Shown here: positions 1 through 64,000 of the stretch, in pieces
Layout: every line of letters begins with the position of its first letter
Position numbering within the stretch: the first letter of the stretch is position 1
DNA from: Euglena gracilis
Lineage: Eukaryota
Direction: 5' to 3'
DNA: 64,000 nucleotides
Assembly: GCA_039621445.1 (NCBI GenBank)
Contig: CP154954.1
Span: 1,240,001-1,304,000 of the forward strand
The notes under the pieces: generated by a model
Told to the model about the DNA's origin: nothing
The model's database searches: none
What the model saw: only the letters and a program-made list of their open reading frames with translations
Program-made: the position numbers and the translations under genes

Positions 1-52
1 TTACTTTTTATTTTATGATTTTTGGTTTTTAGTCAGATGATATGATTAATAT

Positions 53-686
53 GTGCGATTCGTTTATTGATTTACTAGTGAAAATTATAAAATATTTTTA
101 ATAATTGTTAATCATTAGTTTAAATTATTGAATTTTAGGAAATTTTTATTTATTAAAATATGTTCAAATATTTAACTAAAATATACGGTTTTAAGTCCAA
201 GTTTTTTTTGATTTAATATTGTTTTTTTTTTGATGCAAGTTAAATTTTAGAATTTTATAAGATTGTTAAGGTAATATTATTTATTAGAATAGTTTTCAAT
301 TTATTATTAAATCTATCATGACATATTTGAAGGTAATTTTTTAATATCAGGAGTTTTTGTTTTAAAATAAATTTTTAAAGTTTTGAATTTTTAAACCTTG
401 ATAGAGTAACTATTTTTATAACTTGAAAAACTTTAAAAAAACGAAGCAATTATTTTTTAATTTTTGGGATAGTTTATAATAATTAATTCTTTTTTGAAAG
501 ATTTCAATGTAATGTTTTGTACTTTTTATATTTTCAATTTAGTAAATTTTACTTTTATTACAAGTATGTATAAAGTTAAATATTTTTACTTTTTACAATA
601 ATGGTTGTTCTTCTTATACTTGAGGAGCTGTATGATTGGCATATCATGTACAGTTTTGTATGAAAGGCTTTTAGTTCTATTCTTTC
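53..686 (+). other. Internal group II intron of a psbD twintron, inserted in domain V of the external intron (external intron ends at 746)
   Basis: Starts GTGCG, has its own domain V (GAGCTGTATGA...TCATGTACAGTTT, ~625-656) and ends CTATTCTTTC like the external intron. Removing it rebuilds a domain V hairpin AGTCAGAT-GATAT-loop-ATATC-AG-ATCTGGTT. Confidence 0.85.
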
Positions 687-746
687 CAGATCTGGTTTAA
701 GGAAAGATTTTTGCTATCTTTTTTAGTCAGAAAAATCTATTCTTTC

Positions 747-3789
<3,043 letters not shown>

Positions 3790-3790
<1 letters not shown>

Positions 3791-6700
3791 GAAAGAAAAA
3801 AACAAAGAAAGAGAGACATTGAAAGGAACAAGAAAAAAAAAAGAAAAAGAAAGAGAAAAAAAAAGAATTGTTGGCAAAAGAAAGGGGCGAAGAGTAAAGA
3901 AAGAGAGCAAAAGGAAAAAGAGGAGGCGGATAAGAAAATCATGAAATTTAAAAAGATTAAAAAAGATTAGGTCTTATTTTTTAATGAATGCAATACATTA
4001 GAAATAAGAAAATTTAATGGAGATAAAAAAAATAATAATTAAGAATAAGTTTTTACATTATGAAAATAAATCAAAGAGAAAAACAGGAAAAAAGAAAAGA
4101 AATAGATGTAAAAATTTTTAGAAGAAAAACAGTTTAAAAAGAGAAAAGACAAGAAGAATAAAAAAGGAAAGAGTTAAAAGGATTGTTTTTAAAGGATAGA
4201 AGAAAAAAAAAAGAAAAGAAAGATGAGTAAGAAAAGAAAGAAAGAAGAAGAAAAAAAGAAAAGAGAAAGAAAAAGAAAAAAGAGTACGAAAGAGAAAAGG
4301 AAAAAAAAGAAGGGTTGTTAAAAAGGTGTAAAAGAGAAAGAGGAGGGAAAAAAAAAAGAAAGAAGAAAAAAAAAGAAAAAAAAAGATTTGATAAAAAAGG
4401 CAAAGAGAAGAAAGGAAACGACGGGGATAAAAAGAGAAAAGGAGAAAGTTAAAAGTGAAGAAGAAAAAAAAGAAGAAAGAGAAGGAAGCGAACAAAAAGA
4501 GAAAAAAAAAAAGAGGTGGAAAGAGGAAAGAAGGAAAATAAAAAGGAAAGAAGGAAAGAAAAGAGGGGAAAAAAAAGAGAAAAAAGGAGACAGAAAAAAA
4601 AAAAAAAAGGAACAGAAGAGAAAAAGAAAGGAGCGAGTTAAAAAAGGATAAAAATAAAGAAAAATAAAAAAGAAAACGAGTAAAAAAGCGAAAAAAGAAA
4701 AAAAAAACAAAAAAAAAGAAAGAAAGAAAAAAGAGTAAAAAGAAAAAAAGGGAAAGAAAAAAAAAAAAAAAAGAAGGGAAAAAAAGAGAAAAAAAAAGAA
4801 AAGAAAAGGAAAAAAAAGAAAAAAAAAAAATGACAAACAAAAAAAAAAAAAAGGAGGAGGAAAAAGTAAAGGGAAGAAAAGGAAAAGAAGGAAAAAAGAG
4901 GAAAAGAAGAAGGGAAAAAAAGAAAAAAAAAAAGAAAAAAAAGGGAGAAAAAAAAAAGAAAAAAGGAAATTGAAAACAAAGAACAAAAGGGAAGGAGTTT
5001 TTAAGTAGACAAGAAGAGAAAGAAAGGAAGAAAAAGATTTAAGAGGAAGAAAAAAATAAAAGAGGAGAAAAGAGAAAAACAAGAGAGAAAGGTAGAAAAA
5101 GAAAAAGAAGGAGAAGAAAAGAGGAAGAACGGGAAAAAAAGGAAAAAGGGTTGAAAAAATAGAAGGAGGGGACAAAAGAAGAGAAAAGGGAAGAAAGAAG
5201 AAGGAAGAGGAGAGTTGAAAAGAAGAAAAAAAGAGAGTAAAAAAAAGAGAAAAAGGAAGAAGGAAATAGAAAAAAGAGAGGATAATTTTATTTAAAGGAG
5301 GAGGAAAAGAGGAGAGAAGAAAGAAAAAAAAAAGAGAGAAAAAAGGAAGGAGAGGAAACAAAAGAGGGGAAACAGGGGGAAAAAAAAAGAAAGAAAAAGG
5401 GGCGGAAGAGGAAAAGAAAGAAAAGAGAAGAGAAAAAAAAAAGAAAAGAGAAGAGAAAAGGGGGAAAAAGAGGGAGAAAGAGAGAGGGGAAAGGGGAGAG
5501 AGGAACGAGAAAACGAGGGGGAAAGAAGGAGAAAAAAGGAAGAGGGGAAAGAAAGAGGGAAAAAAAGAAAAAGGGAAGAAGAGAGAAAGAAGGAAAAGAG
5601 AAAGGGGGGGGGAGAGAAAAAAGAAGAAAAAAAAAAAGAGGGAGGGGAAAAAAGAAAGAGAAAAGAGGAAAGAAGGAGGGAAGAAAAAAAGAGGAAGGGA
5701 AAAGAGGGGAGGAAGAGAAAAGAAGGAAGAAAGGGAGGGGGGAGAAGAAAAAGAAAAGAGGGAGGAGGAAGGAGAGAAGAGGGAAAAAGGAAAGAAGAAA
5801 AGGGAAAGGGAGAAAAGAGAAAAAAGGGAAAGAGAAGAGAAAGGAAAGAAAAGAGGAGAAAGGGGAAAAAAGGGAGAGGGAAGAAAAAAGGAGGAAGAAA
5901 GGGGGAAAAGAAAGAAGGGGAGAGAAAAGAAAAGGGAAGAGGAAGAAGGAAAAGAGAAGGGAGGGGGGAGGAAGAAAAAGGGAAAAAGAAGGGAGGGGAG
6001 AAAGGAGGGAAAAAGAGAGGAGAAAGGAAGGGGAGAGGGGAGAAAAAGGAGGAAAGGAAAAAGAAAGAAAAGAAGGAAAAAAAAAAAAAAAGAGAAAAAA
6101 GGAGAGGAAGGGGGAGGGGAAAAGAAAGAAGAGAAAAGAAAAGGAGAAAAATAAGAGGAAGAAGAGAAAGAGGAAAAGGAAAAAAAAGACAGAAAAAGGG
6201 GAGGGAAAGAGAAAGAAGAGGAGAGAAAGAAAGAGAGGAAAGAAAGAAAAAGAAGAGGAGGAGGAAGAAAAAAAGTAACGAGAGAGGAAGGAAGAGAGGG
6301 AAAAAAAGAAGAGAAAAAGAAGAGGAGAAAAAAGACGAGGAAGGGTGAGGAAAGGAGAAGAAAAAAAGAAAAAAGGGAGAAAAAAAGAGAAAAAAGGAGA
6401 AAAAAAGAAAGTAAGAAAAAGAGAGAGAAAAAAGAGAAAGAGAAAAGGGGGGAAGAAGGAAGGAAAAGAGAGAGGGGAAAGAAGAAAAGGAAGGAGGGGA
6501 GAGGGGGAAAAAGAGGGAAGAAGAAAAAGAGGGGGGAGAGGAAAAAGAAAGGAGGAGAAAGGAAAGAAGAAGAAGGGGAAAAAGAGAAAAGAAAAAGAAG
6601 GAAAGAAGAAAGGAAGGGGGGGGAAAAGGGAAAAGGGAGGAGGAAGAACAGAAAGAGGAGAAAAAAGAAAAAGAGGGAAAGAAGAGAAAGAAAAAAAAAG

Positions 6701-7815
6701 AGAAGGAAAGAGGAGGAAGGGGGGAGGAAAGAAGAAAGCAGAAGGAAGGGGGAAAGAGGAAAGGGAGAGAAGAAAAGGAAAAGGAAGGAGAAGAGAGGAA
6801 GCGGAGGAAGAAAGAAAAGGGAGAGAAAAGAAGAAAAAAAAGAGAGAAGAAGGGAGGAGGGGGAAAAAAGAGGAAAGAGGGAAAAAAAAAAAAAAAGGAA
6901 AGAAGGAAAAGAGAAAAAAGAGAAAGAAAGGAAGAAAGGGAAGGAAAAAGGAAAGGAGAAGGGGTAAAGAGAAGAGAAGAAAGGAAGAGAAGGAAAGAAG
7001 GGAAAAAAAGGAAAGAAGAGGGAAAGAAAAAGGGGAAAAAAGAGAGAAAAAGAAAAGAAGGGAAGAGGGAAAAAAGAGGGGAGGGGAGAGAGAGGAAAGA
7101 GAAAAGGGAAAAGGAGGAAAGAGAAAAAGGAAAAAGAGAAAAGAGAGAAAGAAGAGGAAAAAAGGGGAGGAGGAGAAAGAAAGGAAAAGAAGAAGAAAAG
7201 AAAGAGAGGAAAGGAGAAAAAAAGAAAGGGAAGAGAAAAAGGAAAAGAGGGAGAAAAGGAAAGAAGAAGAGAAGGAAAAGAAGAGAAAGAGAGAAAAGAG
7301 AAAGAAACAGAAAAGAAAGAGAGAGAGAAAGGAGAGTGAGGAAAGAGAGAAGAAGAAAGAGAAGGAGAAAAGAAAAAAAAAAAAGAAAAGAGGAGGGGAA
7401 AAGAGGAAAAGAGAGAGAAAAGAAGAAAGAGAGGAAAAGGAAAAAGAAGAAAAGAAGAAGAGGGGGAAGAAAGAGGGAGAGAGGAGGAGGGGGAGGAGAG
7501 AAGAAAAGAAAAGGGAAAGGAAAGAGAAGAAAAGAAGAAAGTGGAGAGGAGAGGAAAGGGGAGAGAAAAGAAATAAAAGAAAGAGAGGGGGGAAAAGAAG
7601 AAAAGAAGGGGGAAAGAGGAAAGAGGAGAAAGAGCAAAAGAGAAGAGGAAATAGAGGGGAGAAGGAAGAAAGAAAGAAAAGGAGAGAAAGGAGGGAGGGA
7701 GAGAGAAGATAGAAGAGGAGAAGAAGAAGAGAGAAAAGGAAAAAGGAGAGAAAAGAAAAGAAGAGGAAAAAGGAGGAAAAGAAAAAAGAAGAGCGGGAAA
7801 AAAAGAGAGAAAGGA
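3790..7815. repeat. Aperiodic polypurine (A/G) low-complexity tract, likely sequencing/assembly artefact
   Basis: About 4 kb almost free of C/T on +, no repeat unit, G content rising rightwards, small AT-rich plastid-like scraps inside (~3940-4120, ~5280). Confidence 0.75.
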
Positions 7816-7930
7816 CGAGTAGAAGAAGAGACGTTCGAGGTTTGTTGGCAAAGATTTGGAATCCCAGTTGTTGTTGTTTTGACAGTGGTGGGGGTGGGAT
7901 TCAAAACATGCTTTCTTTTTTTGACCCCAG

Positions 7931-10135
7931 CACATATCCTGCATTGCTATATCCACTACCTTGCCCCACGCTGGCAGGGCAGAACGGGAATCGGCCAAAC
8001 AGCCAGGGTGGTGGGTGGGGTGCCCCCTGCGTGGTGGGTGGGGGGAGTCGACCACCCCCCCCACCACCTCTTCCCGTTGTTCTGGGGGCACCAATTTTCG
8101 GACCCGAAGAAAATTTCCCAGCGGCCTCGCCTTCGGCGCCGGGTGTTTTTTTGACCCATTTTGGGGCCCATACAGGGGGTCCCCCCCCCCAAAATCCCCA
8201 AAACCCCGTTTTTTCACACTTTTTCTCAAAATTTTCTTTGATTTTCTTTGATTTTCTCTTTTGATTTTGAGAGGTTTTTGAAGCAATAATTCTGTTTAAA
8301 ATCCAAAAAAAATTCAAAGAGAAAAAACGTTAGTAAATTTTGGTTGTGCCAGGATTTTTTTTGACCTTCGCTTTTTTCACCCCCCTCCTAAAAACTGCCA
8401 GTTTTTAACCCTGAGATCCTTGAGACTTTTTGTGAAAAAAATGTGGTTTTCCATAAAAAAAAAATGAACCCATGCATTTGGGTTCATTTTTCCAAAAGTT
8501 TTTCAAAAAAATTTCCCGGGCAAATCCCCCATTTACCCAAAATTGGTGAAAATGCTGTAGTGGGTGGGGGGGGGTCGACCCACCCCCCCACCAGGCCTTC
8601 CCGTTCTGCCCTGTCCGCAGGAGTTCCTTGTTCTTTGCCTGCCAGGGGATGTGTACGTGCGGGGGCCGGAGGAGTCAGAGGAGTATTTCAGCCTCTGCCA
8701 CCACCTCGTCTCCCGGGGACTGGCCCGAGTGGTCGGCCGGCACCCTTGACGGAGTTTGGCAGAAGGAGACACAGGACTTCATACAGGCAAGTGCACGCAA
8801 GCGCGCGCGCACACCCACACCCACACATGCACACACACACACACACACACACACATGCACACACACACACATAAACACACGCACATGCACCCACACTCTA
8901 ATTCGTGGTTACACATGGTTACACCCTCACAACGTACCGCCACCCCCCCCCTTGTCTGTGCACCACCCTTTGTGTAAGCACCACCCACCCGGTTACCGGC
9001 CTCCCACAGCCTCTACATTTTTCAGCAGTAACGTCAGAACCATTTGGACCTCAGAGTCGCCCACGAGACTGAGTCCCACCGATGTCCTCTCAGGGAGGGA
9101 GGCTGCAGGCACCTTCAGGATGGAGGTGGATGGGTGGGTGCCGACCCTCCCTACCCCCCCCTCACCAGTGCAAACCAAAATCGGATGCAAGCAATACACT
9201 TGGGAACCCCCACGCTCAAAACACGCAAAGCACAGTCGCGTGGCCGGCAAACCCCGGGCCCCAGCCTGGAGCAGCTGGCCGCCGCGGAGGAGGCGGCGGA
9301 GCGGGAGGGGCGGGGCTACTGGCAGGCCGTGAAGGCGGTGCCCGTTGCCCGGCTGAAGGGCAAGGTGTGGCGGCGGAGGCCGGGGGGCGGGGATCCGGGG
9401 GGCGGGATGGCGGGTATTTTGTGCGCGACAGGTCAGGCAGAGGAAAGCTTTGAAGCCCAGGTTGTTTTTTGATAACAGGTTTTTTTTCTATGACAAATGG
9501 ATATGGGCACGCGCGCACACACACGCACACGCGCGCGCACACACACACATGCACGCACGCATGCACGCACGCACGCACAGACGCACACAATGCAGACAAC
9601 ACACACACACACATGCACGCACGCATGCACGCACGCACGCACGCACGCACGCACAAGACACACACGATGCAGACAACACGCACACACACACCTACACACA
9701 CACGGCGCCCACAGGTTACGTCAGTCTTCTCCGGGTTCACTTTCCGGGTGGAAGTGGAGAGCGTCGTCAATCAGAGCGAAGCAGAGAGGGGGATGCCCTT
9801 GGCAACGGTTCTTGGCTCAGATTGTCATCCCTGTAAGCAGCTTTCGAGAGTAAGTTCGGATTTTTGGAAGTCCAATGTGCAGAAGCGGTTATGCCACCCT
9901 GATTTCGAATTTTTCCACAGAAAAAGAAAAGAAGACCGTGGTTTATCCTACTGGCCCACCCACCCTCCCACACACACACACACACACACGCACACACGCA
10001 CACACACACACGCACACGCACACGCACACACACGCACACACGCACACGCACACGCACACACACACGCACGCGCGCACACACACGCACACACACACGCACG
10101 CGCGCACACGCACACACACACACGCGCGCACACGC

Positions 10136-10216
<81 letters not shown>

Positions 10217-13200
10217 CACAGCACACACACAGTCCCACACTGACCCCGAAGTCCTGACCAGCGTCCCTCTTGGGCCGCCAGCCTGGGTGAGGGATCGGCT
10301 CGACCACCACCGCCGAGCCATCCGCCTGCACCTCGCGGAGGTGCTCGCGCCGCAGCTGAACCAGGCCTTGGGAATCTCTTCAAACTGCAATTTCAGCGTC
10401 TCACATCAGTGGAGAATGCAGTCATGGCAGAGGCAATCCTGGCAAAGCCAGGATTGCCTCTGCCATGACGAACTCCTGCGTCTTTTTGGGAATGTGGTGC
10501 CCCCCCCCCCTAGTCGTACGACCACCCCTCATTTATGACCACCCCCCGGTCACAGGTTGCAGGTCATGGGGGTGTTATGACCACCCCCCCCCGGTCACAG
10601 GTTGCAGGTTGCGAAAAATTTAACCCCCAAAAATAAGTCCCCCCCCCTCTGGCCGGTCCGAGCAAAAATCCATGAAATGGACCCCCCCAAAATAAGGTCC
10701 CCTCTGCCGGCGCGAAGCGCCGGATTTTTGAAAAATGGGACATTTTGGGGGGGGTAAATCTGCCATTTTGGGACAGTTTTCACACACTTCTACGACCGCC
10801 CCCTCATCTATGACCACCCCCCGGTCACAGGTTGCAGGTTATGGGGGTGTTATGACCACCCCCCCCCCGGTCACAGGTTGCAGGAACCCGGTCATACGAC
10901 TAGGGGGGGGGGGGTAGAGAAAAGGTGGGAGGGTGTCGGGGACGTGCATTGCTGTACGCTCTTGCATCAGTGGTCCCGTTGTTTTTCTGTTTTCTTTGTG
11001 GCCAATGGAAGGGGTATGATGCAAGAAATCCGGAAAAAAATTCGGCATTTTTGAGGGTCCCGCCCCCCCCCAGTTTGTCCGGACTGACAGGAGGTGGGGT
11101 CGAAGTAGGGTGGGAGTCCCCTGAGGCTTCCACACACCAAATTCTATCACGAAGCCAGAAATGAGGCGATGGAGTTCCTGTTCAATAAAACCGTGGAGGT
11201 CCACATCATCGCGTATTACGCCGGTGTGTGTCAGTGGGCTGCCCCGGTGTCATGGGTCCATGGGCAACCTCCCGCTTGAAAGCTGACGGCTTCAGGGTCG
11301 GCGAACAGGATCCAACGTGGAGTGTTAAGCCAACTTGCAGGCTAACGTATGTGTGTGCACGCAAGGCGGAGAATGCCTCTCTTTCGTTTTATTTTTCTTA
11401 GGAGTAAACAAAACAGAAGCAATTTTTAACAAAATAATACATATTATTTAATAGTGTTTTTTGCCGGTTTTCACGGAATATTTTCTAGTCCATACCTTTG
11501 CCCAGGCAGAAGATCGGTCATTGTGGCTTTCTTTGTTTCGAAATTGGGGAATTGTTTAGCACGCCCCTGAACGGCTAGGGTCACAGATGTCGGGTTTTTT
11601 CCTGGTCCGGCCATCTGCCATTCTTTGGAGGCGTGGCCACCTCCCGGAACAGTCCTCCTGCGGTGCCACAACGATGCCCGTGTGAAGGTTTTTGGAACCG
11701 ACATGTGAGAAATCATTCGACAAAGTGCACATAAAAAGCATAAGTTGTATTTTCCAGAAAAGATGATAACGTTTTCATTTATAAAACACGCTGAAAATTT
11801 CCCCAAATTGTTTGCATCCATTTATTTTGAAATATAACAAATATTAATTGCATATATTATTGTTTTTTTATCAAATATAACAGGATCTGCAAATAAAAAA
11901 AAACTCCTCTGATTACCAGCAGGCAGAACTTGGCCAATTCCAGGGGGGAGGTACACTCAGATACCCACGTCTTTCGGCAGAGGGGGTCTAAAAATGCCTG
12001 GAAATTCTGCCCAGACATTGTGAAAGCTGAAAGCCCAGAAAAAGGCCATTTGTTGGGGGATTTTAACCCAGAATCCCCCTTTGCCAACCCCTCCCACACA
12101 GGATTTGAGAAATGAAGATGGGGGGAGTTGGAGGGGCGCCCCATCTTTGCCAGTGCTTCCGCGATCGCAACAGCGATGCATTCCTGGAACTGTGGGCCCC
12201 TGACCATGTTTTCCAACCAAATGAAGAGCCCTTCCCCCCTCCAACCCCCCTTCCCCCATGGACGAGTTGATTCTTTTTATTTGTGTTGCACCTGTTCGAA
12301 GGGTGGCTGGCTGGAAGAAGGATGCTGACTTCGACTAGAACTGTGTCCGACTGGGCTGACAAAATCGAAACTGACGAAAAAAATGCCCAACAGACTGCCA
12401 TGTATGCAAAAGGTCCATTTCGTGACCCAAAGCAAGCTCTTGCCGGCCCATTTCCGGCCATTTTCGCCCATTTATGCATCCGTCCTCTGCCCTGGACCCC
12501 CGGTCCATATTGCCTGCCACCAGCTTAGTTCGCTCACGTTGAGGAGTACCAATCGCAGTAGAAAAAAAGGTGATGTTCCGCCCATTCCCTTCAAAAAGTC
12601 ACTTGGCAAGGGTGTGTCGTTTTGGAGCAGGGGCTGGTTGCCTGGAGCGCCACGGCACAGCCTGTGCAGTTCCTCAAAGAGGCTGCCATTGTCTGCTGCC
12701 ATATATCAACACACGCCCGAACACGCACACACACAAACACACACAAACACACGCATGCACGCATGCACACACGCACTCACGCACAATACACACACAACAC
12801 GCACGCACAACACACGCACGCACGCACAGACACAACACACACACACACACACACACATGCACACACACACACACACACCACACACACACACACACCACAC
12901 ACGCACATCGTCTGACATTCTTGGCGAGGCAATATGGAATTTGGCGCACCCACTGGCAATTTCGCCCCCCCCCCTACACACTGCTGGCCCTGGACACCCC
13001 CCTTCTGTCCCCCCCAACTGTCACCCCCTTTCCCCGTTTTTTGAGAAAATTTCATTCAATGTTTTCCCCTGAAAAAAAAGTTCCTAAGCTGTGAACTTTT
13101 TTTTGAAATGTGTGCGAAATTCTCAGCTGTGCCGGGGGGGGGGGGCTCCCAGAGTTGTTTCGTGGCATGCAGCACAGGTGGCTACCCAAGTAAGCAAGTA

Positions 13201-14255
13201 AGCGGTGGCGGTGGCCTGGGCTAAGTGTGTGCGTCTGTGCCCGCAGGGGTGGAGTTGATCAAGGAGCCTGTGGTCGTGCTCGACGATTACGCCCATTTCG
13301 TGCCGGGCTGTCTCTGGGCAGTTGCATCTCGCACTCATTCCCGAATTGCCTTATATATCCCCCCCGAGGGCAGATATATCCTGCCCAATGACCTGGCGTC
13401 ATAGAGAGTTGTCAGCGTCTCCAATGCTGACTGACCTGTCAGGTGGCAGTGTCCACGGGGAGTAGCTGGGTTCAACGTTCGTGGTCTCGCGTGATTTTTT
13501 TCCGAGCTATCGTTCGTGTTGTTGTTTTTTTGGTGCGGTGAAGCTCTCATTTTCTTGTTGGCATCAACAAACACCACCATCATCACCCGACAACAAATGA
13601 TGACTCGGTGTGGATAAACGAGATAACTCCTCCGCACTGCTGTGAAATGGTGGGGCATCGGTCCCGCTGTGGGTTGGGGTCTTTCCCGCAATGGTGGGTT
13701 ATTGTGATGACCCTGTGAGTTGGGGCTTCCTTTGGCGCAGCAATGTTTTCCTTCTTCAACAGTGTATTTTATCAACGTTTATTTTGGAGTCTTTGGCGTT
13801 GAAGAAGACGCCATTACGAGTCCCCCAAGGTTTTACAAGGGGGGGGGAGGGCCACTCGGGTCTGTTGGTCTTGATGACCCCCCTTCTTGTACCTTTCAAG
13901 GCTACTCCCGACTGCCTGTAGATCGGAAAGACCTTGGGAGGGAGGGAGGGGGAATGGTTTTCCAGCCCCCAACCCCCCCTCTGACCAGACCCTGGATTTG
14001 GGTCCTTGAAACCGTCCGGATGAACAACCCACCCCCCAACGTCCGAGCCCCCTGGGTCAGTGGGGGTTGCCTACGATGGAGGTGGACCTGCGGAGGGGGG
14101 TCAGCCGTTGGTTGTGGGGAAGCTGCCCCCCCCCGCCCCCAGAAAACAAAGCCAGCCCAGGCCCCAAGGGGACGGTGTACTACGTGGACCCGGAGAGCGG
14201 GAAGTCCTGCAGCTTCCAGGAGCTGCTGGTCCAGAAGTTCGGCACCGCCCGCCAT
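7931..14255 (+). CDS. Exons encoding at least two tandem staphylococcal nuclease (SNase/Tudor-SN-like) domains
   Basis: Motif order matches the SN fold twice: [34 protein letters not shown], then [69 protein letters not shown]. Recognised by eye only. Confidence 0.6.
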
Positions 14256-17200
14256 GCCCTGTGCTCTTGGTTGCTCTCTGGGTGTTGCGGGGCCGTGTGG
14301 TTCCCGGCATGGTTTTCCCACCCAATAAAGTGACGGTTTTTTTTATATATTAATTGTCAAAAACCTGCCTTTTGGCCTAATTTTCGGACCCTGCTGCGGG
14401 ATTTTTTTGGCCAAAGCTTTTGAAAAACGGAAAAGTAACCAACACTATATGAGAATCCCCGAAACCCTGTCGGGCGTCGACCACCCCTCCCCACCCCCAT
14501 CTTTGTGGGTGGGGAAGGTCCGACCCTCCCCCACCAGGCCTTCCCGTTTTTCGGGTATTTCGAGGCCGACTTTTAGGTCAATTTTTCCTTCTGCGGCTTC
14601 GGCGCCGAAGGAATTCTCTTTGCGCGGATGCTGTGGTGGGTGGGGGCCCACCTCCACCTGGGTGGGGGGCGACCTCCCCCACCAAGCCTTCCCGTACAGC
14701 CCTACCCCCCCCCCAAATGAGAACCCCTTGGTATTTTCAGCAACCATCTGCCGCCTAAGTGGAAGTTAGGAAGTGGAAATGGAAGTTAGTTGGTTAGTGG
14801 AGTTGCGTGGAAGTTTCGCAGCCCCGGGAAAAATTACGTGACACATCAGCGAGTACAAGACTTTGTGTCGCTGTCCCGGGGAGGCCTCTGGTGAACATTA
14901 TTTGAATCCAAATCGGCAATGCCATCCGGGATAGCCCCAAGACGACAACGTCAGAGGGTGACACCTTTCCAGGTGGGGAAGATCACCCCAAAAAGAATTA
15001 GTGCACCTTTGGGCACGTCGCAAAAAATTTTATTTTCGAAGGTTGGGGTTCAAGTGTTTGAGCTGTTTGTGACACGCTGGCCCGGCCTTTACCCCCCCCC
15101 CACATCTGTTTCATAGCTTAACGACCCATGCCTGAATTCACGTTCAGAAGACTGGTCTTTTTGCGTATTTAATTCTGCTAAGTATCTCGCAAAATATCTT
15201 GCATTTCAGGATTCCAAACTGCTGTAATTCCACACCCTCTAAATCCGGCTAAATTTGAAGGCCACCCCGGGGTTGCACAAACACACATAATTTGGTTGTG
15301 TTTGGTCGGTCTGTGCAAACCAACCCCCGTGCAGAACTCCCAAAACGTACCATTTAGATCTTTCCAGCTCTGGGGGGAGAGGGGTCTCGAGGTGCCCTGG
15401 AGTGCCTGGGCAAATAGGCACAAACCCCCTGGGGGGCCTGCCTGGTTGTGGGCCAAAGGCCGTCCGAAAATGGGCTTTTCTGGGCTTCCGGCGCCGAAGG
15501 CGAGTGCCCAGTCACTTTTGTCATATGTCCAACACCCTCCCCCTGTGTGCACTGTGGCTGTTTGCCCCCCCGCCCCACTGGGAACTCGGATCTGGCCAAC
15601 GCTTCTGCAGTTTCACAAACACACCAATTTCAGCTTGCGCATTGTCCCGTTTGCAGATTTTGTACAAATGGTTCTGTGTGTGTGTGTATCTGCATACACT
15701 GGTCGTTTGCTCAAATGCGCACACCAACCACTGAATTCTCGCAACTTGGGGACATCGTTTCAGGCTGAGTCTTACCTATTTAAATCTTTCCAGTAACATC
15801 CCATGTTGATGATGCAGCCGTTGGAAGTTTCGAACCACACATGCTGAGTGTCATGTATTCCGTATCCTGTGGTGAAACCTGCTCTAAGACACCCCAATTG
15901 TCAAAGTCCCTGCTTCCATCTCCACGTCTTGGGGCACCAGATCACACCTTGATTATATTATTTTAGTTATTTTTTTTTATTTCATCTTTAAATTTATTTT
16001 GCATTATTTATATTATTTCATTTATTTTTCAGGAAAAACAGGTATTGCCACTTTAAAAAATATATATACAATATGCTTGATTCTGCACCATAAAGGAGAA
16101 AAATTCATTGCAAGCTACGCAGCCTAAGTCCCAGCACCGTTCCCTTCGGGCCAAGCACAGGCCACCCGCCAGGTCACCACTGCAGACGGAGAGCGTGCGT
16201 ACCGGGTTCCGTGGTGCCGTTTCGTGCCGCCCCACAACTACGCCATCCGGCGGTCACCCGATTATCGGGAAGTGCTCCTGGCACGCTTCCGCCTGCTGGA
16301 GGTTCCGAACATCTACGAGGCGAAGGTGCGTATGTGACACATGCTGACACAGAACGGCCACATATGCACGCGCATTCACCCTCATGCACGCGCGCAGCAC
16401 ATGCGCACATACGCTCATACACGCATGCAAGCACACATAGACACTCCTATGCGCGTGCACACACGCATATCCACACACATGCACATGCATATTTTCATGG
16501 GTGAGCTCGCTCACGAACCCGGGAGCATCATTCAATCATGTACCTCCCCCGAGGAAGTGGATACTGACAAGCTGCATGAAAGACAAACGTATGACCACAT
16601 CTTCCCCCTGAGAAGCTGTCACCCTCCGAGGTGGCAGTTCAGGCAACCCTCTGCCCCCTCCCCTCCCCGGCCGCAGACGCTGCCCTTCGAGACCCGCGAC
16701 CTCTCCACGTACCAGCACCGCCCCACCAACGCCTCCCTGAAGTGGATCGCCTCCAAGCACCAGGCCCACGAGCTCTGCGTGCGGAAGACCGCCAAGAAGG
16801 AGGTCGGCCCGCCCGCCCTGCCTGCCCGTGCCCCGTCGGGCGCTCCGCCTGGTTCTGTGGCGATGTGTCGGACAGTGGAGCCAATTGGCTTGGCTTTTCG
16901 TTGCTGGTACTCACAGGGACCCCGCACTTTTTTGTAGGTCGGACCCCACGGATGTGGTGAGTTGGGTTGGTCCGCCAGACCCCCCCCCAAGGGGTACTCC
17001 CAAGGGCCTTGCCGGTCCCCTGAGACAGGGTTTTGGCCATTTTTGGCTTTTTGATTGCAAAATTGACCGCAAAATAGCGGTCCCCGGACCCCCGCCCAAC
17101 CCGCCAAGGGGCATCCCTGGGTGGGTGATGCTCTTAAAGTTCTCTGGGTACATACTGTACAGGCAAAAGGTGGTCTCTTCCCTTTCATCCCCACGTGTCA

Positions 17201-20200
17201 AATTCTGTGTGGCTGCTTCCCTCCGGCAGACCATCTTTGCCACGTTCCAGTCCGTGAAGCTGCATTTCGGCGATACCCCGGCGAGCCCCTGCCCGTTCCT
17301 CGCGCCCTCGGCCTCCTTCAGCTTGGCATTGGGCGTGTCCCGGCCTGTGCAACTCCACCCGCGGGCATTTTCGGCAGAACCCAGAAATCTGGCACTGGAA
17401 TCCCAACCCATGGCCGTCGTGCAACGCATCCAACCTGCGACGCGCGCGATATCCGCGTGTTGTGTGCGTGATGTGCGCGCGACATGCGGAACCGCCCGTG
17501 GCGCGGGCCGGGGCTCCCCCCGGGCCTGCTGCGGTGCAGCGTCCTGCTCCACCTCCCGGAGGACGAGCTGGCGCCGCCCGCCCCGGCCCCGGCCTCGGCC
17601 CCGGCCCTGGCCCCGGCCCCCGCCGCCGTCCCCGCCCCGCCGGCCGCTTCCCCGTCCAGGGGCGAGGCTCCCTGAGCCAGCGTCGGGATCATTTTCCATT
17701 GCGTGGCTCGGCGCTCCACTTGGTTTGTTCCCCCCTGAAAAGCGATTGTTCGGAGGTGGGCAAAATAGTTTGTCTTGACCCAGTCCCAAGATGACCCAAT
17801 GCTTCCTCTGTTGTTGTTTCTTTTTGCAAAAATGGGTTTAAACAATGACTCAAGATCTCAAACCAAAATTTTCGTTTGATTCATTGATCACCCAGTTCCA
17901 GATGAGGGACCTTATTGGGGGGAGATGTGTCAGTCAGCCGGGGGGGGGGGGATTTCTGGCCAACATGCCACCAGCATGAAAGGTTTCTTTTGTATTGAGT
18001 TCAACAACTTCTATGCATCCCTCTCCTGAGCCTGTTGGACAGCGCGTCGCAGAACGGACCGACGGTCGTGGCGGAGGAGCAGCCGAGGGCCTTGCCATTT
18101 TCATGTTACATGTTTCTCTTTTTGTGTGATTGTGTTTTGTGTCGTGCGCGGGTGGGTGGGTGGGCGGGTGCAAGCGTGTGTGGTGCATACGTGCGTGTAT
18201 GAGCATGTTTGGTGTGTTTGTGTGTTCTGTGTTGTGTACGTGTGTATGTCTGTGTGTTTTTTTTGTGTGTGTGTGATTGGTATCTAATGGGATGGGACGA
18301 AGAGGGCCCGTGGTTTGCACCCCACATCCGTGCAATACACCTCTCCAACTGTGCACAGGGATATTCATCTTTTCGGTTTTGAACTGATTGGTTTGTGCCA
18401 ACGGCTCATTCTTCCTCCTGCCACACAGAACCTGACGTGAGGGAAATGTATTTTCTTCCCCATGTCATTTGGCGATGCAGTGGGAGGATTGGGAGGGCCG
18501 CCCCGACGGGTGCGGCTCCCGATGCCGGGGCGGAGCGGGTGGAGGTCTCGACGTTCAACGAGGACGACGAAGTGGAACTGGAGCCTGAGGAGGTGGGCCT
18601 CCCACCCTCCTTGCCCCATCTCTACACCTGTCCCCATGTGTCATGTGCCAACGATTTGATCGGCTGGTGAGGGTGCCGTCTTCAGACACAAATGCGGGGG
18701 GGCAGGAACCAGAAAAATTCAAGGTCAAACGGTGAGAATCGGAGCTCAACACAAACCCACTCTTTGCCCACTTTTTCCTCTCCCCAAGCAATTACCCAAA
18801 AAAGAAGATCCACTGAGCAAAATCCAAATTATGACCCTCTTTGTGGGCGTCATAAAAACATGCTCCTGAAGAATTAGCAAGAAATCTTTTTCCAGCAACG
18901 AAACCAATGAAATGACAAACATTTTCTATTTTGTGTTTTCAAGGTTGGTTTTTGAGGTCATTAAGAGCAAAAGAATCATGAATGTATTGCCAAATGACAT
19001 GGAGCATGCAAGCCAATGGGACGCAGAATTTTTCAGTTTTTTCCTTCAAGCGGAGACAAAAATGGCATTTTCTTTTGCAATTGTGATTGATTGTATGAAG
19101 TCTGAAAATTCAACACCATCAGAGGGAGATTTCTAGCAAAAGTCGATTTTCACCATAAAATTTAGCCAATTAGATTTATGATATCAGAATGTCCGGCAGA
19201 GAAATCAAAGGAAATATATTTTGAAGATCAAAACAATATTTCGGCCATGCACACCAGATGTAATGTAAACAAGTCGCAGAAAATCAGAAGAATAATTGCA
19301 GAGGAACACTACATTGCATTGGGCAGGACATTTTATCTCGAAGTCACTAGCGCAAGGGGAATGATTCATTTTTTTTATTTCCCAGTGGGTCGCAAATCAG
19401 GCACCAGTCCCCACTACTCCCCGAGGATGCAACCTGATACATATGTACATATATAATACAAATTTTTCATTTCGAATTTTGAATCGTTAAGAATGACCTC
19501 CGCAGTGTCGCTACGCAACACATATGCTCAGGAGTCGCAAGCAGAGCAGTCGGCGGCGGTGGAAAAGGAGCCGAACTGCATTTATCGCTGTCCGGTCCAG
19601 CCCAGGTCGTCCGCCAGAGGCGATGTCGCTTTTTCGCTTCTCCGTTGCCATGCATGCAGGGATCCGTTTTCAGCAAACCACCCGTTGTGTGGCAGGTGGG
19701 CGGTTTTTCGAAGAATGGACTCTGCCCTGCCACTGAAATGGCCAGACGGCGTATTCTCAGCCCCCCAGAAAAGTGTCATGTGCAGAAAATATTAAGTTTT
19801 AAATTTTCCGGATCTTTGGCAGCAGCCAAAGTGGAACGCCACTTGAGAACCTTGCACATATAAACAGCAGTTGCCTTCGTTTTTGGTTTTTTTGCGAATT
19901 TTTGTTCCTGTTTGCATGTATTTTTTTCGTATTCTGAATGTTTGCATTTTCAAAAAAAAGATTGTATAGATTGGCTTACTTTGAATTGTTTTGAGAGTTA
20001 TATTTTCGTCATACATTACATGATATGCAAAAATATTTAATGCCACAATAATATTTTTTTTTGCATTTCAAGGCTCCAAGCATTTTTTGCAAAAAGGTTC
20101 ATGTTTTTTTCTGGACAAGTGTGGGGAAGAACTTTTCAGATCTGAGGTTTTCCTGCATTTTATCTTACAAAGTTGCAATTCTGACACCTTTGTTTTTTTT

Positions 20201-23200
20201 CCCTTTGTTCAAGGACCAGTTCAGTGCAGAGGACAGCTGCACCAACCGGTCAAGAATGCTCCCCGAGGTTTGAGCCAACCGTGACTTCCGACCGAAACAT
20301 AAATTGAAGCAACAGCCCAAGATTTATGCCACCGATGGGGCGAAATGTAAAGTAATCAACGCAGGTCCAGAACACAGGCATGGTGGGAGGCCTGTCCGAA
20401 CAAACGAGGTAATCGTCAACAACCAGCACACCAGTTCTCAGTTTTCCTGAAGCCGGCATCGAATGTGTCATTTTTTCGGAACGTGGTGCCCTAAGGAACG
20501 AATGTGGTACCCTGAGGTACCAATCCCAAATAGTGTTGGACTGTTGCATACTGTTGCACTGTTGGACGGCCGCCTCCGGCGGCGTCCGTGCAGGGTGCAG
20601 CACTATTTGGACCCGCCGCACTATTGGACTGGGTGCCCCTCAGTCCCGGCCCATCACCACAGGCACCTTGTTTGCCTGCTCAATGTCCTATTCTGAGGCT
20701 AGCGAGGTCGTGTGGGTCATATTCGGACGACTTCCGCGAGTTATTCAGATGGGAATTTGCCCCCTTTCCCCTCTCTGCGGGTTACAAAAGGTGCCTGCAG
20801 TTAGCTGCACCAGCTTCTTCGCATTTCACAGTGCTATGTTTTTGGGGGGTGCAGCATTATTGGACGCCCGCTTCATCCGGCAGGGGGATTATTTGGACCC
20901 GCAGCTCTATTGGCCCCGCAGCGCTATTAGGGGGGTTTCGTTCTTGAGGGACCAATGTGGTACCCTGAGCATTTCCTTGTTGGATCTCTCTGCTGGATTG
21001 GAGTCAAGAACTTGGGCCCGATTTCAGCAACCCCTCGGTGAGTCAACCCCCAAATTCTACCCCTTTGGCAGGTTGGTTTGAACCCAAAAGTTAAAGTCCC
21101 CCCAAGGTGTCCAAGTGAATCCATTGGGTCGGTCCATTCTACCCCCCCCCCGTCCTACGCGTATGTGTTTCATTTCGGCTTTTCGGCTTTTTTGCCATTT
21201 TTCTCACATTTGGCTGGCCAAATGGCTTTTCCCGCCGTTTTGTCGAAAAGCAATTTTGAAACAAGTCATCTTCTGATCATCTGATGGGTGGGAACACGTC
21301 CCACGCGGCACCCTGCCGGGGATCTACACGCCTCTGACCCACCCCGCCCGCCTCACCCCCCCGAAGTGCAAGGCAGGGGAGTGCCCGCTGAATGCATTAC
21401 ACTCCTGCGTGGGGACGCTCAGCGACGCCCAGGTGTGCCAGCCAAGCAGGTGTCGATGCGCGCAATGGGCACTGGCCCACAAATCATACACTGTGGTGAG
21501 GGGTGGTCACGTGAAGGAATTTTCGTGAAGGAATTTTTTAAGCTGAGTTATTCCCAAACCAGAGGGGTATGGGAACATGTTGAATCGACAGAATCTGTTT
21601 GAATTAACCCTGTCTAAAACATCAAACAACCCAGGTTATTATTTGGTTACTCGAATTCATACACCAATAGATGGTTCTTATTGGAGGGAAGTTGCTTTTG
21701 GGCAAAGTATAATAAGTGTAGCAAACATGCAGGCAGTGTGGGCTCAGTGCGGGAAATCGGCCGCAGAATTTTCGGTGGTCGCCAGGGACAAGTCATTGGC
21801 GACCATTGTGTCCGTGGCCTGGTGACCATTGGCGGTCGCTTGCGACTGGTCGCTCCAACCACCAATAATTTGAGCCCCCCCCCCCTCTGATAACCCCCCC
21901 ATCTTTTTGTTGAGAAACAACAAATCATGTCCCAAAACCTGCCGAGATGACTTCGGAATATCAATGCAGTATAACCTGCCGCACACCCCACGACATCCCA
22001 TGCGACGGGAAGGGAGGCGCCTTGGGAAGCCCCCCCCCCCCCCCCGAGAGGAAGCCGTGGGCCGACTACGTTCATTAGACGCTTACCCTTGGCAATCCTT
22101 GCTTTGCACACACGAAGAGATTTTGTCATTGGCGCCGCGGCAGCCTCCCTGGGAAGAGGCTGTGGGCCGACAACTGGGGGGCATCTCCAATGCAAAATGC
22201 TTTTGTGTGTGCAAAGCAAGGCTGGCCACAGGTAAATGCCGAATGAATTTAGTCGGCCTCTTCCCAAGGGGAGGCAGCCCCGATATAGGGTTTCTGGAGT
22301 AATTTGGACAGGTTTTGGGCCTTGTGGTTTGATTTTGTAGTACGCTTTGCAGTATTTTGCAGTACGGGGGTTGAAAGTTAAAGGGGGGTCAAGTTATTGT
22401 TGGTTGGAGCGACCGTGCTGGTGACCATTGGTGGTCGCCAGCAGCTGGTCGCCAGAAATTGGTCGCTAGCTATTAGTTCCTGGCAACCACCAAAAAGTCC
22501 ACGAGCAACTGGTTTTTTTTTTGTCGGACCGGCTGGCCCGAGTCCAGCCCTCACTCCCAGTTGTTTGTGATTCAACAAGAAAGGTGCACGCCCGGTCACT
22601 GAGGCAGTTTTGACAAATTTTTGTCCGAAAGTGCCCAAGAGGGCATTTTGGGTCAATTTTAAGAAAATTTTTCGGCCCGACTCTTGGGCCCATTTTCGCC
22701 GTGCCACTGTTTAGATGGAGGTGGGGGACCCCATCCCTCCTTGACTGGAGTCAGGGGTCCGACCCCCCCCCCCACATGCCTTCATACGGAACTCTGCTAG
22801 ACCCCCCCCCAAGCTGCACCGTGGCGGGGTCAATTTCGGGCAGGTTTTGCCACACCGGAGAGGGGGGGTATTGATTGCCCGTGGATGGGCGGAATTCCCC
22901 CCAGCCCGTATGCAACGATCGCCGAGAGAGCCTCACCGATGGCTCTGCCCTCCCGTCACACAGGTCCGGGCTGCCCTGGCCCACCTGGTGGAGAAGGAGG
23001 TCCTGGTGGAGATTGAAGGGGACAACCCGGTGGGTGCTTCTTCTGTGTCGGTGGATTGCACACATGCATGCATTTAATCCCTGTACAACCCCCTTTTGAA
23101 AAGTTCTGGGCTTTTGAAAAGTTGGTTGGTGGGTGGGGTTTGGTACGGAGGTGCATGATCACATATTCAGTGAGTAACCCCTGGGGGGGGGGGGGGCATT

Positions 23201-26200
23201 TTTCCAAACCCATCAACGCAGCCATTTTTGTTGAAAATCCGCCCATAACGTTGTAAGCCCGTGAACTTGTAATCCCTCTTTTATGATTGTGTCAACAGTT
23301 CGACATTTTTTTTTTGGTAATCCTCAGTAAATCCCCCACCAAATTATACCCCCCCTCGGGGTCCGACTTCGGCGACCAGGTTAATACCCCCCCCCGGTTT
23401 CGGGCCGAAGGCCCGGATTTTGACCTGAAAATATGAAAAAAAACAGAAAAGAAAAGAAAATGCGGAAGAAATCGATTTTTCTGCAACGTGACCTCCAAAA
23501 AAATGCTAAAGTTCATACAAAAATACAAAAAAAAAGACCCCAAAGGGAGTTTTGGCCCTATTTTGGCTCCTACGGCACTTCGAAAAATTTCGAAAAATTT
23601 TGGGTGCCCTCCCCCCAAATAATACTCCCTCCTCAGGCCGGTGCCTAGGACGAAAAAAATTAATACCCAGAGGGGGTATTTTTTGGGGGGGTTACCACAC
23701 TATTATCATATCTCTGTTGTTTCTTATTTTGCTTCACAATACCCCCTGTCTAAACACCACCCCAGCGTATTTTCCCAGGAAGCAGTTTTTCTTGCGCATT
23801 TTCATGACATATTTGAAAAACTCAGTATTGCAGGCCATCTTAGAGCTTGATTTGGTCAGAGAGTGCTGATTTTTTCCATCCAAATGCCTGCAAGTAAAAT
23901 TAGGACCCCCCAAAAACAGGCTTTGTTTATTCGGGTCGAAGGGCTGGATTTTCATTGCCCCTCCCTCCAGTTCTCACCCATGTTTTGGCCTAATGGCCAC
24001 CCCCTGTTCTTTTCTTTTCCCGTTCTCTGACAGGAGGTCAGGGGAGGTCGACCCACGAGGTCGGTGACTCTGGTTGCGAATCAAGTCGAATAGCTTGCCA
24101 CGCAACACAGCGATGTCAGGGGAATGACAAAAATTAAGAGACAGTAGCTTTCTGAGGCGTTTTTCTGCGGGGGGGGGGGGGGGGGGTGGACCTTCAGCCA
24201 CAGCCCTCCCCTCCGCAGGACCACCGCCTCCGCCCCGTGGACGGCCGCCTCAGCTTCTTTGGCCGCCTCAAGGACCAGAACGACGTCGGCCAGACGGCCC
24301 CCGGACGCCGATGGGGCCGATGGGGGGCGATGGCGGCGCACCCCAGCGGTGCGGCCGTGGCTTGCCGCGGTGCCCGGCGCAACCCGAGGCCGATGCCCGA
24401 TGGTGTTCCTTGGGCTGCCCGCCCATGGTTGGTGCCGACGGTGGGGTTGAAGGCATGGTCCCCATTGGGGTCCGCAGGGTTTAGGGACGGAACGGGGCGG
24501 ACATTGTCAATTTGGTTCTGGCACTGTTGCGCGAGCTTGTGAGAGCGCGTGCCGGACATTGGAGGACAAGGCTCGCGCCAACTCGGCCACCGGCAGGGCG
24601 GGCTGAGGAAGGTTTGCAGTGACCAACGGTTTTCCAAAAATCTGTTGTTCTGTTCTGGCCGGAAGAAGCAGCCTCCCAGCTGCGCCAGCATTTGAGTGCC
24701 GCACCGCCGCATGGAGTGCGCCCAGCCATCCGATGTTGCTCCTCAGCACCACAGATTCATCCAACACCTGCGGGACCCCACTCCCCTGCCAGCAGAGGGG
24801 TGGGGTTGGGCTTGGAAACACTGGGGTCACTAAGTGAACCCAGGCCCGGCACCCCGCCCCCCCCCCAACCCTCGTTACGGCGGCGCGGCGGCCGCCTGCC
24901 GGGCCGACCTGCTGGCGGTGCTGCAGGGGCAGCTGGACGCCTTCGCCCAGCTGGAGCACCAGGAGCGGGACCCCTTCGTGCCGCGGTGGCCCCACGGCGG
25001 TGTGGCCCCGGGGTGGGTCTGCGCCAGCGTTTTTTTTTTTGGGGGGGGGGGGTGAGGTCGGTAGACTTTCCCAAATGGAAAGGAGAGGCCCTGTGCCTAC
25101 ATGAGGGGGGCAGAAAAAGAGTCCGGATGGGTGATTCCTTGGGGACATTCAAAAAACCATGGAACTTTTTTCCAATTTATGCTGCTCTTCATTGGGGGAT
25201 TATTTGGTGGCCAAATGACATCTTGAGGTGGTGGTAATGGGGAAGGGGACAGTTATTCCCATTCCTAACAGCTTTCTGCTTTAGGTTTTGTAGTACCCCC
25301 TGGGGTCCTGGGGTCCCCCTGGGTAAATTGAAGCTGTTCAAAATCTGGCTTGTGGAATTTGTGGTGGACACCCCCCGCCATTTTACCAGTTACCGGCGCT
25401 TCGCAAAGCGCCAGAAGGAATCCCCCCCCAAAACCTGCCAAAAAATACCCATTTCTGGCAGCTTTTGAGATTTTTTGGAATAAAGTTACCCCAAAAAACA
25501 CATTGAATTGAAACCCCCATTTTCATCTGCCAGGCCGTAGGCCGACTAAGAGCACCCTCAATTTTCTCCATGCGCAACCAACGTTATTTGCACAGAAACC
25601 TGACTTGAGGCTCGGGCGGGGGTGACAGGGGGGGTTTCCGCCTCATGATGCTTTTGTGAAGGATTTTCATGCAATCCTTGTCCATCGGGGGGGGGGGGGG
25701 GCCGGCCTGGCTAGGAGCTGTTGGCTGGAAAAGAGGTGCCGGCTGGCTGGCTGGACTCCCAAAAGGCGGGTGCTTTCTAGCTCAAAGAAAACCCAAAAAA
25801 TGTGAGTGTAAGGTCGGTGGGTGGGTGGTGAGGCTTTGTGGGCTCCGGAGGCCGCTGATATGAAGTTCGGGCCAGGCCGGCAAAGCCGGCTTGGACCGAA
25901 TTGGAACTGGAACTTTCGGCGCAAAGGGCCATATGTTTTTGAGAAAGGATCAGAAATAGCCAAAAAAAAACGCCATTTGTGAGTGGATTTTGGTCTTTCA
26001 CCTGCAAAATTTGGCTGAAAAATGCCAACCCAGCTGGAGTTGGGCTTTTGGGGGCTTTTTTTGGTGCAGAAAACCAATCGCATGCGATTGAAATTCATGG
26101 TAAGTTTGGTAAAAAAAAATGAATTGCGAACCAAACATTTTGGGTTTGCCCACCATTTTGTCTTCGAAGCACAATGGGAACGGTGTGCTTATTTTGAATT

Positions 26201-29200
26201 TAGTTGTTTTTCAAAAGCACTGCTGTCTTTTTTTTTTTATTTGCATTGCATGCATGCTGGAATTGGATCAATAATTAAAAGGCTTGTGGAGAAATGTCGA
26301 AATTTTCATACATTTTCCCTGAGGATCTAAAGCCAAGTTTGTCTGGGGCAACTTTTTTTACATCCAGAATAGCCCTGCTGACGTGCCCCCCCCCCTCTTG
26401 TTGTATGGCCAATGCCCGCACATTAACCGCAAGTTTGCTGGTCAGGCAACAAGGGGGAGGTCCAGGGTTTTAAGCGGTGTTAGGGACGGCGTCATACCAC
26501 CTCGTACATTCGTGGCATTATTGCCCTGGTTGTGAGATGTGCATTGGCGTGGAAGAAGCTGGGCGAGTTTGGTTGTTTTTTTTCTGTTTACTGGTGACCA
26601 CTCCCGGGGGGGGGGGGGCATCAGGGTCTACCCTGGTCCCTGCAGCGCCAGGGAAACACACCGTTGGGGGGTAATCGTGGCCGGATTCAGGGAGGAGAGG
26701 ATCTTAATATTAGGAACAGGGTTAGGGGAAGGGTCGGCGCGCCGAAAGTTGGCCTATTTAGAATCAATTTAGGATCAATTTTAGGATGTATTTTAGAACA
26801 GAGGTTTGGCAGGAAGTTAGTGTCCCCATTTCGGATGATTTTTTAACACGGTTTCTTTCCTTGTTCCTTTTTCAGTCTGCTAAAACCACAGACGCAACAC
26901 GTGCAAAGACCCCCCCCCAACCCCCCTGGTGTGGTTTATCGTGAGTGGGTGTGCTGGTGGGACCCCCTGAGTTTCGGCTGGTTTTGGGTGGGTTTGGGGT
27001 GGATGGACCTTTCAGGGGAGGGGGTGGGGCGGGTGGGTGGGGGTCTGGGACAAAATGGCCCATCACAGGGTCATTACGTGAGCCCGTTGATTGGGCCGCA
27101 TTTCGTCAACGTCTCACCCTCCCCCCCCCCCAGGCAGCACCAAGGTCGAGCACGTCCGGGGCGTGGACCGCTTCTGCGCCAACCAGCGGAACCCGGCGCT
27201 GCGCGCCCTCTACGCCTGCCTCCACTGGATCGCGCCGTTCTTTCCCGCCGGACATCAGTCATATATTCACGGCGGGGTTGGGGGTTTTCTGAAGCCGGAG
27301 GGGATCCTACCCCCACGGGGGGGGGGTCCAGCCAGCAGCTTTTTTCAGCAGGCCAGCTGGACCCCCCCCCCCTGACCTGGAGACCTGGAGGGTTCTTGGC
27401 AAACTCTGGGTGGGGTTTCCCGCATTATATTGGCGGGGTTCAGTATTGCTGATCAGAGGGTGATGCGCGACATGAAAGCAACGAGATCACGTGCAGGCAC
27501 CTATGCCGACTGCAGCCGACCGCAGCCGACCGCAGCCGACCGCGGCCGACCACGGGTTTCAGGACTGTCATAGGTGGGGTGCCGACCGCAGCCGACCGCA
27601 GCCAACCGCAACCGACCGCAGCCGACCGCAGCCGACCGCGCAACTTTTTTCTAATTGATGTCAATTTTTCAGTGAGAATGAGGAATTAGGCTCATTTTTA
27701 TCCCAGATGTTGAGATTTTTCTGGCTCATCTGGCTCATGTTGCCACTTTTGGCCACTTTTGGCCACTTTTGGTCATTTTTGGCCATTTTTTGGTCGCTTT
27801 TGTCCCCTTTTGACCCATTTGCCACCATAATTCACCCATTTTGACCTATTTTGACCATTTTTTGGCCATTTTTTTGCCCACTTCTTGTAATTTTGGGCCA
27901 TTTTGTCCTGCTCTTGGGCCATTTTGGGCCATTTAGGGCCATTTTTGACCATTTAAAGCCATTTTCGACCTTTTCTTTTGTTATTTTTGCCCATTTTTTT
28001 GGTCTCTTTTTGGTCCAATTTGACCATTTTGAGCATTTTGCGCCAGTTTGTTGCCAAAAGTGAACAAAAGCTGCTAAAGTGACCCAAACCGGCCAAAAGC
28101 AGGGTCATTTTGGGCCATTTTTTGGGCATTTTCTTGTTATTTTTGCCTGCTTTTGGAACTTTTTGCCATTTTAACCATGTTTTGCCACTTTTTGGCCATT
28201 TTTAGCTCACGTTTGACTGCTCTTGATGTCAAAAGCAACAAAAAGACGTTTAAAGTGGCCTGAAAGTGGCCAGAAGTGGGTAAAAATGGCCAAAAGCAGA
28301 GAAAAGTGGTCAAAAGTGGGTTAAAGAGGCCAAAAGTGGTCAAAAGAGGTCAAAGCAAAGCAAAAGCTGGCCAAAAGCAGCCAAAACACAGCAAAAAGTG
28401 GGCAAAAGCAACAAAAGTGACCAAAACAAAGCAAACGGCAGGAAATAATGGGCAAAGGCAGCAAAAATCGACCAAAAGTCGGCAACGGTGGCCAAAAGCA
28501 GTCCAAAAGCATTAAAAACTGGCCAAAAGCAGCGAAAAGTGGCCAAAAGTCGGCAACAGCGGATTGTGTGATTGTGATATATGCTCATTTTTTGTTGGCC
28601 TGCCCCCCACCTACAGCCAATTACTTTGCCGACCGCTGCCGACCGCAGCCGACCGCAGCCGACCGCAGCCGACCGCAGCCGACCGCAGCCGACCGCGGCC
28701 GACCGCAGCCGACCGCGGGCTAAAATTTGGAATCTGTCATAGGTGCTTGATCACGTGGGCAACCCCGCCCTGCTTGTGTTTTGTTCGACGCTGCACGGAG
28801 GGCTCTTCATTGGACCGTGACCAGCCCTCTGACGGCGCCAAACAGAACACAGTGGTGCAGCCCACCCCCATTGCACCAATGCACGGTACCGCAGGCTGGG
28901 TGCCGCACCATTTTGGGGGGAGTCTGTTTGGGGATCCATACCATGTCAAGGGCAGCGTCCCTCCTGCTAACAACACCGGTAACACCGGTAGTAACAGATG
29001 CCCGCCTCTGTGTTCTGGACGCTGCCTGCGTGGTGTCAGAGTGAATAAGAAGGTGTTTCTCCATTTCCATGTGTTTGCTTTTGAATATTATATATGGCAT
29101 CATATGGTGCATACAGTGCGTGTGAATAATAAATTTTCCTTGTGCATGTTCAGAGTAATTTTTGGAATCCCAAGCCAAGTCTAACGCCGTTCTGTGTGAG

Positions 29201-32200
29201 ATTTTCGGTGTGCATGTGTGTTTCCCTATCTTGCAAAAAGAAAGAGACACACTGCATTGCCTAATTTAAATTTTCTGAAGTCATCAGTGGGTGATTGAGA
29301 TTCCTCAAAACGAAGAAGATGCTGAAATCATGATGCTGGCAAATGAGAATGCAATTTTTTTTGGGTTTCAAGGGCGTGAAGTTATCGCCCCAGATCCCCG
29401 GTGTGCTGACGGCCCACCTCCAGATGCCCCTCCCCGACTGCCCTCCGCAGCCCGCACCTCCCCAAGACCAGCCGCTCTGTTGCGGCCTCCGCCTCCTCGC
29501 CCAAGTGTCCCACGCAGCCTGGTACCCTTGGCGCCGCCCTCTTGGGCTGTGTTTGGGCTGGACCTGGCCCATGACAAAGATCAGTAAATTGGGGGAGGGG
29601 AGGGTTGGAGGTTGGCCCCCCCGGATTTTTCTCTGTCGGGACCTTTGTGGATCCAACACCAACCACCAGGAGGGGAAGCCACTTCTCGCCATTCTTGGTG
29701 GAGGAAACAGGGTTGGGTTGTCCCCGCAGCCCACCCTCCAGGGCTCAATGGGAATCCCAGAAACCCTATGGGGTAGTGGGGGGACCACCCAACCCACCCC
29801 ATCCTCATTTGATCATTGTCATCCAAATTTGGGAAGGAGTCATTCCCAGGGCGTAGTTCAAGACAATTTGACCGGACGGCTGGATAGGAACAAATTTTTC
29901 GCTTTTAGGTGCAAAAATGGGCTGAAAATGGGCCAATTGGGCGAACATGGGAAGTTTTGGGCTGGCCATGGTAAATTTGGGGTCGAAAAATCGATTTTTT
30001 TTCACAATTGGCAGTTTTTTTTGGACATTTTTTTTCAATTTCGATTTTTTGGTACTCGCTTCGACCCTGGGTTGGGCCCAGCTCCAGCCCGGAACCCTTG
30101 GGGGGTTGGGGGACAGCCAGCAGCCAGCCCAAATTCTCTGAGATGGACCCCCCCAGAGATCGTTAAAAAAAGAAAAAATGCCTGGTCCCCCACATCAACC
30201 AGTCCAACACAGTCCTCCCCCCCCCACCCCCACCAGGGGTACGGGCCTGACGGCGGGAGCTCTGCCTCGCGGTGCACTCCACCACCTGCCTCGGCTCGGC
30301 CCGGCACCTGAACCGCCGCATCTTCGAGGCGGCGCGGCTGGAGCGCGGCGCCCCGCCCCGCGTGTTCGACGTCAGGTATGGCGGGGGAGGGCTCCCCCCT
30401 CATTCCTGCGTTGGCGACAACAATCCACCTTTTCAATTACCGGGCAGCCCAACTTGACTGCAACGCCAGCTTTTCTGTCCCACCTGTGTGTCTCACACCC
30501 CCCCCCCTTCTCCACCGACGGGGTGTGTCCAGCGACCCCCTCCTGGTGAGATGTGATCTTTTTTGATATAATGTTGGTTCTATAAACAATCACTGTGTGA
30601 ATTAATTGTTGTTTTACAAAGAAGAAATGGCACAAAAAGTGGCCAAAGATGGTAAAAAAAAAATGAACACGGCAATAAAAATGGTTAAGGATGCCAAAAA
30701 TGATGGAAAAAGTTTGACATCCCCCAAAAAGTGGTTAAAAATAACAGCAGCACAAATTTCTAGCAGCCGCTTGACATTCTGTAACGTTGCCTAAATTTAC
30801 CCAAAAGCGTCAAAAAAGGGCCAAAAAATGGCCAAAAGTGGTCAAATGGTGAAAAAAAAGGTGAAAAATTGTCTCAAATGCCATTCATATGTACAAGTTT
30901 TGTTGACCTGGCGATCCCCCCTTGGATTATGCCTGGTGCATCGGACTACCATAAGGGGTCGCAGCCACCTTGCGCCCACAGGTTCTTCACCGGCTTCCCC
31001 CGCATCGTCCGCGACAAGAACCTCCAAACCCAGTTCAACGACCTCAACGTGAACAATTTCCCAGACTTGCTGACCGTCTCCAGGTGTGCCGAATAAATAT
31101 CAGTGCCTCGCTCAGATTGGAGCAGCCAAAAGGGAATTGTTGGACAAATGGAGCTTTTCTTTGCCAACCTAATAATGTATTTTATATTGCATTTTTATGT
31201 GTGATCTATAACGGTGTGATATGATATGATATGATATGATATGATATGATATGATATGATATGATATGATATGATATGATATGATATGATATGATATGAT
31301 ATGATATGGTTGTACAACATCATGTCAATCAATAAATCCTCCCACCACCTCTAACAAGGTCATTAACCCCTCGGTTCAAGTCAAGTCCCATGCTGCTGTT
31401 TCTGATCCTGTGTCACCCCCCAAGGGTCTGGTCTGGGGACCCCAAAGGGGGGTGGTCCTGAGCTAGAGGCCTGGGTATGGGTTTCGGCGCAAAGTGCCGG
31501 ATATGCGTTTGGACGGTCCATTTGGGAGGATCTTAAACAAGTCTGCTCCACATCGCCCCCCCCCCTGCTGCTCAGGCTGGACCGCGTGGACTACGACCGC
31601 TTCCCCAAAGGGGCGGTCCGGTTCATGGGCCGCCCCTGGGAGGCCGACGACACGTGCCGCCTGCTGGCGGAGTTCGCGCGGTTCCAGCGCGGTTCCCCCG
31701 AAGGAGACCCCTTGGTGGATACTCCATCCCCCTCCAAAAAGGGCAAAAAACAATTTTTTCTTTTTTGTCCTTTGGGCAAGTTTGGCAACCTTTTGCCCAA
31801 GTCGTGTCAAAAAATGGCGTTTTAGCCGATTTTTGGCCGATCTTGGGTGCAAAGTTCTTCAGCCCAGCGCTTCGCACGGGGCATCTGTGCCACAGCTGGT
31901 GTCGCACTGCCGCAATCGAATTGGGCAAGTCACACCAACCGCACCCGGGCATGTGGAATCCATATGCCAGTGTTTATTTTTTCTCTGATTGTCCAGTGTT
32001 GGAATAAACAGGGAAAATGCCCGCATGGCCTTGGTTGTATGTTGCCCATACTGCACACAGCTTGCGGTGCGGGCAAACTTGCATATTTGGGTCCAAAAAT
32101 CAATTTTTTTGAATACTCTGCTGTTTTGAGGGCATTTTCGCAGATTTTTTTGGTAAACCCTCCCCCCAAATAATACCCCCCCCCCCAAACAATACCCCAC

Positions 32201-35200
32201 CAAGTAATACCCCCCGGTCCGACTTCGGCGACCGAGTTAATGCCCCACCCCTCCAACCGACCCGGATTTGGGTAGAAAGAGTAGGTAATAATCTCAATCT
32301 CTGACAACAAATTATGGAACAAACAACTTTATCATATTATGTACACATTTTTGCTTCGTGGTTCAAAAATCGAAGGATACGTTTACATATCCAAAAAACG
32401 TGGCATACGAAAATGCCCAACAAAGAGGGAGGAAGGATGGCGGGGTCCATGTTCAAACTAGGATCTGTATTTTTTGCTGGGAACACAAAGATTAAAAAGA
32501 GGCCATGTGTTTGACAAAATGCGAAATGGGGGCTGGCAAAAGACCCAAACCCAAACAGATGGTTAATGTGGCGATGTGTTTTTTGGACTAAGTGGGAGGT
32601 CCACGGGGGGAACGAAGGTGGTAAGCGGGAACGACTAACAAGAAAGAGAAAGAGGTGTTGCCCGATCCCAAAAGGGGAAAAGGACCAAAAGCCATGTCAA
32701 CCGACAAAAGCGTGCTAAAAAGAGTGTTGATTTTAAGAAGAATGAGGTGCAATGAAAAGATATGAAAAGCCACAAGAAAAAGAGAGGTTCCTGGAAAACT
32801 GCACCAACGAACATAAGGTGTGCTGCAGTCGTGCTCTGCCGCGTGACGTGAGATGACAAAGACATTGGGACGGGGCCAGGGAAAGAAGAAGTGGAGAAGA
32901 AGAGGCCTGGTCTGGGGTTCGCGGCAATATGGATCTGGAGGAGAACACGCATTGGGAGCACTGCAGAGCTGCACGAAGCGGGGGTCGGGGAGGAGAAATC
33001 CTCCCATAAAGCTTTTCTAAAGGCTGGGGTCCCGGGATTGGTTACTGGGGGTAAAGGAGGGGGAGCGGGCGGGGGCCGAGGGGGTTCGCCATGCCGTTTG
33101 GGGAACAGAAGGGGAACAAACAATGCTGACCGAAGGAGGTTAGATGCTAACGCGAGAAGGAAGAATGGGCTCGATGGGATCGTCGTGAGTGAGACCACGG
33201 ATGGCACGGAGCATGTGCCACGGCGGAGAGAGGCGGGGGACGGGGAACTACTAAAGAAGGATAAGTTGGTTTGTCGTGTTCGGTCAAAAAAAACGCCGCA
33301 TTGCCGGTTTGATGGATCGCAAACAGCTTCCCGAGAAGAGGACGAGTCGGGGGTCCAAAGAGAAAGAATGGAAGAATCTAGGGAGTTTTGCGTCCATAGG
33401 GATAAACATGGACGAGAGGAACCACACGATATGCAAAATCGTCGAGATGGGAGGGTAATGGCCCACCATGCACGATTTGGTGGCACGTAGTAATACAGTC
33501 CGGCGACAACCATGTATTAGTAGAAATGAATAGGTGGCCTTTCTCTGCCAATGAAATTGAAGCATCGGGCCTCCAAGGACTCTAAATTTCGTGAGAAAGT
33601 ACAAAAATGACCCCAGAAGGGGTTATGGGTTTATATGTTTTGCTATGGGACTTCGAAAAAATTCGAAAATTTTGGGTGCTATTACTATTAACCCCCCTCC
33701 CAAATAGTACCCCCTCTGGCCGGGACTTCGGGCGAAAAAAAAAACTCTGGGGGGTATCATTTGGAGGGGGTAGCCCATTTGACCCTGGCTCAGACCGAGT
33801 TTAAGCCCTCGGATCATGAGGGAGGTTCAGCCAGCAGTCTCTTTGCAGCCAGCCCAAGGTTTCCAGCCTCTGCCTGGACCCCGGGGGGTCAGTAAGCGAC
33901 GTCCTGCCTCAATGTCAAGCAAAGTCCCCAGGGGGGCACCGCCCCCCGCGCCAGAGCGGAGGGCCCCCCCTGCTGGTCAAGTTCGCCAGCAGTCGCCTCT
34001 ACTGCACCCTCCTCGCCCAGTTCCTCCACATGATGAAGTGTGCCGCCGCCGGCCACGGGGGATGGGGCTCCCAACCGATTCTCAGGCATTCGGAGACTCG
34101 AGACCAAATCTGTTTTTCCAGGCTTGGGAGTGGGCTTGTGCGCTTCGATTGGGGAGACCTTTCGCAAAGCCCCTAGTTTTTTCTTCCGGACCCCACCCAA
34201 TGAGTTCACGATAACACCCCGGGTCATCATGGGGGGGGGGTCGTTCAAACACCCCATTGCTGGGCAGCGGATTGGAGCCCCGACAAAACAGGTCCCGTCC
34301 ACCAGCTCCGGGCCAGTGCTGCCCCCTCCCTCCCCTTTTTTTCCCGCTGTGTGCACATGCCAGCCCTCCCCTCCATGAACCCACCAACCCCAAAGCCGGA
34401 ACACCTCCCCCTTCGCGGGCTGTCGCCCCCCTCCGCAGGCGGCCGGCCCAGCGCCCGGCGTGGGTGGACGTCAGCGCGGACTTCGGGACGGTGGTGCAGA
34501 CCGTTGTGCTGCGGCGGCTGGGGGCCACCGCGGACGGCGTGCTGTACGAGTGCGGCAAACGCCTCCACTTCCCCCCGGGTGTGCCCCCCCCCAAACACCA
34601 CAGGACCACCCCGGGGCTACCCTGTTGGAACCCCCAGGTTCCAGACATTCAGCCAACCGGGGGGCTGTTCGAGGGGTTTTTCCATGCCCACGCCCCACTT
34701 TTTTTGTTTTTGTTGCTTTATTTTTTGTCACCGCCCAAATTCCTGCCCCTCAGCCCCTTCTCGAATTTATTGTTTGTTTGATTCTCACCTGTAAATAACA
34801 CAAAATAGTAATGATGATGATAATGATGGCAGGGCGGTCTTTTAAGGGACAGGAAAGTTATTTTTTATTTCTTTAAGCCCCCTCTTTCGGCCAAAGGGCC
34901 GGCTGAGGGCCAGACTGGGACTTGAACAGGGGCAAAAATTAAACAGTAGAAAACACAGTTTTTGATGATTTGGGTGGATGGACAATGGTCCAAGGGTGCC
35001 AGGAATCAATTTTTTCCCTGATGTCGACCTGTTCTCGCTGAAAAATGCCAAATTGCTTGCCCATTGTATATTTTTCACTGAGTGTGCTGGGACAGCGGAG
35101 TTTTTTTTTAATTTGCTTAAAGGTCGCTCTGAATGGTGGTGGCGGCGGCGGTGGTGGTGGTGGTGGTGATGATGATGATAATGATGGTGATTGTGATGAT

Positions 35201-35552
35201 GCAATGATTTTATCACCGTGTCTTTGCAAAACCGATCTGACCTCCACAATGGAGGGCCAGGCCCCGAACAGGTGCGTTGGACCAATGGGAAATCGATTTC
35301 AGCAATTGATTGGCCTGTCCCAGTTGACCAGGCTAATCATGATTCAATTCCAACTCTGGCATTCTCCATTGTTGGCTTCACAGAGTGGAATGAGGAGGCA
35401 GAAGCCAGGAAGGCCCTGGGCGTTTCTTTCTCTCCGGGCATTCAGCTTTGATCTTTGCCTTTTTTCCCCCGGCTTGCAGCAATTGGAGTTTGCAGGACTG
35501 GCTAGCATAAATTGGGGCATGCGTTAATTAATCGGCCAGAGAAAGATTCCAA

Positions 35553-35606
<54 letters not shown>

Positions 35607-38600
35607 ATTTGCGGTGTTTCCATTTTCCGTGCCAGATAGCTTCCGCAACAGTTGTGCATTAGGCTCAACTCTCACTGTTTCTTCATGGATTTGTGTTTCT
35701 CAAGAATTCAGTCTTCCCGAGATACACCCAGGTGCGGACGGCCGAGCATTCTGCGTCGGTCCCGAGAAAGTGCTCACGCGGGCGTGGAAGACCCACATCG
35801 GCTGTGTCCTGCAGCACCACCTCACCGACCTGGGCCCCTTCAGCCTCGCTCACGCACAGATGGGGCCCAGCTGGGATGGTACTCCTCGTAAGTTTGCGTG
35901 GTTCATGGATCATGGATCCATGCACATGACCCCATGTGGCATGATGCAGGGATCCTCACAGGAACCCCCCCCCAATACACAGAAAGGCCCCACATCATTT
36001 CCTTGCCCATTTTTCCTGTGGATTTTGCATTGAATGTGCTGGGACAGCCAACTAAAATTTTTTTCCTTAAGGACCGCCCTGACCCAGACAATCACAGATG
36101 ATTTTGTGGCCGTTTTCCTGCATTCTGGTCTCCCGGTCACAAAATTGGACCTCGAAAACATCAGAGGTGTTCTCCAGAAATACACAAAAGTGAGGGCGTG
36201 TGGGTTTTATGACCTTCCACCTTTCCGCCCAGGTTGCCTGCGGAAGAGTCAATCGCTATATTGGTCTGCTGACAGGGTTTTGGCAACCCATTTAGGGGCA
36301 ATCAAGATAAAAAATCAAGGACAAATGGTTGTTTTTTCCCCTCCTGTACGTTTTTTTTTTTTTATACAGGTGTGAATAGGAACTGGGGGATCTCCAGGAC
36401 TATACTGTGGAGAAGCGATCTACTGCCACAACCGCCCAAATATGGCTACAGTGCAGAATGGAATGTGGCCTTTGACCTTTTCTGGAAACAGGAAATTCAC
36501 GGAAAATCACGGAAAATCACGGAAAATCACGGAAAATCACAGATACATTTCGGCCTCGGCCAGCACGGACGTGTGAGGATCCCTGCATGATGTCTCCGCA
36601 AGTGCACCGCCGCTTCCGGCCTTCCTGCCGTCCTCTTGTGCCGGATATTGTGTGTCTTTTCCTCTATTTTTCGAGGATGGGTTTTGGCCAATGGTGCCAA
36701 TTCACTGTCTTCTTGGTTTTTTCAGCCCTTTCCATATTGTTTCATCGATGGGGAGGGTATTAGTGAAGGTGGGGGAGGGTGTTTCCGGTGTTGGCTCATG
36801 GATCGCCACCCCGGTTCCAGCAGCAGCTACGACCCTTGTGCCGACGATGACCACCCGCTGGCCGACAACGCCGGCTGGTGCACATCACTGGTACGGCTTG
36901 CTTTTTGATGCAGTGCAGTGGGGAGGTGGCAAAATCTTTCACTGTCCCTGACAATCCAACCAGTGTGTCACCTCCAGGATGAACTAAAATCAGTAAAGCA
37001 CTTTTGGGGAGGATTAGAGCACAGTCCTTCCAGAGTCTGGGATCCCCATCAACAAAAAACAAGACGCGATGGTGCATAGTTTTTTCAGAGCAGCTGCTGA
37101 TCATATAGAAACTGTTGGAATAATGAGTTGGAAATTGACCCAACCCAAGGGATGGGTTCCCCAAGCCATTGCACAAATCCAATTGGGAATACATGCAAAT
37201 ACAGGCATTGTTTTAAATTTTCTGGTAGACATGTGTGACCTTTTTCAGTCACAAAACCCTGAGGGGGGCGGTGGGTTTTTCGGATATCATAAATCCCCAT
37301 CATCTGCAGTCGCGAATTTCTCGTTATGGGGTTTGGTGGCTTTTTTTCCTGGGGGTCCGAAACTCCGGCCCAATGATGTGTGCATCCCGTGCACTGAAAT
37401 GGGGGGGGGTGGCATGCAAAATCTTCACAGTCAACGGAATTTCTTCTTTTTTTCAAAGTTCACTTTCGCATGGGGATTCTGATGCCACAGTTTTGGCAGG
37501 TGAACCTGGGCACAGTGGGGTATGGGATGGTACGGTTTACCAAGGCGACAGGAAACATCTTCTCCGTAGACCTGGCATTGGCACCCAAGTTCATACCAAC
37601 CTCTGTCAATCAGTTCAAAAGGTAAATCCAAGGAACTCCGAGAAAGAAAATGCAAGAGATAAAGGGCAACACACAGCGGAATGTCGAAGCAAACCAACCA
37701 TAAGAAACCAATAGTCTTTTTATGTGAAGAGGAAAAGGCAGCCTTCGATTTGTGTGACCCCCAAGGGGGTCCCACAAGTAAAATGGCGGGAGTTCATGGG
37801 GTATGGTCAGGGTTACAATTTTCAGCCTAAAATTGGGCAAAAAAATATTTCTTGTCTAAATTGGCAAAAGGAAGGTTAAAGTCAAGCCCAATTCCATGGG
37901 CCAAAATTGTAACCCTAACCCAATAAGTTCTCCCCCCCGCCCATTTTAAGTGTGGGATCTTTTAAGGGGGTCCTACACGTCCGAAGCAGCTGCCCCAAAA
38001 AAAAGGTAAATTGGGGCAGAAGCGCTGCCCCAGGAGTCTGCCGCGGTGGACGCCTCATCCGATGCCCTGCAGGACTTCCACCGGTCGCCCCTGGGGCTGG
38101 CGTGTGTGCTGCGGGAGGAGGACCGCGTGTTGCTGCCGCAGTTCGACGACGGCGAGGCGGTGTCCAAGCACTCCGGCGACGAACCCGGCAACTCCCAACG
38201 GCAATGTTTCAGCAGAGCCAGGACCCAACAAATCCCAGTGAAAGAAACGCGATCCCGACACATCCTCAGTCTCGATGGCACCCGGTAGTTCTTGTGTGCG
38301 GGGATGCTTGGTGGCGACGGGGTCGAGCGCGGCCTGCATCACGGGGCGCAGTGCACTGTTCCGGCGCTACCCATATGGTGGCCGTGCAGTGAAGCGCGCG
38401 GACCAGCTGTACAAGGGACAGCCCGGGGGAACGGACTACACCACCTACGAGCGGCCGGTTGCCCCCCCAGAGAACACAGATGTCACATGGCATTTGCAAA
38501 CGATCTTCTTCCCGCCCGACGAATATATACCGAATTCAAAAGCACCAAAACAGTGAAAGATGTGGCGCAGCTCTTCCCCCCCCCACAGCTTCTTGTTCCT

Positions 38601-41600
38601 GTGCCTCGGAGTGTCCACTCTCCTCAACCCCCCCCCAACTTATAACTCCCCCCCTCGGACCGACCAACCAAACCGGGACTTATAGACCCCCTCTGGGAAG
38701 AAAAATGAAAGCCTCCGGGACGGTTTTTTCGAAATCACCCAAAAATTGATTTTTTGGCAATTTTTTTGAGACCGACCTTCAACAAAATGCCATTTTTGAC
38801 CAAATTTGCTAAAAGTCCCAATTTCGGGGGGTTTTGGGGTCAGATTTTCACCAACATTCCGGGACCTGAACCCCCCACCTATAACCCCCCTTCGGCCGAC
38901 CAACCGGGGGGTTACACTGTGCTTACTCCAGCTGTGTTGTTGCATTTGGCCTCTGACTTTGCTAGTTCGTTCAACATCTCCCCTTCCTCGCAGCTGCAGC
39001 GGAATGCGGAGAGGGGCAACTACCTCCTCTGGTGCCCAGGGCCAGCCTCGTCCCATCGGCCGGGTTTCACATAAGGAGGGTCTTACGCTTTGAGGTGGGA
39101 GTTGCCTTTCCACAACTTTCCTTTTCTTGACTGCGGCGGATTCCCCTCCCTCACCTGCCAAGGGCATTTTTTTGCTTCGACAACAGACATTCACAGCAGA
39201 AGCCTGCCTGCAAATAAACCCGTGGCGATCTGTAAAAGTTGGCAACAAAAATGACACCCCGTATGTGTATATTATACATAATGTAAATATGGTTTCTCAG
39301 GCTTCTGTTCAAGTCAGAAGCCCCCCCCCCCAGGGGGCAGAGGCCCGGACATGGGTTTCAGCGCGAAGCACCGAAAAAAAAAATTGAGAAATGCCCTCGG
39401 ACCACTCGATTTTGGGTGGTCCCCGCCCCCTCGGATTTTTTTTTTTAACAGCCTGTATTGTACATAATATATAATACATATATCGGATTTCTATAATGTA
39501 TATATCGGGGCGGCAGCAACCAGTCGCCAAAAAGCATGTCTGCAGTATTCTGAGTGAACATTCACTGCTGGACATTGGTGGGAGTATTCCGAGACACCAT
39601 AATATCTTTTCATATACACGCGATATAATCATGGTGGCTGATGATGACGATGGAATCATTTCTCAATATATTTTCATGAACATATATTCATATACCCCGA
39701 AAGTACCTTGCCCGCCCTGCCCCCGGTGCGCCACCATGCTGCACCGCGCGTACGGCACACTGCTCGCGTTCTGCACGCACCCGCCCTCTGTGGCAGCGCT
39801 GCTGTGCCTGGAGCGGACCCCCGCAGGGGCTGCCGAACCCCCCCCCCCGTCCTCCCCCCCCCCCGGGTCGGGGCCACCTCGGGAACCAGCGGATTATCAC
39901 CATGATCCCGGCCCAGTTCCCAGAATTTTTGTTTCAGTCATGAGCGGCTGGATTTCTAGTTTCCGAATCACCACTGTTTGACCCCCAACTCCCCGCCAGG
40001 CCCAAGTTATTCACGTGCGAAGGGGTCCAAATTGGGTAGGATTGGCCGGCCTGGGGGGGGGGCAGGTTGCTGCAGCTCTGTTTGATTTGGACCCTCCAAG
40101 GTCTGGAAATGACGGGAGGGATCCTGTCCAGCCAAGCACTCTTTTACAAAGTGTTAAATCACCCATTTGCTGCAATGTGAGTGACTTTGTTTTCCAGAAA
40201 AAATGTGACTGGCCTGGTTTTGGAAGAGTGGAAGTGCCCCCCTGGGGGTCAGTAAAAAATGCGTGGGTCCGACCCTCCCCCCCGGGGCCTGGCCTTGCCA
40301 GAAAGCCCAGGCCCTGGCCCCAGCTGCTGAGGGACGGCTGTGTGGTGCTGGGGCTGGAGGAGTATTTGGCCAAAAACTACGCCCTGACTGCCACCGGGCC
40401 GGAGGCGGAGAACTGGCGGGTGTGTGCCGCGACCCAGAGCAGGGGGTGTCGACCCCCCCCAAAATGGAGTTTCCGGGGTTCCTGTTCAGTCCCCCGCCCC
40501 CTTCCTGTGGAACACTGGTGGGCAAATGTCAGCACTGCATGGCAACGGTGCTGCCCACAGACCGGCGGGGGGGGAGGGATGGGGTGGAGGGCTAACCCCC
40601 TCTGGAGCATCAACAGGCTCACATAATTACCTTTTTTGCTTTATGTGGTACCAAATATGTCCACCTGTTTATGTGGTTTTTGGAAGAGATTACAGATACT
40701 CTATTGTGGGTGTATCTCTGATTTTCCGGTTGTGAAAAATATGATTTCAGTTTAATGAGTCGTCTTGAAGCAAGCCAAGAAAAAAAACAGGCACTTCTTG
40801 TATTTTCCCACGAATTTAATTTTTTTGATTAATGATTTCCAAAAAAAATCTGGAGTACATCAAATTCAAACAGAAAAAAGAAAGCATCCCCAAAAAAACC
40901 GAAATGGAAGCTGGGGATTTCCTAAACCGGAGGGTACCCTACCCCCCAGGGGGCAGGGGGGGGGGGTCCAGCAAGCCAACCAGCTCAAATCCAGCCAGCA
41001 GCCCAAATTCGGGCTGGCACCTCCCCCCTCGGGGTCGAGTGAAATAAAGTCGGGTCCAGCCCGGCCGGAAGCCGGCCGCAGGCTGGGCCAGCCGGCCGCA
41101 GGCCGGCCAGCCAACCGGGCTGCCCAGGGCACCTGCCCCTGCATTTTTCCCCCTCACCACAGCTTCCTCCATCACAGCCCCCCAGCCTTGATCTAGCTCC
41201 ATCCACCAAAATGTCGAAAATGGAAAAATTATTTTTTAGAAAATTTTGTTTTTCACCGACCCAGCCCCGCCCAGCCCCCCCCAGCCCCCCCCCCCCCCTC
41301 CCCCCAACCCCCCAGGGGGGATCCAGCCAGCCAGTTCAAATCCAGCCAGCAGCCTTTTTGCCAGCCGGAGGCTGGACCCCCCCCCCCGGGGGGCAAGCAC
41401 CTCCAGCGACAAATCCCGACAAATCCCGACAACACTTTTTTGGCCTTCTGGAGGAGGGGTTCCGACAAATCCCGAGAAATCCCGAGAAATCCCGACAAAT
41501 CCCGACAAATCCCGACAACACCGGAAAAAATTTTTTTGCAAAGCCACCAAAGGGTAAAAGGAATGGCCAGTGTTCCCAAGTGAGTGGGATGGTTTTACTT

Positions 41601-44600
41601 GATTGGTAACGTGCAATTTCCTCTCTCTCTCTCCCCCCCCCCTCTCTCTCTGTCTGTCTTTCTTCCAAGACTCCAAGACTATCATCAAGACCAAGTCTTG
41701 ATGGTTTTCCAAAGCTTGCCCCGATGGGAGAGGTTGAAACAAAAACCATCATCTGGAAAATAATTCTGTGTACGTTTTTTTTTCCTGAAAATGTGGAATG
41801 TTTCTTTCCCAGACCGGTTGCTGTTTTACCTTTGCACGTTTTGATTATTTATATTTTTTCCCTGGTTCTTTGACAAGGTGCAATGCAAATGCATTTTTTA
41901 GTCGACCTCTCCCTCACACCAGTGGCCATTGCGTATTTGCTCTCCCCACGATCTGGAGCTCAAGCTGAGCGAACTTTTTCGAAAATAGGCCATATCTTAA
42001 CATCTGACGGTCTGAACATGAGTGATGATACTCTGCAAGCCTTAGTATTCATTTACCTGAACAAAGGATTGTTTGAAATCACTGGTTGAAACCCGATTCA
42101 TGGGCAACGCTTCGTGGATCCAACGTCTTTTTGTGCCCTTAGTTGCTTTGCTCTGATTCCCCCTTATTTGTGTGGGCGGGACCCCACCTCCAGTGTTCAA
42201 ATCCCGACAAATCCCGACAAATCCCAACAAATCCCGACAACACCACCAAAATCCCATGTGTCTGGAGGTGCTTGCCCGGGGGGTCCTTAAGAAATCCCCT
42301 GAATGAAAGAGGTTGCCATTTTTGCCCATGTTTGCCCTTTCTTGGCCATGTCTTTCCACGTTTTGGTCGTTTTTGCTGCTTTTGACTTTTCCCCCATCAT
42401 TTCTGCTCTTTGGTGCTGAGAAATGTATGTTTCTGTCAAAGAAGATGATAATTGAGTCTATTGTTTGTCGAAAAGTGTTGGCCATGTCGGACGGCAGTCT
42501 GAGCACCCTCACCGGCGTTTCATTAATGCATGCGTGTAGGTTTGGATGAGTTTCATAATTTGCTGGAAATGCTGATTTTCCGGCTGCTCAGCCCCCCCCC
42601 CCCACCTCATGTCTAATGAACCCCCCTGGCCAATGAACAGGGGGTGCCCGGTCCGTCCAGTTCATCATCTTTTGCAGCAATGCCATGCAAAATGCCCATG
42701 CAGCCCAAGCCCAAGTGAATCACCCCTGTCTTCATCGGGCTTGGGGGGGTACCGCACGCTGCTTCATTCCCTGCAGCACCCGCCAGGCTTCTTTTTTTAA
42801 TTTGGATGACCCCCAGGGAGGGCTGGACCCGTCCTGGACCGGAGCCCCCTCGTATGGGTTTTGCGCAAGGCGCCGGAGATTTTTTTGGAAATGGCCTCAG
42901 AAGGCCTGGATTTTTTGGCGGGGTGCAAGCACCTTCGGCGATGCAGGGCGATGCGGGGCGATACGGGGATTTTTTGGGATTTTGGATGGCCGAAGTGGGG
43001 TCTTTGGCCAAATTGGACGTTGGAAGGGAATATTGATTTGCATTTTATTTGTCATTTCCTCAGCAAACATGTCAAAAATCTCATGCATGTGTCTGCTCTG
43101 TGGCGGAATGGGAAATTTGGGCCCATACTGCTGGGTTTTCGGACATATCAGAAACGGCTCCTCTTGAAGATGCAGAGCAACAACCTGGTGCGTTCATGGT
43201 ATTGTAATGGGTTTTCATTCCTCATATCTCCAGGAAAGGTGTGTTGCACACTGTGTGCAGTGTATTTGGTGGCATCTGCTTCAAACATCAAGCAGCATTG
43301 TGTCGGCAGAACATTGCCGGGTGGTGTCTTCCTCGAAAGCCCGCATGCAAAGAAGCTACATGCCAGAAGTGTAACTGTTGCTGCTCCGATCACCGATCCT
43401 GTTCCTCTGGTTCCACCCAATATCATCATCAATGTATGTTGGTTTTTTTTAAAATCACCATCATTTTAACATTTGTTGGATTCTGAAGTCTATGTGGAGA
43501 AGGAAGAACCCAAACCAAAAAAAGCTAAAGGCAACCAATTTGGAGGTTTTTTGTGCGCAATATTCAAAGCAAGGAGAGTTCTTGAAGGATTTGGTTCTTG
43601 CCTTCACATCGTGCAACATCCCACTTGAAAAGTTGAAAGTTGGTGATGGTGGTGAAAAGATTTTGTTGCGACAATTTATTGAAAAGTACGTGAAGGTTGA
43701 TGGAGTCACGCGTCACATTCCCCAGCCCATCAATTTGAGGGGCAATTATTTGAAGAAGATAAGGGAGGATGGGGTGAAGAACTTGCGGGAGATCATTTCA
43801 TCATTTCATCTGGAAATTATTATGTGGTGTTGGAAAGCGATGAGACGGATGACCTGAGGCCTCAAAATTCTTACATTGTCACCATTGATGTCTCACTCAT
43901 TCGAAAGGTTGACACTCAGAATGATTCTGAGGTGCGCAAATTTCATATTCAATTTGAATTCCCTGAGAAAGTCAACAATGAAACCCTCAGCACCACCATC
44001 GACAAGGTGTGCATCAACTTCTTTAAAGTAAATGGTTAAGGTGCTGAATTTTGCAGGCTTTGCGTCACGTTCACATCCAGCCTTCTGATGTCATCTATTT
44101 TGAATTCATGCCCCACTGCAATGGGTTGTCCATTTACCAGCTGAATTTGGTTCTCCAGAAGGACTCTGGGGGAGTTTTCGATGTGTTGGGTGAAATCAAC
44201 AGGCATGTGATCCCGTAGGAGACACACCTCGTATCTGTTTTTTTCTAGGATTAAAAACACTCTTGAAGATCAAGCAAGGTTGTTGAACTGGCCTTCGGAG
44301 GTGGAGAACAAGATGAAAGCAATTAGTGCGAACACAGCCATTCAGTGTCAGAAGCATTTCAAGAACGCGTGCGAGGTGTGGGTGAGGTGGATTAGGCAAT
44401 TTGTTGGTCAAGACAGTCAAGGGGCCAGCAATCAACAGGGCAAAAGCTTTGGTCTCAACCAGGGCAGTCATTATGTGCTTCTTTCATTTGACAAATTCCT
44501 TTTCGAGCATTCTCGACATATTTTGTTTGCAACAGTGGAAAAGGTGCTCGAGTCACACATGTGAGGTTGGAAGGCCAAAAAAGTGCAGGTAATCGTTGGG

Positions 44601-46758
44601 AGGTGGTATTGGGGGTAGTTAGGGGTTAGGGGATTAGGGGACTAATTGCATTGCATTGTAGTAGAATATGGTTCCAAGGACCGCCCTTGTCTCGTTTGAC
44701 CCAAGCGGTTTGCAAACTGCCAAAGTCCTTCGTCGTCCATGAAGGAGGCGTTACCCATGGTGGACATTTCTGATTTTGAACGCTACCTCTGCCTCCCTGC
44801 CCAGTCTCCACCCCTGACCACCACCCAAGGGCGAGTCAATTGGTGGAAGCCACGCATTGCAGAGTTTCCAAATTTGGCTCCCCTTGCCATAGCATTCTAA
44901 TTGGCTCCACGATCTTCTTGCCAGGCCGAGCAAATATTTTCGCTGCTTGACCACCTCGGCTATGATGCTTTGTTTGGGGGATCCCCCTATCTCAAAAGGA
45001 AAAGGAAAAGTCATTGGGGATTTTCTAAAAAGCCAGCGGGGAGGGGGTCGAGCCTGCTGGCTGGTGAAAGGTGTTGTGTTGGCTGGAACCCCCACCCGGT
45101 AAGATGGTGCTGGTCGCTACATTGGTCAAAGTTGGCCACAACTTTGTGGATGTCATTTGGCCAAACTGATCAAATAAATGGCCATTTACCTCCCCCCCCC
45201 CCAAGCCCAATGAACGCCCCCAATGAACAGGGGGTGTTCGGACCGTCTAGATTGTCACCATATACTTTTTTTGCGTCGTCAAGGAAATATTCCTTTGTTG
45301 CTGTTGTGAGGATGCCAGTGATTCTGATTCAGGTCACGGTGTGGATTCCAGTCAGGCTTCCGGATTTGTGGGGGGTCGACCCCCCCCCACCCCCTGCATG
45401 GTGGGTGGGGGGTCGACCCCCTCTTCCCTTATTTCCGCCAATTTTTGGACCCGAAAAAAATTTTCCGACGCCTTCCGCGCTGGGTGTTTTTTTTTTGACC
45501 CATTTTGGGACCCATATGGGGGACCCCCAAAAACCACCCAAACCCCCATTTTTTTCACACCTTCCAAATATTCAATGTTTTCTCAAAATTTGATTTTGAG
45601 AGTTTTTTGAAGCAAAACATGCCATTGAAAGTCCAAAAAAATTCAAACAAAAAAAATGTCAGTAAAATTTGATTCTGCCAAAGAAAGAAATTTTTTTTCT
45701 GGCCAACATCCCCGTTTTCCCGAAATCGGTGAAAATGCTGTGGTGGGTGGGGGGGGGGGTCGACCCCCCCACCAGGCCTTCCCGTTCTGCCCTGGCGTGC
45801 ACTGTTTATGCACGTTTCAAGGCTGCGCTGAGAAGGTGACAGAATTAGTGAACACCCATGTCCAATGAACGCCCCCCGTTCGGACCGTCTAGATTGTCAC
45901 CTTAGTGTTCATTGGGCTTGGGGGGGGGAGGTACTGTTTTTGGGCTTGCCCCTTCCTATGGAAGCATCGTGGCCTTCCCATCCAAACGGATGACCGTTTG
46001 AATCTGTCTAATGACACATTTCAATCTCTGATGTTTGCGTACATCAACCATCACCTTTTCAACGTTTCCCCGTGAACCAAGGTCCCTCGCCGTTGCCATC
46101 CTTGGGGTTTGCGTGTTGCACAAGTGGCACGAACCAACTGTTCTCACACTAAAAGCATTTCGTGATTTTAGTGTTCATGTGACTTCCCAATGGGCAATTT
46201 TGGTCTTCGATTATAGGGCACCATTGGATGGCTCTAGGGCGATGCCGGGCGATGCGGGGCCCAAAGGGGTGGGTGACCGAAGGTGCTTGACAGGGTGTCA
46301 CGCCGGGCTGGGTGAGGGGGCAGGGTTTTTTGATTTTTCCTTGGGCCCCAGAGGTCGGTAAAAACCCCGCCAGATGCGGTTGTTTGGTTTCGGTGCGGAG
46401 CGCCGGAACATTTCTTTCCCCCAAAGTTCCCCAAAAGTGGGTACCGCAGACCCCCCACCCAGTCCTAAAAAAGTCCCTGTCGGGGGGCCCCCCAAAGGGG
46501 CTAAAACAGACACTGCTGCCCACCTGCCGCCCCCCCCCCCTCCACGCCGTCCACCTCCCCCAGCTGTGCCAGGCGCTGCGGGAGGCGGAGGACCGCCACC
46601 GGGAGGCGGACCAGGCGTTCGCGGCGGCCGCTGCCGACTCCGAGGAGCGAAAGGCGGCGAAGCGGGTAGTGGACGAGGCCCGGGCCGCCCTGGACCAGGC
46701 GAAGCGCGGCGGCTACCGGGCGCGGCAGAGCCTGTTCCAGGGCAGCCCGGACACCCCC

Positions 46759-46801
<43 letters not shown>

Positions 46802-49800
46802 TGTGTGGGTGGGTGGGTGGGTGGGTGGGTGGGTCCCCCTGGTGCGAGGTTTCAGCCCTGTACACCCTTTTCCGATCTTCCGCATAAAAAAGCAACCACA
46901 GAAATAAAGTTCGGCACACCACCGAAACTAGGCGGACGATCAGGTCTCATGCGCCTCACAAAAAAAAATACATATGTATGCCATGGAAAGCTTTCTGCTT
47001 TGGGAAATAAAACCAACCACAAACACCAAGCAAAATGCTGGAATATGAAATGATTATTCGCGATCCAGACATTCACACATTAATTTGCATTGCAGACATT
47101 TATTGTATGTTCAACAGCATTGGGGCATGTCTGCTTCGGTCAGGCATTAATTTGGACAAAAGAAAAGTGTTTGGCTCTTGTATTTGCAAGGAATGCAGAT
47201 GTGCATCACCAGCTCTGGTGGAAGCAGATTAGGCCTGGGCATCCCGACCCTGACCTTCTTCGATATCCACTGAACTCGCCGAGGGATGGAAGGGATTGGG
47301 AGATGGAGGTATTTTGATTTTGTCAGTGAAAGGGTAATGAAACGTTTTGGAGGCTTGCGAAAAGAGTCGACATGGCACGACTTGTGAAAAGGCCAAAATG
47401 GCAACCACATGCGTGGGCCCGCCCTCCACCCACACTGGCTCCCATTCACTCCGCAGAACGCCCCCCCCCAAAGCCAGGCGTGGCGGGGAGCACACCCACC
47501 TACCCACACTTTCCAGCGAAGTTGTTTGTTGTCGACTCAAGGTTGGGTTTTGTTTTGGTGTTTTTGAGGGGGTCCCAAAATCGGCCCAAAATTTTTGATG
47601 GGGTATCCAAAAATCAAAACTTTGGGCCTCCATCGATGATGAGAGAAAACCAATGGTCGACCATGTGAAGAACGTTGGCCCTTGCCATTAGTTCTGTTCC
47701 GAACGTCATGCTTTACGGCGCTTCGAAAGCAGCTCGTCAATCAAATTGAATCCCTTAAAATGCCCCGTGTGAGGGGTATTTGATTTCCCCGCAACTCCCT
47801 GACTGACCCAAGTTACAGCCATTTTTCGGCCCATTTTGGCGATTTTGTACAGTTTTGGCCTGTTTTGATTTAGCCGTTTTCGGCCAGTTTCGGGTTAAAA
47901 AGTCGAAAGAATTGAAAGAAATTTGCCCGAAACGATGTTTTTTGGCCTCCCAGACCCGGAAAACCTGTGTTTGAGGCCAAAATGGACGTTTTTTGAATCC
48001 CATGGAGTTTGGGTCAAAAATGGGTCAAAAAGGGCGAAAAATCGAAGGAAAAAACTGTCTGAAAAATGAGCGTTTTTCGACCCCCCAGCCCCCGTTTTTG
48101 GCACAAACTCATGGAGTGGTGGTTGCGAAATTGAAAATGTGGTTATAAGGGACACAATTGACAACCCCCTCAAACAATGCCTTCGCGGGACAACAGACAT
48201 TTGTTCACTTGCCATGATGAGGGCAAATCTGGTATTGAATTCCTGTCCACTGCTTTGTGGAATTTCTTGAAAGAAGCCATAAAGAAAGGGCTGTGTTGAC
48301 GAGAAATAAAATTTTTAAACCGGGGGTCCCAAAAATACAAATTTTTGGGGTTTGGGGGGGGTACCAAAAAAACAAAATTTGGGGGAGGGGCCAAAACCCA
48401 GAACCCAACCTTGCCTCACGCCTGTGCCAGGGGTGTCGGACCGGCTGTTCGCGGAGCTGGTAACGCTGCTGGACCGGGTGCTGCAGGAGGCGGTGCAGTT
48501 CATGGAGGACCGGGGCGACCCGGAGGCGGTGGTGCGGTTCCGGGTGGAGCGGTTTGAGGAGGACCTGGAGGTGAAGTTGTGGTCCATGGCCGACCCGGGC
48601 CGGTGTGTGAATGGCAGCGCGTCCTGCAACCGTCTCCTGCATCACACGTTCCTTTCAGGAGATGGTGTGGCCCAGCCCAGTTGTAGTAACACCCCCCAGG
48701 CCCCAACCAAAAGGCCAAATGGCCAAGTGGTGTTTTGGGGGGGCTCGTTGGGTTGTCAACCTGGTTCTTGTGCTCCCCCACAACTTGCCACTGGTTCCCT
48801 TTTTTTTTCCGGGGGCACCCCTGATTTACAGCTCACAGTTCTCCTCTTCACCTCCAGTGCCAAAGGAGGTTTCTCATGCAACGTGAGGTGATGGGGGGAT
48901 TTCGACCCCTCACCAGGTTTCCCCCCGGGTCTCAACCAGGCTTCTTTTAAGTCAGCAGACCCCCCCCCCGGGGGGTGGGTGGGTGGGTCCGGGGCCGGAA
49001 TCCCGGGGCCCCGGGGGGGGGGTGGGTGGGTCCGGGGCCGGAAGCCCGGGGGGGGGGGGGGGTCCCGCGCCGGCGGCGCCGGGTATACCTTTTTGGGACG
49101 AAGCGCCGAAAATTTTTGAAGATTGCTTTTAGCGGGCCTGATTTTGGGGGGTCCCCCCGGGGGGGGGAGGGGTCCCGCGCCACCCTGGGTGGGTGGGGGG
49201 GGTCCCCCCCCTCCCCCTCCCCCCGGGGTCTTAAAAAGAAGCCTGGTCTCAACGAGAGATGTTTGAGGAGGTCTCGGCCAGATCTTTCCCACCCAAACCC
49301 CCAAAACTGAACAAAAGGCCAATTTCTTTCCTGGTTCTTTGATTGTTTGAGGGTGTTTGTTGTGTCCACCCCTTTCCCCCGGGTGTGTTCAGACGTCAGA
49401 ACATGGAGCACGACGACGAAGGGGTGGCGCTTTTCCGGTTGAGCAATTGCCGAGGGCCTCCTGGGGAAAACGTTGTGTTTTGCTTCACAGGAGACGCCCC
49501 TTTCTGCCTTGTTTCTTCTCCCCCCTTCCGCTCTCGCTTTGGGCCCAACGTTTTTCTTTTTTTGGCGAATGGTGTCGCCAAACAGGTACCTTCAAAGTCA
49601 CAAGTACAAGAAAATGTGAAATGTCCCCCATACAGCCCTCCTGTCGTGCTCCGGATTGGGTCCGGAAGGTGGAGGTGCCAGAGGACACCCGCTCTTTCGC
49701 CGACGCCACCCTCCGCGATATGCTGGCCCGCTAGGCTGCGCAGGAGCCCCAGGCCGTTGCCTCTGGGCCACGTTTTTCGCATGCCCCCACGGTCGGCACG

Positions 49801-50664
49801 ACACTCCAGAAATTTTCGAACAAATAGGCAGAATCTTGGGAATCTGTTTTTTTTTTGAGTAGTTTTTCTTTGAGGTGCTTTGAAAAAAAAATGGAGCTCA
49901 AACCGTTGCGGGCTGCTGGGTGTCTGGCTCGCGAGCACACTGGGTCGGGTCCCACTCAAGTTCTCCGGGTCACGAAGCGCACAAGCGGTCCCCTTCCAAC
50001 CCCATCTGCTGCCGGTTGCCAGTCGGCCCGGGCCTGCCCCCACGGTTTAGCAGACCCGGGGAATTCCGGTGGACCAGGACCCCAAACCTCCGATGTGACC
50101 GATCGACACAACGCTGTTGCCTTTGGCCCCGCGTTCTCTCGGCAACGACCCGTCCCACACCGGGATGGGTTGAACCCGCCAGCCAAAAGGGCCGGAGGGG
50201 TCCCCCTCCCGTCCGGCAGGGGATTTCCGCATCATCAAACCCTCCCCTTGGGAGGGGGGGAGGGCGTGCCACCTTTCCCCAGAACCTGAATTGACCTCTC
50301 CCCACCCCAAAGCAGGGAACGGCATAACGACGATATCCAGGTTCGATGAGAGGAGGGTGTCACGACTTGAGGTGGGAAGGTGCCCCTCCTTGACCCTGGG
50401 GACCACCCAAATTGTTCATTTTTGGCCCAACCATTGTTTAGGGGCCCCCACCTGGAGGGGGGGGGGAGGGGTGGTCTGCAGACCAGACCCCCCCGCGAAG
50501 GGAGTTGGACGAACAACAGGCCCAGCAAGGTCTGGCTCTCTCTTCTCATGTGCCTTGCGCCAAGAAATTTGTTTTCAGGATTGACGAATGGGTTGCTTGT
50601 GTACGGGGCGGGCCAACCAATCCCTGCCCAAAGGGAGCACCGGTTCCCACCCCAGGATGACTGA
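7931..50664 (+). CDS. Large multi-exon nuclear gene (roughly 40+ short exons, possibly two genes); hypothetical protein with N-terminal SNase-like repeats; 5' end missing; 3' end uncertain (49734 or ~50584-50664)
   Basis: GC3-rich exons join in frame across GT-AG introns: 9265-9364/9715-9768, 11136-11223/14161-14255, 16186-16325/16677-16802/17230-17337, ~30982-31083/31576-, ~40324-40419/46564-46759/47199-47308, 48431-48602/49393-. Others join across nonconventional introns. A few single-base indels must be assumed. Confidence 0.75.
7975..8613. mobile_element. hAT-type MITE forming nonconventional intron 7972-8618
   Basis: Perfect 16-bp TIR CAGGGCAGAACGGGAA/TTCCCGTTCTGCCCTG. Flanks CACGCTGG/TCCGCAGG match 5/8. 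A related copy sharing the right end lies at ~45360-45794. Confidence 0.8.
9769..10247 (+). other. Euglenid nonconventional intron
   Basis: gtc|AATCAG...CTGACCCC|gaa has CAG at +4..+6 and CTG at -8..-6, no GT/AG. Removal gives in-frame [16 protein letters not shown]. Confidence 0.65.
10500..10914. mobile_element. MITE with poly-C/poly-G termini
   Basis: TIR Cn-TAGTCGTACGACC / GGTCATACGACTA-Gn, internal repeats GACCACCCCCCCGGTCACAGGTTGCAGG x4, flanks TG and TA. Confidence 0.7.
17654..18033 (+). other. Euglenid nonconventional intron
   Basis: cc|GTCCAGGGG...CTCCTGAGCCT|g fits N3-CAG/CTG-N5 with a terminal stem. Removal avoids a TGA and gives in-frame [19 protein letters not shown]. Confidence 0.6.
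27494..28749. mobile_element. Non-autonomous hAT element
   Basis: TIR CAGGCACCTATG/CATAGGTGCTTG, perfect 8-bp TSD ATCACGTG (27486-27493, 28750-28757), 10-bp subterminal arrays GCCGACCGCA at both ends, internal TTTTGGCC/GGCCAAAA foldback. Confidence 0.9.
31218..31287. repeat. (GATAT)n microsatellite
   Basis: About 14 perfect units. Confidence 0.95.
34830..35131. mobile_element. hAT-type MITE
   Basis: Ends CAGGGCGGTCTTTTAAG / CTTAAAGGTCGCTCTG. TSD AATGATGG/AATGGTGG (7/8). Confidence 0.8.
35554..35605. repeat. (GCT)n microsatellite, intronic
   Basis: About 17 units. Confidence 0.9.
40911..42301. mobile_element. hAT-type MITE hosting a nested hAT element
   Basis: Ends CTGGGGATTTCCTAA / TTAAGAAATCCCCTG. 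TSD AATGGAAG/AATGAAAG (7/8). CCAGCCAGC-rich subterminal repeats. Confidence 0.8.
41394..42274 (+). mobile_element. Internally deleted hAT element keeping the transposase C-terminal dimerisation domain (~41900-42089)
   Basis: TIR CAAGCACCTCCAG/CTGGAGGTGCTTG, flanks CCCGGGGGG on both sides, AAATCCCGAC subterminal arrays, peptide [50 protein letters not shown]. Confidence 0.88.
42926..46289 (+). mobile_element. Degenerate hAT DNA transposon with intron-containing transposase pseudogene
   Basis: TIR CAAGCACCTTCGG/CCGAAGGTGCTTG, TSD GCGGGGTG/ACAGGGTG (6/8), GGGCGATGC subterminal repeats. BED-like finger (KVCCTLC..IKQH..H, ~43230-43350), [25 protein letters not shown], catalytic-D region VLESDETDD (~43830), dimerisation domain [21 protein letters not shown]. 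Contains stops and frameshifts. Confidence 0.88.
45189..45931. mobile_element. TA-flanked MITE with C-rich/G-rich TIRs, nested in the hAT transposase insert
   Basis: TA|CCTCCCCCCCCCCCAAGCCCAATGAAC...GTTCATTGGGCTTGGGGGGGGGAGG|TA. Contains a fragment of the 7975-8613 family. A degenerate relative lies at ~42591-42750. Confidence 0.8.
48937..49245. mobile_element. Young hAT-type MITE (309 bp)
   Basis: CAGGCTTCTTTTAAG...CTTAAAAAGAAGCCTG with perfect 8-bp TSD GTCTCAAC (48929-48936, 49246-49253). Confidence 0.92.
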
Positions 50665-51689
50665 TGCCTTGGGGTCAAACTGCTGCTTATCTGCTCACCA
50701 ACAACCGAACGTCTTGCCGAACTATGGAGAGACATCTTCATCCTTTTTCCTCAACCACTGCGCAATTTCAACCCATCAAAATATTTTTTTGTTTGCTTTT
50801 TTTGGGGGGGAGGGAACTTTTAGAATGGCTCCGTCCCAGCCTTTTTTTTGAAGGGCAGAAAAATGTGGTCAACAGGGAGGGTCAGGTCCCTCCGCCCTGG
50901 TCACAGTTTTTTCCGGGACTATTGGAGTTACGTCCCCATTTTTCCGGAACGTAAGGCAACTGGAAAAAAGGGGGGCTGCGGAACTATTCCGCTGCGTAAG
51001 TGTGCGTGTGCCCTGGAACGTCGACCATTCGGGCCGCACTTCGAGATGGTGAGGTCCTGCTTTCCTTGACGGCTGTTCTGTTCTGGTGTGTTGTGTGCGT
51101 GTGGGGGATGCTTCTTAATGCTCTTTGTTGCCGGAGTTGGCTGACTCCTCATTCTGACCTTCGATCCTCAAGGAGGAGAAAGCACTTACTTCTACGAGCT
51201 CAAACTGGAGAGTTAGGGACTCCCACGTCAGAGGGAGGGGAGGAAGGGAAGGGAGCACAAGAAGATGGTGAGGTCCTGCTTTCCTTGCCGGCTGTTCTGC
51301 TCTGGTGTGTTTGTGCGTGCGCGGGGGGTGCTTCTTACTGCGCCTTTGTTGCCGGAGTTGGCGATGATGAGGCCTCCTCCGACACCTTGGCGAAGCTGAA
51401 CCGCCGTGGACCCGCCCCCCCCTCTTCCATGGCGCGCTTGGTGGGCCCCCCCCCATGATGGGGATGGTGGTCTCTTTCTGTGTTTCTGGGTGGGTGGTTG
51501 GGGCTGCTTGGTTGGGGGTCCCTTTTCTGGTTGGGATGTTTTTCTTTTTCTGCTGGATTTTTGGGTGGGGGGGTGGGCTCACCATCTTCTTGTGCTTCGC
51601 CCTCTTGGTCCCTTCCTCCCCCTTCCTCTGTCGTGGGAGTCCGAGACCATTCGGGCTCCGCACTGCGAGATGGTGAGGTACTGTGCACC

Positions 51690-52570
51690 CCTTTTTGGGC
51701 CATAATTGTTTGAATTTTTGAAACGACTCCCAGCCTCAAATAATGAGCTTGGAAGGCCCCAAAATTTTTCCACTGACCCAGCTGCTGGACTTCTTCCACT
51801 TGCAACCCAGCATTTTTCCACCATAAAACCCCAGCCCCTCTGGTGCTGTGGGGTTTCCAGTGGGTGGTGTCCACCCCCCCCCCTCTTGCAGAATTTCTTT
51901 GGTAAGGGAATTCACTCTTTCTGATGTCAAAGGTCGTTTACCATCCAAAGACCATAACAAATTATTCTTGTGCCCAACCATGTGGGCTGTCCTTTCCACA
52001 TACTCTTTCAATAAATGCCATGGGCTTATGAGGGGGGTGTGTGGCAAACTCAAAACTTCCTCCCATCTTGGGAATTGCCACCCTTTTCTTTGCAATAAAA
52101 TGAAAATTTTTTCTCCCACGAAACTGATTTTTCGCTGTGTCCTGGCTAAATCAACCCCCCTGTGGAGGGCCAAAAGCCTCCAACAAATGATGAGTCTGTT
52201 TCTGAGCTCTTTCACAGAGAGTTCTGAGAGGGGTCTTGATTGTCTGATGATGTTGTTTAGAAAATCAGTGGGTTCCCAGAAATGGGCATACTTGCAGACA
52301 TTGGAATTCCATTTCCTTTTCAATGGAGACAAAAGAGGGGAAAACCTCAATGACCCAAACCCTGGGAGTAATAAAACTGCTGCATATGCATTTCGTGCAG
52401 TGTTGAGGCTGTGAACAGCCAAATCAAGGATGGCCTCGGCCATCTTGTGGACTGTGCAGTCCTGCAGGGGCACCCCTTTGTGCAACAATTGGCCCACCAA
52501 TGTCCTGAAGGCTGAATCAAATCTCTTGACATTTCCCAGATTTTTTATGTAAGTGTCGATACTGGACATC
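51690..52570 (-). CDS. Tyrosine recombinase (one frameshift in the C-run at ~51880)
   Basis: LALHRGVDL (Arg), KPHSTRGAG (HxxR), LGQW, AFQAHYLRL (Tyr), split between ORFs 51736..53505 and 51335..51874. Confidence 0.88.
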
Positions 52571-53500
52571 GAAACTTCCTGGGATTGTAATATTTGCCTG
52601 ACACAATCAAGCAGGCCAATTTCCACCTTGGGGGGGGCATCTCCTCCCCCCAGCAGTTGGTGAATAGACCCCATTGGGGGGGTACCAACAAAACTTTGCT
52701 GCCTGGCTTTCTGATTGCCATTAATTGGCGCCACCATGATGTTGAAGCCCAGTGGGGTACGATCAACAGACAAGTCAGGTCTGGTTTTAACATTAATCTC
52801 TGAACCCATTGGGGAATGATGCTCCAGGGGGGGTTTGCATAAACTGGGGGGAGGCCCCTCAAATCTGCCTTCAAGGCATCCACCAGCAAAGCCCCTTGGT
52901 GGGGGTATCGACAAACAAACTTGGGGAATTTTTTGTTGCTGGGTATGCAAAACATGTCCACCTCTGGGGTGATGTCCTGTCTGAAAAATTTCAGGATTTG
53001 GTGAAAGATATGTAGGTTTAAGGTATAATCCCCTGGGTCCTTTTGCTCCCTGGTCAGGGAGTCTGCCAATTGCTCTTTTGTGGGGACCCAAACCACCTGC
53101 AAATTGATTTGCTTTTCTTGGCAATGATACAGCAGGGGTTTTAAAATGGAATTTAGGTAGGGCTTTTTGCCTCCCCATTTTGTTGGACAACTTACAGCCA
53201 CTTGGCTGTCCACATGAAGCATTATGGTTTGTTTTGGTTTTGCCAGACTTTTTACTGTCTCCACTGCTGACATCAATTCTTTTTGGTTGATGTGAAGGAT
53301 GTGCAGGTCCCTCCAAAAATCCTGCACTTTTTGGCCTGAGTTTTTGTCCAGCCCCCCCCACTGCCAGGTGCTGCTGTCTGAAAACAGATCCTGAGAGGCC
53401 TGGGATTGAAAGGCTCTGCCCACACCTGGCTGCAAAAACGCTTTTAACTCCACAATTTGATCTTTGACCCCCTGGGGAATGGTTAGGGTGTGGTCCCAAC
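52545..53500 (-). CDS. DIRS RNase H plus N6-adenine methyltransferase-like domain
   Basis: LFSDSSTWQWGG..HINQKELMSA..LHVDSQVA..LADSLTR (DIRS RNase H), then EVDMFC..VYANPPW..LIVPHWASTSWW (DIRS MT domain). Confidence 0.85.
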
Positions 53501-54664
53501 CCCACTTTGTGTGCAAATTGTTGGCCGGCCCCACCCCCTGTGCGCCGCCGGTCGCCCCCGCGACCGGCGAGTCCCGGTGGGCCGAGGGCCCGGGGGGGTC
53601 CTCGCCGTCGTGGAAAACCACCGACAGCCGGGGGGTGGGTGTTTCCGGGGCGGGGCCTGCGCTTTTTCTGGGGGTTGGTGGGCTCAGGCCAACTCCCATT
53701 TTTTCACCCAGGTGTTTTCCCCTACCCCAGCCGGTGCGTAGGATCGTTTTTTTAATGTTTTCTGAAAATTTGGTGAACACCGAAAAATCTGCCATTTGCA
53801 ATGAAATCGAACTTTTCTCTCTCAAATCTCACTTTTCTCTCTTTCTCTCTCACACACTCTCTTGCACACACCAACCCACAAACCAACCCGCTGAATCTGA
53901 AATGAATTCCAACCCACTGGAGAAGCAATCAAACTGTTGGAAATCTGTGAGAATGACTGAATGTGATGAAAAAAACAACCTGGGGCAAGGAAGAGGGGTA
54001 TAGGGTATAGGTGGCGGTGAGGGTGGCGGTGTTGTAGGTCTCCTTCTTGATTTCAATACCAAATTGCCTTCAATAACTCCACCAACAATGCAATGACCAA
54101 CAATGTAATTGCCAATTCCAATTCAACAATGTGATTGATCAAATCCAATTCAATGTATTTCTTCTTTGCCAAATGATGGGGAAAACCCCTCAAGTTCTGT
54201 GAAAAAACAGAATTTGAAAGCGCAAACTAATTTGACCCGCTTCCAATTTAAGTCGCGGGTTTCTCTAACTGATTGGCTGTTACCCGCGACTTTGAAATTT
54301 GCGCTTTCTGGCAATTTTTGGCTGCCGGCGAAAGCCGGCGGCCGACACCCCCTCCCTTGCGACCTTAGTCGGACACCAAAAACTCGCCCCCCCCCTTTCC
54401 TCAACAAAGAGGGGGGAAGTCCTCCAATCGGCACTCCTTCACCCAAAGCCTATGTCCCACACATGCTCCCTTGAACCAACCAAACGGAAAACAAAATTCA
54501 GGGACTATGGCTTTCAAGTGCCTTCAAACCCTTGGGAAAGACTCGGTTCACCAACCAATGAATATTTGGCTGCCCCCCCCCCCCCCGCGTCTCACGGGTG
54601 GTACGAGGGTCTTCACCAAGATCTGCCCCCCCCCTTTTCAACGGGTCGGGGGATTTTGGTAAAA

Positions 54665-54952
54665 ATTCGGTTGGCGCCCCCCCCCCCCTCGGGTCGGGGG
54701 GATTTTTGTCAAAAAAACCAAACGCCCCCCCCCCTCCTCGGGCCGGGGGGATTTTTGTCAAAAAAAATCAAACGCCCCCCCCCTCCTCGGGCCGGGGGGA
54801 TTTTTGTCAAAAAATCAAGCGCCCCCCCCCCCTCCTCGGGCCGGGGGGATTTTTGCCAAAAAAATCAAGCGCCCCCCCCCTCCTCGGGCCGGGGGGATTT
54901 TTAAAAATCCAAGTGCCCCCCCCCCTCCTCGGGCCGGGGGGATTTTTTGTCA
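54665..54952. repeat. Minisatellite, ~6 copies of a ~50-bp unit
   Basis: GCCCCCCCCCTCCTCGGGCCGGGGGGATTTTTGTCAAAAAA repeated head-to-tail without unique spacers. Confidence 0.85.
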
Positions 54953-54997
54953 AACCGAAGGAGGGCTCATTATGTGACCAAGAACACCCAAACACAA

Positions 54998-55242
54998 TGT
55001 AACCCATCATCTCAAAGAATCAATCTCCGAACCTACAACACCGGGAGAGAAGAGGAGAGGACGGCAAATATAGGCGCAGTGGGGCGAGTACAAGTACAAA
55101 TATAAGTGCGGTGGGGCAAATATAAGCGCAGTGGGGCGAGTACAACAGCAATGCGGCGGCGAATATGCTGAGGTGCCCCGGCCCCCTTGCGGGGCCTTTT
55201 TCTCCAATTTCCATTCTCCTTGCCAATTCTTGCATCTGTACA
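54998..55242 (-). repeat. Putative 3' LTR (245 bp) with PPT at 55243-55253
   Basis: On - strand AAAGGAGAGAA is followed by TGTAC...GTTACA. No second LTR is present to confirm the boundaries. Confidence 0.65.
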
Positions 55243-55403
55243 TTCTCTCCTTTACACGCTCATGCGTGTGTTCGTGCACTCACACCCACACGGACGTGCA
55301 AATCGGGTTTTTGAATTTTGGTGTTGGGTTAAAAACAGCACTTTGCCTTCCCATTTGGCTCACGGTAGAGCCTTGGACAGGGCCCTATGGCTCACCTTAG
55401 AGC

Positions 55404-58400
55404 CTATGGCCCACCGTCAATTTTAAGTTCGGACATGATGTCCATTTTCACTTTTTTCTCACGACAATACTTTACAAACTCTCCACTGAATCTGTGGATG
55501 AAATTTCCAGCCGGTTCCCAGGTTTCCTCCCCGTCTTCATATCCGACCCACTTTGTTAAAAATTCCCACTTTCCATCTTTTCCTTTCCGATGCCTCAAGA
55601 TTTTTTCCACCTCCCACTCATCAGGTAATGCCTCTTCTTCTTTTTCGGTTCGTTTATAATAAAAAAGAGGCACCCCCTTACCTTCAACTTGGGGTTCCCG
55701 ATACTCCTTCAAAAAACTCCTATGAGCTTTTGTCTCCACCCCAGATTTCATCTCAATTACATAACTCCGTTCCCCTTCTCTACCCTTCACGACCCCAGGT
55801 CCCACCCACCTAGAGTCAAGCTTCTCACCCGACCCCTCGGGTCTCCTATACCAAACCGTCGTCCCCACCTTTAGGGGTTCCATTTCTTTCCTCCCCTTAT
55901 TTATCCTTGCCACCTCCTCCTCATGCTTTTTGTTGAGTATCCTAACCACCCTCCCATCAATGTCTTGCATCCTATGGAAAAACTCCACCGAATCCTCACA
56001 TTCTTTGGGTGGTTGGTAGGGTACCCCTGCTAATGGTCTTTCCCTTCCAGTCACAATTTCATATGGGCTCAATCCGCTTTCCCCCTTTACGTCGTGAATT
56101 CGGTCCAAAACTTGGGGTAAAGCTTCAACCCAATTAATTTTTTCCTCCACGTACAATTTTCTCAACACCTCCATTACTTGTTGTCCGGCTCTCTCGACCC
56201 TCCCGTTTGCTTGGTGGTGGTATGCTTGGGAATATGCTTGCCTAATCCCCAAAAGTGCACACATGTTTTTCCACCAAGTGCTTGTGAAATGGCTCCCTTG
56301 GTCACTCGAAATGACCGAGGGAACCCCAAAAGGCCTCCACTGATTTTTCACCATCTCCTTAGCCAACTTGGCACCGGTTAACCCCTTGTCCTTGCATGCA
56401 ACCCCCACAATCCATCCCGAATGCCTATCCACACACAAGGCTAGGGTGTCATACTCCCCCCCATCGTGTAAAACCCTTGGCATTCGAAACAAATCGATGG
56501 CAACACTTGTCATTAGTGCAGGGGGTATGGGTGTGGACTCGATGGGTCCTTTCAAACTCTCCCCCCTCACACTCGCTTGGCATGTGGAACAATTTTTGCT
56601 GCAATTTTGGTTGAGTTGCTTTGCAGCCTTTTCATCAGCCCAAACAAAACGGATTGCCATGTGTTTCCAAACTTTTTCAGGGCCAACGTGCCCCAAAAAC
56701 TCGTGAATTTCTTGAATCACCAAGTGTTGAAAACTTTCAGGCACACACAACTTTTCTTCAAAAAACAATTGACCATTTAGCACTTTGAAGCCCTTTGGCC
56801 AAATTGAATCGCCTTTGGTAGCTACCCATTTTTCTTTCCATGTGGGGCATTGGGAATATGCTTCCCCCCAATCACGCTCCCATACGGGCTTAATATCCTT
56901 AGGGGTCGTACTTGGCAGGGCGTCCCCCACTTCCATACGAGTGTCCCCCCTCGAACTTTCAGCCGTCTCCGGGACAGGGGTCGTCTGCCCCACCCCACTT
57001 TCTCATCCCAAAAATGAACTCGTTTTCTTTTTTTCCTGGGCCCTTGTGAGTGGGTGTCCACAGGGGTATCTTCTCCTCCTGGGTCTCTCCCACCCTAGGT
57101 TCCCCTCCTTGTGCACTCTCCTTTTTCCTCCTGAGGTGTTACGTTTTTGCCACTACGGGTTGTCACCCCCCGTATCCAGGCATTACGTAAATTGGGCTGG
57201 TTTTTGATTCTTATCAGCAAACACTGTTTTTCCTCTTCTTTTTCTTCCCAGACAAAATTTTCCATTTCATCCTTGTCTTCGGCTGACCCGTGCTTACTTA
57301 TATCCCTTAGGGCCTGTGAAGCTGGGTATGCCCACCGACTAAGGATATCGGCTATGGTGTTTTCTTTACCCGGGATATATCCCACCGTCAAATCATACTT
57401 GGAGAAAATTTGGTGCCATCTCGCCCTCCTCCCAACCGGACCACTGGGGGTGTCTAGGACTTCCCTTGTCCAAGACTCCAAACTTTGGTGGTCGGTTAAA
57501 ACCAAAACGGGTTGCAATCCAATCCAACTTTCCCATTTTTGTAGTGCCAAAATTATGGCGTACGTCTCCAACTCCCTGGGGGTCCATTTTCTTTGCCCCT
57601 CGGTCAATTTTCGAGACATAAAAGCCACTGGCACAGTTTTTTTCTCAATCACATCCTGGGCTGTGGGTCTTCCTCCCCCCTCCTTCATTTGCTCTAACGT
57701 TGCCCCCACGGCGTACCCACTGGCATCAACCCTTAGCACAAAGGGTTTATCTGGGTCTACCCGTTGCAACATTAGGCCCGAACACAACCTTTTTTTCAGC
57801 TCCTCAAAAGCTTTTAAATCCTCCCCATCAAATTCCACAGGTTTTCGACTTCCTTTCTTTCCCACCTCCCTGGGGACTTTCAATTTGTCTTGCAACCGGG
57901 CAGCTACTTCCGCATACATGTGAATGTATGCATTGTAATAATTTGTGAATCCCAAAAAGGCTCTCAAAGCCGTAATTGTTTTTGGAACCTCCCACTTTTC
58001 GATCGCTCGTAACTTACCCGGTGCAGGCCTCCTAGTCCCGTTTCCTAAAATCTGTCCACAAAATTCGACCTCCTCCACAAAAAGTTTGGCTTTGAATTCA
58101 TCAGCCACCAAAAGTTCTGTTTTCAGCACCTCCAACACCCTCCTCAAATCTTTTTCGTGTGCCCCCACCAGATCCTCCCCTTCCCCGACCGTTGTCCCCA
58201 CCAGTATGTCATCTATGTACCCTGTGGCGATATCCCTTACTGGTGTCAAACGGTCATCGATCATTTGCTGAAATTGCTGGGGGGCATTTGTCAAACCCAT
58301 TACGTTCACCCTCCACTGAAAAATGCCTTTGGGGGTAAAACAACACGTTATGGGTCGACTTTCTGGGTGTAAAGGTTGTTGGTGAAAAGCTTGCTTCAAA

Positions 58401-59450
58401 TCGATGATCGAAAACATTTGGTTTGCACCATGTTTGACCAAAATGTCTTCAATTTTGGGTAGGGGGTAGTTGCATCGCCTTGTTTGGCTGTTTGGCCCCC
58501 TGAGGTCCACCACCCCCCTCCAAGGAAAATCGTTGGATTTTTTTGGAACTGGAAAAGTCTGGGACAGCCATTCTGAATTTTTGGCTGTGGCTGGCTCAAT
58601 GTATTTTTTGTCGAGCCAGTCTTGTGATTTTTTCAAGTGCCTCTTTCCTCTCACCGTGCATGAAAAAAGGCTTCTGTCTGGTTGGCTTTGCCCCCTCCTT
58701 CAAAGGTATGTATGCATAACCATATTGTCCTCTTTCGGGGGGGTCTGGAAATGGCGATGACCGAAATACCGTCCCCCGGTAATCTTCCAAAACTTGTTCC
58801 CTCAACTTGACTACCCGTTCCTCCTCTTTTTTGTCCTCCCCCTCCCTTGCAATTATCATTCGGTTGATAACTTGCACTGGGGGGTCACTTCCCTCCAAAT
58901 TTGTGGCAACCTCGCCTAGGTTGTCATCACTCAAAAATTGCAATTCATGGTCAACCCCTTCCAATGGCAAACAAAGACCAAGTTTTTGCAACCCAAACGA
59001 AGACCCGTCCGCCACCGTCACATTGTCCACTGAAAATTTTGTGTCATCCCTGAATTTTTGCGGACCCCTCCGTCTTTCAACACCCCGCAGAAAAATCAGG
59101 TCGGGGCTGTCTTTCACCAACGCCTTGTGGTGTGGAAAAATTCCCAGTTTTGCTTCTGCCAACCATGGATAAGAAAGAATAGCATCAACTTTGATATTTG
59201 CCTCATAAAATTCAACCTCATATTCCACCCTCTCAATTTCCCTTTCCTCATTCCAATTTTGTTGTAGGATCATTTTCACCTTTGCACATCTGCTCCCCCC
59301 CGCCAAAGTTTGCCCATTGGCAGTTTCAAACCTTAACGGGTCCTTAGCAGGATACATTAGGTGGTCCCCTATCAACCCTTGTCGAATGAGGTTTGCTTCA
59401 GCCCCCGTGTCAATCAAAATTCTGGCCGTTTTTTCCTCCCCATTTGCCAA
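55404..59450 (-). CDS. pol: Gypsy pol in three frames: protease (58596-59450), RT-RNase H (57095-58654), integrase-chromodomain (55404-56993)
   Basis: ILIDTGAEANLI; IDLKQAFHQ, VMGLTNAP, YIDDIL; VDAS, ELE, TDH, ADILSR; HHCC finger, IDL, SDQGSHF, QANGRVER; WEVEKILRHR..FLTKWVGY..ETWEP. Confidence 0.93.
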
Positions 59451-60217
59451 CCTAATCTGGGTTTTAACAGAAGTTGTCTGTTCCTCCCCCGAGTTTTTTG
59501 CTCCTCCCCGAGAAACTTGTTTGTTACAGTATAATTTTTACTATTTTTTTTTTGAAAAAAGGGTTAACTTAAAGTTTTATGTTTTTGTTTTAGGATATTA
59601 TAATTTGAATCAAAAATTTAATAAAAATTTCTAAGTACTATTTTAATCTAAGTTTAAATATTGATTAAAAATAATTGGAAATACATAATATTTTTTATAT
59701 ATTTTAATTTTTATTAAATTAAATGTTATTTCTTAAAAGAATCAATATTTAAAATTACCTGTAAGTTTCAAAAGAAAATAAAAATTTTTATTTTTGTTAC
59801 GAGTTATAAAGATCGCTTATCTAATTTTAGATAATTTTAGTTTTGACAAAAGCTGTGTATATGTAGTAATATTTTTTCAGTTTGCGAATAAAGTATTATA
59901 ATAAAGTTATACTTTAATTCATTTTAAATAATTGTAGTTGTGTTTTTCTAAGTTGTAGCTTCTCTGAATTAATTTTTTAAGATATAATAATTTGAATATC
60001 ATTTCTTTTATATTTTTACAAAATTAAAAAATAATATTTAGGATTCTATTAAACGGTTTTATTAAGGTAGGAAAAAATTCAATAAAATTCTTATTTTAAT
60101 TGCGATTTGTTGTATTTGTTAATATGGAATTTTAACTGGTATTCGTTTTTAAGAATTATAAAGCAAAATGATTATCTATATCTTGTTTTGTTTTTAAGGG
60201 AGCTTGCTTACCTGTAC

Positions 60218-61088
60218 GAGGAAAGATTGGAGATTCAAGCGATTGCTGACGATGTTAGTGCGATTTGGTTTGTATTATTTTTCAATTCTAGATTATGATT
60301 ATTTATTTACAAAAATCTTAATGAATAAATGCTTTAGTTTATAAATATTTAGTCTTAATTTTAAGATAATTAATTGTTTTTATTAATAAATTTTTTTTTT
60401 ACATTTTAATTTGTTTTATAAAATTTTTTATTTTTTAAATTATATATACTTTTTTTTTTTGAAAAAGGGTTACTTAAGTTTTAATGTTTTTTTGATTTGA
60501 ATTTTATAGATCTTGTGGTAAAATTTATGAAAAAATATGATAATATTAGTACTTTAAAAAGTTCTAAATTATTTAAAATATATATGTTTTTTAATTATTT
60601 AATGTTATTTTATTTTTTTAAATATTTATTGAATGTAAAAATTTTATTTGTTGTTTTATAATACTAATTTAAATTTTTATAATTCAAAAGCTTTTTAAAA
60701 TTTATATAAAGTATATAAAATATTTTTTTTTTAATAATAATTTTTTTTAAAAAGCTTTTGAATTATTTGATTAGTTATTTTTCATCTTGTATTACAAAAA
60801 ATATTTAGGATTCTAAAACGGTTTTATTAAGGTAATATGTTTTATAAACATTTTATTGTTTTGGTGGAATTTTAACTGGTATTCGTTTTAAGAATTATAA
60901 AGCAAAATGGTTTTAATATCTTTTTTTTTAAGGGAGCTTGCTTACCTGTACGAGGAAAGATTGGAGATTCAAGCTTTTTTTGTTTTTATTTTTATTTTTT
61001 TTATTTTTTATGATTATTTATTTTTCTTATGAATAAATGCTTTAGTTTATAAATATTTAGTCTTTTTTAAGATAATTTTTTTTTTTTG

Positions 61089-61120
<32 letters not shown>

Positions 61121-61245
61121 TACTTTTTTATTTTTTTTTTTTTTTTTTTTTGATAAAATTTTTTTAAATATTTTTTTTGTTTTTTAAAATATATATATTT
61201 TTTAATTATTTAATGTTTTTTTATTTTTTTAAATATTTTTTTTTT

Positions 61246-61290
<45 letters not shown>

Positions 61291-61894
61291 TTTTTTTTTT
61301 TTTTTTTATAAAAAAACTTTTTTTTGCAATTTTTTTTAATTTTTAGAAATTTTTTTTTTTTTTTAAATATGTTTTTTTTTTTTTTATTGGCACTGGTTTT
61401 TTTTTTTTTTTTTATTATCGTCCAACTGTTACAGAAGCTTTTCTTTCTGTTAAATATATTATGAATGAAGTTAATTTCGGGTGGCTTATTCGTTCAATTC
61501 ATCGTTGGTCCGCTAGTATGATGGTTTTAATGATGATATTACATGTTTGCCGAGTTTATTTAACTGGTGGGTTTAAAAAACCTAGAGAGTTAACTTGGGT
61601 TACGGGTATAATTTTGGCAATTTTAACTGTTTCTTTTGGTGTGTTACAGGTTATTCTTTACCTTGGGATCAAGTTGGTTATTGGGCAGTTAAAATTGTAA
61701 CAGGTGTTCCCGAAGCTATTCCATTAATTGGAAATTTTATTGTTGAGTTATTGAGAGGAAGTGTTAGTGTGGGACAGTCTACTTTAACTCGTTTTTATAG
61801 TTTACATACATTTGTTTTACCTTTGTTAACAGCTACTTTTATGTTAGGACATTTTTTAATGATACGTAAACAAGGCATTTCTGGACCTTTATAA
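60218..61894 (+). CDS. petB: Cytochrome b6, damaged as assembled; exon 60218-60257 and last exon ~61410-61894
   Basis: [13 protein letters not shown] followed by a GTGCG intron, then [48 protein letters not shown]. There is an extra GT at ~61640 (frameshift), and the start of the last exon is replaced by poly-T. Confidence 0.93.
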
Positions 61895-61961
61895 AAATTC
61901 TTTGTGTTTATGATTTTTACGATGTATTTCTTAATTATAAGGAACCCTTGAGCCTTGTTTA

Positions 61962-64000
<2,039 letters not shown>

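Follow-up and report, generated by a model that had tools for sequence, protein, structure and literature searches.

A stem-bounded insert in a degenerate hAT-like transposase gene of Euglena gracilis: a candidate transposon-derived nonconventional intron

Is the long insert that interrupts a hAT-like transposase gene of Euglena gracilis an intron of the nonconventional type, or a transposon lodged in a dead element? The locus lies in a stretch of 64,000 nucleotides (GenBank assembly GCA_039621445.1, contig CP154954.1, positions 1,240,001 to 1,304,000 of the forward strand), here called the window, and all positions below are counted from its first letter. A sequence-only reading of the window had proposed that the insert was carried as a spliced intron in the active transposase. 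We compared the anatomy of the locus with the published rules of nonconventional splicing and with public reads. The reads are cited by run: X1 is a deep DNA run, possibly the window's own source and so not independent; X15 is a probable RNA run, its kind being guessed; X21 and X22 are true RNA runs, of which about 5 in 100 of each were read.

The host gene and its paralogue

The host gene and its uninterrupted paralogue consist of the following features, all on the plus strand:

41874-42089, plus strand: uninterrupted paralogue, a 71-aa ORF, C-terminal fragment only
43007-46201, plus strand: hAT-like element copy, candidate approximate extent (multi-copy depth in X1 over ~43050-46200)
43230-44021, plus strand: transposase-like N-terminal part, found by tblastn with relatives P0008, P0010, P0014, P0019 and others
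43230-43448, plus strand: Cys/His zinc-finger-like stretch, within the N-terminal part
43510-43794, plus strand: N-domain, within the transposase-like N-terminal part
43800-44021, plus strand: DETDD block, within the transposase-like N-terminal part
44101-44560, plus strand: gene middle, with no detectable likeness to the HDSAPYM...CWAHL...RTKW blocks of the relatives
44561-44725, plus strand: predicted conventional GT...AG intron of 165 nt that keeps the frame (GTGAGG at 44561, AG at 44724-44725)
44726-44954, plus strand: exon with the first half of the dimerisation domain (Pfam PF05699)
45980-46075, plus strand: exon with the second half of the dimerisation domain (TGA stop at 46073-46075)

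A search with the ORF at 43701-44039 retrieved 32 proteins at E <= 0.001, among them short ORFs of Logan, ENA and JGI assemblies with an identity of 45-62%. These relatives match the zinc-finger-like stretch, the N-domain, the DETDD block and the C-terminal exon of the window, where residues 375-440 of the longest one (P0029) match 44733-44930 by tblastn. When a profile of 10 relatives was compared with the window, positions 3-82, 96-170 and 467-520 were found; positions ~182-466, which hold the HDSAPYM...CWAHL blocks of the relatives, were not found in the window copy. The structure model of P0029 is weak (mean pLDDT 54.8), and its best 9 PDB matches are all chains of Hermes (E 1.7e-4 to 1.5e-3, TM ~0.2). 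For the RNase-H-like core Pfam returned just DUF659 (E 0.076), and PDB sequence searches with P0029 and with profile A1 gave nothing useful. Protein searches with the C-terminal exon, with or without read-through into the insert, gave no matches in three length ranges. We accept the family as hAT-like and the window copy as a degenerate member of it.

The dimerisation domain was recognised in both copies. The left exon matched Pfam Dimer_Tnp_hAT with E 1.1e-4 (profile positions 21-57 of 84) and the paralogue ORF with E 1.6e-4 (positions 34-81 of 84); the scores of 22.4 and 21.8 bits against a cut-off of 21.4 are borderline, but they come from complementary pieces in two copies. When 44955-45979 was removed by script, the alignment of copy and paralogue ran ungapped through the junction, over 58 residues in all. 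Both statements of the sequence-only reading on this point, that the insert splits the hAT dimerisation domain and that the window holds an uninterrupted paralogue, are thus borne out. The paralogue is ~50% identical to the hAT-like copy and is probably from a different hAT family; tblastx between the two found no further common part.

The window copy is dead, because it carries an in-frame TAA (44898-44900, 19 codons upstream of the insert), a frameshift and a lost middle catalytic block. The frameshift comes from an exact tandem duplication of the 8 bp ATCATTTC (43792-43799 and 43800-43807). A family contig of X1 (contig 4) shows 8 gaps across 43614-43915, and since it lacks those 8 letters the duplication is private to the window copy. 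Colinearity with the family contigs stops at 44100, and beyond that point 144 letters of X1 contig 5 and 58 of X15 contig 11 do not align with the window. At the outer ends of the element copy, the candidate host duplication, GGTCTTTG (42999-43006) and GGTCTTCG (46202-46209), is a direct repeat of 7/8, which had earlier been counted as 6/8. The terminal inverted repeat of the copy shows rough complementarity only.

The insert and the rules of nonconventional splicing

The insert and its parts are:

44955-45979, plus strand: insert of 1,025 nt, splitting the hAT C-terminal dimerisation domain
44955-44957, plus strand: CTC spacer
44958-44971, plus strand: 5' arm
~45187-45935, no strand assigned: repeat X, nested and high-copy, with 22-nt perfect inverted ends
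~45370-45770, no strand assigned: repeat Y, lying within X; inverted ends of the GGGGGGTCGACCCCCC type
45961-45974, plus strand: 3' arm
45975-45979, plus strand: TTCCC spacer

With a caret for the border between exon and insert, the left border reads ...GAC CAC^CTC GGCTATGATGCTTT (44955-44971) and the right border GAAGCATCGTGGCC TTCCC (45961-45979)^ATC CAA ACG, with 1,017 nt from arm to arm. The sequence-only reading had described CTC, a 14/14 stem with three G.U pairs and TTCCC, and this is what the letters give: the arms are complementary at 11/14 positions as DNA and at 14/14 as plus-strand RNA, with 3 U.G pairs. All 3 arm mismatches fall as U.G on the sense strand, for which the chance is 1 in 8 if they are transitions, and the energy of the arm duplex is -25.1 kcal/mol for the plus strand vs -14.2 kcal/mol for the minus strand. 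When the whole insert is folded to minimum energy, the stem forms as well. Stems of at least 14 pairs in the same 3+5 register were found at just 27 of 2,000,000 random site pairs of the window, and the stem of the insert is therefore not due to chance.

The 8-nt flanks, ACCACCTC and TTCCCATC, are identical at 4/8 positions, a count that recomputation left unchanged, and the borders have 1 nt at most in common. The argument built earlier on a 4/8 duplication set against an intact stem is weak, as the arms pair at 11/14 as DNA and a 4/8 match has a chance of ~1 in 9 (our own binomial estimate). Viewed as a MITE, the insert has terminal inverted repeats, imperfect as DNA, and flanks too dissimilar to count as a target-site duplication. 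Because 1,017 + 8 = 1,025, a 3+5 intron and a transposon with an 8-bp duplication restore the frame equally. Hybrids with 4-5 or 6-8 of the eight flank letters taken from the left give DHIQ or DHLQ, and since both fit the GHIL of the paralogue, the protein alignment alone cannot fix the 3+5 register; this register is supported by the contig ends of X15 described below. An alternative register with CGG at 44957-44959 was dropped, as neither CCG nor CTG stands at the 3' end to pair with it.

The insert is composite, with an original core of ~280 nt that was enlarged by repeat X, which itself holds repeat Y. Repeat X has TAC on each side (45187-45189 and 45933-45935) and a depth of 1e5 to 1.5e6 in X1. 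Repeat Y resembles a related copy at 8023-8613 of the window. No other copies of the insert arms occur within the window, a 21-mer of the insert had 0 matches in metagenome contigs, and an Rfam search gave 0 matches. An exon 20-mer had one match in metagenomes, contig L001, which has no blastn match to the window; it was rejected as a relative, its likeness being just three weak tblastx matches elsewhere in the window. A scan of the whole window for stem-bounded inserts with leading triplets was swamped by simple repeats. A Helitron-like insertion without duplication was considered and dropped, since the ends are unlike those of a Helitron.

Nonconventional introns make up 71.8% of the introns of E. 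agilis (PMC12501133); their lengths run from dozens to thousands of nt, and they are released as circles (PMC11282704). GSL2 knock-ins in E. gracilis define the splicing code 5'-N3CDG/CH'GN5-6^R, in which splicing is lost when one letter of CAG or CTG is changed; a spacer of 3 nt is required on the 5' side and one of 5 to 6 nt on the 3' side, as is the stem behind the triplets (PMC12501133). The code fits 61.2% of annotated E. agilis nonconventional introns, and 38.8% are without the pattern (PMC12501133). The conserved feature in PMC4770533 is pairing at +4..+6/-8..-6; there CAG/CTG is present in 33/55 introns and absent from 22/55, the downstream exon opens with a purine in 55/55, and the intron opens with a purine in 51/55.

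In most of its layout the insert resembles the euglenid nonconventional introns of PMC3935182 and PMC4770533 (Milanowski 2014 and 2016) and PMC12501133 (Nomura 2025). Its borders are likewise non-GT/AG (CT...CC, thus neither GT/C nor AG), and its ends are paired from +4 and -6: positions +4, +5 and +6 pair with -6, -7 and -8 as G-C, G-C and C-G, followed by 11 more pairs that include the 3 U.G. It shares the 3-nt spacer (CTC), the 5-nt spacer (TTCCC), the purine of the next exon (A at 45980) and the long stem behind the triplets. A pyrimidine stands at the end of the upstream exon and of the insert, and the length is inside the range reported in PMC11282704. The insert differs in its triplets, which are GGC/GCC, as had been noted from the letters in place of CAG/CTG, and which fall outside CDG/CH'G; no CH'G was found at the 3' end in any register within 1 nt. 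It also differs in its first base, a C at 44955 in place of a purine, and in its host, a transposase gene in a dead copy. We regard GGC/GCC as untried rather than excluded, because the available text of PMC12501133 contains no test of a double compensatory change at the first and third triplet positions. The window was found to contain no conserved host gene with a textbook CAG/CTG intron, which would have provided a positive control.

Public reads and the explanations they allow

Among the runs that share sequence with the window, the best contains 0.36 of its sampled words, and no RNA run is among those listed. Of the 176 joints 15 are listed, and of the 823 loose ends 24, so that a spliced form or an empty DNA form may be hidden.

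The unique flanks of the element match X1 without differences at a depth of ~36. The hAT exon contigs have a depth of 190-480 in the same run and are 3-9% different from the window, which gives a family of ~5-13 copies, roughly ten. Over the unique left part of the insert the depth in X1 is 343.7 (44966-45102) and 237.1 (45142-45146). The sole contig over 44932-44950 (depth 386.5) continues for 36 letters after 44950, and therefore X1 shows no break at 44954. At the other end, X1 contig 7, which has a depth of 452.9 and differs from the window at 15 sites in 164 nt, extends six letters into the insert, to 45974. No joint from 44954 to 45980 is present among the 15 of 176 listed for X1, which go down to a depth of 144.

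The picture in X15 is different from that in X1. Its contigs end at 44953/44954 on the left, where contig 13, with the three variants of the X1 contig, stops at 44954; contig 16 begins exactly at 45980, and the depth on the unique part of the insert (44966-45102) is 0. The bin 44555-44691, which belongs to the predicted GT-AG intron, has a depth of 0.03 in X15 vs 419.3 in X1. Coverage was found in 12/13 other hAT bins. The remaining one, 43185-43321, is coding and empty, which shows that holes occur at random at such depth. By our own calculation three random holes in 15 bins would include both predicted non-exon bins in ~3% of cases, and by our rough estimate two contig ends would hit both predicted borders by chance in well under 1%. 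X21 and X22 have a depth of 0 on the hAT exons, except for 3 partly aligned reads near 44718. Among the listed records of X1, X15, X21 and X22, no read or contig joins 44954 to 45980.

The borders 44954/44955 and 45979/45980 are real discontinuities in a run that is probably RNA, and DNA contigs of the family pass them. This is as an intron predicts. It is not proof of one, because no joined record is listed and contig building drops rare forms, because a few insert-free copies could supply the contigs of X15, and because a shared insert could equally spread on a non-autonomous element.

Our preferred, still tentative, reading is that the insert is a transposon-derived intron of nonconventional type, present in several copies of the family and removed from RNA. 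A MITE-like element of ~280 nt with 14-nt imperfect inverted ends would have landed in the last exon of the hAT-like transposase gene. It may have been tolerated as an intron of this type because its ends have the layout for it, namely 3 nt, stem, stem, 5 nt and an exon purine. From the depth and the contigs of X1 we infer that the insert is common to other copies, so that several of the roughly ten would carry it, and from the ends in X15 that it is removed from RNA. In the plus-strand RNA the stem would bring 44954 beside 45980, and excision would restore ...GAC CAC^ATC CAA.... In the window copy the insert would later have grown to 1,025 nt by the nesting of X and Y, and the gene would have decayed by the stop codon, the 8-bp duplication and the internal loss, so that no function is to be expected here. 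As for the spliced intron in an active transposase proposed from the letters, the intron part has the geometry and the X15 contig ends on its side and the failing triplets against it; the word active finds no support in the window copy, since that copy is dead.

A doubtful but possible alternative leaves the insert in the RNA. An unspliced insertion would have disrupted one hAT copy of a non-autonomous lineage, this copy would have been multiplied in trans or by segmental duplication, and the contigs of X15 would stem from a few insert-free copies. The sum of 1,017 and 8 is what a transposon duplicating 8 bp of its target would give, the unique part of the insert is multi-copy in X1, X15 covers the exons and not the insert, the triplets fail the tested splicing code and the window copy is without the catalytic middle; as contig building drops rare variants, an empty copy at a depth of ~36 could hide in X1. 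It is harder to reconcile with the flanks, which agree at only 4/8 in a family that diverges by ~3-9%, where the two halves of a duplication no older than the family should be almost identical. The exact X15 ends at both borders would also need two forms, yet the depth on the insert is 0, and there is no empty-site joint among the X1 joints listed.

We consider it unlikely that the insertion is private and post-mortem, a MITE family of ~7-10 copies having hit the dead hAT copy while the other copies are empty. X1 speaks against this twice, as the exon contig of depth 386.5 is unbroken at 44954, with no joint of such depth listed, and as contig 7 of depth 452.9 includes the last six letters of the insert; moreover, a fresh insertion should show a perfect target duplication, whereas the borders share at most 1 nt. 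The window copy is indeed dead, the paralogue is empty and the window has no other copy of the arms, all of which agree with a private event. The differences listed for all X1 contigs point the same way, with 2 in 44955-45186 (232 nt) vs 7 in 44692-44954 (263 nt), so that the left part of the insert is nearer its contigs than the adjacent exon is. This hints at a younger, independent repeat family, and the difference is not significant (p ~0.2, our own Fisher estimate).

We give very little credence to a family intron at the same codon with another sequence in the other copies, of which the window insert would be a diverged or replaced version, since multi-copy contigs at >=90% likeness cover 44966-45190, even though the contigs of X15 break off at either border and the 32 letters by which the X1 contig passes 44954 may differ from the window.

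Related systems and the origin of nonconventional introns

The maize element Ds, a hAT element, was reportedly found by Giroux in 1994 to be spliced out as a de novo intron. Like the insert on our preferred reading, it is an inverted-repeat element in an exon, tolerated because RNA processing removes it. The removal of Ds is spliceosomal and relies on GT/AG sites that lie in the element or close to it. It is nothing unusual for a transposase gene to have introns, as Ac shows. The family studied here shares with the hAT transposases Hermes and Ac the C-terminal dimerisation domain, the modelled fold of the relative P0029 appears nearest to Hermes, and the window copy has a candidate 8-bp host duplication. 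The window copy differs from them in being without the middle catalytic block and in being interrupted by a frameshift and a stop codon. As the arms of the insert are unlike the ends of the host element, the insert does not derive from this hAT. The sequence-only reading had further tied transposition to host splicing, which would be true of any transposase gene with an intron.

That nonconventional introns arose from MITEs has been proposed in the literature (PMC11282704). With the introners, or MITE-type transposon-derived introns, described in PMC11282704, the insert has in common the inverted ends, the small non-coding core, the multi-copy state and the restoration of the frame when the element and a few flank bases are removed. 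It differs from them in being without a clear target duplication (4/8), and its splicing would be non-spliceosomal. In the literature that we searched on Euglena, hAT, transposase and nonconventional introns, no such intron was reported in a transposase gene, and the papers proposing MITE-like elements name no transposon superfamily and no autonomous partner. The term hAT occurs 0 times in the available text of PMC12501133 and PMC11282704.

A bolder version of the idea can be formulated. Euglenid nonconventional introns might be hAT-type MITEs, their 3+5 register corresponding to the 8-bp hAT target duplication, and a hAT family would then carry one in its own transposase gene. As the 3+5 register would equal the 8-bp duplication, splicing would erase the element together with exactly one duplicate. 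CAG...CTG would be the usual hAT terminal triplets. We hold this version to be improbable. If it were true, a hAT family would need, for its own expression, the very machinery by which its relatives are neutralised, and the GGC/GCC intron would show that the machinery reads pairing and not the letters CAG/CTG.

If the insert is unspliced, the locus is no more than a dead element with the usual scar of nested transposons. For the origin of the nonconventional introns of Euglena the insert would be a concrete test case, with inverted ends and an exact 3+5 geometry in the transposase gene of a family that may make 8-bp duplications.

Composition of the window and a neighbouring retrotransposon

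The base composition of the window is uneven, as both of its ends (1-4500 and 60000-64000) are strongly AT-rich, with a GC content of about 0.18-0.25 vs about 0.5 between them. Giant-virus insertions have been described for E. gracilis (PMC12455990). Between these ends we annotated the following features:

4500-7800, plus strand: nearly pure purine (A/G) tract of about 3.3 kb
9969-10231: microsatellite with about 130 repeats of the (CA)n / (TG)n type
55407-59537, minus strand: pol region of a Ty3/gypsy-type retrotransposon with long open frames

The purine tract is composed of loosely repeated AG-rich units, and on the plus strand it displays a GC skew of about 0.9 and an AT skew of about 0.87. 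The pol region encodes reverse transcriptase, RNase H, integrase and a chromodomain, together with an aspartic protease recognised by a weak match.

Possible intervening sequences and a footprint-like duplication in the transposase

In each of the six relatives P0007, P0008, P0010, P0014, P0015 and P0021, the 'DGV' and 'K.L..II' motifs are separated by 15-20 residues that are hydrophobic and variable; no such stretch is present between these motifs in the hAT copy of the window. The stretch may represent a short intron, conserved in position, that was read through in the DNA-derived ORFs. In the longest relative, P0029, the hAT likeness ends directly after ...RSACQEE, 8 residues ahead of the position where the insert (44955-45979) lies in the window copy. 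The segment at residues 441-476 could be a further intervening sequence, or a frameshift, close to that site.

The transposase frame of the window copy also contains a short repeat:

43792-43807: perfect 8-bp tandem duplication, ATCATTTC ATCATTTC

It corresponds in size and form to the footprint that remains after the excision of an element flanked by an 8-bp target duplication. The family contig from the deep DNA run X1 lacks the duplication.

Repeat X in RNA reads

Repeat X, the high-copy repeat nested in the insert (45187-45935), is expressed at some place in the genome. In the RNA runs X21 and X22, about 5 % of each of which was read, its right end (45926) continues into one common flank in 109 and 231 reads, respectively, and its left end (45193) into one common flank in 28 and 54 reads. 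The flank of these reads is present also in X15, a run guessed to be RNA. A relative of the repeat lies directly upstream of the hAT copy:

42593-42745: shorter relative of repeat X
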